DNA of 64,000 bases from Cystobasidiomycetes sp. EMM_F5 (Eukaryota). Of the stretch, positions 1-64,000 are shown in pieces. The notes under the pieces were generated by a model. The model saw only the letters and a list, made by a program, of their open reading frames with translations, searched no databases and was not told where the DNA came from. The stretch spans positions 62,001 to 126,000 of the forward strand of contig JBPGPT010000016.1 of assembly GCA_051047955.1 (NCBI GenBank), in the 5' to 3' direction. Position 1 is the first letter of the stretch. Each line of letters opens with the position of its first letter. The translations under genes and the position numbers were made by a program.

Positions 1-935
1 CAACACTGATAAGACCGCATGATTAACCTCCTTTACATGCAGAGCTGCGGTATGCGTCACTCAATGATATATCTGATATATCTGAAGCTGAGCAAAGACT
101 CCCGTTTGCCGTTGCGTTACTTCCCTAGAATTTTCGCTGGAGGTGCCAATAAAAATTGTTTCCGCACTGATCCACTGTCAATTCATCCGGGTTGTTACTC
201 AGAATGTATTACGCTTCGCACTCTCTCCCCTGTATGTAGTCTAACACATATGCCAGGCGCTTACAAGCCTTCAGCGTCTGATTTCTGCTTCATGAGAGAC
301 GCTGTGGCCGACCTCGTTGAATGGACATAGACGGGACGGTCGAGATTCTGCGCCATGCGTCCGAAGTATTTTGCTAACCAGAATCACAGATGCTTAGGAT
401 ATGGAAACCGGATACGTGGGAACTTCGGGAAGTAAGACGGTTGCTGTCTCAAGAAAAACATCGCCACAAGCATACCAGGGATAGCCTCCGCACAGACAGA
501 AAAGCCTCGCGTGGCGGTGGTGCGGATGTTGGCCACACTACAAGATAGACAGCCTCTTTTCACAGCAGCACCAATTCTGCTCCCGTGCATCTTGCTACAT
601 CGTTTTAACTTCGCGTACTTCTCATCTCTCTCTGTCACATTGTCTGATATTCCCCTAACACCGTCGTCATTCATCTTCGTCATACAGTGTCGCGCTTCTT
701 GACATACCTCGCCATCATTTACTCCTTCCATGAGCCATATTGGACGAGGTCCCGGAGCAAGAACTCCCACGAATGTAGGCGAGTACACGATTGAGAGACC
801 TAGAACGTCAGTTGCGTTTCGCTTGCACTGGGCATGCTGAGCTGACCGTCTCAAAAATGGTACTGCAGGCGACGCGAGAATCCTCGGCAGAATCCCCTTG
901 CTTTCGATGACAGCAACGGTACGCTCATCTCCGAT

Positions 936-1766
936 ATGGCTGGTCATCTCGGTCGCTTGCTCTCCCCTCGCAACTTGACGCCGTTCAGGCCACCAATACC
1001 GCAACTTCCGGCCTCGAGCAGTCATTCCCGGACCCCTGCCAGCGGAGCATCATCAAGTGCCGGAAGAGACTCCGCGCCCGTGACTACCTCACGCGGACGT
1101 CATAAGCCTTCTGATTCAGACCCTATTATTGCTGGACAGTCCGCAAGTATTACACCAGGCAGTCTCGGTAGACGTCCTCCATCATCCGATGGGAGCAGTC
1201 CTTTCGATCCGACGAGAGTCTTTCCTCCTGGACCGCCTCAAGGCTCAATTTCTTGGTTTACTGGCTTTACCCGGCCCCCGCCTCCACCTCAATCCGCTTC
1301 CGTGTCACCGGTCATTCGTCCAAAGACCGCGACAGGAGTCTATGGTACTTCCATCCCACCGATAAGATCTACTGACGGCTTTATACCCCCAGTGCGTTTT
1401 TCTACTCCAGCGAGGCCAGCCACTACGGCCCCAACTTCTCATCCGAGCATATCGGCCGTAACGGACAGACGGTGTTCTTCGCTCGGTCTTCGACAGGCGC
1501 CTCCCTTGATTGGGTCAGATCCCGCTGTTCGTCCACCATCGCGAGGTGATGGGGCTGGAAAAGGAACACCTAGGGTGAATTCGCCAGCATCGTCGTCCAG
1601 CGACGAAAGAATTGTTTTTGTTCCGCGCAAGTATCGCTCTGCGACCGCTTCATCATCCTCTGGCACGACTCAGAGCGTCAAGAAATCTCTTCATTCGTAC
1701 CAAGGAAACGTCAACATGGCGGAGCTTGGTATGCGGACGAAATCAAGGTTTTTCCCACCTCAGTAA
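936..1766 (+). CDS. Hypothetical Ser/Pro/Arg-rich disordered protein (main exon; ends uncertain)
   Basis: 276-aa low-complexity ORF. The frame stays open upstream to a plausible acceptor at 868 (donor GTAGGC at 775), and there is a probable donor GTATGC near 1729. No recognisable domain. Confidence 0.35.
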   Translation: MAGHLGRLLSPRNLTPFRPPIPQLPASSSHSRTPASGASSSAGRDSAPVTTSRGRHKPSDSDPIIAGQSASITPGSLGRRPPSSDGSSPFDPTRVFPPGPPQGSISWFTGFTRPPPPPQSASVSPVIRPKTATGVYGTSIPPIRSTDGFIPPVRFSTPARPATTAPTSHPSISAVTDRRCSSLGLRQAPPLIGSDPAVRPPSRGDGAGKGTPRVNSPASSSSDERIVFVPRKYRSATASSSSGTTQSVKKSLHSYQGNVNMAELGMRTKSRFFPPQ

Positions 1767-2317
1767 CAAGACCCCACTATAAAGCCGCAGCAGTAGTTCA
1801 CGGGTGTACAAAGGCAGACTGAAATCTACTTTTGTTTGCAAGTAGGCGTGATATTGGCACAGTGCACGAGACAGCCTATGCGAATTGTCGGAGACCCTCC
1901 TACTTTGCGTACAAGCGGCACCCTGTCCTCTACTGCTTCCTCGCCAGCTCCATCATGATTTGCAAAGCGACTGATCAATCTTGCTCCATATCCCCTGAGT
2001 AATGACAGCCGAAGCGTTGGTGCGCATCTTCCTTTGCTTCTACGCGATTCGGAGTGTACGCTGCATTTGCGCACGCGGGATCTTAATGGAACAAAGGGAG
2101 CACGCGCATCTGTAGCCACTAAAGGGATGTGGGCTGTGTAAGACAATCGCCTGTCGTGCGAGCACATCGCCTCCCCTTAGTGCATCCTGAGAATCCCCGA
2201 CACAGCCAAGCACTGCTCGAGTGTTCTCATAGGTTGGCTGAAATATCCAAGCTCACGCTTTTCTTATCACCCTTGCTTCCTCAGACCAACCCAACACGCC
2301 GAACCAATCCCCTTACG

Positions 2318-2808
2318 ATGTTCAACAGTTCTGGCACACGAGCCCGCAGTGAGAGTCGACCTAACAAGTAAGCACAGCATTTGGCTGGTATCATAATCAT
2401 GCGACTGACCCAGAAGCTCGAACTTCCAGCGTACGTTCTTCTGGTTCTGAGCGCGTATCGAGTACGTCCAGAGTCAGATCGTCTTCCGTGACAGCACGAC
2501 TTGAACCAATAATGCGCGGGCGTTCACGCGTGCCAGTACCAGCTGGAGGGGCACTCAACCAGCAAAGCGGCATGAGCTCCTCGGGTGGGTCGCAAAATGC
2601 TACCACCACCAAACAAGCATCGCGTTCGCCTCCTCCTCCTCATGCTGGTCGTATTGGCTCACAGAGCGCTCACCGTACAGGGCCTCCCAAAGCAGTCGAT
2701 TACAGGTCCCGCCGAATTGAACACAATTACCTGTATTCTGCCGCTAGAGACAGACCTCTCGAAGACGATGATCGCTTTACGCATTCGCAACTTTTCCGAT
2801 TCAATTAA
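2318..2808 (+). CDS. Small hypothetical Ser/Arg-rich protein (2 exons)
   Basis: ATG at 2318. A predicted intron (GTGAGA at 2349 to CTGAC..CAG at 2413) joins in frame to ORF 2488-2808, giving MFNSSGTRARKARTSSVRSS... Confidence 0.4.
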
Positions 2809-3155
2809 GGCTGCCGTCAAATTAGGTTTGCCATCCCCTCTTGCATATGTCAGCCGGCAGGTTCCGCCTAGCACAGTCAGTTGGAAGAGCGCTTCAACAG
2901 AGGTCGTCAAACTCAGCCATCACCGATTGCTTGTGTTTTATGTTGCTGGACAACTTCGGAGGCCTCTAAGAGCCTGCTCTTCTTTGCAAGAAGCAGACAC
3001 TCCCATCGCGTCTCTGCTTGGTTCCATATAACTAACTCGAGTTATTAGACAGTATCACATGCATGCCTGATATTCTTGTACAACATCATTCAGCTGGCCC
3101 TGAAACACGTTGTAACAGCAATTCGATACCCAATCTCGATGCCTGTATCTTGCCA

Positions 3156-5098
3156 CTATAATTCGAAAAGCGGTTGCTGATTCTGTTGTTGTTGTTGCTG
3201 CTGCTGCTGTTGTTGTCGCTGGAACGGATTCGTACCGGCATTCCTTCCATATCTCAGTGCTCCCACGTTTCCGAACGTATCAACACCGTCATCGCGGTTA
3301 CCCAACAAGCTCGCAAGATGAGCGTGTTTGCCATCATCTCTGGGAGGCTTGACGGCTTGCGGAGTGGGAGTAGGTTGAACAGGCATAGGCGGTGCAGGTG
3401 ATGTACTTGGTTTTGGCGCAAATGCTGCAAATGGATTATTGGAGCCGATCGACGTTGTCTGTGGCACGAGAGGCGCTGGCTGCTGCATCTGCATCTGTTG
3501 AGCAGCTAGCTGTTGTTGATACAGCATCTGCTGTTGCTGAAGTGCCTGCTGTTGGAGCATGGCGTTGTATGCGTCTTGTTCGGCTTGTGCTTGCGCAGCA
3601 GCTTGCATTTGAGCTTGCAGCTCCATCTGTACGTTTACAATAAAGTCAGTGAGTTTGCCGATGTAAGGGCCATGCCAGGAGACATGAAGCTTACCTGTCT
3701 CTGCATCTCGAGCATCTGCTGTTGCCTCATCCACTCTTCTTGCTGTTGCTGCTGTTGAGCAGCATAAGGATTAAAGCTAGCAAAGCCGGTTGGTTGCGGC
3801 TGAACAGCTGGACCTGGATCAAGCAGCGAGTCCCATCCCATATTGTCTCTCGGCTGCGAATTTGGGTTATCTGGATCAAACAAGCGACCTCCATTACCCT
3901 CCAGAGCACGCTTCCGCCTCTCTTCCTCCTCCTGCGACAAGCGAATGGCTTTTGCGATATCGTCCTCCTCAGCTCTGAGACGCCGTGTCCGGTCAGCGTC
4001 TGCATTGGCAGACCGTTTACTCTCCTCCAGAGCGCGTGCGAAATCGTCATCTTCTGGGTTCGGAGGTCGTTCCTGTGCTCGTCGCATCGCTGCTCGAGCC
4101 TTTGCGACAGACTCGTCTTCTTCATCGCTATCTCTCGAGCCCCTTCTACCGCCATTCATCCGATCCCGCATGTCTGATCTCTGCCTTCTTTGCGACCGAA
4201 TGCGGGCGTCGTCCTGCAGCAGATTGACGATATCCTTCGCCTTCTGACGAACTGTGAGACCATTAATCATCGTAAGTATACAGTAGGCTTCATGCAAGTT
4301 CCAATGCAGTAACAACCGACCATTCGCGCCTTGATCCTTTCCATCCTCATCTACGAAGACAAACTCTCGCAAAGTCTTGACGAGGTAGATGTTCTCCTGG
4401 AAGTACAGGACTACATTTTCTGAACCGGCATGCAGTATATAATCGAGAACAGTAAGCGTTTTGAAGACGTGCCTCCAATTCTTGCCCTTGTCGTTCATTC
4501 TGCGATCCATTGTTTCCTGGAGGCCATGGCATACTCTGAATTCTGTGATTGACAGTCATTGAATATAGACTGGCCTCACCATTATCTCGATAAAGTCTTG
4601 CTGGTTGTATGTCGCCTGAGCAATCTCATTCATTTCCGAGCCAGATGGGCCCCACGGGTCATTTGACGTAGCATGTCTGACTTTGAGTTGCATGTCACTA
4701 TTGGTGTGCGTGCGTGCGTGCCGTGGTTCGATGGCGAGAATCCGAGATCGGTCATTGAATGTACATTTGATGCGGGACGCGTGACATGCGGACGAGGCGA
4801 AACATCAGCTGATGCATTGATAACCGATTGCACATGCCGGTAGTTGCTCAGGTCGAATAGCGACAGTCGGGGAGTCCTGGCTGGTCCCCCTACTGCTGCT
4901 ATCAACACAGCCCGCTGTAGCGGGACGCCATTGAGCGATTGGACAATACGTACGAGTAGCCTTTGGTACTGCATCAGCGATGTCATAGTCAGTATGTATG
5001 ATCATGCAAACGCTACCCTTCCCTCACTAATTCTTTGCAATCCGCATCGCTTGGCGGCTGACATTCTGGAGTGGTCCGGGTATCGATTTCGAAGTCAT
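3156..5098 (-). CDS. ENT1: Epsin (ENTH domain, 2 UIMs, NPF motifs), endocytic adaptor
   Basis: Spliced ENTH sequence AMRIAKNYTKGYSDMQLKVRHATSNDPWGP...DKGKNWRHVFKTLTVLDY. UIMs DDDFARALEESKR and EDDIAKAIRLSQEE, NPF motifs, poly-Q, and a clathrin-box-like C-terminus PLFEL. ENT1 versus ENT2 naming cannot be resolved. Confidence 0.95.
3178..3216 (-). repeat. CAG/CAA trinucleotide run encoding poly-Q at the epsin C-terminus
   Basis: TGT/TGC repeats on the + strand translate on the - strand as QRQQQQQQQQQQQNQQ. Confidence 0.85.
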
Positions 5099-5617
5099 GG
5101 TTTATTGAGACAGGGTGTGCGCAGTGGTAGTCAAGAGCAGCGTCAGTGGATAGCTCCCCGGACGACGCGGACTGATTTGTCCTGAGTGTTTTCAGAAATG
5201 GCGTCAGAGTGAGGCTGGCTGCGGGCGATACGTCAGGAGGAGAGTGCTCACTTTGTTACCTTTATCGAGTCAGTCATGGCAGCGCTCTCGAGTAGACACA
5301 ACACAAGCAGCAGCAGAACAACATTCGCAGACCTCTTACTCTACCGTCACTCGCTTCTGTGGGCGCTCAACGGCAACAACGTCCAAAGCAAGTGGCAACG
5401 ATGGGGACACCCACACTAGACTTTGCAGCAAATGGATGGGTTTATCATTCATAAAGAAGCTCGGAGCGACTGACAGCGTGGCACATTGACTATGATGAGG
5501 TAAAGACTACATGAAGCAGGTCAGATGAGGGGAAAATACGAGCATAGGCTTTTTATGTAATGTGGAGATGAATATTGAACGACTCCAGTGTCCATGGTTG
5601 ATCACGAGCGACTGATC

Positions 5618-7304
5618 CTACAATAGGAAGACAGCGGCCAGACCGACGAGCAGCAATCCAGTCAGGCCAGATGCAACGGGTCTGGAGGCAGAGTTTGGTG
5701 TAGTGCTCGTCGCTTTAGCAGCGGCAGACGCAGTAGATCCAGCATTGGCAGCATTGCCTGGTGCTCTAGTAATAGTCGACGTGACGCCATTCGACACGAC
5801 AACAGAGACAGACGGCGCACTAGTATTGGCAGCTGCCCTAGAGGATGACGTCGTGTTGGGTGGGTTGGCGCTCGCATACGCTGCCATGCTTGCAAACAGG
5901 CTGCTAGAGTTGTAGTTTGTGCACGAGCTGGTGCCCGGGATGAACGGCTGGTACGGTGGGGAGAAGTTTGTGACTTCCTCGCCTGGCTGGTACCATGTCG
6001 ATGTCTTGCCGTTTGTTACGTATACACCGACTGGGAGCTGATCGTCACCCTTGCACGACTGGAAGGTTCCATTGATGGCATTGTAGTTTGCGGGCATGTT
6101 GTATGTGCATCCAGAGCTGTGCAGAACAACGTCTCAGTGAAAGTTATCGACATCGGACGAAGCGCACTCACCGATCGTAGACATTGTTGCACAAATTCCA
6201 CGAGTCTGGAGTGTTTGGGTTGCAAGCCTTGAAGCAAAAGATGCCGCTGCCTACAAAGTAGTTCCACTGAATTGGCACGTCTCAGTCGCTTCGTAAGCAG
6301 AGCATTCGAACTTGTGCCGACCTACCTGAGGAACCTGTTGAATACCTTGGCCAAACGCAGACGAGTACAAAAGTCCACCGAGTGCATTGCCTCGTCCATC
6401 TGCTCCATGCGGGTCCTCCTCACCGCCATAGTCGTCAGACTTGAGGTTGAGAGCTGTCTGATCAATGAAGCCGATAATCTCAATGTAGTGCGGAGTGGTG
6501 ATACTGAGCGCATCAATGTGTCAGAAGTGATGAAAACAAATGACAGAGCAGCGCGACGTACTATTGCAGACCGCTGATTGCGCCGGGTGGCAGGACTCGC
6601 GAGCCGTACTTCGCATTTGTACACGCAGCCACCATTTCTCCCTCCACATTTCCTACGAGCTCATTTGGATCGGGAGACGCCCAGATCTAGAGCACGACGT
6701 CAGGAAGTGTAAGTCCGTAATTGATAGGGTTGCTCACGCAAAAGTCATCTGGCCCATTGATGTGCAGGGTCTGCAGAATGCAAGTCAGAAACCAATTTGG
6801 GCCAAAGCCGAGTGATCAAGAAGGCTCACAGCACACTGCGAGTTTGGTCCAAGAGTGGTCGAATTGCAGATGTTGTAGCCTGTTTGGCAAGTAAACGTCA
6901 ACATTCATGTTGTGACGCGCTCATTTCACCACCCCCCAAAATAGAATTGGGCAGAGCACCGCATACCTTGCATAGTTCCGCGAGGACCATCACCGCTGTC
7001 TGCCTTGTAGGGCAAGTTGGGCCATTGGAAGCGCTGTAGAGTAGAGTAGATATCGATGCCTCCGTCAGCCGAGTCCGAGATGGCTGGGTCTCAGCAGCGA
7101 CGCGATCCAAGTTGGGCAGCGCCACTCGCGAAGGATCTGGCGGCTCACCTTTGAGAATAGCGGAACATTGGCACCCGTGTCCTGCGTGACCGTGTAGACT
7201 GTCGTGTATGAGCTATTCTTGATGGTGACCGTCTCTGCGCCAGCGACGCTCTGAGCCAGCAAGAGCGTCGAGACTGCCGCGAGTGTCGAAATGAAGGTGG
7301 CCAT
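5618..7304 (-). CDS. MP88/macrophage-activating glycoprotein family secreted, probably GPI-anchored, mannoprotein (paralog A, 8 exons)
   Basis: Signal peptide MATFISTLAAVSTLLLAQSVAG. Spliced motifs PYKADSGDGPRG, GYNICNSTT, DDFCIWASP, GGEEDPHGADGRGNALGGL and FCFKAC..YDRSGCTYNMP. Ser/Thr stalk and hydrophobic C-terminus. Confidence 0.88.
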
Positions 7305-7596
7305 TGCTGATGGTAAAATTGGCAGGTGTTGCGGTGTGGTGTGGTGTGTACTAGGTGCGACTGCGACCGATGTGTGCGTCCTAAACAAGTCCCAGGTCGG
7401 TCAAGATTGAAAACAAAAATTGAAGAAAAGGGCTGACTGCGCTTCTGCCTCGCGCGTCCGAGTCTGTGCGCGTTTCGGTGGCGGTGATCAGAACTAGCTC
7501 ACAAAGACCTGGTATGTAGCAAGCGTATAACACATAGGAAACAAACAACAACACGCTCGACATTTGATGCACACATATAGCTCTCTTCTAATCGAT

Positions 7597-9218
7597 TCAC
7601 AGTACCGCCACAAAAGCAAACGCGACACCAAACAATGCGGCAGCAGTCGACACGACCCCGCGCCCTACTGCTCCGTTACTACCAGAAGTGGTAGACGATG
7701 TCGCTGTCGATTGGATTCCGCCATCAGTAGAAGCAGCCGAGTTGGACGAAGTTGAGGACGAGGGAGAAATTGACGCTTGATACGCGGCAATATCGGAAAA
7801 CAAGCTCGGCGACGAGTACGTCGAGCACTGACTAGACGAAGGTGTGAAGGGAACGTACGGAACCGAAGGCTCGACACCTTCGGGTGGCTGCGACCAGGTC
7901 ATAGTCTGCCCATTTGTCACATAGACTCCGACCGGCAACTGGTTGTCCCCTGCACAGCTTTCAAACGTGCCATTGATGTGCGCATAGTCGGCAGGCATAT
8001 TGAAGGTGCATCCGACACGGTCATATCGATTCTCACACAATCCGAAGGCCGACGGATTGGTTGGATCACATGCCTTCAAGCAAAAGATACCTGCAAGATG
8101 CATCTGCTTGAGTACTCTAACGCACACGCAAGCAAGTGCACGGTCACTTACCCGAGCCAACAAAGTAGTTCCACTATGGGTTTCCAAGCAAGGGGAATCA
8201 TACTTCTCAGCTTTTCATGACGGCTGTATCCTCGACGCCAGCCCACCTGAACAACTTGCTGGATACTATTGCCAAAAGCAGAAGAGTACACGAGTCCACC
8301 TAGCGGGTTGCCGCGATTATCGGCACCGTGCTGTGTTGGGCACAACTCGTCAATATGTTACGTAGCGAATGAATGCACGACCCACAGGATCTTCTTCTCC
8401 ACCAGTGTCGTCGTGCTTGAGACTCAACGCAGTCTGGTCAATGTAGCCAATGATCTCGAGGTAGCCAGGAGTCTTCACACTAGGCCAGTCATAGGGCAGT
8501 CTTAGCCGGGCTCCTTGTAATCTTGAGCAAAGGCTGGACTTACACCTGTACTCCACTCAAAGCGCCGGGTGGGATCACGCGTGATCCATGCTTTGCATTC
8601 GTGCAGTAGCTGCACCGGCAACTTCAGCTGGCAGGTCACACAGTATGCAGGGGGAATAGCCTACGCAACAAGCTGCTCTTCATCCTCGCCAACAGTACTG
8701 TTGGGTACGGGCGAGCCCCAGATCTGTAACAAGACCAAGCAGTCAGTCAATCCAGCCACTCACAGTGTGTACCGCTTACACAAAAATCATCGATGCTGTT
8801 GACCCATAGTGTCTGACACATAGACTTTGGCCCGAGGGTTGTTGAATTGCAGATGTTGTATCCCTGATGATCACCTCGTAAGTCCAATGAGCAGTGCGTC
8901 GAAATGTATGCTTGAGCACACCTGCTGGGTTCCCCTCGGACCATCTCCGCTGTCGGCGTGGTATGGCAGATTAGGCCAAGTAAATTTCTTGGATGCTGGT
9001 ATCATACAGAATGCTCAGCTGTTGTGAGTGTTGGAGAGCTTTCAACGATTCTAATACGTACCGAGATTCACATTGCCGCCAGTGTCTTGGGTGACAGCGT
9101 AGATTTGCGTCGTATCGCTTCCTTTGAGGGTATACGGACCACTCTGAGCAGCTGTGCTGCACACAAGGACACTTAATACAGCTAGAGCTTTTTCGATACT
9201 GTTAGCGGCAAGCAACAT
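7597..9218 (-). CDS. MP88/macrophage-activating glycoprotein family mannoprotein (paralog B, 9 exons)
   Basis: Same motif series (PYHADSGDGPRG, GYNICNSTT, DDFCIWGSP, GGEEDPHGADNRGNPLGGL, YDRVGCTFNMP), with a signal peptide and a GPI-type hydrophobic tail. Confidence 0.88.
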
Positions 9219-9648
9219 GGGCGGGTTTGGCAGGAAAGGAGAGGTATGGCAAAAGCATTGAGAGAGAGGGTCATGTCTGTTCGTGTGCAGTCTTCACTAC
9301 ACGTAGAAGGGGATTAGTCCGGTTCGTTGCCAATGCGACCGTCCAAACATCCACCATCAGTCTCGGACCGTGTGCGCGCGCCTCAAGACCTCTCAACGCG
9401 TCAAGTCGAAGCAGGCCTGAACGAGAGAAGCATCAGCATTTGTTTGATTGATAACGGTCCATGTCCTCCAAGTCATTGCAGATTCAACAAGAGCAGGAGA
9501 GCGCTCGCAACCAAGTCATGGCTTCGACGGCCAAGCCGAGCGTATCGATCGAGTCCAGCGGGCGACCGGACCAATGCATCAGCTGTAAACCCGAACAGCC
9601 GGCATAGCTTGCCTCTGCATCAATACAGCTGCCATTCACAATCTGACC

Positions 9649-11188
9649 ATGATATTCAAGCGGAAACAAGCTCCGCATGCCCCGATTACAGTAGACCCTC
9701 CCATCTTTGACACAGTCCCTCCCCTCTACATCGTTTACCCGCATGCAGTACTCCCCGGAAGCCAAGCTCCCAAGTTTACTACAATCTCTGGAAGATTTGC
9801 CATAGATCTGAAAGAACCGGAAACACTGACGGAGATTGTTGCGAAATTGGTGCCCCGATATTTTGCGCACGTACGTGAATCAATAGGCCGCACGGGCACA
9901 GAGCTCCGAAGACGACTGATCAATGATTGTTCTCTTGTGACACAGCATGGCAGTCACACCGACAGTGGACAACTATCGTCAATACCTTGCCGCATCCAAG
10001 CGCCGGGCCGGCTAGAAGCAGGTCGGCACGAGTGAGTCCACCACAAACATTAACGGCAAGGGCGATGCTGACTCATGTCAGGCTGCCATTCGTCTTTGAC
10101 CTGCCTTGCACTTCGTGGCACCGCTCGCACATGGTCATGATCAATGCGAAAAACGAGTATGGAATCCAAACTATGGATGACGACGATATCTACATGCGAT
10201 ACTTTGCGTGGGAGTTGCATTTCACACGTCGTATGCCAGATGGAAGCACTTCTATCTACGTCGATGAATTCCCGAACCGAGATATGCCCTTCAAAGCTAT
10301 AGCCCTAAGCCATCCTGGCGAATCGACAAGATTAGCCAAGATGTGGAGGGAATCGTATCACGTCAAGACTTTTGTCTTGGTCTCTAGCCCATCAGATCCA
10401 GGAGAATTACCGCCTCCCTTAGAGTAGGCTCACAGTTGCATACGTCGGCTGACCAAGCTGACTGAACGCTGCTTAGACGGGTTATAGAGGAATGGGCACC
10501 GCAAAGCGGGCCCATCAATCTGATTCTGACATCGAGGTGCTTTACAGTTGGCAGCCTGCTCAATATCAATCTCGTTCTGCCAGATGTCCCTACCTCCAGC
10601 ACTATCACAAGGATACGAGGTCTCATCATCCAGTACGATCAATGGAAGTCGCCACGCCAGGACGGACCATCTTGGCAGTTCGATCCAATACGAATGACAT
10701 TCCTGAATCTTGCGCCGCCCTTCGAACGGACAGGCAACACTGTGACTCTGGCCACATCGGCACGCTTGCCAGACGATCGTTTCTTATCGCCTAGCACGCT
10801 AAAGTTTGTTCAGACCCCGCTTCCAATACACCATGAGTTTGCGTTGGAAATCGAAGTTACCGACGAGAAGCAACGCAAGAAATTGTTGACAGTCAAGACG
10901 CCTGTAGTTATTGCACATGTGCGTCGCAGCGCAAGTGGCTACATGGAACTGTTCTAGGCTGACCACCTTCATATACATACAAAGTGCATGCTCATCAGCG
11001 AATTGCTACATCTCCCGCGGTATGGTGATTTGGCGCAACCGCGATCCAAATTTCAACCCGAACGGCTTGACGAGAGATATTGCTGTGCTTGCGGTTTCAC
11101 GATGGCACAGCTAATTGAGCGTGAGAGTGAAGGTATCCTGCCGGATGAGGCTCTGGCAACATACGAAGTGAAGGCAAGAACGCCTTGA
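9649..11188 (+). CDS. Divergent alpha-arrestin-like protein (5 exons)
   Basis: Spliced product has arrestin-like segments ISGRFAIDLKEPETL, LEAGRHELPFVFDLP and ARLPDDRFLSPST..IHHEFALEIEV. The tail carries an LPRY (LPxY) motif and CCACG. Confidence 0.65.
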
Positions 11189-11647
11189 TGCATGCCTGGC
11201 AACATCTAGGGCGTAACGGCCAGCAATGTCATACCACGAAGATCGCTCACGGCTCTGACATAGTTCCGTACACTCGCAAGGTATGAGCATCGCGATAGCC
11301 GTGCGCAGTCTGCGCAATCATTTTCGAGCCAATAACCAACATGTGGGCGCTCTCAAATGGGCCAAGCTGTACACAGCCATGCGTAAGCTCGTCTCAAATG
11401 GAATAGCCAAATACGCAGAATGCAAAAAATGCATGATCACAGGCAACGAGAGGTTTCATTGTGCTTCCAAGGTATGTTTTGGAGACGTGATTCGATGGGA
11501 GTGCTTACAACAAGATACTGAAGGTATCGTAAAGCATTACGATCATGATTATCTAAGCTGGCAAACAGCTAGGTGTAGCTGCTGATTAAGAGACTGCAAG
11601 AGAGAAATAGAATAGCGATGTAGAGGTCCGCCAGCCGTGTTGTTGTT

Positions 11648-14600
11648 TCATACGTTGAAAATGTGGGCACCGGTATCGCACGGGCAGACCTGCGTGAAAT
11701 CAAGCTTCGATGGCGGACTTGCCTCCAACCTAAGCAAACGACGCGCAGTGCCGTATACACCAGCCTTTGCAGAGCTGACAAGAGACACTGACTCGAAGCC
11801 CTGACGTGACGGTAGTGTCTGCTCTTGCCTCGTTTGCGCTGGTTGCGCTGGTTGCGGGACTTGTTTAGTTGATACAGGTGGCGGAAGTTTTGTAGCAACA
11901 GGAGACGCAGTCTTCCAGCCCCACAACGAGGTCAGGCCTTGCAACGACAATCGTGAGGGAGTGGCTGCCGGAAGAGGAGGTGTATCGGCATCCATCGACA
12001 GCTTGCGGACTAGTAAAGAGCTGCGTGAAACAGGAGGACCAGAGTTACTCGTGCGAGCGGCATGCCTAGCAAAGGCATTTGAGAAGTAATCGTCATCGCA
12101 AGCGATGCCGGCAGAGAATGGTGGAATGTCGAGCACTGAAGGCTCGACGGGCAGAGCAGGAAGAGGTTCCGAAAAGAGCTGCCAGAATCGTTCCTGCTCG
12201 TCTGTCCGTGTTTGTTCGACAGATCCACGAGGGAATGACCATTGCTTGAGGAACGAATCAGAGCGATGGTGCTTGTTGAGTTCGACAGATCCGGCTGGAC
12301 TCTCTTTGCATGGCGTGAGTGGCATCTGCTCGTTGGTGTCTGCCGAATCGGTGGACGTAGACTGTGTACGGCCACGGAATTCATCGGGAATGAGTTCTGG
12401 AACATGGTCATCTTCCTCGCAATGTCCCAGTTCGTCTTCGTCTTCCTCGATAATGGCCGTCATCTGAGCATCGTTGGCACCTTCGCTGCCCTCAGTGCTC
12501 TCCTCGTCTTCCTCAGCCAGAGTGTCCAGACCACCCAAAGGCAGCGAATCTTCGCGTTTCAACGGGAGACTTGTGGGATGTATGGAAGCTGCATTCATAC
12601 GCACAGCGGTCTGGATCGATGGCGAAGCCGACGACGGTAGCGAAAAGCTAGAAGCAGCCGAAGACAAGTAGAAGGATGGGGAAACCGGTGATTTACCGTT
12701 TCCAAATACAGACTCATCGTCTGCTATCGAAGTGCCTTCGGAAGTATGTCCGCTAGCGACACTCGAGTAACCAGACCAGACCGAGCTGGACTTGCTAGAC
12801 ATGGAGCCATTAAACCCAGCAGACGATGCATTTGACCCTTCTTTGGCTTGGTGGAGGGCTTGTGCAGCTGGTGAAGGAACTACTCTGACAAGGGCAGGAC
12901 GGGGCGAATCTGCAATGACGAGCGTGTTCTGAACTCTCTGCTCTCTTGCGCGCTCGTCAGCTTCCTTGTTGTTCAATGCCGTCAAGAGCGGGCTGGTTGA
13001 GCGGCTCGAATCCCCGGCGGCCTTGAGCCTCTCTCGCTCGAGCGCTGCTGCGAGAGAGAAGATCTGATCACGCATCTCGGCGATGAGTTTGGCTTGAGCT
13101 GCAGTATGTTGCTGGTCTTCCGTCTGTGAAGAGCCCGTAGAGGCAATTCCAGATGAATGCGCAGCTAGACGGTCTCCCAACTTTCGCACCTTGTCACGAA
13201 GTAGGATACCTTCCTTGCGCTCATCTTCCAGACGGGCTCTCTCGTTGGCTAGAGCATGTTCGAGATCACCGCAGCGAGTACGCCATCCATCGATATCTTC
13301 GCGCAGACAGTCTCGCTCCGCTTCAAGCTCACCTGCTTGCTCAGTGACAGTCGACAATTCCTGACGCAGGTTAGAGACCTCGACACGATGCAAGGCCTGA
13401 GCGGATGCGAGCTCTTTCGCAGATTCAGCAGTCTGATGATCGAGCTTTTGTCGCATAGCTTGAACTTGCATCGACAAGATGACTGGGTCATCCGAATTTG
13501 TGCTGTTTGAAGAACTGCTGCGTACCAAGCCTGGCCGAACAGTCACCTAATAGCGAAGCAAGTATCAGAACAAAGTCTTCTTCGAAATCTGTGCAAAACG
13601 TACCGCAAGCAAATCTTTCTCTCTCACATCCTCCATGCTGACGTCTTCATCCTCTTCTGCGATGCGATCATGCATTATATCGTCTGGTGAAGCGAGTGGT
13701 GCATGGTCCTCGATGACGAGATCGCCGAACGTAAATGGCGTATTTGACGATGTAGCACTGGCGCTACTGAGCTCTGAGAAACGTTTATTGGAGAAGGAAG
13801 AAAAGTTGGCTGGACCTGCACTCCCAAAGCTGTTAGCAAACGAGGTTGTTGCGGCCGTCGTGTTTTGCAGCGCATTAGAGAATGGTGAAGCCATACTGCT
13901 GGCTGTAGTAGGAGAAACATATGCAGCTCGTGCGCTTGTTGAGCTATTGCGTGCACCTGCAGATGAGGAGACAGAGTATGTAGCCGACTTTGATGGCGTT
14001 GGAGAAGCATTGGCAGACTGCCGTTGTTGGATCTTTTTGAACCTGCCATCGATACTGCCGCTACTCCTGAGTGCAGAAATGGGCGATGCTCCCCGCTCAG
14101 ACGCCAGACTCAGACGCTTCGAGCTGATTGGAGATTCCGAAGCCGAAGAGGCAGCTCCGGCTGAGCCCAGTGTAAAGGTCTTCAAGCCAGACAGACGTTT
14201 CGCAGACTTGATTTCGGATGTGTTTGGACTGGAAATGATGCTGCTAGATAGAGATAGGGGCCGCGGTGGTGGACGACGTGTAGACTGGGCAGCTGCCGAA
14301 GTGTTCGACTGTGAGTGACTCAAAGAAGGTCCAGAGTATGCATAAGGCAGGTCTTGAGTGGTCGGTGAGATAGGTTCTATCGTAGGGAGGTTGTTGACGG
14401 TACCAAACGGTAGAGAGCGGGAAGGAGGGAAAATAAGGCTACTGGGTCTCGGTTTCCGACCTTGTCCCTGCGTAGACGTCGAGGAACGTAGAGACGCGTT
14501 AGCAATCGTTGCACTCGACGAAGTCGCATTGGCCATTTCGTCATTCTGCTCCTCTTCTTCCTCTTCCTCCTCGACAAGCATACCTAGATCTGTCGCTCCT

Positions 14601-16317
14601 CTGCCTCCGCCAAGATGGTGTGCCATCGAATTGGGTGTCCAGGAACCCCTCCTCTGCTCCATCGACATCTTGGATGACGCAGGAGAGGGCGACATGAAGG
14701 CGTTGGTCGAGTCTATCGCTGCCTGCGTAGGCAGATGGATCGTCTCTGAAGGCGTACGAAGCCGACCTTCGAGTGCCGACAAGGCATTTGATCTTTCCGT
14801 GCTTGTGCAGCTACTATCGGTCATAGCCTCGGCGTCACGTTCCTCTCCCTGTCCGCTACCTAATGACGTCCAGGTCGATGACCTACTCATCCCCGCTGAT
14901 CCAACAGTCGAGGCAGAAATCGACCTCGACATGCCCTGATCTCCACCAAATTGGGGCAACGAAATGGATCCCCTCTCGCTGGCCGTACTAGCCAAAAAAG
15001 CCGCCGTCGCAGAAGCATTCATATCTGGGGAAGTCTGTAAATGTGCCAGTGAAGGAATGCCAGACATTATTTCCATACTCTCGCGTCGTGTCGCTACTGA
15101 TGTCCGTCGTGTGTGCTTTGAAAGCTTGCGGGCATGCGAGGGCGCAGCTGATGTTGCTAGGATGGTAGCAGTAGACGATGTCGACAAATTCACGGCCATT
15201 GGCATCGAGGTATTGCTAGATGAAGCAACTGCAAAGGAAGGCTGTTGCATTGTACTGGCTGACCGTTTCCTGAGCGGACTATCTGGATTACTCGATGTCG
15301 GCCGCCCATAGTGTTGCTGCTGTTGAGCATACGCCATCGTCATCGAGCTGGACGACTGGTGGAGGACGGGCGAAGTCTGAGGACTGAGGATACGTGATGA
15401 GGGAGCTGCGGAGAAGTTTGGGACAGACTGTCTCTTCGACTGAGTGGATGTCGAGGATGTGCTATTACCGAATGAGAATGCTGCAAACGACGCAGGAGGT
15501 CTGGATGCAGACGATGAGAGTGCTGGAGAGGATGCTGATGCCGGCATACGGGATGAGGAAGAAAAGGCATTGAACGAAGGAGGAGGAGAGACCAGACCAT
15601 ACATCTGTTGCGCCATGAACGGAGACGGAGGCAAGCAGGGCAAGGCTGCATTGATCTGTGCATCTGTCGTAGACACGATTGACAGAGTTCGCGAGTGTCG
15701 TCGCGAGTCTCTCCTCGAGTGCGATTTCGCCAGTGACGATGAAGGAGGGTGTCCAGAATTCAAAGCTGTACGCGTTGGCGTTGATGCTGGAATCAGCGGA
15801 CCGACTGAAGAGCGCCTTGGCGATACGGGCGTCGGCGGAGTGTATGACGTGACAATGACCTCCTTCTGGCCTGCAGAAGTCGACATTGTCATTGTCGCGT
15901 CGGGTGAAACAGACGTGTCCATTGCGAGCAGAGCAGACAGTTTCGCTGCAGTATTCGAGTGACGAGGTATTGAGACCGATATGCGACTCCTCGAACGACG
16001 ATGTACGTGACCCATGCCCGACGAGGACCTTCGAGCGTGATGTTGTGAAGACCGCAGGGGCGACGCGGGCACCGAGGGACCTGCAGCTGCGCTGGCATTG
16101 GATATGATTGAACTTCGTTTGCTCGACGGCGAGGGCGGTACACCCTGCCTGCTCGCTTGTGCTTTGCGGTAGTTTTTCAGCTGTGTCATTCCGAGTGTCT
16201 GTGCGTCAGTCTGCGTTTTTGCAACAAGATGTAAACGTTGCCCACCTTCTTCTTGGCCGACACCAGCTTGTCCTCTCGTGACTGGGAGCGCGTGTGCAGT
16301 GCTGTCGTGTGTTCCAT
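11648..16317 (-). CDS. Large (~1500 aa) Ser-rich disordered protein with a central coiled coil, function unknown (3 exons)
   Basis: Exon 1 MEHTTALH...SAKKK splices to ORF 13565-16189, then GTACGT..TAG splices to ORF 11648-13546. Coiled-coil segment LRQELSTVTEQAGELEAERDCLREDIDGWRTRC; C-terminal LDFTQVCPC. Confidence 0.75.
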
Positions 16318-17285
16318 GGCTGCAATTGAAACTCGAAGTGGGCAGGTCTGTGCGCGTGATTGTTGGATACTATGTCTAGTGGTGTGAAAGAGAATGTGTG
16401 TATGAGTGTATGCGACTAACACGCTAGCCTGAGCGTGTGTCTGAGACTGTGTTGGGTGTTTGGCAGCGTCCAAGTGGTCGATGTCCGGGTTGAAGTGCGA
16501 AGACAGGGCGACGTCGACTGTTTGGGCGTGCGATGGCTGACCCAACTGAGGGAGCCTGTATCGACCAGCGAGGAGCAGCAGCAAATAACAGCAACCACGG
16601 CGTGATTGACCAACTATGCCCTGCCAGACGTGCTGCACGACCACCTTGTACAACCTCGAAAGCTTGCCCTATTTATCGAGGAATGCTGCGCGTAGAAAGG
16701 TCGATCGCGTGTCGAGTGCAAGAAGGCAGCAGTTTGCAGAAGCTTCAGTGCATCAGCATATTCTGACCGTCTCTGACGATATCGTCGTCCAGCATGCAGA
16801 CTGCTGCTCGCTGTCCACTCCTAACAATGCCCCCGTCACCCGTCTGCTTCCTCGCTAATTCAAAGTCTCGACCACATCCCGCCACACTCGAGCCTTGTTT
16901 TGACAAACATTGACCGCGTATGGAAGGTGTGACGATGCTTTTATCGACATGAACTATGAGAGTGCACTATAGCTAGTTGCTGCTGGATCAGAGTGCTATT
17001 TGGTATGCCCCTTAATTCGTTATGCTTTGCTGCTATTTGACAGCTGCAAGGTTTGCATGCATCCATTGTAAAATGACATTACGACATCTTGATTCGCACA
17101 ACGGCAACTGCATCGTTTCATCCCTTCTTGGCGTCATGCTGCCTGTACCCTTACTGCCGACTGCTACTTGTCACTAATGCCAACTTGTTCAGGATCTCTG
17201 ACTTCTCCCCTTTGTGTACCGATAGGATCCCATTTTGTTCCCCACATCTCGCCTCGTTTGCCCATCAAGCTCGGTGGACTTTCAT

Positions 17286-17899
17286 TCAATGCTCCATCGG
17301 CTGACCTTGCGTCGTCCGATTTGCAGTAGAGCTTGACGATCCTTGTACGCTCATTTGTTGGTTCGACGCCGTACTAGCATTCCCAGCGCTCACCGCTAGA
17401 GCCGCTTGGTAGCGCGACACTGGGTCTCCAAAGTCTGCAATACAATCTTCTCACATCAGCCATCAAAATGCCCATCGCGTTGGTGTTATCAGTGCGCACC
17501 TCTGGGATAATCGAGATCCAATAGTCTGTCGAGTACGCTCCCTCCTGTAAGATTCACTCCCTCCACGACCATGCCACCGGCATCGTGCTCTCCAAGTCCA
17601 TTCCCTTGCGCACTCTTTTGTGCATTTCGTGTACTTGTAGACTGTCGCTTCGTGTGCCCTCGCCCATTATTGGTTACGGATTGAAAGGCAGAAGTAGAGG
17701 AACGGCGTGGAGGAGCAGTACTGCCCTCTGCGGTATCGTCAAATACGGTGTCTTCGTCAATGTCGATGGATCTGATGGATGCGGGTGACGCGGACCGCGA
17801 TGATGCAACCATGTCGCCCGAATGGACAGATAACGCGGAAGAGCCAGATGGACCACCGACGTCGGTCGTCGTTGTCGGTGATAGTCGTGGATTGCTCAT
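17286..17899 (-). CDS. Small hypothetical protein (about 2 exons; 3' end uncertain)
   Basis: 136-aa ORF with donor GTGCGC near 17498 and acceptor TTGCAG near 17435, continuing in frame as LLDLDYPRDFGDPVSRY...MEH*. Confidence 0.45.
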
Positions 17900-18152
17900 A
17901 AGGGATTAGATAACAGACTGTGTTTGCAAGGTTCACACGAGAGCAGTGCGTACTCTGGATGAGCGTAAGTTGCCACAATGGAGGACCGTATGCCTACCGT
18001 GTACATGCTGCCATTCACGCACGCTTCTAACAGACAACTGCATTCCTGCTCGCATGAATCTGACCTAACACGCCTTGTACTTCTAGACTAGACTACTTCG
18101 ATTCGCAACAACGCAATGCAACTAACTTACTCACCGCTTGTACTGCAAACGT

Positions 18153-21100
18153 CTATATGCCCACTGCATCGATTCCTAGACTCTTGCGGATGACGACGAG
18201 CGCCATTATTTCTTTGACTGCTTCTTCCAATATTATCACGTTATCCAGCAATGTAGACAGAGACGTCAATTGCGGCTGGTTCGTAGAGCTAAACTCCGTC
18301 TCTTGCAATGCTGAGCTGGATGGCATTTCAGCAACATATACAGGTACTTGTACGCCGCTCGTTGCAGTGTAGTGAGCGGCATAAGGACTCGATCCGTCCT
18401 TTCCGGCGTTTCGCGAACCCAAATTACCAGCAAAGGCAAGCACAGGCGACGTTATGCCATGACTCTTGTGAGTGGCCGGATGCGAAGAGACGGGCGGAGC
18501 GTCCGTTCCGAGCGCTTCAGCCAATTCGTCCATGAATGCCAGACACTTCCGTCTTTCCGCGAGATGGCTCGAAAAGTGCTTTACTGAACTGCGATAAGTA
18601 TCGGTATGATTGATCAGCTGCGCAAGTATATCGAAGACGATGGCATCGCCGGGTACAGAAGCTCTACGCATACGAGAGTCGCTTTTTATTTTATGCGACA
18701 ATCCTGAACCTCGACTGTTCTCACTTGTATTGTACGCTTTCTGCTTTGACGGGCTGATGAACGACAGGAGGCTGCTGGTTTTGGATGGTCTGACATCCTG
18801 TGTCGCTGATTCCGCTCTATCTAGCTCTGTCGGCTCGCTTCGCAGAGCCTCAACGAAACCCATTTTCTGCAATTGTGCAAGTGGAGAAACGCCAGAAGGA
18901 ATCAACCATCCCGATAGACTTCGATACGGACACTTTGCGAGTCTAGAGATGCACGATATCAGATGTTGGTTGACATTCGTCGAATTGCTGAAAAAATGAC
19001 AGAGGGAGGACGATAAAGCCGCTACGATACTGGATGATGTTGATAGTCTGTGCACGACCATGGGATCGTGATCGTGATCGTGAATGATGGATCGGACGTT
19101 ACTACCGTTCTGATCTTGCCGTGCCGTCGGAGAGACTTTGTTTCCCGCCAGACTAGGAGGCGTATGTGCCGTGCCGTCAGATTGACCGACTTGCAGATTT
19201 GCAAGTTCGATGAGAGCACAGCCTCGTCGAAACGCGGAATCTGAAAGTACGGCCATCTCCGCATCGTGCAGGTATGACGAGAAGGTTGTATTGCATCCGC
19301 CATCCTTTGTGCGGCTCTGCACAGTCAGTGCTTGCTCGGCGATTGATATGATTGTCGTAGAGCGCAAGAGACGGAATAATACCTCGACCTCGGATGACGG
19401 CAATACTTCTTCATGATACGTCTCGTCAGGCTTTGGTGCTATGTCATCTTGGACCGGGCATTCAGGATACACAAAAGTACTCTCGCTGGAAGCACTCTCG
19501 GAGGCAGGATATACAAAGCTCTCCTCGTCTTCCTCGCTGTAACCGCATTCCGTCCCGCTCGGCGTAACAATGAAAGGGAAGCGAGTGGCGTGTACATCCG
19601 GAATGATGTCGAGCAGATCCAAAGATTCGACGTCGAAACGTTGGAGCAGGGTATCTAGTAGTTGAAGAGCGAGTGCCTTTGTTTGTGGAGCTGAATCTGT
19701 ATACTGCGGCGCCGGTGGGGACAATGTAATATGAGAAAGAAGAATGTCCTTCAATCGGAAGGATAATGCGTGGGTGTCCGCCATACCATGTGTGTTGCTG
19801 GTGGGCGTCCCGCTTTGCGGCCCTGGTGCTGTCGAGGGCAACAAGATCTCATTAGTCCGGCGACGCTTCATTCGATTGCTGCCGGCACCGCCTGAAGTGC
19901 TCAACAAGCCGATTGGAGGAGAGGTGGCATCAAACAGTATACCAGAAGCATCGTGCGTTATAGATTCGTGCTTCCCCTGCACATTGTCCAGGTCGCGCCC
20001 GTCAAGTAGGTATCGAATAACTATTTTGCCAAGAAGAGATTCGGGCAGCAAGGCGTCGACCATAACCTGTAGATGCAGCAAGACAGCAACGTGACACGCC
20101 ATGTTGTCCAGGTGCGATGTCTTCGAGAATAATGGTGACAGCGGGCTAGTCGCAACAACGACTTCATCTAATGTTGGTCCGAGAGCATTATCCAAAAACG
20201 CAGTCCTGTAGGACACTTTCAGTGATGAATATCACGCGACGAGGTCAATTCTTACTTGATGGTATAAAGGAGTTTGCGCTGTAGATACGACAGAGAGGAA
20301 ACGCTCCTGCTTGAATCATTACTAGAGAAGAGATCGTCTGTCCAGGAATAAACGAACGAAAGTTCTTCGACGTCGCCAGCTCTTTCAGCCTGCTGCACGC
20401 GCTGCAAGACATCCTGCACGAACTCGATTAAGCGCAGCCATAGCTCTCGCAATCTAATATACTCGGCATCAGTATCGAGAGTGAATCCGAGTACAGCTGC
20501 TTCCTGTTCCGACAGCGTCTCCGCTGTGGTTCCGGGAGCGGCTGTCAAGCTTTGTGACGATACTCCGTCCAATTCGGTACGGGAGGTAATGTACAACTTT
20601 CGAGGCAGCAAGCCGTATGAGGCGCCTAGACCTGCGCCCAGTACTTCGGCGAAAGAAGATTGTGTAATGTAGGTTGACAACGATGTCAACGCTCCCACCG
20701 TCGTCTGCTCAACGCTGTCGCGGTGCTGATGACCACTCTGTCGTCCATCTTGACGCGAAAGAGGCCTTGAGTGATTGTTCGAATGGCGGAAGGGATTCTG
20801 ATCTGGTTTAGCCGTTAGGTCCGTCGACAAAGTAGCTGCCAGGTCCACGATGAACAAAATTCCTTGACGAGCAAAGTCGCCTGCTTGACCTTCTGCATGC
20901 ATAAGAGCGAGGAGCATTGTGAACACGGGAAAGTGGTACGGCGTATTCATCCAATGGCCTTTGTTACTTGTCCGATCAGCCTCCGAGGTGGTGATCCACT
21001 GGTTCGATGATCTGTCGGACCGTAGATTCGTCACAAGGCGTTGTTCAGACGTCGACGAATGCAGAACCTCAGCTTTCAACAACTCCTCGGCTGCTTCCTG

Positions 21101-21962
21101 CGACTTCGTCTGCCGATCCTGGAAAAATATAGGTAAGAAGACCGGATTTTGTACGATGCGAGAGCATATGCTACAGAGAAGAGATGCAAGTTGCACAGGA
21201 TACCGATTGGATCCATCACTCGGAGCTTGCTTGACGAGGCCTTCAGCTGTACCATTGGCTGACGAGGCGCGACCTAGCTGTTCCGGTAGAGATGCTGTCG
21301 AGGACGCTGCAGGTGTCGCATTTGGACTGAGTCCGCTAGGAGCTGCACATCCCCGAAGAAGAAGAAGCAGAGGTCGATGTGCAAGGGCAACAAAATCGTT
21401 CTCCAATTTCGAGACCAGGCTGTCCACACTCTGAAGGACGATGGGCAAAACACCAATAGGCTCATCGGGCAAAGCCAGCTTGACGAGATCTCCGAGGATG
21501 TCATGCGTGATCTAATTGGGTTCAAACATCAGTCACGATTATCCTTGCTTGTCCCGCCTGAGAGAGTGCCAATGTACAATATGTTCCAAGCACGGGCCCG
21601 TTAGATCTGACGATGACAATGTCGACTCTTGCACGAGGATCTGGACGAGTTTGTCGGTCTGAGCCTTCAAATGGTGTAGCGGCTCGCTATGCCTATCTGA
21701 CGTGATATCCGACCCATGGTCGGACTTCGACTCTGAGATACGGCCAGCCGCGATGCTCTGCAACGATAAGCCCAATATCAGCGACACGCGTTAATGTCAT
21801 GGATGCATAATGACGCACAGTCTGAATACTGCTCCAGATTTTTGCGACCTCCGCAGGATCCCGAAATGACGCTGTGACCGGGCCGTCATCACGACTGCTG
21901 TCGTTTCTTGCAGCAGACGGTCTTCGCAGCGGTGACCCGACAGTCTTGAGGAAGGCTCTCAT
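18153..21962 (-). CDS. FHIP/FAM160/RAI16-like protein (FTS-Hook-FHIP complex subunit), 4 exons
   Basis: Motifs GPCLEHIITHDILGDLVKLALPDEPIG, FPVFTMLLALMHAEGQAGDFARQGIL, SSFAEVLGAGLGASYGLLP and C-terminal LLDNVIILEEAVKEI. Confidence 0.85.
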
Positions 21963-22162
21963 ACACCACCGCTCCGTCTCGTTGTCACAGCAGGATACGT
22001 AACCGATTCATTGTCGTTTCAATGTGGGAGGGCGTAAAACGCTTTGACCTGACAACAAGGACGAACACGCTTTCTCGATTTCCGTGATGATTATGCTACA
22101 TCGTTGATATGCGTCTCTGGTTGAACCACATGCCACATTCAATTATGAACACCTCCGAGTCT

Positions 22163-23942
22163 TCATTTCGGTCGGCCAGCACGTATCCAGTCATCGCGCA
22201 TGCTCTTCGACACCCACCGGCGCATGAGATGCGTGAAGCTGCTTTCAGTACTCCATACGTAATCTGCATTCATTCGATTGAGGTATTTCGATGCAACAGC
22301 ATTCCACCCTTGACTAATCAGCGCAGAAGAACATGAGTTCCAGCCTTGTCATGTGAGCTGACTAGCAATTGCACTTACTATACGAACTGGTTGGATTTGC
22401 TGAAGTCGTACCACGTCTTTTCGTGAATCGCCCTTACATGCGATTCAAGCCATAACCTGGCATGAATATCAAGGAAGGTTAACCCGGTGCGGGCGGGAAT
22501 ACATGCGGAGGACTCACGGCCAGTAGAAAGCATGGCCATTCAGCACTGTAATCTCGCTTGGGTACTGCTTTGCCAACTTCCATGGCAGCTTGACTGAATG
22601 ATCATTCCATGCGGCATCTACGAATGTTGCATACTGATTGTACCACCTCGTCTAGATTGTATCTCTACTCTTCAGTCGTAATCAGCATCTAGGCGGAACG
22701 CTCGTCGCTCACCAAGAAGGGCGAATTGGGCGGAGTAACGATGATCCCATTTGCCAGACCGCCGGGCGCGGTAGCGGTCCAATTCCAATTCGATTCCTGG
22801 CCCATAAGACAACCATACCTCATAAGCGGACGGAAGTCTGCTAAGAGGTCAGCTCTGTCTATGCGGCTAAAGACGGCCGGGAAACGTGGGCTTACCGCGA
22901 AGAAGAAAATTGTCCATGTCCAGGTATATACCTCCAAACTTTATGAGTACTTCTAGCCTGAGAACATCCGCCTTGTGATGCCAGCTGTTGACTGGGTTTC
23001 CGCTGTACACAAATTACAGACTAGTTAGGCTTGTGCAGGAAGTTACGGCACTGATGAGAGAAACTCGACTTACTGAACCTCGGTGATGTTTCGCCCAACC
23101 ATGAGACGGATCTCTGTCTGATTGGCGTCGACTGTGCGTTCCAACCGTTCAAACCAGTACCCTCTCGGCGGATACCCTTTGAGATGCCAGATCATGACTT
23201 GCTTCGGCTTGATGGCTTCTATACCAGAGTGCATGCCGACAAACTGTACAAATGGTAGAGTCCGAGTCTTGTCGGCGTATAGGTAGATGTAATGTAAGAT
23301 TGATGGAACAGTATTGTTCGCCGCAACAAAAGATGCAGGGTTGAACACATTCTGAGCCAGCGCAGAGGTACTCGATGTATTGACGTCCTCAAAGGTAGAT
23401 GGGTCCACCCAATACGGCGGACGCTCAGACTGCGCGTATTGCTTGATTATCGGATTGATGTTATGGTCTGTGCTTTCATACGCGTAGAAATTTGGCCCGA
23501 GAGACGCAGGATCTATGTCTGGGATGCTAGGTCGAAGCATGAGCAAGATACTCCCGAGAACGAGCACGCTCAGCATAAATGGCCAGCGCGTCGAATACCC
23601 CAAATTGCGGGTACACTGTCGCAGAACCGATTGATGACACCAGTCTGAATAATCTTCGTCGCTACCATCGCTATCGTGGTGCATGACTCTGATGTAGCCA
23701 ATTGACGGGGAAGTAGGGGTCACGGCTATAATCTGATGATGGAGGATCTATCAATGGTCGGCATCGCTGATAGAAGCCATCAGGACGCACACTACGAGGC
23801 GGCCGGTCTGAAGCGTAGTTATCGAACGGAGTCCACGTCCTACTTTGACGGCGCTTGTGATGGAGGGCCAACGACGCTGGGACGGCTTGAACACAGCGAG
23901 CCCAGATAGTTTTGGCCACTGAACGCGACGACGTCGAGCCAT
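22163..23942 (-). CDS. Glycosyltransferase family 32 (DXD, Och1/Sur1 superfamily), type II membrane protein, ~7 exons
   Basis: TM segment WPFMLSVLVLGSILLML; VPSILHYIY; HKADVLRLEVLIKFGGIYLDMD; GLANGIIVTPPNSPFLTRWY; WNDHSVKLP. The first exon assignment is less certain. Confidence 0.85.
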
Positions 23943-24142
23943 CTGTCAGCGCAAGCGAGTTGATTTGCATAGTCAGCTTTGGTGTCTGTCAGCGCAAAAC
24001 CTAGTAAAGGCGCAGGTAATCCCCAAGCCACCTGTGCCGGCCATACGTTGTGCTCCAATAATTTCGAAAAACACCGGAATGCCCTCGCGCCCGGCCCCTC
24101 AGACGCGTAGAGTGTTTGATCTTTTGCACACTACTGTTTTGG

Positions 24143-25328
24143 ATGCATGGCTCTGCATCCGACTGTTCAACCCACACTGCATCAATGCCAACAGCACTAG
24201 CAGCATCGTCTCCGGCAGACGTCTTCTCGTCGGATTCGCTGCCTCGAAGCCGTTCTGGCGGGGGCTCCCCCTTGAAGCGACAGCTGTCTACCACCGTAAT
24301 GGACATTGATCCTCAGCGTTCGCACGAGGCTGGGCCACTCGCAGTCCTGTACCACAACGCTGAAAATGACCCAGCCCGCTATCGCGATGACAGCCCACAT
24401 CGCAGGTTGTTCGGAGCTGAAATGGACGCAACCGATGTCAGTCCGTCAAGATCCCTCCTAGCAGCCTTTCAACAGAGCTCGACCAATGCTCAGCGTCAGT
24501 CAGTAGCCGTCAACGCGGATGCCGCATCTACACGGCCAGTCGCGTCCTCCAATTCCAGCCCCGCAGCTTCGCTCAGCAGTAGACACAACAACATTGCTTC
24601 ACCGCGTTTTGCTACTGCTGGATATCGTGCACTCAATGGCGCTTCCGCTAGTCCGTCGCGGCCTCGTGCATCTCCCGCACGTCAATTGCCATCAACATCA
24701 AGAACGTCGGCATCAGCACCCTTTGTAGTGAGAAGCGAGCCTTGTGAGTTTCCAAGACCAGTTTAGAACCTAACATACTGACTATCGATGCACAGCCTGG
24801 CAAGTCTACCGCGACCCCGCGCCTGTGGCTTCGACCTCAACCGCTGTATTCGAAGCGGCAGTGGTCGATGACATAGAGCTTGACGAGGAAGAGAACGCCG
24901 ACGAGCAGGAGAACATGGCTCCAGTGGCGTTCCCATCCCCCGCAGCTCGGCCTGCCTTTGTTCAGACTCGCTCCGATACAAGCGGAAATGTACATCGCCC
25001 TGCCGAGAGCGTAAGCGTCGTGGACATCACTCCTCCAGCCTCCTCGCCCATCGCGTACACTTCGCGTCACTCGAGACAAGTGACGCCTCCTCCTGGTAAT
25101 CCATTGCTACCGTACATGACACCTGGGAGCGCCATCGAGGCGGCCGTCAGGCGGAGTCAGGCAGTCATTAACCCCAATATTACACCACCTTCAAGCAATC
25201 CTCTACTACCCTATATGACGCCTGGCAGTGCTCTTGATGTAGCCGTGCGAAGTAGACACGAGGAAGGCTCAGCTCCTCGGAGCCGAGAAAGCAAGAGAAG
25301 GCGCACGGCAAGCTTCTCGTCGGATTAA
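24143..25328 (+). CDS. Disordered SP/TP-rich protein with an internal 26-aa repeat and cell-cycle-like linear motifs (start uncertain)
   Basis: ORFs 24116-24766 and 24825-25328 join in frame through an intron (GTGAGT near 24744 to CACAG 24795). Confidence 0.6.
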
Positions 25329-26133
25329 TCTCCCTCTCTCTCGCAGTTCAACCACGAGTCACTCAATCGATGCATTCCTGCTTATTCTCGCCTACCAATG
25401 GTCCAACCTGCTCAACTTAGTAATCATCTCCTTCGACAACTTCACGCGCTTGGTCTACTCATACGAATTGTACTGCTTGATTTCGCTTGTCGTTGCCCAG
25501 CCTATAATACCCTTCGTAGCTCTGTTACGTCTAGCATATCCATACGAAAGATTGGACGGTAGCCAGATGTTGTGTTGAACAATACACGTCTTTTCCTTTG
25601 AATTGAACGTGGTTTCGGCAAGCATGTAGCAACCTGTAAAGCGAGGAGATGCTCTGGATTAGCAATACGAGTCTCTGAAAGATGAGAGATCATTGTCCGG
25701 GAGGTTCTCATCCGACGGCTGACCGCAGAAATACAACACAATCATGGCGAAACAAGCATTGCGGACAGCTCGCCATCGGTTGTAGTACAATGGGGAGGGG
25801 CCTCTATAAAATACGCTGAAAAGAGCCAAACGAACGGATTGATACAAGCTTAGATGCCAGAGTTGAAGAGAATAGGTGAGCGAGAGTGACATGAAGTGGG
25901 TCCAAGTGACGAAGCCAGGATACCGGAAGATCGGGATGATACAGCATATGCATTGGTCGATTCCAGATAGTCGATACAGTGATACGAAAGGGGAGAAGTG
26001 ATACAGTGGGGCCAGCAGAAGTGGCCAGATAGGAACGCGAAAACGTAGACGAGGTGAGATGAAATAAAGAAGAGTTGGAACTGAGGATTGAGTATGATGA
26101 AGGAGGGATAAGAGGAACAAATTGCGAAATCGT

Positions 26134-28067
26134 TCAGAACATGACAAGCATGCCACCCGCAGCGACAGCGACAACTGCGACCAGTGAAGATGTGAGCCAG
26201 CTTGCAGAAGGCTTGCCACTTGTACCGGAGTCGCTGACCGATCCAGGCAGTCCGGCACCTGCAGTAGCAGAAGGTGAGGCCGATGCACCAGTACCTGGTT
26301 CCCAGTCTTCGCAAGATTCGTCCCAGTCGCTGTATGAGCACTCCGACTTTGTCGGGGACGAAGGTTGAGGAGCAGCGGCAGAGTCGGATACGGCTGCAGA
26401 GACAGCCGGCTCTGTACCGGATGGCGCAAGAGCAGTTCCGCTTGGTGCTGGGATTGAGCTCGGTACTGGCAGGGAAGAAGCAAGGGCGCCGCCGCCGCTG
26501 ACAACAGGTGCGGGAGCGGTGCCGATAGTGGCAGAACCGACAACCGTTGCGATCTTGGTGGAGACGAGTGTGGTTGGAACTGCGGAAGAGAAAGTGGAGC
26601 CGCCAGATGTGACGATGTTGGTGTGCTGCTCTGTAACGGTCTGTACTTGCGAGATAGTACGAGTCGAGCCAGATGCCGTCATTGTAGCGAATGCTGTTGT
26701 AGGTTTGGTAACCGTGACAGTCTGACCGCCTGATACTGTAGTAATGACCTGGTTGTAGATGTTGGTGATGTTCTGAACGACACTGTGTCGAAATATATCA
26801 GCTTAATTCGGTCCGACGTGAGTGTCAACTTACTTGTAGCCGTAGATTCCATTCTCTACTTTACTCCACGACTTGCCGCGAGGTGAATCGATGACTTTGG
26901 CAGCTTGGCACTGTTTAGAATAAGTGGCCTGCATTTACTCTATCAGCTTGAGGCAATCTCGATAATGCCAACATTATATATTTACGTACATTGGTCTTCT
27001 CCTCTTGTAAACTGGCTTCATAGGAAATAGAGAATTGGTCGCTGTACGTGATAGCGCCTGTCTTGGAAACGAATTTGTACTATACCCAATAAGACTTCGT
27101 CAGTCCTGGTTATGCAACTTCTTTTTATCGCAATACTCACGAAATAGGAGTTGCCATAACAAGTCAGATACGGAGTCTGAGGAAAATCGAAAGAGCCCCG
27201 TTCATCCGACACATCTACATTCAGACCAAGTGTAGCTACCAACGCGCCAGATGTCTGTGAACCGATCATGAGGTAGATAGAAGTGCTGCTCCATTGCGAG
27301 TATTGCGATGTCAGGGAGTTGTTCGTCGAAATTGGGCCATGTCCCATCGGTATAGCCGGTACCGAGGAAATTGCGGATGGCAGTGGCAGACTTCCAGCAA
27401 GTGCGCCTCCTCCCGATACTGGGGCTGTTTGGGAAATCGCCGAAGGCATGCTGTTGATGGAAGATCCGAGGGAAGCACTATTGCTCTGCACACCCTGTCC
27501 ACCGGTCTGTAATGCGGTACCTGTTGAGGAAGCGAGACTACTGCGCGACGTCGTGGTCGACACGCCTGCTGACAGTTGTGCACCAGTTGAAGACCCTGAA
27601 TTGTATGGCATCGAAATTCCCGTGCCTGTTCCTGCGCCTCCAGTCTGGATGAGGGAGGACTGACTATCTCCAGGTCGGGTGTGCAGTAAACTAGAACCTC
27701 CTTGACCACCAGTATTCATCGAAATCTCCTTGGCAGGCCTGGAGGAAAAGCCAGTGAAACCGCCAGTCTGGGAGTTCACGTCGCTGGGCTTGGAAAAAGC
27801 GGGTTGCGTATGTTCATCAGGTCTACTAACGACCGGTTGGGAATTCTGTCCATTGCCATTTCCGTTTCCGTTTCCGTTTACATTTCCGTTCCCGTTTCCG
27901 TTCGTGTATTTGATCTGGCCTGGTTTGCCGGCACTGCAGTCCGTAGGAGGGGCAATGTGGCATGCATCTGCAATACTGACGAGCGCCACTGGCACAAAGA
28001 GGGCGGCTACGAGGAGGGAGCGAGATGAGATTCCTGAAGAGCGTGAGTGGGTGCTGGAGGAAGACAT
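26134..28067 (-). CDS. Secreted Ser/Thr-rich GPI-type cell-wall protein with an internal Kre9/Knh1-like Ig-type domain (4 exons)
   Basis: Signal peptide and (GN)n tract. Spliced domain WSSTSIYLMIG..VATLGLNVD..GSFDFP..GNSYFYKF..YSDQFSI. Thr-rich stalk and hydrophobic C-terminus. Confidence 0.75.
27850..27903 (-). repeat. Hexanucleotide (AACGGA-like) tandem repeat encoding an Asn-Gly tract
   Basis: TTCCGT units on the + strand translate as NGNGNGNVNGNGNGNGNG. Confidence 0.85.
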
Positions 28068-29526
28068 AATGGCTGGCGGATGAAAGTACGGATGCGATTA
28101 TCGGAAACAAATGAAAACAGTAAGTGGAGGTCCATGCATGGTGTAGATCAATTGTGAATTGCTTACCGCTTGACTTCAAGTGGAAATGAACCGAAGTTGC
28201 CCGCACAAAGGAAGATAGACAGACGTAGTAAGTTGAAGAGTACGTCTAGCAACCGTCGAGCTCTCTGAATATTCGTAATCTGCGTGGGATGTGTCAGTAC
28301 TGTAATGTTTGACGAGCGAAATGTAGTAAACATACCGCTCGTACGAGATCCTAGGTGGAGCAGGCGGAGACAGCAAGGAACATGTAGAAGGTGTCCGTGT
28401 CTAAGGCTGCTGATGTTTGCAGTAGAGTCACCTCTGGACTTGCCTCCTAGCTAGCCAGTACAGATGAGCTGGATAGAGCGGAAACTAAGCAAGCTTTGAG
28501 CTAGCCATCCGACAGCCCACACCCGTTGCAATTGAGTGACACAGTGACTGCGGCACTCGTAGGGTCTTACCTTTGTCAGTAGTCGCCGCATCATTTCCAT
28601 CGCGAGATATGGAATGTTTCCGACAGGATCTCTGCCATTTGTGACATGTCAGAGGGCCATGGCGTTAGCAAGGGACAGTATGTCTGAGTGACCTGAAGCA
28701 TCGTATACGCTGAGGGAGGGTCAGTGGTGTGGGACTTTTCAAAGTAGAGTCAGCGGGGATTGCAGGGCAAGTTTTTCGAATTGGCGTTAAGCTATACATG
28801 CTCGAGGATCCAGGCGACCCTCTGCCAGCTTTAGTAAGGGATCCTCAGCGATAAGCACATTGCTGATTTTGTGCGTCACGACTGAAAGATCAGTCCTCAA
28901 TTCTCAGCCAAGTTGAAGAGCTAATCAGCGAGTCACTCGGAGCTTCTTCCCGCACTGGTCTCGTCAAAGTAGCTTGTCCTACTTTTCCTCTCACTGGCAA
29001 CAATTTCTGACTTCTCTTACATCATCTTGCACTTCAGTTCTGGCCAGGAATTTGCCACCGAGGAAGCTTTGTTTGCTCGATATCCGGGAAGGGAAAGGGA
29101 GAGTACTCGCTCGAGGGGATTCCAGAGCCAGGACAACCAGGACAGCAGGGGACACGCAACACACAACCAAGCACAAGTCCGCGACGTTAGCGGGCGCGTA
29201 CCGGCTCAGCTTACGGCTGTGAGCGTGTTGAGCGCGAGATTCAAACGGCACCGTCCGCAAATTGCTATTCAAGATTGGAAGCAGCCAGCGGGAACAGAGG
29301 AAGCGGTACTTCGTGAACGTCGCGAGGATCAGCAGCATACGGTCAGTGTGCTAAGTCATGCTCGATGTCTGGTCAGCTGCGCTGATTCTCAACGGTCGTC
29401 AGACAGACCTTCCTGGATCCCGGACGGGAACATACAGTCAGCAGTCACTCGCAATCAGCGAGCGCACAAGTCACCTCAGCTTCTCCCTCTCGAAGCATCC
29501 CGACACCACCCTCCACCACGCTCACC

Positions 29527-29544
29527 ATGTTTATATCGTTATAG
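29527..29544 (+). promoter_or_regulatory. Putative upstream ORF (MFISL*) in the 5' leader of the 29873 gene
   Basis: accATG TTT ATA TCG TTA TAG. It is the only non-intronic ATG between 28801 and 29872. The transcription start is unknown. Confidence 0.5.
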
Positions 29545-29872
29545 CCACTCGCTTCGTCGAGGCTACGGACTTTTCCGAGTCGACCAGTGCGAAACTAGAG
29601 GCACGACATTTCTCTGGCTAGACCTGCCGAGCTTCTGCACGGCTACAAGTCTACGACTGTACACGCTCTTCTAGCGTATAAACTGCTTCAACAGCTTGCT
29701 CTGCGGCAGTTTTGACCAATCCTCACCGCTCGAAGCGTACTTGGCACAGTTTGCCACTGGTTTACGAGATTTCTAAGGCATCGCCTCGACGACGTCGACA
29801 CACAGTTCTGTGCAAGCAGTCATAGATATCATAGACCAACTCAGTGACGACACGTATTATCATCTTAACGTT

Positions 29873-31942
29873 ATGCACAACGGACGATATTCCCCAGTCC
29901 TCACTCCAACAATGGCACCCTTCTCCGGCAGTGGCAACTCCTCACCAAATCATGGCGACGGGAGCTCCGCGGGATCTGATGATGCGGACACTGCGAGTAG
30001 TGCTGTCGAACCCGAAATACCGCGGTTTGTTCTGTCCCCAGCATCCCTAGCTATACACGACGAACAACAACATGAAGCAAGTCCGCGTATAGTATACGAG
30101 CGTAGCAACGACCGCTTGCGCTTGACCAAATCTCCTCAGCGTCTGTCAACCAGCGCATACTCTGTAGAAGCGGGGCTAGACCCAACTCACGCAGACCTCG
30201 ACAGCCTGTCGGCATATTCCGTCGAAGACCGTGATAATGGACAAGATTATCGCGACGACGGCAACGAGAGGGACGATGAAGCGTCAGAAGACGGGCACGA
30301 TGATACCGAGAGTGACTTTGACCGCCTCGCTTCACCCTTGAGGGAACGACCGACTCGGTGGGACGGTTCCATGCATTTATCTACTTCCCCTCCGCCCACG
30401 TTGCGTCGGAAAAAGTCGGTACAAGATCCCTTCTTCGACGCTGTCGAGGCTTCTTTCATCTGCACAACAAAGCCCGCCTGCTCGCGCACAAGACTGGTCT
30501 CGTGCCTATCAGGCCGAGCGACTTCCCCTGGGCCAATGTCTCCTCTCCTTTCCGACGACGATTGGCCTTCATCTTCAAGTGCGGCAGCATCCTCGCTCAT
30601 CTCTGCAGTCTTCTCGAGCGGCACAGACCGCACACCATCTCTTTCATCCTCGCCCGATAGTACCACGTTAGCCCAGCCTGATAGCGAAATGCCGAGACAA
30701 GATGAAGCGGATGCCTCTTTCAACAAGTCGGGGTATGAGTCTGCGTGTTCATCGTCCTCCTCCTTTTCGTCCGGAGGTACCTCACGAGTTCGGTTCAAGT
30801 CAGGATGTGTCATCAGCGAAGTCAATCTCACATGGGCTGCACAGAGCTATGACCGAGCGCCTATTGACGTTGCCCAGTCTCTCGACATGCACAGATGTCA
30901 TTCTCTCGATGTTGATGGTGGAGATGCAGACGAGGATGCCGAGACTTGGCAGTGCGAGGACGAAGAGAACGATGAACAACGGCGTGAGGCTCATGACGCA
31001 AAGTCAACAGGGAAGCGGGATTCCAGCGACGAGAATGACGAAGAATGGTCATCGGACCCACTTGCGCAGCGCGAGCACGAGGAACGGGTACAACGTTCTC
31101 CATCCCCCTCATCCTCCTATACATCCATCTCGGACAACCTTTCCTTGTGCCGTATCGCCTCCAGGGCAACTTCGTACCCTTCACCCTTCAGTCGAACAAC
31201 TCCACTTGAGTTAGAATGCGGAGATGATATTGACGAGGAGGAGGAAGACGATGAAGGTGCTGATGCGCGGACCATCTTATCCGTCAGTCCCGCAGCACCC
31301 GGTACTTTACTGTCGGCAACACTGCATGACAACGATCCAGTATCCTTTGCACCGCAACCACCTTCCCCGCCTCTTTCGAGCAGCAGATCAACAGCCGCTG
31401 CAGCTGCATTCGCTTGCGCGCGCGCCACGATGGAAGACAATCTCACTTTTCATCAACATCCTCATGCCCAGCCCGCTGAAGAAGCGTTGTCTTTCGATGA
31501 TGACGAGCCTACGACATCGCCGGTTCTGCCGATCCTCAGCACCGATATGGTCAGCACCGCGCCGCTCTCTGTATCTCCGACTGCATACGACGAGTCCTCC
31601 GCTTCGTCTTGCGGTGAACAAGACGATGCCGCATCTAAAGGCTGGGCAAGTTGGATGAAGATGGCATGTCTACGGAAGAAGGCAGCTTTGGCACAGAGGC
31701 AAGCCTCGGAAGAGTCACGGCAGACGTCGACACTCAGCGATGGTGCACTTGAGAGTGGACCCTGTCTTCCGGGTAGGAGAAGATCATCTGCTTCTACCAG
31801 CGGGGCGAGCGATCAAGAGGTGCAATCCGACACTGCTCAAAGTGGCGGTAGCCGACAGGCCAAGTCACGTCGAGGCATGTGCGCTATGGGCAAGTTCTCA
31901 AGAGAGCAGTTGTTCGAGTGTGACGCGCTCGGAGGCTTTTGA
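29873..31942 (+). CDS. Acidic Ser-rich protein with an RVxF PP1-docking cassette; putative PP1 (Glc7) regulatory subunit
   Basis: Intronless ORF of about 690 aa containing RVRFKSGCVISEVNLTWAAQSYDRAPIDV, and C-terminal DALGGF. Confidence 0.6.
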   Translation: MHNGRYSPVLTPTMAPFSGSGNSSPNHGDGSSAGSDDADTASSAVEPEIPRFVLSPASLAIHDEQQHEASPRIVYERSNDRLRLTKSPQRLSTSAYSVEAGLDPTHADLDSLSAYSVEDRDNGQDYRDDGNERDDEASEDGHDDTESDFDRLASPLRERPTRWDGSMHLSTSPPPTLRRKKSVQDPFFDAVEASFICTTKPACSRTRLVSCLSGRATSPGPMSPLLSDDDWPSSSSAAASSLISAVFSSGTDRTPSLSSSPDSTTLAQPDSEMPRQDEADASFNKSGYESACSSSSSFSSGGTSRVRFKSGCVISEVNLTWAAQSYDRAPIDVAQSLDMHRCHSLDVDGGDADEDAETWQCEDEENDEQRREAHDAKSTGKRDSSDENDEEWSSDPLAQREHEERVQRSPSPSSSYTSISDNLSLCRIASRATSYPSPFSRTTPLELECGDDIDEEEEDDEGADARTILSVSPAAPGTLLSATLHDNDPVSFAPQPPSPPLSSSRSTAAAAAFACARATMEDNLTFHQHPHAQPAEEALSFDDDEPTTSPVLPILSTDMVSTAPLSVSPTAYDESSASSCGEQDDAASKGWASWMKMACLRKKAALAQRQASEESRQTSTLSDGALESGPCLPGRRRSSASTSGASDQEVQSDTAQSGGSRQAKSRRGMCAMGKFSREQLFECDALGGF

Positions 31943-32322
31943 CGTGGTGGTTGCGTATGTCGAGCATGTTTATCCGTAGCTACCGGGGCCACGTATTGTG
32001 CAGCTATTTAGAAGTTAATAGCCCGAGTATCGATGCAGTTGTAGCAGTAATGTTGATCAAACTGTCCATATCTACATGTCAGCTGGGCTAGGCGTTCACT
32101 TGCGGCTTCGAGGCTTTTCTCCTATTGATAGGTACCAGCCTAACTTCCCAAGACAAAGTGAACGAACATTTACTCTGGCCCGGGAGATGACAGACGAGCT
32201 CGACGTCGTAAATACCGTCTACAAAAGCAAACAATGGCGAAATTCGCGCATCATTTGTATTGCCGCAGGGCTAGATTTCGGTGATAGGCCACGCCTGCTT
32301 AATCTGTTTGGCCTGCAGCTGG

Positions 32323-32604
32323 ACGTTATGCATACCTAACGTTATGCACAGCTAGACGGGAGAACGCATGTTAATCATCGTCTATAGCTATTAGCGTTAG
32401 CTTGGCCTCCTAATTCGCTCTAGAATCAGTTCCTGCGGGCCATGCTTTTTACATAATCACGCAAACCGTGGCGTATGCAGGCGGCGGCATGAGCGATGGA
32501 CAGTGTCGCACGTAGGGACAAGTGCAAACGTGAGGCACGATCCCGGGCATGCAGCAGTCGATGCAATCGCGCAGGATAGTCGCCTAAAGGCAGTTATGCA
32601 CAGC
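32323..32604 (+). promoter_or_regulatory. Cluster of GTTATGCA motifs (possible bZIP-type binding sites)
   Basis: GTTATGCA at 32325, 32341 and 32593; the last two share the exact 12-mer GTTATGCACAGC. TTACATAA occurs near 32449. Confidence 0.35.
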
Positions 32605-33833
32605 GTCACGGTCCGCGGAATCGTACGAGGGTCTCTCTAGATGATATTTCGCCAGATTGCCAGTGCTGTGATCCGCCCTTCACGTCTAGCAGGAGAGAGG
32701 CTGGAGCAGTAGATCCGCAGCCATTCGTTCGGCGCCCTTAAGGCTTAGCCCACTCGTTGACTTAGGTCCGCTGTCGCTTCCCAGGCGCGATCTTGTGTGT
32801 TCGTGGCAGCCTGCCGCCAGCAGCTGGCCTCAGTCTCCATCCCAGCCGGTTCCTTCGATACGACGAGAGTGTCCTTAACTGCAGCTGCCAAAACCAATTC
32901 AATTAGACATAGTTCGCCGGCCGTGAAGAGACCAGCAAGCCCCGGAGCGGAAAGGTCCGAGTCGGTTCGAAAGTGTCACTGCAAAAGTATCTTCTGCAAG
33001 CAAGCATTCAGAAATTCTTCGTCAAAGGTTGTGTAGTCTGAGCGACTATTCTAACGAAAGCGTCGTTGAGAAAAATACTATATACATTATCACGGATTCC
33101 ATCCGAACCTCGGGCTCCAAGGAAACCCAAGGACGCGCCGCATCGATATCTGCTGTCCAAGCGGTCGGATACCTACCACCGTATATCTTCCCGGAACCGT
33201 CAAGGGCGGTTCAAGAGATTATACGGCCCCAATACCGCGAACGCGGCTTCAAGAAGACTGCTTTCACAAGCTTCTGCACTACAAGCTGCTTCCAGCTGCA
33301 GCGCGCCGGAGTCTAGTCGTAGAAGCAAGACAGCATCCTTTCTTCGGTGAGTTGCCAAAAGCTATCTTTACAAATCGCTTGCTTCCCGTTCTCGCACGAG
33401 AGCTCTCAGTGGCGCTTCCTTTAGGGGCCGAGCTTCACATTTATTAATTCTACCAGAATAATGCACAAGCCAGGAAACCCTCATGATCCGTACATAAGCT
33501 GAGCGATGTCATAGCCTGCCCGTCCGTTCCTCCACTGCAGTGTGCAGACGCCCTTCGCAGCTCGCATGCAAAGCTGCATGCCTACATCTGCTGCCCTCAA
33601 GGACGGTACCTAGGGGTCTCTCGGAAACGCGAATTTTCTAGGGTACGCCGGATGACTTCTCTGGCTTCTGACGGGGTTCGCTGATGCTTCACTGCTTCAG
33701 AACTACGTATACTTGCTCGCTTCCCTAATCCGCGCGCAGGTCTTGGATGTGGACAGGTGTCACTGGTCGCGGACTTTAGCCAAAGGGCTAGCTTCCTTAT
33801 CGCCACCTCACGACATCCGCAGTCTGCGAGACG

Positions 33834-36041
33834 ATGGATCACAATGCACCATACACGGCGCATAGGGATGCCAATCTTGGTACTTCCTACGACCACTCGA
33901 CTCGTCCTGACTCGTCAATGGGCGCAGTACCCAATGATCCAGCGACCTCCCTTGCTTCCCCGACTTTTTCCCCTCCCGTCGGTTCATACGATTATAATCA
34001 GTTATTGGAAGCTTTCACACACAGCAATGTCAGCAACGATGGTCTTGCATCTCCCCAAACATACCTTATGATGCCGCCAAACATCCTGTCAACTGGGATA
34101 TCACCCTCACAGTATCAGAATAATTACATGCAATTTGGTCCAAGCTTCAGCGACTCGACAGCATCTTCTCACGATCAGGCGCACGTACAATACCCCTTGC
34201 AATCTTCTCCACACACCCAGCAGTCTCTTGATTTAGCGCATCACGGTCTTCGCATACACCCCGCTCATTTCGACCCGGTGCCGCCCAACCTTCCCATAAG
34301 TACTGTAGAGCGCCTCGAAAATGTTGCCGCGAGCTACCCATCCAGTAACAGTATGCAATCTCACGCAATGGCTTTCAGTCAGCAGGGGCCTCTTGGCAGC
34401 AATGCCTTGCGGGGATCCGTACCCACACGGGAGGTCAAAGGTCGTCGCTCAAAACCATCATCGAGACGCAGCACGCTGGACGGTAGCGCTCCCCAGATGT
34501 CGGCGCTGTCATTGAACTCGCCCGTAGGGTCGATGTCGACAGAGTCATCGACCTCATCACTGCAAAATTCTCCCATAACCCCGTTGTCAGCGTATGGCTA
34601 CGTAGTGCAAGGGCAGGCCCCTCATACTGCTACGCGAATGCTACCGACGTTCAGCGGTCAGTTTCAATATGCTCAGCAGCAACCTCTCAACGTTCATAGA
34701 ATGTCCATCGATTCTGCAAAATTGGAGTACGATCATCAAGCATACCACCATCATCAAGCCCCACTTGCGGCATCTCTACCAGCATCATTTGCGCATGACC
34801 CGGCTTTGGTCTACTCAAGCATGAATATGGCACATCCTCGACAGCAGCAACATACGATACCGTTTCCAACGCAAGGCGATAACACTGCCTCCAAAATGAT
34901 AAGCATGCCAGTACAGATGACGCAATCTTCTGCGAGTTCTGTGCCACTGCAGCAAAGCACTCGAAGCCGCATGTCTTCGGCTGGATTGATGGACAGAATT
35001 GTGTCATCGCGCGAAATCTCCTTACCCCCAGCTGCAACGAGTCCCGAGACTATTGAAGGCATCATGCATACTACAGATTTGACGGCCCGGTCTATGCCTC
35101 CTTCAACGTCCTCATCTGATGCGAGCACTTCCTCGCGAACTTCGCGGTCATCCTCTTCAAAATCGGCAACCCCGCCAACGACACCGGCCAGAACGGGAGG
35201 TTCTCGCATTACCCGATCTTCTGCCTCCAAGCAAACGCCAACGCAGACGCAGACTACGCCTACGGCTCAATTTAGTCAGACCGAATCGCTCGCAGGGCCT
35301 CATCGCACCCCAAGCAAACGAAATCTTTCAGCAATGGCGAGTACAGACTTCAACAGGCCATCAGGATTCAGTCCGGCTGTTCCGGTAGACGCTCGGTCAA
35401 CAAAGACCCCGCAGCGACCAGGAATACGCCGAACTGCTAGCCATACACCGCAATCATCTCGACCAGGTTCGGCTGGTAACATCCGGCTCCAGGCCATGAG
35501 TAATGCTGTTTCAGCGTCGCCATACGACCAACAATTTCCATCAAGATTGTCATCTGCAGATTACGGTCAACCAGTAATGCAGGCTTTCGAAACGCACTTG
35601 GTTGAAGAGGTACACAACAACGATTCCTCCTCAATATTGCGCACTCAGAGCACTCCGGGACTCCTGCAAGACCGGCCTTCGAGTAGCCTTCAGAACGCGC
35701 TTGGTGCAACATCGATGCTGCCTGTTACTCGCTCGCGCAGGGCGGGTACTCTGTCTCTTCAGATGTCTCCGTTATCAGCGCCCAGCACTAGCAGCAGCCC
35801 GCAGGAACATGTTTCTGCACCGCCTTCGCCCATGGCATCATTCGCCGATGCCTTGAATGCACTGAATGTGCTGTCGAACTTTCTTGCATTTCAGTCTACG
35901 CGAACCAATACAGTTCAGCCAAATGAGCCTGCGCTTGGCACACCTGATCAACATCAAGCAATCTCTGATCTGCGCTATCGAGTCCAAATGCGCATGTCAG
36001 GTAGCGCCCCTCCTTTATCTGCAGCCAGAAACATTACGTAG
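33834..36041 (+). CDS. Hypothetical Ser/Gln/Pro-rich protein with a C-terminal helical hairpin
   Basis: 735-aa uninterrupted ORF. The only ordered-looking segment is SFADALNALNVLSNFL...HQAISDLRYRV. Confidence 0.7.
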   Translation: MDHNAPYTAHRDANLGTSYDHSTRPDSSMGAVPNDPATSLASPTFSPPVGSYDYNQLLEAFTHSNVSNDGLASPQTYLMMPPNILSTGISPSQYQNNYMQFGPSFSDSTASSHDQAHVQYPLQSSPHTQQSLDLAHHGLRIHPAHFDPVPPNLPISTVERLENVAASYPSSNSMQSHAMAFSQQGPLGSNALRGSVPTREVKGRRSKPSSRRSTLDGSAPQMSALSLNSPVGSMSTESSTSSLQNSPITPLSAYGYVVQGQAPHTATRMLPTFSGQFQYAQQQPLNVHRMSIDSAKLEYDHQAYHHHQAPLAASLPASFAHDPALVYSSMNMAHPRQQQHTIPFPTQGDNTASKMISMPVQMTQSSASSVPLQQSTRSRMSSAGLMDRIVSSREISLPPAATSPETIEGIMHTTDLTARSMPPSTSSSDASTSSRTSRSSSSKSATPPTTPARTGGSRITRSSASKQTPTQTQTTPTAQFSQTESLAGPHRTPSKRNLSAMASTDFNRPSGFSPAVPVDARSTKTPQRPGIRRTASHTPQSSRPGSAGNIRLQAMSNAVSASPYDQQFPSRLSSADYGQPVMQAFETHLVEEVHNNDSSSILRTQSTPGLLQDRPSSSLQNALGATSMLPVTRSRRAGTLSLQMSPLSAPSTSSSPQEHVSAPPSPMASFADALNALNVLSNFLAFQSTRTNTVQPNEPALGTPDQHQAISDLRYRVQMRMSGSAPPLSAARNIT

Positions 36042-36261
36042 ATCAGGGCTCAATACGCACTGTTGCGTTTTATGATCCTGATCAAAAAGCTCAATTCGAG
36101 CTACTACATACGACAAGAGCAACGACAACAAGTGTGAATCGTATTGTATCGGGTAGAAGTGCTTACAGTACCATCGTTGTTGCCAATTTGTAGCTCATGC
36201 CGCGCAATCTGCACCAACGCTTCGTCGGAGATCCGCCCATACGGGGGCGTGAGAATCGCCC

Positions 36262-39200
36262 TTACACACTACCTGCCCTTTCATCTTCCAAATATCTGGT
36301 GATCGCTTCAAGCTGATCTCCGCGGGACTTTGTGAGGTATGTCGCCAATACATCCCTAGTTGCGTTTGGCAAAACGTCCGCCATGGATGTCAGCTTTGCG
36401 TCAAATTCGTGCTGCTGTGCGAATCCGGAGCGTTCAGCCTGATCTGCTGCACCAGGAGAGTGTTGCGGCATTGCCGTTTGATCTGAATGCGCATATCCAT
36501 TCGGCGTGGCGCCATTGCGTAGGTCAATTTGAGCATCTTCCGGTATCGTGCTACCTGATAATGACGGCCTTGGCCCGCTAGGTCGCAATAATTCCGGCCG
36601 ATAAGTCGAAGCGAACACTGACTGTGATGCTGTCGGGGGACTTTGTAACGGCGAAGAGATTGACAAATTGCCGGCACCGACACGCTTGCTGGTCTTGCGT
36701 CCCAAACCGAGAAAGCCACGCTTGCCGGATTGTGCAAGAGATCCTGCTGACGCCGCCGGCACGCTCACTTGACTGCGGATAGTTGAGGTTACACTGCTTG
36801 CAGCCGACGTCGAGAGAGTATGAGGATTACTGTACACCCCAGGATACGGGATGTTGGCAGGCACCATTGTGGACGGAAATATAGCTGGGCCGCGCTGAGT
36901 AATGTCTCGTGCTCGATGCACATCAGCTCCGCCAAATCGTAAAGGGAAAGTCACCGAGGATGCGGCGGTCTCCTCCCGGCCATGCCGTACCGATTGCAGA
37001 GAGGGCGAAGATTGTACGATGGCGTTGCTGTCCACACCGGACACCCTCGATGTTGTGCTGCTGTCTTGGAGTGAGGCTGTCATAATGAGTTAGCTTATGA
37101 GCATCTTGCCGCCGAGGCAGATCGTCACCTTGAGGCGCTGTGGTCACAGACCACAGCCATACTTGTAAATCACTGCTGCAGTTCGCCAGCTCGTTGATCT
37201 TCATGGCGTACACTTTTGCACGTTCGCCAGGTCCTCGGCACTTCCTGATATCATCTGCAAAGTAGTATGCAGGCGGAAGTGGCTTGTCCTTAGTGAGGCG
37301 TTGCAGACGCGAGCTGTAGTTTTCGTTACGATTCTGCTCCCAGGATTGTCGAGTATGACTTTGACGTCTGGAAGGTGTAGGGTAAGCTATGAATGATGAA
37401 CCCTGCTCATCGGGCTTGTTAGGAATATGCAGAAGAGACGGCGTGAGTTGTGTTCGTTTGGGTTCCGAGTCTTGTGAGGTAGTTGCAGGCAGACTTCGAG
37501 GTCGTGTAACATCAGTTGGCGCCGCAATGGGTATCGGTGACACCAGATTGCGGTGTTCCGAAACCTCCAATCCGCTTTGCGCGGGCCCCAATTGAGCTTG
37601 CTCCGTCTCGTCCACATTGTTATCTTTGAAAGGCACAGCGGGGGGCGATGTTTTTTCGATTGCTTCACCGATAGCGGCGTTCAATTCTTCAAGTATGTCC
37701 GTGGATGCGCTAGTCGGCATCTGCGGCAGGACGTGGCCGATACTGCCAGGTCGGGAGAGATGTGGCACGCTTCCAGATCGCTGGTGCCTTGCAGCTGGAT
37801 CTAAGGGCAGACCAGTAGGGGTTGATGGCTTGCTACGTTTGCGAAGCATCTGGAGAGCATTCATAATTGGCTCTTTGGGTGACTCTGGTCTAGATGTGTT
37901 CTTGGGAGCAACACCGTCTCCGTGAAGACCGGTGGGCAGGAATCTTCGGAGAGACGAAGTTTCGGAAACAAGAGACTCGTCATCTGCTTGATTTTCCGCA
38001 TCACCGGAGCCGACTCGGTGGTTCCGTGACAATCGACGAGCCATATCACTAGCGGTGCGAAAGAGGGAGGGACTGAGTATGCGCTGCGGTTTTCCAGGCG
38101 AAGGTCTGCCGATGGCGTTTGGACAAGTGCACATTCAGTCGAGGCGACCGTAAGCATAGCGTATATATTCACTCACGGTTGAGAGCCGTATGATGAGGCA
38201 TCGCTCGTAGACCGCAGCATCGGCTGGGTCAGTGGAATTTGACCGGGCCGCATTGTATTGCGACGGCGATCCCATTGAGAAACGCTGCGGAGTCTCTCGG
38301 GGGACTGAGCGCCATCGGTCGGACTTCCCGTTTCAGCGAGATTCTCGATAGAGTCCTTTGCATGCCACAGTTCGTTGGCTGACGCTGGTGCAGGGCGTGT
38401 AATTGCAGGACCAGTACGAATGCGTAAGCTAGCCGATCGAGCAGGCGGGAAGTAGGACGCCTTGTGGCTTTGCGCGGTAGCATAGTCCGAGATTACGGCT
38501 GAGCTGTCTTCGCTAGCATGAGCTTCGCTAGACATATCCCGCATCATTGGGTGCGCTGACGTGCGCACACGTTCCTTTGCATCTTCTGAAGGTCGCAACG
38601 TACTCCTCCTTCGGGCGTCTTTCGCGTTGTTTGACCTGTCAAAGTCCAAGTCATCGTCCGCGTCGCTTTCCATATCGTCCATTGGCACGTAGGAAGAGGG
38701 GAAATTGCTTGTCCTTGCAATGACAAGAGGCAAGGTTTTACGGTTTGGATTACGGTCCCCTTCATCGGAGTCGTCATAATTTGATAGTTCGGAAGTCGGG
38801 CTGCGAGGCGGACTTGGAGGACGGGGAGGAGCCGAACTGCTAGGTATTTGAATATGTAGGATCTCCTCAGGCTGGACATCATTTGAAACAGCGGAGGCAA
38901 CGGTCGAAGACTTCGTTGATAATCTATCCCGCGACGGCGAACCCGTGGGAGATATAGGATCAGTCATTGGCAGAGGTCCAGTTTCAGCAGCGTAAGCGAG
39001 AGCGTTCATACGCAATTCCGCCAGGGCACGCAAATTCCGCTCTTCGTCTTCACGTTGCCCTTCATTTCGCCCCGACAGCAGACTACGCATGCGACTCATG
39101 GAGGATTTGGGTTTGACGATGTTGTCGACCGATGACTGTGACCCGTCCGCAATCGAGAAGTATGACGGTGTACTTAGACGAGGTGAGCTTGGAGCCTCGC

Positions 39201-40630
39201 CTGCAGCTGCGAAATGCGCTGCAGTCATCGTCGCATCTCGATCTGCACTATCAGCTGCCCCAGCTGCATCTGATCGAAACTTCTGTGTTGGGCTCAAGAC
39301 CGGACTAGCCTGACGCGACGAATCCCTCTTCTTGAGTCTAAAGAGCGAAGATGCTCGACTGCTGCTCGCTGAATTACGCGATGATACCGAAGCATCGCTG
39401 AGGTCTCCAAATATATCGGCGGACGAAATACCTCCACCACTGGCGACTCTCTTGCCCCTGTTAGAACGACCGCGACTATTCTCGGAGGGAGAATACGAGT
39501 CTTGCCGCGTGATCAAGGACAGCCCAGTCCGAGATGCAGGTCTGGACAGTGACTTGATCTTTGTCGCTTTGCTTCCTGTCGTAGATTCGAGTTGAAGAGG
39601 ACCCATGATGGGATCATAAGGTATTCCAGCTGTAAATGAAGCCAGATGAGGATTTGCAGGTAGTGAAGGCGAAGGCGTACCGCCGCCGGATGAGGGAGAC
39701 GCAGACGAGGAAGATCTCATAGACGCTTCTCGGGAGGTCTCTGGACGTGGATGAGGAGATAAAGAAGCTGCAGCATGGCGCGAGGCGTATGTCTGGTCGT
39801 TTCCGCCACTTGCGTCCATCGCGTGTGGCGATGTACTGCCCGAACCTGCGACAGGATGTTTGACGATCGATGGAGAGGGTAGATACGAGGTTGATGGACT
39901 CGGTGTGATTTCCGCTATAGGCGTCCTTGACGCCGTGTACGACTGTCCAGGCCGCACCGAGCCAATAGGAGCGTTCTTGACGACACTCAGCCCTCCAAGG
40001 CTCGACATGCGCTGCGAAGGGTTAGTGACGCGTCCTTCTTGCGATTTTCTACCATCAGTCGAGGGAGTGTTTGACGATGATACTCCGCCTGCCCGTTGTT
40101 GCGATCGTTGAGTAGACTCGGCAGGTCGAGCAGAATCGAGGGAACTTCTCTGAGGAATGACCTGTCCCGCCTTGTCTTGGTCGAGGACTGTCGTTGTCGG
40201 ACCATCAAGTCCAGCTGCTTGTAGTAGTATGGTGGCACTACTACGTCGTCGCTCAATATGTTTTGCTGGACGAGCGGGCAGCAACAAGTTGGCAGAGGAG
40301 GAGGAACCCGCATCGTGTAGCGTAAAAGGCTTTGACAATGTTGATTCATCTGGCAGCAGTCTTGGACCACTTGGCCGACCTATATTCGTTAGCGGTTGAA
40401 ATGGCAGTCCACCGGGAGACCAGTAGAGGGGATTGAGCGTCATTGTTCAGATGTTGAGCAAGGCAAACGGCATCAAGCAGAGATGACCTACGTTTCGGAG
40501 ATATCTCTGGCGGAGTACTCGCGTTATTCTCACCTGGTTCCCGAAAGTAGTACTCGTCAATAATCTTGCTGGCTTCCGTGGAGTTTGCATGACGATTGTT
40601 TCCGCTCTGCGCCATATCGCCGATGGGCAT
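36262..40630 (-). CDS. Large Ser/Pro-rich protein with a PPxY motif and a C-terminal CUE/UBA-like three-helix domain (4 exons)
   Basis: ORFs 40346-40630, 38173-40443, 36923-38134 and 36262-37083 are joined by canonical introns. Block LPPAYYFADDI..ERAKVYAMKINEL; C-terminal KLTSMADVLPNATRDVLATYLTKSRGDQLEAITRYLED. Confidence 0.7.
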
Positions 40631-41560
40631 GGCAGTGCGTCTGCAGTTTCAGTGAGCCCTTAATAACGCGATGACTGCGGTAGCGGGCGGCGGTTCCACG
40701 ATTCGAGGCCTAGGCTGCGACTAGTAATTATCGAGTGCGCGCGGGATGGCGTGGTCAAACAATGCACGACAAATGCATGGGTGTGCAGTCATCATGAATC
40801 TCAGAACATGATTCTGTCAGACGTTGGTGTGCGGTCGTCGTCATGCAGGCTTTCGGTAAACTGGGCGCACTTTCCGGGTATGGCCCTTGCCTCTGCACCT
40901 TGCAGACACTTCTCCAACAGAACAATGCTACTGCTACCGCATTACACCTGCAAATACGCGATGAAGCCCTGTGCTCGCAAACGCATTACGGCAACCTGCA
41001 GGTCTTCCCAGCGAAATATCCGATGGAGGGAATAAAACACGCCAGTCACCTTGGAGAGCCACGACACGACAGTACAACGTGCTGCATCCACTTTTATACA
41101 AGCATGATGGCAGGCTTGTATCGCACATCGTTCACTCCACGACACCCTGTACTTGATTGAGTCGATGCGAGATCTGTGGTCGATTCCTTCAAAGCGCGTC
41201 ACAGCTCTTGACGCGACAAACAAAGCGGCACCATACAAATACGCCGTACGTGTTCAGACTACTCCCACTGCATGTGTGGTCTTTGTGTACATGCCTGCTG
41301 CCAACCATTGTTTGGATTGTTTGCCTTTTGCCTATACACCGTCTGCAGGTGCTTGGAATTTCTGAAAATTGTCGACAGACTTGCGTGGGCGAGCGGCTCC
41401 AGCGAGGAGCAAGGGAGGGCAGCAAAAACCTCAGACAGCGGGACAGCAGGGCCACTGGGGAGACTGCGGGACGGCTACACCGCAGCAGCAAACGTACATG
41501 GACGCAGCGGCACTGCTGGACTCACCGCCGAGCGTCTGATTTTCTCAACTCGACTGGCCC

Positions 41561-43681
41561 ATGTCCCAGGAGGATGCGGCTGCCGTTCTGGGCGAGTTCA
41601 TCTACCACATCGACAACCTGCCCGCAGAGGTTGCGTTTCTGCTGGGAGAGATAGCGCACAAGGATGAGCGGGTACACGGTGAGTGGACTGCCCTGCTGCT
41701 GCTGCCATTCCCGTTTTCTGCATGGCTGGCACAGTCAGCCAGGATTTCGATCACTCTTTTTGGACGAGCGAGCAGCAGCTCACGAAACTTCTCCGCAGTC
41801 GGCGAACGAGGCTGACTATTACATTGTCGACTTGCTTACCCTTCAGCTGCCCGGCTACGCATCAACTCTCGCGATGCAAGCATACAGAAGCACATCAAGA
41901 CGCATGGTCTGCTCGCTCCCAACGACAAGGAAGCCATGCAGGTGTCGAAGGTGCGAGCAGACCACGCCAAGATTGTCAAATTGACAGACGAAAAGGTCGC
42001 TCTGGCCGAGCAAGCAGTCCGGCTCGTCGACAAGTACTCTGTCCGGCTGCAGCAGGAGTTTGAGCGGCTGCAAGACATGGGCTATAATATCGGGGACGTG
42101 GAGACGGCATACGCTGCTGCGGCTACTTCTTCTGCCAACGCACCCATCACCTCTGCAATCGGAGGTCTCCCAGCTGGACTCGACCCGAACGCCTCGCTCA
42201 ACAAGAAGCGCAAGCTGCCGTCGTCTATAAACACTTCTCTCCCATCCACTCCTTCTTCTCTCTCTGGCATGCAAGCTACTCCAGCGCAACTATCTGCAGC
42301 TTACGCTAACGCCCAAATGATGGGACAGAATGTGAATGGAGTGGGTGCCTCTCCCACTTCTGCGCAGATACAGGCTCTCGTAGCCGCACAGCAACAGCAA
42401 CAACAGCATCAGCATCTCCAGCAATTGCAAGCAGCACAGCAGGCAGCTATGCAGAATGGCGGCTCACCCGTCAATTCTGCAGCACAAGCACAAGCAGTGG
42501 CCGCCTACATGGAGCAGATGCAAAAACTAGCTGGCCTGACTCCGGCACAGCAGCAAGCGGTTCAGAACCATTTCGCTATAACCTATCAGAATCAGTATGT
42601 GCAAGGTAACAGTCCCGTTGCTGCTACTCCGCCGCCGTCACTGTCTGCATCGGCCGGGCCGAGTTTGCAAGGTGCTGGAAATAGGCCACTACGACCTAGT
42701 CGACTTAGCTCCTCCTTTTCTGCACTCAATGGACAGCAGTTACAGAATGCACAGAATATACAAGCTGGTCTACCGTCTGCTAATGGCGCTCAACAGCAAC
42801 TCAATACTCCAACAGGCAAACCTGCTATTGCTTCTGCAGCCGGCGGTCAAAAGCGAGCGAGACCTCCAATGGTCATCAGTACCTCCACTGGCGCAGTGAC
42901 AAAGGATGGACCGTCTGCGCGAAAAAAGAAGCGCGTCATACATATGAGTGACGATGAGTCTGGGTCGGTCGACGGGGCGACAGAAGAGGATGGCGATGCG
43001 ATAGAGGTGGACGAACGTAAATCATCACGCAAAGGCAAGCCTACTTCGAGAGCTGGTACGCCCATGACTGGTGCTGGATCGGTAGGCCTCGCTTCGTCGC
43101 TCAATCCAGCGCATAAAAAGAACAATGTTGGGAGGGCGGGCCGCGGAAGTGCCATCCACAACTCTGCAGTGTATGCGAGTGGTGATGCTGAGGAAGAGGA
43201 CGCCGACGGTGAAGTAGAAGAAGACTGGACGCGTGGGAACGGCAAGTCGTACCGCGGGCAAGGTGATGTCGATGCCGAAGGTGATGCTGATGCAGAGGGC
43301 GAGCTGGACGAAGGCGACAACCAAGGAGAGGACCGCACGCTATACTGCATCTGCCAGAGGGTCTCGCAAGGCAATATGATTGCGTGCGACAATCCCGACT
43401 GCAAGTACGAGTGGTTCCACTGGGACTGCGTCGGCATCACAAAACAGCCAGACGACAAACAGGCTTGGTACTGTCCGGACTGTCGCGCTCAAATGATGCT
43501 AAAGTCAAATACCAGGCAGATGCAGCATGGCTCCGGTAAAGGCCTGCATGGCATCGGGAAAGGCAATAAGCTCGGCGGGGCAGCGTCACCATACAATCAG
43601 CTCGCTCAGCAGCAGCAGCAAATGATGCTCGCAGCGCAGCATGCTACTCAGTCTGGTCGTGCTTCACGTCGGGGCCAGTAG
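41561..43681 (+). CDS. YNG2: ING-family PHD finger protein, Yng2/ING3-like (NuA4 subunit)
   Basis: N-terminal ING domain IDNLPAEVAFLLGEIAHKD..RDASIQKHIK..EKVALA. PHD finger YCICQRVSQGNMIACDNPDCKYEWFHWDCVG..WYCPDC. Intron 41679-41846. Confidence 0.88.
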
Positions 43682-44005
43682 CAGTTTCCTCACTAGCTCT
43701 GCCGAAATGGTCTACTGATTCTTGGACTCGGGCGATATATTCTAAAGGCTTCGGCTGAAATCTTTTGTAGTCAGTCTGTACACTGCGCGTTTCTGTCAAT
43801 GTTATTCGTCGTAGGTGTGAATCAGCTTTTGGCTTGTCGAGCCTCGTCAGATCGCTGCACCGAACGTGAATACCCGCAAAGCCAAGTGCATTAGCGAGAT
43901 CGCGAGACAGAGTGCAATATATGACCCAACCCACCGCATGACCGCCATGTCAAAGCCGGAGAGCTCGTTCAGGATGCATGCGCGCCATCACCTCTGATCC
44001 ATGCC

Positions 44006-47000
44006 ATGCTCGTCGGGTCCAAGATGCGACAGCCTGTGCTGCTCCTGGGTTTGGCCGTGATTGCGATACAGCCATTGCAAGTGCAGTCTCAAATCCTCAA
44101 CGCCGCCTACACGCCATGCCTGCCAGACGTGGAGCAAGCACCGTGGGAGCAACGTATCAACGTGTCGCGCGTGTACGCTCAGCTGGATACTTCGACATTT
44201 CCGCGCTCGAGCAATGGTGGCGGTGATGGCCAGGCCATTCTGCGTCTGGTTGCAAGCGCAGAGACGCGGGCTCAGTCTGAAGGTTTCAGTAACATCACAA
44301 ACTATCTCGGTGAGTATTACAACAGGAGCATGTCGTATCTTGCTGATAATCCCGTTTTGTGATCCGCGTCCAAATAAAATGCAATCTACTATGGCACAAC
44401 AGCTACCCTGATTACGGAATCGTCTATACTCTCGTTTGCCCCCTACAGCAATCAGACGGCACTGTGCTCGTCGGTTCTTACAGCTATCGGTCCAAATGGC
44501 CAGTCCGGCTCGTCCCAGAGCGCCTTCGCCAACCTGACAGCAGAGTCGTACCCATCTCCGGGCGGCTGCCCATACGGTCCTGGTCCTCTACTTGTCGGCG
44601 TGAATGTACCTCTGGGCGACCTTGTCTCTCCATCGTACTGGAGCTTGGCGACAATTGACGTTCGCATTCGCATACTCGATACTTCGTATCCACCGCTACA
44701 GCTTTCCTGCGTCGACGTGCTCGTGTCTCCACATTACTATGATGGCCTGTCTACAAAACCTGCCGCTGTACAAAGCTCGTCAAGCGAAGGCAGCTATAAG
44801 ACTATCCAAGCGCCATTCGGCAACGATCCGAGCAAGAAGGTCTTCGACACGGTCCTCTGGTTGCCAGTAGCGCTCTTCATCGCCTTTCTCAGCCTCAACA
44901 TAGTGGCTCGCCTCTATGCGGCTACCACAACGACTCGTCATGAGCGGGAAGCTGCGCTAGCGTCCAGTCTGACGGCAAAGATATCCTCCCCATCGTGGTC
45001 TGAGCGAATCAGCGAAGTTGTCGCCGAAACGGTCATTGGGCGTAGTATAATCCGCAGTCGAAGTCTGACGCGCTTCGTGACGCCAAATGTGGGCGACATC
45101 CTATGTCTTTTACAGTGGATCGTCCTCGTTGGGATGTGCGCTGTACAATGGGAAGGCTTCAACTACCCGCTATTTGCAAGACTGGCTTGGAGCATGCTAC
45201 TCTTTGGTAAATTCAACGTTTCTTGCAAGTTTATACGTACTGATAGCGGGCTTCTGCTTACAGACACCACCATTGTCGCGCCAGCGGTGTTTCATCCTTC
45301 TCCACTAAACAGTACCACAGACTATCCTCCAAAAGTGTACAGCTACAATACGCCAAACCTCTTCACGACGACCTCTAGCCCCTTCTTCTTTTCATCCGCT
45401 CAACCGATTGCAAACTTGCTCAGTCTACCGTCGACTACTGTGTACAACCAAACCAATTCATCGATATTCTCAGTGCTGCCGACTGCTCTCGATGCCGAGT
45501 CACATGGAATTGCAAGCCTGGCAGTCATGCTCGGCTTACGCCCACAGGATCTGTTTGCCAATTGCCTCACTTGGTTTGGTGTATTGCTGGGTATTACTCT
45601 GCTGTGCACGCTCTTCGTGCCAGCCTTTGGCTTAGTACTGTGGGACATCATCGGCGGTGGTCAAAGAGGATACCGATCGACATCCTCACATAGCCATCGG
45701 AAGCAGGCTGCCGCAAACCACACCCTTGATAGTCCCGTTTACGCAACAACCCATGCGTCGCCCTCGACAGACTATTTCCGAAATCATCAGCATGACCGTT
45801 ACAGGCCTAACTTTGCTGCACGAGGCGTATCGTTGGAAGGCGCCAGCTTGGACAGCAGTCAAATGTCAAAAGAGTCTGGCACACCCACAGCTGGGCCGCA
45901 GATGCCCAGATCGCCACTGGCAGCCGTGTCAAAGACTCGACAGCTGTCCTACAGTAATGCCAGTGAAGGTGTACAATCGCCCTCGCTGCCCCATCACGAT
46001 AGTGTAGGTGGAAATGATCAGAGGTCAATCAATCGATGGTGGGCCGTTACGTCCGATAAACGGGGCTTCTCAAAGAGTACGAACGACGGTTCAGGTCAAG
46101 AAACGTATCACGTATCGGGTGCCCACGCGAACGACAAGCTCTCCCTATCCCAGTCCTTGTCGGTCTGGATCTCGTTCTGTCAAGGTAGTATGGTCCGTTT
46201 AGTATTCTGGTTCCATCTCCCGATAACCATTCTATCAATCTATCAGCTCTCGCATGCGACGTCTGGCTCTTCGACAGTCACTGTTGTGTTTGCGGTCATC
46301 GTCTTTGTACTTCTGTCCCTTCTCATCCCCTCATACATCGTACTGCGACTTCGCAAGACGTCCTTGCGATATTTGCAGGACGACACCAGAACTCTCCTGG
46401 CTTACGGTCCGCTGTACAACACGTATGCGCAGGACAGCTATACCTTCGTCTCGGCACGCTTCACTGCTAACATCATCGAAGGAGTAGTTGTGGGGAGCGG
46501 CCAAAGAAGAGCCACTATCCAAGTAGCCATTATCCTGGCAGTAGAAGTCGTCGAGACTCTTATTACAGTAAGCTGCCTGTTGAAACCATTTATGCTCGCT
46601 CTCGGCTGATGCACTCCCAGTCTATCTGGCTTCCTTGGGCTGAAGGAGCTGCCCAGGGCCCTCTGCAATTCGTTCTATCTGTTTCTCGCATCATCACTGC
46701 GGTTCTGTTAGTTGTCATATCTCCCTCAGTCAGCATCAACGCAGTAGCTCGAGCGTGGATCTGCTATGTCATCGTCATTCTCCAAGCGGTAATTGTGCTA
46801 CTTCTAGCCCTTGTCGTCCTGGTCAAGGCGATGGAACTGGCTGTACGGATCGTAACGGGTACCGAATTCGACGAGAGTAGGAATCCAAAGACTGGAGGCC
46901 TGTTTGGTGCATTCCGCAGAAAACGGCTACTCGGCTTCGGACGAGCTGGTTCAATAGCGCGAGGGGCAAAGCGGAAACCGAAGGCCGGTCAGCGGACTCT

Positions 47001-48078
47001 CTCGATGCACAACAAGTACACCGATAATCATCAGGAAGACACTCGCTCACCGCATTTGCCGCACACTGCCAATGAGCAAATGGGTTATCTGACTGCGTCT
47101 GATAGATATACACGACCTACCGTTGACATGGCAAATGAGGAAGATGACGGTCAATTCATTGCTTCGGCTTGGCGACACGACCAATACCAAGCATCTAATC
47201 CTAACAACAGTCATATTCAACCTGGCACGTACTCTGCTGGGACTGCTTCTACTGGATTTGCCAAAGTCAGGGCCGGCAGAGCGACAGATGCGGCGCCATA
47301 TACGATGCAAGATTCGCCTTTACCTCCAGGTGCAATGGCTGCATACGGCCCCCATTACGTTAAGCCGACAAATGCGAATGCAGTCCCTCTCGCTAGCGCA
47401 GAAGTCATTCCACCTGCCACGCTCCGCCGAGGACGTGCGGCTTCGCAATCAGCTGCAATTGAGCAATACGAAGATGAGGATGGCGAGATATCGCCTACCC
47501 AGACCGCACCGCTGGCTCGAGATCGGCAATCTCAGGTACTCAACGGACACTTTGCGACCTTGCCTGTCAATACGACAGATTCGCGTAGACTGTCTGCACC
47601 GATGCCATCTTCGCCTACTCTCCCGTCAGCTCGTTCGCGTACGAGACCTACGTCCAGCGGTGCTGCTCTCGGATGGAGGCGCGAGAACTCGACTGCTTCA
47701 GCCTTCTTCTCGAATTTGTTTAAGGGACCGGCAAAAAGCCAGGAGGGCGATGTCGATGAATGGACAGACTCTTCGGACGATGAAGCTGGTAGTTCGCATC
47801 AGCCATCTCACAGCAAGCTTTGGCCTTTCAACAGGTTAAAAACCAAGCGAAGCCAAGCGGAAGCGCTGGCTCTCAGTGCGGTACAGGCAGACGGTCCAAG
47901 GCATCACCGTTATCGCGACGAAAACGAAGCGTGGGAAGAGGAAGCTGGTCAGAACGACAATGCGGGAGAGCACGATGCAGATATAGAGGCTTCCCAGACG
48001 TCTTTGCCTCCAACCAAAAGTTTTGTGGTAGTCCGACAGCCAAGACAAGGGGCGGCCAGGACATCTTCGGTCATTTGA
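44006..48078 (+). CDS. Fungal TRP/Flc (flavin carrier-like) multipass membrane protein with an N-terminal lumenal domain (4 exons)
   Basis: Signal peptide; CPYGPG..IRILDTS...LSCVDV lumenal domain; LQWIVLVGMCAVQWEGFNYPLF; LLAYGPLYNTY; several TM helices; long cytosolic tail. Confidence 0.8.
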
Positions 48079-48453
48079 GTATTTATGAGTTGTTCTGCAT
48101 ATGTAGCATAGATGATACATGGCGAAGTGCAGCTGCGAAGCAGGTAATATGTTTATTTGGAATAACATGCATGATGCATATTGCCGAAGTCTCGCGGAGA
48201 TTTGGGATAGCAAACGCGGTCTTCAGCCATAAGCCGCAATGTAGCGATGCATATTCGACTGTCGCATAGAATAATGGTCGCACAGCTAGATTGACCTCGA
48301 CCTCGGTGCGACTGTGTGCCAAAACACCAGAAATAGAGGCAGAATGAATAATTGGCCGCTTCGGCATCGCGCGAATTGGTGACTGCGACAAGCTGAGCTC
48401 CGAGTCGCCCAAGCGTGGCTCTGCGCCAACCACTTTAATGTGTCGTCCTGAAA

Positions 48454-51400
48454 ATGGACGTGGATGTATCGCACACTGCTCAGGCTGGGCAGGGCAGTCA
48501 GCCAGAGCGGAATCCGGCTGTTGGCGACCCAAAGGTCGATCTCGCACACGGCACGCCATCCGACGTAGCGAAATCAGACAAACCTTCGACTCCGCCGCCC
48601 TCCTATGATACAGCGAATTATCGTAGACACTTCTTTCAGCTCTGGCGGAAGAAGAAGCCTCCTCCGAGCCCGCCGGCGAGCCTCGATGATGCTGATATCA
48701 TACCATTGGCGAGCGCGAGCTTCATTAACGAGTTCCTGTATATATGGATCGTGAGCATGTGGAATAATTCCCTTGATACGAAGTGACTGACGAATGATGA
48801 TTACTGCGACTTCGAAGAGTCCACTCATGAAGTTGGGTTACCAGAGACCGCTGCAAGGTCCGCAATCAACTCAGACGCACATCGTATTCGGCTGATATTC
48901 TACGTATTACGTTTCTGCATTCTCATTGCAGCAACTGACTTATGGAAGATCGACGAACCGAGAACGGCGGCTGTCCTTGCTGAGAAACTCGAATCGGCGT
49001 ACCTGCGCCGGCAGAAAGCTGCTCAAGAGTACAATGAACGTCTCGATGTTGGTCAAGTTCAACCTGGACGTATGCGGCGAGTATTCTGGATCTTTATGCG
49101 CGGCTCTACAGAAGAGAAACACGCCCGCTGGAAAAACAACGCCCGAAAAAAGGCTAGCCTTACAAGAGTCTTGTCAGAGGTCGGCGGAATGTGGTTCTGG
49201 CTGGGCGGCCTGTCTAAAGTCGTCGGAGACATGGCGATGCTGATGGGACCGCTGGTCAGTCGTCAATTAATTGAGTATGCTGCCGCCAAGAGCGCCGCCC
49301 GGGACGCTGGGCAGCCTTTACCATATATCGGCCCAGGCATAGGCGAAGCCATTGGCCTGTGTCTTTTGACGTGTGCGGCGTCCGTCTTCACGCACTTCTT
49401 CTTTTATCGCTCGTGCGTCTCGATTATCCCTGGTCGTCAGCGAATGCTAATTATGTGGAGAGCAGAGCAGCAACTGGTGTTCTGTTACGGGCTGCTCTGA
49501 CTACATCAATGTACCGCAAAGCTTTGGCCATCTCAAACCAGGCACGGGTGAAGCTCAACAATGGCAAGTTGATGGCACACCTTTCCACCGATATTTCTCG
49601 GATAGACTATGCTACGCAATGGTAAGCGGCAGCAATAGAACCCATTACGTGATGGCTGAAGATTCTTCCAGGATTCATGCCGTATGGACTGCCCCGATAC
49701 AGATAGCTGTCTGCGCCGTTCTTCTCATTGTGCAAATCGGCCCATCCGCCCTCGTCGGACTGGCTCTGTTTGCAATGCTTGTACCTTTGCAGAGCGTTAT
49801 CATGAGCTGGCAGATCAGAGAACGCAAGAAGAGTATGCACTGGACAGATGCGAGATCGCGGACGCTGCAAGAATTGCTCGGCAGTTTTGCGATCCTCAAG
49901 TACTTCGTCTTTGAAAGTGCCTACCTCAAGCGCATCAGCAATATTAGAGGGAACGAGCTCAAGGGAATCTGGAAGATCTCGTTGATCAAAGCTTTCAATC
50001 AGTCTCTCGCTTTATCGCTTCCAACGCTGGCCGCTGTCGTTTCCTTCATATGCTATGCTGGCTTGGGTAACGGCATTAATCCCGCACGCATCTTCACCTC
50101 TCTATCCCTATTTCAATTGCTTCGTCAACCCCTCATGTTCCTACCACGGGCTTTATCGGCTGCAGCCGACGCCTCTAACGCTATAAGTCGCTTGGAAGAG
50201 GTCTTTGAAGCCGAGCTAAGACAGGGTGGAAAGATTGTTGATAAAGGCTTAGAAGATGCCCTTGTCGTCGAAGACGCCACTTTCGAGTGGCTGTCCGCAG
50301 AACCGGATGAGGCCGACGTCAAATCGGCCAAGAAAGGCATGTTTACAAAGGCGCGCACGTCGAAAAAGGTAGAGATGAGTGAAAAGCAAGATTTCGATTC
50401 GGCAACTCCGCAGGCGCGTGAACCGTTTCGTGTCGTCAATCTAAATATGCGCGTGAAGCGTGGAGACCTTGTTGCAATTGTAGGTACAGTCGGTTGCGGT
50501 AAAAGCTCGATCTTGTCTGGTATCATTGGCGAGATGCGTACACTCAAGGGTAGCGTTCGCTTTGGCGGGAAAGTCGCATACTGTTCGCAAAGCGCATTCA
50601 TCCAAAATGCGACTCTGCGCGACAATGTTCTGTTTGGCCAGCCATGGGACGAAGATCGCTACTGGAAAGTGCTGGAGGACGCCTGTCTGATAGCCGACTG
50701 CCTGCAACTACCGGACGGTGATCTGACAGAGATCGGAGAACGCGGCATCAATATCTCTGGCGGTCAAAAACAGCGCGTCAACGTTGCGAGAGCGTTATAC
50801 TACGATGCAGACATTGTCATCTTTGACGATCCACTATCAGCTCTGGACGCGCATATCGGACAGGCTATGTTCGATCGGGCAATGATTAAAATGCTCAAAG
50901 GGAGCGGCAAGACCGTCATTCTAGTGACACATGCGTTGCACATCCGTAAGCTGAGTTGCTTTTTCGACGCCGACGGCGCGCTAATGGCCTTTTCGCGGTG
51001 TTATAGTGTCTCGGGTCGATTATGTCTAGTCCGTTTCCGCATGTTTTTGAAGCGCTCAAATGCTAATATTGGATACTTCAAACAGCACCATTGTCGACGG
51101 GCACATTGTTGAGCAAGGAACCTACCAGCAACTGGCGGACACGAATGGTGCATTTGCACTGCTGATGCGTGACTTCGGGGGTGCCAAAGAAGACACTGAT
51201 GAAAAGCTCGCTGGCCAGGAGGAAGAAGCCATTGAGTCGATAGCAAAGGCCACTGTTGGACAAGATCAGCAGCAGAGTCAGAGAGAAGCTGCTTACGATA
51301 AGAGCGCCGCCAAACTTGCTGCCGGTACAGGCAAATTCGAGGGCCGCTTGATGCAGCAGGAAAAACGGTCAACTGGTTCCATAGGCTGGAAAGTGTATAG

Positions 51401-53711
51401 AGCATATCTCAGTAGCGCAAAGGGATGGATTACAGTTCCGTTGGTTATTGCAAGCAGTGTCCTCATGCAAGGTGGGTTCATCAATGCCGCACGAGATACA
51501 AGTACACTGAGCTGCTCTCACAGGCGCTCAAGTGATGTCCGCTCTGTGGTTGACATACTGGGAGAATGATGATTTTTCGAAACCTCTTGGCTTTTACGTA
51601 CGTCGTTTACCTTCTCTCCGCACTCTAGAATATACGGCTGATAGCAATGGTCAGATGGGCATTTACGCCACTGTTGGGTCGGTACTTCCACGTCTACGAC
51701 GCCCAAAACATTTCGTTGACCGTCGTTATAGTGTACTCCAAGCCGTCTTTACATTCACGATGGGTGCATACATTGCGCTTCTAACATATTTTGCTTCCGC
51801 TGGCATGCATCATAAGGCTATACAAAGGATTTTCTTCGCTGTGCGCTCAATATTAAGCTTGCTGTTTGCGCTTTACTGATCGATTCGCTTCATCAGCCAA
51901 TGTCATTCTTCCATACCACTCCGCTTGGACGAATACTCGGTGTTTTCGGCAAGGACATAGACGTTTTGGACTCTCTCTTGGCTGATAGCTTACGGAGTAA
52001 GGCGAAAGTCGGTCCCTGTAATGGCTATGCTAACTCAGTCGTCCTCCTGCAGTGGCTACGATGATATTTGGCAACGTGATCTCGTCGGTCATTATCGTAG
52101 CATATTTCTTCCCCTATTTTTTGATTGCTATGGTTGTGGTGATCTTCGGAGTGAGCAACAGCTGATTAATTGGTTACGAACAGACTGACCTTTTCTGCAG
52201 TATGCGCATTTCTGGCTATACTATCGTGCGTCATCAAGAGAACTGAAGCGCTTGGATTCCATGCTTCGAGGCCTTCTATACGGCCACTTCAGCGAGTCTT
52301 TATCTGGTCTAGCAACAATTCGCGCATATGACAAAGAAGAATACTTCAAGCGCAACAACGCAAAGTTCGTGGATCTCGAAGATAGAGCCTATCTCCTGAC
52401 TACAGTCAATCAGCGATGGCTGTCCATTCGAATCGATGCGATGGGCTCCTTGATGACGCTGGCAGTGGCTATTATGGCTGCTGTGGGCATCAACGGTATC
52501 TCAGCTGCGCAGGTCGGATTGGTCTTGACATTCACCGTGACGATGACGCAATCATTTGGCATGGTTACGCGCCAGACTGCCGAAGTGGAGAACAACATGA
52601 ACGCTACGGAAAGAATACAATCATACAGCTCAGATAGACTGCCTCAGGAAGCGGCGCATTCTGTGCCTGATAGGGAGCCTGCACAAGATTGGCCGTCAGC
52701 TGGGGAGATCGTTCTAGACAAGGTCACTATGGCCTACCGGCCAGAACTGCCACCGGTCCTGAAGCAAATGTGAATATTGAATTAGCTGCAATGGTGGTAT
52801 GGCGTTAGCTGAGCTCATCAGCACAGATCGGCTCGCATACTGCCGCACGAAAAAATTGGCATTGTTGGGCGTACTGGAGCTGGCAAAAGTGTAGGTGTAC
52901 AGCAGTATCGACAGCGCACTCTGGCTGACGGCATGTGTCTGTAGTCGATTATGCAAGCTCTTTTTCGTATGGTCGAATTGTCCTCGGGTCAGATCGTCAT
53001 CGACGGCGTGGACATCGCTAAGATCGGGCTTGATACGCTCCGATCGCGTATGGCCATCATTCCGCAGGAACCGCAACTATTTAGCGGTACCATTCGGTCA
53101 AATTTGGACCCCTTCTCGCAATACGATGACGCTCGCTTACACGATGCGATGAAGAGAGCATACTTGCTGGACGACACTAGCTCTGTCGACCACTCGGATG
53201 AGGACCTATCCAGCCCCGAACGCGACTCCACGGAGGTTCGGCAGCGATTCACACTGGAGACTGAAATTGACGATGGCGGCGAAAACCTGTCCGTCGGGGA
53301 ACGCAGTCTCGTCAGTTTGGCGCGTGCGCTCGTCAAAGATAGCCAAATCATAGTGCTCGATGAATGCACAGCTAGTGTCGATCTGGAGACGGATGCTAAG
53401 ATCCAGCAAACGATCGGTCGAGAGTTCGCTGACAAGACTTTGCTTTGCATAGGTAAGTTTTGCTGGTTCTCGAGTCTGTGTAGCACTTGCTGAACAGGTA
53501 TACAGCACATCGACTCCGGACAATCATAGGCTATACACGCATCATGGTACTTGAAACCGGGGAGATAGTTGAATTCGGAACCCCCCTCGATTTGTTCCGC
53601 AAAGAGGGCATATTCAAGTCGCTGTGCGAGCAGTCAGCCATCGAAGAAGCGGACATTCTCAAAGCACAGCATCAGTCAGCTTCTCACGCTTTAACTGTTG
53701 GCTCAAAATAG
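48454..53711 (+). CDS. ABCC/MRP-family ABC transporter, Yor1-like (many exons)
   Basis: NBD1: [27 protein letters not shown]2: [28 protein letters not shown]. Two TMDs and no TMD0. Confidence 0.95.
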
Positions 53712-53860
53712 ACGAAACATCATAAGTATCTTTGCTGTAGTAGTCTCGTAATGTAGCATAGCTGTCATGCAGTTGAGCGTGTTAAGTGCCAACATTGTGT
53801 ACATTCAGTAGACATGATTTTAGTAATGCCGACAGGCTTGAGTGGCCACGCAAAGGCTTG

Positions 53861-56598
53861 CTAACTCGCTATGCGAGCCGCCTCTCTTCGCCACACGAGG
53901 ACTTCGTAGTCGTCCTTGATATTCACTTCGGAGCCGCCGTAGGGTATCCGCGCACCCAGCGTATTGGGGCCAGTGTAGCCTGGCGTGCGTACGCCTTCAT
54001 GCCAGGCGCAAGCAAAGTACAACGGAGTGCGACCGTCGCGCTCAATGCCCGCTTGTACCGGCGCTATTAATCACAATGCGGTTAGCTAGATGACGCCGTC
54101 CGCTCGGTAGAGACGCAACATACTCTCAGTGGGTGGCATAGTACTGTTAGATGCCCGCACCCATTTGTGTATCGCAGGGTTCTCGAGGAATGTTTCATAC
54201 TTGTCATCCTTCGTCAGTGTGTACTCTGAGCCTTCCCAAGCCACTCGAACGGGGCCCTTCAGTGTCGGGCACAGCTTGGCAGGAATTTGCGCTCCGGAAG
54301 CGTGGTGATAGATTGCCAGAAAAACTGCGTGTCCATCATGGTCCCGAGTCGAGGCAATCGAGGAAGGATATTTTGGCTGCTGATCTCCCCTCAAGATCTG
54401 ACGGTCCGTGAAACTCTCTACGCTGGGTAGTGGCTGAAGAGGCTGCGGCATCGGAGGTGGCTTCTCTGGCGGGTCTGCCGTGATTTCGTTGAACTTGTCG
54501 CCGATATCGGAAAAGCCCTTTTTGATTGACGAGAAGAAGCCACCGCCAGATGAAGCAGGTGCAGGCGCGGCGCGGGAGGGCTGAGTTTGTCGAAGTGACT
54601 GTGGACTACTGTTGTTTGCGGAAGCGCTTAAAGGAGCAGGTTGATGATATAACGATCCAGGGACCGGCGGAGTCCGTTGTAGCTCGGCATTATACCAGTC
54701 TCGCGCATACGACTCTGCCACATCTTTCGAGCAGATGATACACACCCAATCTGTGGGACGGATTCGACTCCGCATATGTCTGCCAGGAACACCCTGCCAC
54801 GGTGCACGAAGCAGACCCTGCTCTTCCGCGCCCACTACCACAGGTTGGGGAGAGTTGCGGACACCGTACGCCACGACAGCGTGGTAAAAGTCGTTCAGAT
54901 TCATGTTCTTCTGCTTTTGCAACCATACATCGAATGCACGTATCCTGTCCGTGTCACCGTTGAAAAGCGCAGGCATGAAGGTTCCGATGGAGTCGTAATC
55001 CGCGCCAACTCCAAAGAAGTTGTTAAATGTTGACGTCAGAAGTCCTTGACGCGGGGGCATGGTATAGGCGTCCAGACGCTTGAACTCTCTAGCCTTGTTT
55101 TCTGCATACGCATCAATATATCAGTAAAGCTATTCATGGTCGGATTGCAGCTGATGACACTGACGACGTATCGGACCACAATAGCCTAGCAAATTTGTGC
55201 AAAAGTGTTCGGAGCATATGGCGCAAGTATCTTGGGGATATTCTCGTCGGTCTCGTATGGGTATCAGGTTTGGCCTCCTACAATTGAAGCACTGGGTATG
55301 GTCTCTTGGCATATTTGCCGGAGTACGCGGTATAGGCGGAGGAGCATTCGCTCCCGTTGGCCCAGTAAAGCTGAATGAGTACATGAGTCGCGGGTCTGGG
55401 ATTGGGTGCTGGCAGAGGTAACCGTATGGATTGCCAGGCTGACATGTTGGACATGGAAAATAGTAGCGCAGTAGGAGATTCAGTTCATCAATTGGGTTGA
55501 GGAGGACCATCGGCCTCATTGGGAAAGCTTGTCGGCCGCCCAGCATCGCTGCCTGCTGAGCTTGAGTGGCTTGGACCATCTGCCCATCGTTTCCTCCGTC
55601 CTGCTGCCCCCGATCATCGCGCGCGGACGATCCAGCAGCTTGCACAAGATCAATAGTAGCACCGGGATGGTAGATTCTCTGCATCTCTTCCTTCTCGTCA
55701 GCTGTTCGATCCTGACTCGGATCCATCCGGATGAGCACGTCACGCAGGGAATTGTGCTGGTGAGAGTCCTTTGTCGCCCGAGCGGGAGATCGACAAGTTG
55801 GACATTCTGGAGCACTTCGGTGATTTGACACCCATTGTATCAGGCAGGATCCGCAAAAGGTGTGGAGACAGTCGAGGACTGTTTGTGCGTGGTACAGCGA
55901 AAGCGAAAAGTGAAGTTGTGGAAGGAGTAAGAGCGGAGGAATGCGTAACGAGGGAGCAGTCATTCAGTATAATCCAGAAACTAATCGAACTGCTAAACTG
56001 ACCTGAGACTGGTTGAAACACAATTTCGCGACAGATGGCTGCAAAAACGTGGCGACTAGTCAGTTTGCCTTTGTTACATACATCTTATGCACATCTGGAC
56101 GCTAATTCTCCACCATATGGCAAACTCACAGCACTCGAGCTGTTCCGACAAGCTCTTTACAAGGTCATTCGGTGTCGATGATGCAGCTGGATTTGGAGCT
56201 GATATGGTCGCTCCGGTACTCAATGTAGCAGCAAGTGCTTCTACCTGCGTATTCGAAACCGATGGCAATGTCTGGCAATGATGGATACTTCCATCAGCTA
56301 ATGACGCACTTTCGCCGTGACTTCCGCGGGGGTGTCGAATACTCACTGAGTTGGCAGCCTGCACACTGTTGATGGACTGCCTTGAAGCTGCCCCAGCCTG
56401 CGCCTCATCGCCGTCACTTTCGTCTTCCACATCATCCCGGCCAGACTGGGTTGACGCGGGACCGGTTGGCGATAGCGGCACTTCACCTCGCAGTCGTGCG
56501 GCGGCGGCTGCTGCTGCTCTCTCTGCTCTTATCCGCTGCTCGTTAGGCTGCCCAGAACTACTTGAGCTCGCTTGCGCGACACCGTCGTCGACTCCCAT
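53861..56598 (-). CDS. CHFR-like C3HC4 RING E3 ligase with a Cys-rich domain, fused to C-terminal DM9 (DUF3421) repeats (5 exons)
   Basis: Spliced RING LECSICREIVFQPVSVLDCLHTFCGSC...CPTCR. Cys-rich region CPTC..C..QCFNC..CAICSEHFC..C..VCIIC. DM9 repeat WVRASNSTMP..PVQAGIERDGRTPLYF..PGYTG..ARIPYGGSEV..YEVLVW. Confidence 0.8.
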
Positions 56599-57047
56599 GG
56601 TGTAAATCGTAATGAGCTTAGCCTCTATTGACGAGACTGCTTCCAGGTGTTGTGCGATATTTGGTGGACTGTTGGTCGTATGTCGTAATGAATCGCAGGC
56701 CGAATCTACAGAAGTCGGTGTTGCAACGAAGGGGAGCAACGTCGTCACTTTAGCGATGCCTTGGCGGAAAGAGCGACAACTTTACAATCAGATTGTAATG
56801 CTTTATACGGGGCAGGCAGCCCTCGGACACAGACATGTGTCACGCTAATAAAGCCATCCACTCAGCGCTGTTTGCTGCTGTTTGCAATGTTCCAGTGTTC
56901 ATTCGGCACATGCATGCGGTTGCCGTGTGGCGACATACCCCGGATGATGCGATCTGCAAGACAGCGCTGAGACTCTTTGGATCTAAACCAAAATACCTGA
57001 AGCAAAATATACAATAAACACATCAAACCACAAAAGCCATCGCAGAC

Positions 57048-58310
57048 ATGGCCTGGCCAGAGATCAAGTGGGCATGGTTTGCGAGTCGCAGCTCAGCTCT
57101 TCGCTGACACCAACTTCCCGCAATCAGACTCAACACCGGTGCAAAGATCCCGTCGATAGGTTTTGGTTCGGCCGGCGTATGTCTACGTGTCCATACTCCA
57201 TCATCTGACCACTTTCTGATGCTCGTTAGGTACCTGGAAGATACCTCAAGAGAACACTGTACAGAATGTCATCTCGGCCTTCTCCGCTGGCTTTGTGCAC
57301 ATTGACACGGCGCAGGCGTACGGCAATGAAGAGCAAGTCGGACAGGCTCTCAAGCAGGCTTCCCTTCACGCCGAGAAACACGGTCATCCGCACCCTCAAG
57401 TATGGGTAACAACCAAATACTCTGGCAGACCATGGGGAAATGGCCAGTCTATTGATCCCTTGACCAGCGTCAAGCAGTCTCTGCAGAAACTCGGCGTACA
57501 CGCTCTCGATTTATACCTCGTCCACACGCCTCGCCTTTTTGCCGAGACTGGCATTGCCGAAGGATGGAAGCACATTGAGGATCTCCAGAAGCATGGCTAT
57601 ACCAAGAGCATTGGAGTTAGCAACTTTACTCTTGACGACATGCGAGAACTGCTCGAGGGCAAGCGATCTGCTGATGTGCAAGAAAAGTACACTGACAATG
57701 GCTATGACATCGAAAAGAAGGGACATCACCACCACAGTGGTCCGCACATCGTACCTTCAGTCAATCAGATTGAACTCCACCCATACGTGTGGGCAAAGTA
57801 CAAGGAGAATGTCGAGTACTGCCAGTCCAAGGGTGTCGTTATCGAAGCCTACTCTCCGCTAAAGCCCCTTACAAGCTACCCCGGTGGTCCAGTCGATGCT
57901 CCGGTCAATTCGATCGCAGAAAAGCTGGGTGTCAAGCCAGAGCAAGTCCTGCTCGCCTGGATCAAGAGCAAGGGAGCCGTCGCCTTGACGTGAGCGAACT
58001 TAGCATTTTTCATTAAGCCCTATTTGAATTATGGCTCATTGTGACTTGCTCTTGATAACAACACAGTACCTCGAGATCGCCAGAGCGCCTCGAAGCTTAC
58101 ATCTCAGCAGGCTCCATCGAGCTAGACGAGAACGATGTTCGAGCGATCGAAGAGGCTGGAGCACAGGGACCACCCGGGTCTATTACGACCATCAAGAAAT
58201 TGCGACTCTCGACGACCACAAAAGCTGTGATTTTACTGTTATGGTTTTTGGCAGGCGTCTTCTGGTGGTCAGGCGTGCAATTGTTCCTCAGCTCCCTGTG
58301 CGGAAAGTGA
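57048..58310 (+). CDS. Aldo-keto reductase with a hydrophobic C-terminal tail (4 exons)
   Basis: LNTGAKIPSIGFGTW, HIDTAQAYGNE, WVTTK, LDLYLVHTP, SIGVSNF, VNQIELHP. The catalytic D/Y/K/H residues are present. Confidence 0.93.
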
Positions 58311-58438
58311 GCCACATAGACCGACCGCTGTTCATTAGCTTCTCGCGTGTGATGAGCATACCTACGTTGTGCCAAGCCCTCTCACATCAATATGAAACTT
58401 GAGTACGGTACAAATTTTGGGGACAGCATATGTAGCAG

Positions 58439-59267
58439 CTAATAATACGACGCAACACCTTCATCTGAACTTTCAGACATTGTCATACCGAATGCTTGGA
58501 ATTTACTCTCCCTCGTCTGTCTCATTGACCAGTCTGCAAAGTAGGGAATGATGGCCATAGATCTCGCCCTCCTGACGGCCTTTCCCATCCTTCTTTGGTT
58601 CGTCCAGGTCAACTGCGTCTGCGCGCGGTTCATGATCTTGCCAAAGTTTGTGACGTAGCGGGACAGAAGTTCTGTATTCATAGATTCCTTGAGCGGGTCA
58701 ATGTTCCCAGAGCGCAAAAACCAGTCGGTCTGCTTTGATCTGGCGCTGGAAGGCCCCAACGAGGTATTTGCCAAAACAGTATTTGGCTTGCGCTGTCCGA
58801 CAATAGGTGGGAACATTCGCTTGTACGTGAGGTCGCCAGGACGCAGCGGCTGGAGATAGACAATGTAAAGAAGCACGGGTGAAGCATCGGTACGTGAGTA
58901 AGGCTGTATGCGTATGGCAGCAATAGGCGCTCACCTTGCTCTCGTACAGCGATACAATTCGTACGCCTTCTTCGTTGCGTATTTGCTTTTCTGCATCAAA
59001 TGCTATCTTCAATATCGCCGGCCTGACCAACGGTGGATCTAGTAGACCCAACTCACGTCGGACTGTGTCGACCGTGCTCCCACGAGCATATCCTTTCTCC
59101 GCAGCTTCGTCAATCACCCGGACTAGACCTTGGAGGTCGCCCTGCGTAGTATTGGAGGCGCCGGCTCTGCTGGCATACTTGCGAACGATACGCCGTACCG
59201 TCATGCTGGCTGTAAGGGAACTGGTGCCCGGGCCCATGCATAGCCTACAGGCTGAATTCGCAGACAT
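58439..59267 (-). CDS. RSM18: Mitochondrial ribosomal protein bS18m (2 exons)
   Basis: DPLKESMNTELLSRYVTNFGKIMNRAQTQLTWTNQRRMGKAVRRARSMAIIP, with a basic presequence-like N-terminus. Confidence 0.88.
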
Positions 59268-59481
59268 CTTGGGTGTCTCTTGTCAGGCCGGAAAGATGAG
59301 CACGGTTTCTTCGAGCTGTAGGGCAGTGTATGCAAAGATCAGGTATATCATTAAACCGCAAACCAGACAAGAAAACATGACACAACCGCTTGCGGCTTCG
59401 ACCATCGACCATTGCTTCATTTCCATTGGAACATCTGACTATACAAAAATCCGCCGAGCTCCAATGGCCTGTACAATTACC

Positions 59482-62101
59482 TTACGCCTGGCTTTGACCA
59501 GGACCTGGCCGTACGAGGCGCCTCGAATTCCCTCCACCTGGTCCGGCTCGCTTTCGTCCCAAGTCTTTGCGCGTATAGTGTGGTTTCCAGCTCTCTTGTT
59601 CAAATAACGGACGACGTGGATACGGAATGTCGCTCTTGTAATCTTTGGCAGGATCGAGTGTTCGCATCAGTCCAACAGCGGATGAATGCGTCAGGTCATC
59701 CGAGGAGCCTCCGTTGCCACTGTCCGATGCAGATCCGGAAGTGACTGAGGTAATGACGGAGCCAACACTTGACAATGCCCTTGCTGGAAGTGAAGCATGA
59801 GGGGGCTCGTCCACCTTGTGATTCTGCTGCAGCTGTTCGGCCCCCGATCCTTTGCTACTTGCGCGTTCGCCGTCTGATGACGTTGGCGTGTCGCTAGATC
59901 CGCCAGACTCGCCTCTGACACTATACGAAGGCCGCATGGACGACAGTCTCGTCGAGGAGTTCCCGTCCGACACAGAAGACCCGTTGCCGCGACCCCCACT
60001 CCAATTTTTGTCACTCAGATAATTCCTCTCCGAGAAGAATGTAGAATGTTGCCCCACCATACGAGAAGGCGTAGACGTGCCGGAGCCGCCCGGTGTCAAT
60101 GTAGACTTGACACCTCCCTTCTCGCGCTGATTGCCGTTGCTAGATTGCCTCGGCTTGCTGGGCTTTTGGGCATTGTCCTTGTCTTGCGGGCCGGGCAAGA
60201 ATCTCCGCCACTCACGCTCATCCATCAACCAAGGAGTATGAATTTTCGTGGCTGGGACATTTACGAGTTGCGGAATCCACGTGCGGACATACACGCCAGT
60301 CGGGTCGTAGTCTCTTGCTTGTTTGATAGGATTAAATTGTCGGGAAGCTCGAGGATCGTTTCCGACCCCAGCCACATATTGCCAATTGCCATAGTTTGCA
60401 GTCGGATCGTAGTCCACAAGACTGGTAATAACGCCGTTCAGGTGACTATCGAAAAGAGAGTAACTTCGGACTCACTGAGACTCAAAGAACTCTGCGCCTA
60501 TTCGCCAATCATAATACAGATCCTTTGTTAGAAAGCTAGCCACGTTTTGTCGGCCTCGATTACTCATGAACCCAGTCTCACGGAGTTCAACCATATTGGC
60601 GTCAAGGAATGGTATACCAGTCCGCCCACACAGCCATGCCTTGAGCTTCTCGTCGTCCGGATTCCAATCATTCCAGTCGTCTCGCTTCTTTTCGGCTTGT
60701 TTTGGATCCGTAATCCCCTCAAATCCCTCGATGTTGAATAGATGGTCTCCGAATTTCTCAGAAACATACAGGAAGTAGTCTCTCCATAAGAGTTCGAAAC
60801 GAACCCAGTATGTGTTCTGGTTTGATCCATACTTCTCTTCGTGAGCATCGAGTGCAGCGTAAATTTGACGCGCGGAGATACAGCCAATCGAGAGGAAGGG
60901 TGACATTTTTGTGGAGTAAGCATGACCTACGAGCATATTTCGGGTTTCCTTGTAAGTCGCTACGGGTGGCGGCTGGCCGGTAGTGAAATAGTATTCCAGT
61001 CTGTCCAAAGCACACGTTTCACCTCCACCCCAAGGAAAGGCACTACTTCTGTGCTTTGGATTATTTGGATCTCCGTATTTAGATTCATACGTGTCGGTAA
61101 GGGGCAGGAGGAGATGCTTCAGAACTCCAGCCATCCCAAGCCCTTCGACTTGACGGCCGTAATTAGGATCATCTACAATCTTGTCATCTTCCGACTCGGG
61201 AAAGGGTAGAAAGCGTTCTAGATCAGGTATAAGAGGTCTGACCATAGCCTTGCCAAGAGCCTCGACCCGCTTGCGGAAGGGGGTGAAGACGTCGGGAGTG
61301 TCCTTAACGTCGAACGGGATATCGTCGCGGTGGATCAGATGCTTGCTATGATGGAACCGTATCGGCGGACAGCCAAGTCGAAGCAGTCGCTTTGCGAGCG
61401 ATCGCTCGACCTGGACTTCTTCCGAGCAAATCTCCTTCTGCATTTCCAAGCCGACAACCTCATCCCCGCGAGCCTGCAAGGCTTTTATGACATTCTCCAC
61501 TACCTCATCGACTTGTCCAAATCGGATAAGCAGATCACTGCCACGCTCACGAAGCCGATTCTGTAGATCATAAACGGCTTCGGTCTGAAACCTGTGTTCA
61601 CATTCACTCTCTTCTGAGTCAAAGTTTAGGGTTAATGATGAGCAAACATTACACGTACCTTGCGCGTATGACACCAGTTCGCCAGAATTTGCATACGTGG
61701 GTTCTGGCTTCTTTACATTTTCGTTTGTAACCAGGCAGGCCAGAGCACTCTATCTGCCGCTCATCAAACACATATAGCGCGAGGACGTGCGTAGGCTGTG
61801 CTTCATGCTTATGTGCATGATATATGACGGGATTATCGAGTATCCTGTATTTTCATTCGAAAATACATTAGCTTCATACACGATGAGATTGACAGCGGCC
61901 AAATCAGACAGCCAGCAGATATACTGACCTCAGATCATTGCGCGGTAGCAGAATGACAATGCGACGTCCACTATGATGACTGGAACTGCCACCGTCATGT
62001 ATGCGAAGAGCCGTTCGCGAAGTCTCAGCCAATGAAGCCGCAACGTCGGTCGATGATGGTGATGTCACCCCATTCCGTTGTGCTGATTGGGCGGGCCACA
62101 T
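59482..62101 (-). CDS. Cryptochrome DASH (photolyase/cryptochrome family), 4 exons
   Basis: [89 protein letters not shown]. Confidence 0.93.
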
Positions 62102-62755
62102 AAGGCGACAGTCGCATAGCCAGTTGAACGTTGCTGTGTATGTCGAGTCTCTTCCTGGTTTATCTGTACCAGACCTGCGTCATGCCCGCACGCTACCGAG
62201 CGAACTAGCGGACGGTCCTGTCGTCGATGACCTGGAGTGCAGCAAGCAAGCGAATGCGCTTCACAATGCGTGTAGCGAATAAAATCCGGAGTCCCTCTTA
62301 ATCGAACGCAGAATTTGTGTGTTGTCGAATTCCAAGGGGTTCCTCAGTCATCTCTGCGCGTAAAGGTGGACCGGATGGATTTGATCAAAATCTAGCACCC
62401 CACTTTCGAGTTGTACTAGGCGTGGTCAAGTATCTACGACATCATTTGCTATGTACGGCAGCTCGTCCGTAAACATGTCTCATTGTTGCCCGGGCGTGCG
62501 AAGGTAAATGCTCCTAACGAGACCCAGGCTTCGCAATTTTTTTTGAAATTTATTTCTGCATCTTCGGATGACAACGGTGAAGAATGCTTGCCTGCTGGAC
62601 GAGCTATGCGACTCTCAAAAGTTAGGATTACGTTACGCCAAGCAGACTAGACCCAGACTATAACTAGCTTATGATGTCCGCCTTCTCCACCGTTGCAGCC
62701 CTTTTACATTTTGCTCTTTTGCTTGTTGTTCTCTTGCCCATGGTATTCGACAGAC

Positions 62756-63509
62756 TTATCGTCCGCCGTGGTGTCCACCAGACATTGCGCCTTTGGAGAC
62801 GGAGTTGCCTCCATCCTGGGCCGCACTACAAAGAGACATCGGTTCAGCATCGCAAAAGCAGATACTCTTTTCCAACAACTCACTTCTTGACAGCCGACTC
62901 CTTTGTCCTGCCGACACCCTTAGCGGTACGATTGTTGCCTTCCTTTAAAACTTTGATAACGGCATCATCCTTGTTTTTCGACGAAAGGTCGTTTTCGAGC
63001 TGAGCTTTGCTCGCCGTCTCCCACTGTCCTTGCGCGCCAGTCGCAGAGTGATAGACTTCGAATTTGCCCTGATAGAAGTAGGATGAAATTAGCAACAGTT
63101 CAGTAGTCGAGATGGATGATGCACCCACCACAAAGCTAGTCAACGCAATCGTACTGAGATGCATTGAACAGGGATTCAGTACGTTTGATAGCGGAGGGGT
63201 ACTCATTCACAGCGTGAGTATACGTACGTGTCTGTATATGCACATAAAAGCGTTCGCAAACAGACACAGCGATCAGCACTACGAGCGGAACCAAGGTGAA
63301 ACCTCCAGCTGGACGACCCACCGCCAGCCTTCCACTTCTCGTATTCCTCATTGTTATCCACGTAGACGCAGTAGGCGTCGGTCCTGTGAAATGACCATTG
63401 ATTGCATGTCAGAACCGAGCCCAGCAGGACACGACAGGCACGGTCCGAGCTCGAATTGGATTGCTGCTCACGAGTTGGGGTCTGGCTGATAGACGATCTG
63501 AATAGACAT
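62756..63509 (-). CDS. RTC3: Rtc3 / SBDS N-terminal-like small protein (6 exons including a 4-nt exon)
   Basis: Spliced MSIQIVYQPDPNSTDAYCVYVDNNEEYEKWKAGDTTIALTSFVGKFEVYHSATGAQG..ASKAQLEND..AVIKVLKEG. Confidence 0.8.
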
Positions 63510-63689
63510 GGTGGATGTATATCGCGTGTGCTGAATTTGCTATTCTCGGACGTGGTGGGTATGAGAGGGAAGGCAACCTCTGACGTCGTCAAATTCCATG
63601 TAGGCGGTCAAGATGGAGACGGCCGAAAGGGTGAAAACAACGCCAATTCGATGAACATCGGTGCCCATCTATATATTGTCACACTATAA

Positions 63690-64000
63690 TCACTTCTCGT
63701 ACACAAACTTGTTTACGAGCGTTCCGATACCCTCAAACCAAATGTGCATAGTCTCGCCGTCCTTGATTATACGCCGAGGGCTACGAGTCCATCCAATACC
63801 TGCAGCGGTGCCGAAGAGTATGATGGTCCCCTTCTCGAGAGTCGTGCCCTGCGAAAGGAAAGAGACTGCTTTTTTGGTGGTGAAGATCATGTCGCTGCGA
63901 CAAAGCATAAATAAGAAAACAAGAGGACGAAGGGTTCGACTGGATGCTCACCTGGTATTAGAGTGCTGCACTACCTCGCCAGAGAGCGTGCCCTTATGTT
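63690..64000 (-). CDS. Fumarylacetoacetate hydrolase family protein, 3' part (continues beyond the window)
   Basis: SDMIFTTKKAVSFLSQGTTLEKGTIILFGTAAGIG...GIGTLVN is the typical FAH-family C-terminus. Confidence 0.85.

Follow-up and report, generated by a model that had tools for sequence, protein, structure and literature searches.

The window, a 64,000-nt stretch of the genome of Cystobasidiomycetes sp. EMM_F5 (which we take to be a leaf-surface basidiomycete yeast), carries at 53861-56598 on its minus strand what we modelled as a single fungal gene of five exons encoding 799 residues; its counterpart at NCBI is KAL7006607.1, a hypothetical protein of the same organism. Four minus-strand ORF pieces (56074-56781, 55130-55963, 54086-55120 and 53861-54070) are linked by four GT..AG introns of 91, 124, 63 and 60 nt into a coding sequence of 2400 nt, with the following exons.

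56130..56598, minus strand: exon 1, with the ATG at 56598-56596, the N-terminus and the first RING Cys
56003..56038, minus strand: exon 2 (36 nt), which supplies the rest of the RING's first Cys pair (C-S-I-C) and the residues after it
55165..55878, minus strand: exon 3, which completes the RING and goes on through the post-RING segment and a Gln-rich spacer into the Cys-rich region, of which it encodes the first half
54124..55101, minus strand: exon 4, in which the remaining (second) half of the Cys-rich region is followed by the Pro-rich linker, amphipathic segment included, and DM9 repeat 1
53861..54063, minus strand: exon 5, encoding DM9 repeat 2 and ending in the stop codon TAG at 53863-53861

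Exon 1 encodes ~150 disordered, Ala/Ser-rich residues in which no Pfam family was found (E ≤ 1), and the N-terminus of the related protein P0008 begins at a position matching the exon 1 start. Within this exon lies an optional 102-nt in-frame intron (56245-56346, GTGAGT..CAG) that the NCBI model splices out. The introns on either side of exon 2 are bounded by GTGAGT..CAG and GTCAGT..CAG, respectively. For exon 3 we used the GTCAGT donor at 55164, which retains 54 residues conserved in relatives P0002, P0006, P0007 and P0008; the public gene model, wrong at this one splice site, drops these conserved residues from the Cys-rich region, and our model mends it by restoring them. Exon 4 is one open frame of 978 nt whose product equals P0001 over query residues 14-325 and shares 65% identity with P0002, and its junction with exon 5 was confirmed by P0006, a relative whose sequence spans the Cys-rich region and both DM9 repeats without a break. 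A sequencing run presumed to be RNA yielded one 239-nt contig that lies within exon 3 and contains no splice junction, and so bears on neither splicing nor expression. A divergent upstream gene lies ~500 nt from the start codon.

The encoded protein starts with a disordered N-terminus and a catalytic-type C3HC4 RING; after the post-RING segment come the Cys-rich region and a Pro-rich linker, and the C-terminus is a two-repeat DM9 domain. The features that we could delimit are these.

55787..56133, minus strand: C3HC4 RING, model residues 156-199, with introns 1 and 2 inside
55649..55786, minus strand: post-RING segment, model residues 200-245, also kept in P0007 and P0008
54677..55522, minus strand: Cys-rich region, model residues 288-548, with intron 3 inside
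54476..54544, minus strand: amphipathic linker segment, with the motif GFFSS-x-KKG-[FI]-x-D
54164..54385, minus strand: DM9 repeat 1, model residues 646-719, scoring 30.6 bits alone against Pfam DM9
53891..54163, minus strand: DM9 repeat 2, model residues 720-790, with intron 4 (54064-54123) inside, also scoring 30.6 bits alone

The fusion of RING and DM9 is independent of our splice model, since in exon 4 the Cys-rich region and DM9 repeat 1 share a single ORF. The first-pass annotation of this DNA had argued the same from an uninterrupted ORF at 54086-55060 shared by the end of the Cys-rich region and the first DM9 repeat; both do lie in one exon (54124-55101) and the frame is indeed single, but it ends at 55120, so that the ORF spans 54086-55120. 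In each of the relatives P0002 and P0007, a single ORF covers the post-RING segment, the Cys-rich region and DM9 repeat 1. The architecture, in which a Pro-rich linker leads into DM9 as had been described, is conserved in ~10 related sequences, the fusion being retained at about 50-75% identity across them. All of these belong to one small clade of yeast-like relatives, and a search of 1.84 billion representative proteins found nothing further that matched beyond the clade's ~10 sequences. A word-based search found no longer homologues of exon 4, and among JGI metagenome contigs 592 pattern matches included no confirmed relatives. As far as these sequence searches go, the RING-DM9 fusion is rare and lineage-restricted. 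The annotation had also supposed the architecture to be undescribed, and no description of a RING plus DM9 was found in those parts of the literature that our search covered.

Regarding topology, the N-terminus is hydrophilic and the protein's top 19-residue Kyte-Doolittle mean (1.32) is located inside the RING; the protein is thus predicted to be soluble, with no signal peptide or membrane span. A Met-Gly N-terminus had been considered as a myristoylation site, and was ruled out because Gly2 is absent in the sole other N-terminus available (P0008). Pfam searches (E ≤ 0.1) of the public full-length protein P0004 found no FHA or PBZ, in keeping with the earlier statement that FHA, PBZ and signal peptide are all missing; PBZ likewise had no Pfam match on P0006. 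No F-box, FBA, Nictaba or jacalin family was found on P0004 or P0006 (Pfam, E ≤ 0.1).

The RING, which had been recognized in the first reading, was matched by zf-C3HC4 both on the raw ORF pieces (E 5.8e-7) and on P0004 (36.8 bits, E 3.5e-9), and matches to it in PDB reach an E-value of 6.5e-14. Once spliced it has the spacing C-x2-C-x12-C-x-H-x2-C-x2-C-x13-C-x2-C, with all eight zinc ligands of the C3HC4 class. The RING and post-RING segment together (~120-144 residues) have 35-42% identity to P0009 and P0010, which are ascomycete proteins with a RING and an SH3 domain. We presume that the post-RING segment resembles that of CHFR.

In our family alignment, 12 Cys and one His of the Cys-rich region are invariant; past the last invariant Cys pair comes the Pro-rich linker, in which neither Cys nor His is invariant. 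The suggestion that this region is CHFR-like holds only in part. The match to Pfam zf-CRD (PF17979) is partial, always covering model positions 17-78 of 158; among the five sequences containing that part, two scored above the Pfam cut-off of 26.3 bits (P0007 with 28.0 and P0006 with 26.8) and three scored below it (P0002 with 20.3, the window piece with 18.5 and P0008 with 16.8), the E-value on the window ORF piece being 0.0026. These scores lie near the cut-off, and the first zinc module of the region appears to resemble the CHFR cysteine-rich domain. However, sequence and profile searches of PDB found no match between the Cys-rich region and solved CHFR chains (E ≤ 10). A language-model search with the region returned no usable match, and its second half has no detectable relative beyond the clade. 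The accompanying proposal, that the targeting module of a CHFR-type ligase had been swapped for a lectin, therefore stands as regards the presence of DM9 and the absence of FHA and PBZ, but the CRD match on which a CHFR ancestry would lean is partial and half of the Cys-rich region lacks any outside relative.

Within the linker, the amphipathic segment has the protein's top 18-residue helical hydrophobic moment (0.61, relative to a mean of 0.22 and SD of 0.10) and is a helix in the AlphaFold2 model described below (pLDDT 60-67). GFFSS, KKG and the subsequent D are identical in all nine sequences that span the motif. A comparison of this motif with the N-terminal region of rat synapsin I gave E-values of 1.1-2.3, which are not significant; the synapsin I stretch concerned is, we assume, its ALPS curvature sensor. 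One paper assigns the synapsin ALPS to domain B.

The first reading had placed two DM9-like repeats at about 53880-54390, and we located them at 54385-54164 and 54163-53891. Relative to the Pfam DM9 (PF11901) cut-off of 26.2 bits, the raw ORF pieces scored 27.5 and 30.8 bits, P0004 scored 61.7 bits with an E-value of 7.9e-17, its match covering model positions 1-114 of 115, and P0006 scored 67.3 bits. The best ten family-bearing clusters in a language-model search were all of the DM9 family or clan, with scores of 0.91 for the top three, and a HMMER search of PDB matched 5id8, named 'Natterin-3', which is the oyster mannose lectin CGL1 (E 1.8e-6). Site A of CGL1 is formed by Asp22, Lys43, Glu59, His52, Phe126 and Ala127, and the second site by Lys114, Glu130 and Tyr123 with Phe55 and Ala56 (PMC4932603); by mutation Asp22 and Lys43 are critical, and they are stated to be conserved among 477 compared DM9 proteins (PMC5712788). 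With a mapping that is indirect for repeat 1, HMMER aligning repeat 2 only to CGL1 and hhalign relating the two repeats weakly (E 0.01, probability 4%), Asp660, Lys682 and Glu699 of repeat 1 are the counterparts of Asp22, Lys43 and Glu59, and these are invariant in nine of nine sequences. An aromatic residue (Tyr or Phe) occupies the Phe126 position in all three sequences that could be compared, being Tyr774 of repeat 2 in our protein, and both repeats have Arg at the His52 position. At site B, Tyr762 of repeat 2 replaces the sugar-binding Lys, a change seen in three of three sequences, while Glu778 and Tyr774 are kept; the site B aromatic (Phe55 position) is W in five, F in one and L in three of nine sequences. 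A comparison of the sugar-site residues with CGL1, which the first-pass annotation had called for, thus came out favorably for site A and unfavorably for site B, and at most one sugar site per protein appears to be intact. An AlphaFold2 model of P0006 made with an 11-row family alignment (mean pLDDT 41.7, pTM 0.42) was too poor for inspection of the pocket. Foldseek searches with this model gave no match at E ≤ 0.001, and their weaker matches were meaningless ones of immunoglobulin type.

Considering these features together, we tentatively propose, as a reading with a reasonable though less than even chance of being right, that the protein is a single-polypeptide sugar-recognizing E3, which would be analogous in function to SCF-Fbs1/2/3, though fungal and of the RING type. 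The RING would recruit E2~ubiquitin and DM9 would be the targeting module, at the position that PBZ has in CHFR. DM9 would bind terminal mannose or high-mannose glycans through the one retained CGL1-type site A pocket, putatively made up of Asp660, Lys682 and Glu699 from repeat 1 and the aromatic Tyr774 from repeat 2, and the amphipathic segment may keep the protein at endomembranes. The proteins ubiquitinated would be mannosylated ones exposed to the cytosol, for instance ERAD clients after retrotranslocation, or contents spilled when vacuoles or endosomes rupture. The first-pass annotation had proposed invading microbes as further candidate targets. Support for a sugar-recognizing E3 comes from precedent, as cytosolic lectin E3s are exemplified by Fbs1-3 and by plant F-box/Nictaba proteins (PMC6389600). 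In its fullest form the proposal would have this be the first single-chain RING-lectin ligase, parked at endomembranes for cytosolic surveillance of exposed lumenal high-mannose glycoproteins in one yeast lineage and convergent with mammalian SCF-Fbs, a version that we consider rather unlikely as a whole. Given that the family is tiny and lineage-restricted, a general role in quality control would be surprising.

A different possibility, on the doubtful side but to be taken seriously, is that the protein is a checkpoint or signalling RING E3 of the CHFR/Dma1 kind, in which the Cys-rich region picks substrates and DM9 is a non-lectin module for protein-protein interaction or self-association, e.g., for RING dimerization. 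The RING and the partial CHFR-type zf-CRD fit with this, and because the Cys-rich domain of CHFR binds target proteins (PMC3988518), substrate choice could lie in that region and DM9 could have some other role. CGL1 is an obligate dimer through the DM9 fold (PMC4932603), and several DM9 proteins act intracellularly, including CgDM9CP-6, which is reported with 14-3-3 (PMC12379375). The degenerate site B and the Arg at the His52 position also favor a non-lectin function; however, were the fold used only structurally, there would be no reason to expect the Asp, Lys and Glu of site A to be invariant in nine of nine sequences at 50-75% overall identity, and lacking FHA the protein would have no phospho-targeting in the style of CHFR/Dma1.

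It is less probable again, and in our view improbable, that the ligase is gated by a metabolite, with DM9 binding a free cytosolic sugar or sugar nucleotide, or else ADP-ribose or poly(ADP-ribose) in place of PBZ, and the ligand switching activity or localization. Candidate ligands of this kind include mannose, mannose phosphate, GDP-mannose and free oligomannose from PNGase action. A lone intact site would suit a monovalent small ligand, CGL1 does bind mannose in monomeric form, with a Ka of about 2x10^3 per M (PMC4932603, Table 1), and DM9 is placed like the zinc finger by which CHFR binds poly(ADP-ribose) (PMC3988518). Such millimolar affinity would nevertheless be poor for a metabolite sensor, in the CGL1 literature consulted (PMC4932603, PMC5712788) no DM9 protein is described as a binder of nucleotides or ADP-ribose, and the sequence gives no sign of allostery. 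Finally, that gene prediction merged a neighboring RING/Cys-rich gene with a DM9 gene is scarcely credible: although one splice site is wrong in the public model and ORF-based protein predictions split the locus, with P0001 beginning at an internal Met, the single frame of exon 4 carries conserved Cys-rich residues (an invariant Cys pair) along with DM9 repeat 1, P0002 and P0007 reach DM9 repeat 1 from the post-RING segment in one ORF, P0006 is contiguous over both downstream junctions, the linker motif is unchanged in every sequence covering it, and the divergent gene upstream leaves only ~500 nt.

If the sugar-recognizing reading is true, fungi too would possess a sugar-recognizing ligase, one built from different parts (RING and DM9 in one chain), there would be a compact model for the detection of mislocated lumenal glycans, and DM9, a domain that is widespread yet poorly understood, would gain a defined intracellular job. 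Function aside, the protein would neatly illustrate the exchange of a targeting domain on a ligase scaffold of CHFR-like type.

The ligases most comparable in layout are CHFR of animals and Dma1/Dma2 of yeasts, which are FHA-RING E3s and have in common with our protein a C3HC4 RING and a multi-Cys region behind it, with presumably a similar conserved segment in between. Unlike these, our protein has neither FHA nor PBZ and ends instead in DM9, and the portion of the CHFR domain described by PF17979 that is matched is confined to model positions 17-78. The closest RING and post-RING module outside the clade is that of the ascomycete RING...SH3 hypothetical proteins P0009-P0021 (e.g., of Cladophialophora, Botrytis, Xylaria and Claviceps); P0009 and P0010 have other Cys-rich stretches and a C-terminal SH3, with no zf-CRD or DM9 by Pfam (E ≤ 0.1).

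As for the DM9 domain, CGL1 (also CgDM9CP-1, Crassostrea gigas; PDB 5id8 and others) has two tandem DM9 repeats as does our protein, and both are without a signal peptide, CGL1 being N-acetylated at Ala2 (PMC4932603). CGL1 is a free-standing 143-residue lectin with two sites per chain whose avidity comes from a dimer with four sites (PMC4932603), whereas here DM9 is the tail of a 799-residue RING protein that has the site A counterparts and the aromatic platform but differs from CGL1 at the site B Lys and at His52. DM9 is found in other chimeras, such as natterins (with a pore-forming domain), insect proteins with farnesoic acid O-methyltransferase, and an Agaricomycete CBM5/12 protein that demonstrates use of the module in Basidiomycota (PMC5712788, PMC10282164); DM9 is modular in these as it is here, but its partners in them do not include a RING or another ubiquitin-system domain.

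With Fbs1/FBXO2, Fbs2/FBXO6, Fbs3/FBXO27 and the plant F-box/Nictaba and F-box/jacalin proteins, our protein would share the idea of a nucleocytoplasmic lectin coupled to ubiquitin-ligase activity, the latter being a prediction in our case. In the portion of a review available to us, lectin-guided ubiquitination is treated solely for mammalian and plant F-box adaptors and the word 'fungi' is absent (PMC6389600). The folds of those lectins (FBA, Nictaba or jacalin) are unrelated to DM9, and such proteins serve as adaptors within cullin-RING complexes, while our protein carries a RING on its own polypeptide, so that the predicted likeness to sugar-recognizing SCF ligases would be functional only. 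It may extend to location, as Fbs3 is anchored to membranes by myristoylation (PMC6389600), and that anchor is comparable with the amphipathic segment of our protein.

The RING-DM9 gene lies on the minus strand of the window (G+C 50-55%, eukaryotic sequence), where four long stop-to-stop frames run across 56781-53861. The isolate, Cystobasidiomycetes sp. EMM_F5, is described as a phyllosphere yeast of the Microsporomycetaceae obtained from Magnolia grandiflora (PMC12697161). Splicing the frames gave a 2400-nt CDS encoding 799 residues, with the following parts.

Exons and introns of the RING-DM9 gene
56598-56130, minus strand: exon 1
56038-56003, minus strand: exon 2
55878-55165, minus strand: exon 3
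55101-54124, minus strand: exon 4
54063-53861, minus strand: exon 5
Intron 1, minus strand: 91 nt, GTGAGT..CAG, canonical
Intron 2, minus strand: 124 nt, GTCAGT..CAG, canonical
Intron 3, minus strand: 63 nt, GTCAGT..CAG, canonical
Intron 4, minus strand: 60 nt, GTATGT..TAG, canonical

Two genes flank it on the opposite strand: one at 52945-53493 (+), convergent with its 3' end, encodes an ABC transporter C-terminal nucleotide-binding domain (Pfam ABC_tran, E 6.2e-17), and an aldo/keto reductase gene at 57220-57993 (+; Pfam Aldo_ket_red, E 7.5e-36) is divergently transcribed, about 500-600 nt from the RING-DM9 start codon.

The exon 4 product (P0001) fell in the same 90% cluster as NCBI KAL7006607.1 ("hypothetical protein EMMF5_003773"; P0004, 711 aa), whose model we rebuilt exactly from window coordinates and which departs from ours at two places. 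The NCBI model splices out a 102-nt candidate intron in the disordered N-terminus (56245-56346, minus strand, GTGAGT..CAG); since this is in frame whether spliced or kept, the protein would have 799 or 765 residues. Its exon 3 ends at 55327, using an upstream GTACTC donor at 55326 and a 225-nt intron at the cost of 54 residues, which the GTCAGT donor at 55164 retains in the Cys-rich region (55165-55327, minus strand). Four relatives (P0002, P0006, P0007, and P0008) conserve this 54-residue stretch, which contains seven invariant Cys and one invariant His; hence the public model is wrong at the exon 3 donor. P0006, a 545-residue ORF on a 1919-nt contig, is collinear with residues 278-794 of our model across both downstream junctions; its source may be a cDNA or a relative with few introns.

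Exon 4 by itself is one open frame that takes in the last part of the Cys-rich region, including an invariant Cys pair, then the linker and DM9 repeat 1. In two relatives, P0002 and P0007, a single ORF encodes the post-RING segment, the Cys-rich region, and DM9 repeat 1, crossing the short intron by in-frame read-through, and in P0008 the RING is linked upstream to the N-terminus and downstream to the first half of the Cys-rich region. Given these frames, we regard the RING-DM9 fusion as independent of any splice prediction, as the first-pass annotation had argued from exon 4. That annotation's two C-terminal DM9 repeats were also borne out: Pfam found a full DM9 domain on P0004 (61.7 bits, E 7.9e-17) and on P0006 (67.3 bits), the window repeats scored 30.6 bits each when taken singly, and a two-sequence DM9 profile matched PDB 5id8, the oyster mannose lectin CGL1/CgDM9CP-1 deposited as "Natterin-3" (E 1.8e-6). 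The best 10 family-bearing clusters in a language-model search were all of the DM9 family or clan. A Pfam scan found no FHA, PBZ, or F-box domain, in line with the annotation's reading on the first two. With a hydrophilic N-terminus and a Kyte-Doolittle mean of at most 1.32 in any 19-residue stretch, the protein is probably soluble and either cytosolic or nuclear.

Once spliced, the RING has the pattern C-x2-C-x12-C-x-H-x2-C-x2-C-x13-C-x2-C, matched zf-C3HC4 on P0004 (Pfam, E 3.5e-9) and many solved RINGs, and is followed by a conserved post-RING segment, a Gln-rich spacer, and a Cys-rich region (about residues 288-548) with 12 invariant Cys and one invariant His. The last had been called CHFR-like, a description that survives in part. 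Its match to Pfam zf-CRD (PF17979, the CHFR cysteine-rich domain) is confined to model positions 17-78 of 158, and among the five sequences holding that part, two passed the 26.3-bit cut-off (P0007, 28.0; P0006, 26.8) and three fell below it (P0002, 20.3; the window piece, 18.5; P0008, 16.8). PDB searches with single sequences and the family profile returned no solved CHFR chain at E<=10, and a language-model search with the region gave nothing usable. On this partial match we describe its first zinc module as putatively CHFR-type and its second half as specific to the clade. The 97-residue linker, rich in Pro and Ser, carries a GFFSS-x-KKG-[FI]-x-D motif (54476-54544, minus strand) in which GFFSS, KKG, and D are identical in all nine covering sequences. 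It has the highest helical hydrophobic moment of the protein (0.61, versus a mean of 0.22, SD 0.10), and this amphipathic segment may be a membrane-binding helix. A resemblance of the segment to rat synapsin I, in its N-terminal region, fell short of significance (E 1.1-2.3).

In CGL1, site A holds mannose through Asp22, Lys43, Glu59, and the Ala127 main-chain N, with stacking on His52 and Phe126, and site B, the weaker of the two, involves Lys114, Glu130, Ala56, Phe55, and Tyr123 (PMC4932603); mutation showed Asp22 and Lys43 to be critical, and both are reported as conserved across the 477 DM9 proteins compared (PMC5712788). Repeat 2 was placed on CGL1 residues 3-74 by HMMER, and repeat 1 was aligned to repeat 2 by hhalign, weakly (E 0.01, probability 4%) but in the expected DM9 repeat register.

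CGL1 sugar-site residues, their counterparts in the 799-residue model, and occurrence among family sequences
Asp22 (site A): Asp660, repeat 1, 9/9
Lys43 (site A): Lys682, repeat 1, 9/9
Glu59 (site A): Glu699, repeat 1, 9/9
His52 (site A): Arg692, repeat 1
Phe126 (site A): Tyr774 (Phe or Tyr), repeat 2, 3/3
Ala127 (site A): Gly775, repeat 2, 3/3
Lys114 (site B): Tyr762, repeat 2, Tyr in 3/3
Phe55 (site B): Trp695, repeat 1, 5 Trp, 1 Phe, 3 Leu

From this mapping, one CGL1-like pocket looks retained and the second lost: the sugar-site check proposed earlier came out in favor of site A, with its Asp/Lys/Glu in 9/9, but against site B, where Lys is replaced by Tyr in 3/3. The sole structure model (mean pLDDT 41.7) was too poor for pocket inspection, and its Foldseek rows were meaningless.

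Queried with exon 4, HMMER returned just three matches at E<=0.001 among 1.84 billion representative proteins (the protein itself, one cluster at 65% identity, and one fragment). A word-based search with P0004 found 17 proteins, of which P0002, P0006, P0007, and P0008 belong to the family; the remaining 13, ascomycete and others, cover just 12-20% of the query and carry no listed DM9 or zf-CRD. With the P0006 Cys-rich region all nine proteins found were family members, and no member was found in JGI metagenome contigs. By 90% clusters the family comprises P0001/P0004, P0002, P0003, P0006, P0007, P0008, and P0022-P0025, or some ten sequences, possibly from a smaller number of species, as some partial ORFs may share one organism. 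The architecture is conserved at 50-76% identity and, with so few homologs across protein and metagenome searches, is rare and lineage-restricted. Matching the RING part alone were P0009-P0021, mostly hypothetical proteins of Ascomycota (~770-970 aa); in the two compared, P0009 and P0010, the RING and post-RING module are 35-42% identical and a C-terminal SH3 stands in place of DM9. This hints at a RING scaffold in fungi whose C-terminal targeting module can be exchanged.

What is observed is the order in which the domains stand, the conservation of that order, and the site A residues still present. From family knowledge, the RING would bind E2~ubiquitin and DM9 would supply targeting. CHFR combines an FHA domain and a RING with a Cys-rich domain that contains a poly(ADP-ribose) reader (PMC3988518); here FHA and PBZ are missing. 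Substrates would be mannosylated proteins arriving at the cytosolic face, and the amphipathic segment could give membrane association, comparable to that of Fbs3 through myristoylation (PMC6389600). Such a sugar-recognizing ligase is the most economical reading, which we hold tentatively. Somewhat less probable is a CHFR-like signaling ligase with DM9 as a protein-binding or dimerizing module. We consider improbable a ligase gated by a small ligand, either a mannose metabolite or ADP-ribose, and scarcely credible a merged gene model for the RING and DM9 parts. The remaining probability goes to explanations outside those considered.

Full-text literature searches found no description of a RING-DM9 protein; "undescribed" here covers those searches and the 1.84 billion representatives. 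DM9 fusion partners reported include pore-forming, methyltransferase, and CBM5/12 domains (PMC5712788, PMC10282164). The candidate lectin-coupled E3 is solid in architecture and conceptually attractive, in a tiny family and with a function wholly inferred. We place it with the DM9 domain family and the RING E3s. Unlike CHFR, it has neither FHA nor PBZ and carries DM9 at its C-terminal end, and since both domains were sought and are absent, we do not count it as a CHFR/Dma1 member. Having no F-box, FBA, Nictaba, or jacalin domain, it resembles Fbs and the F-box/Nictaba ligases in concept only.
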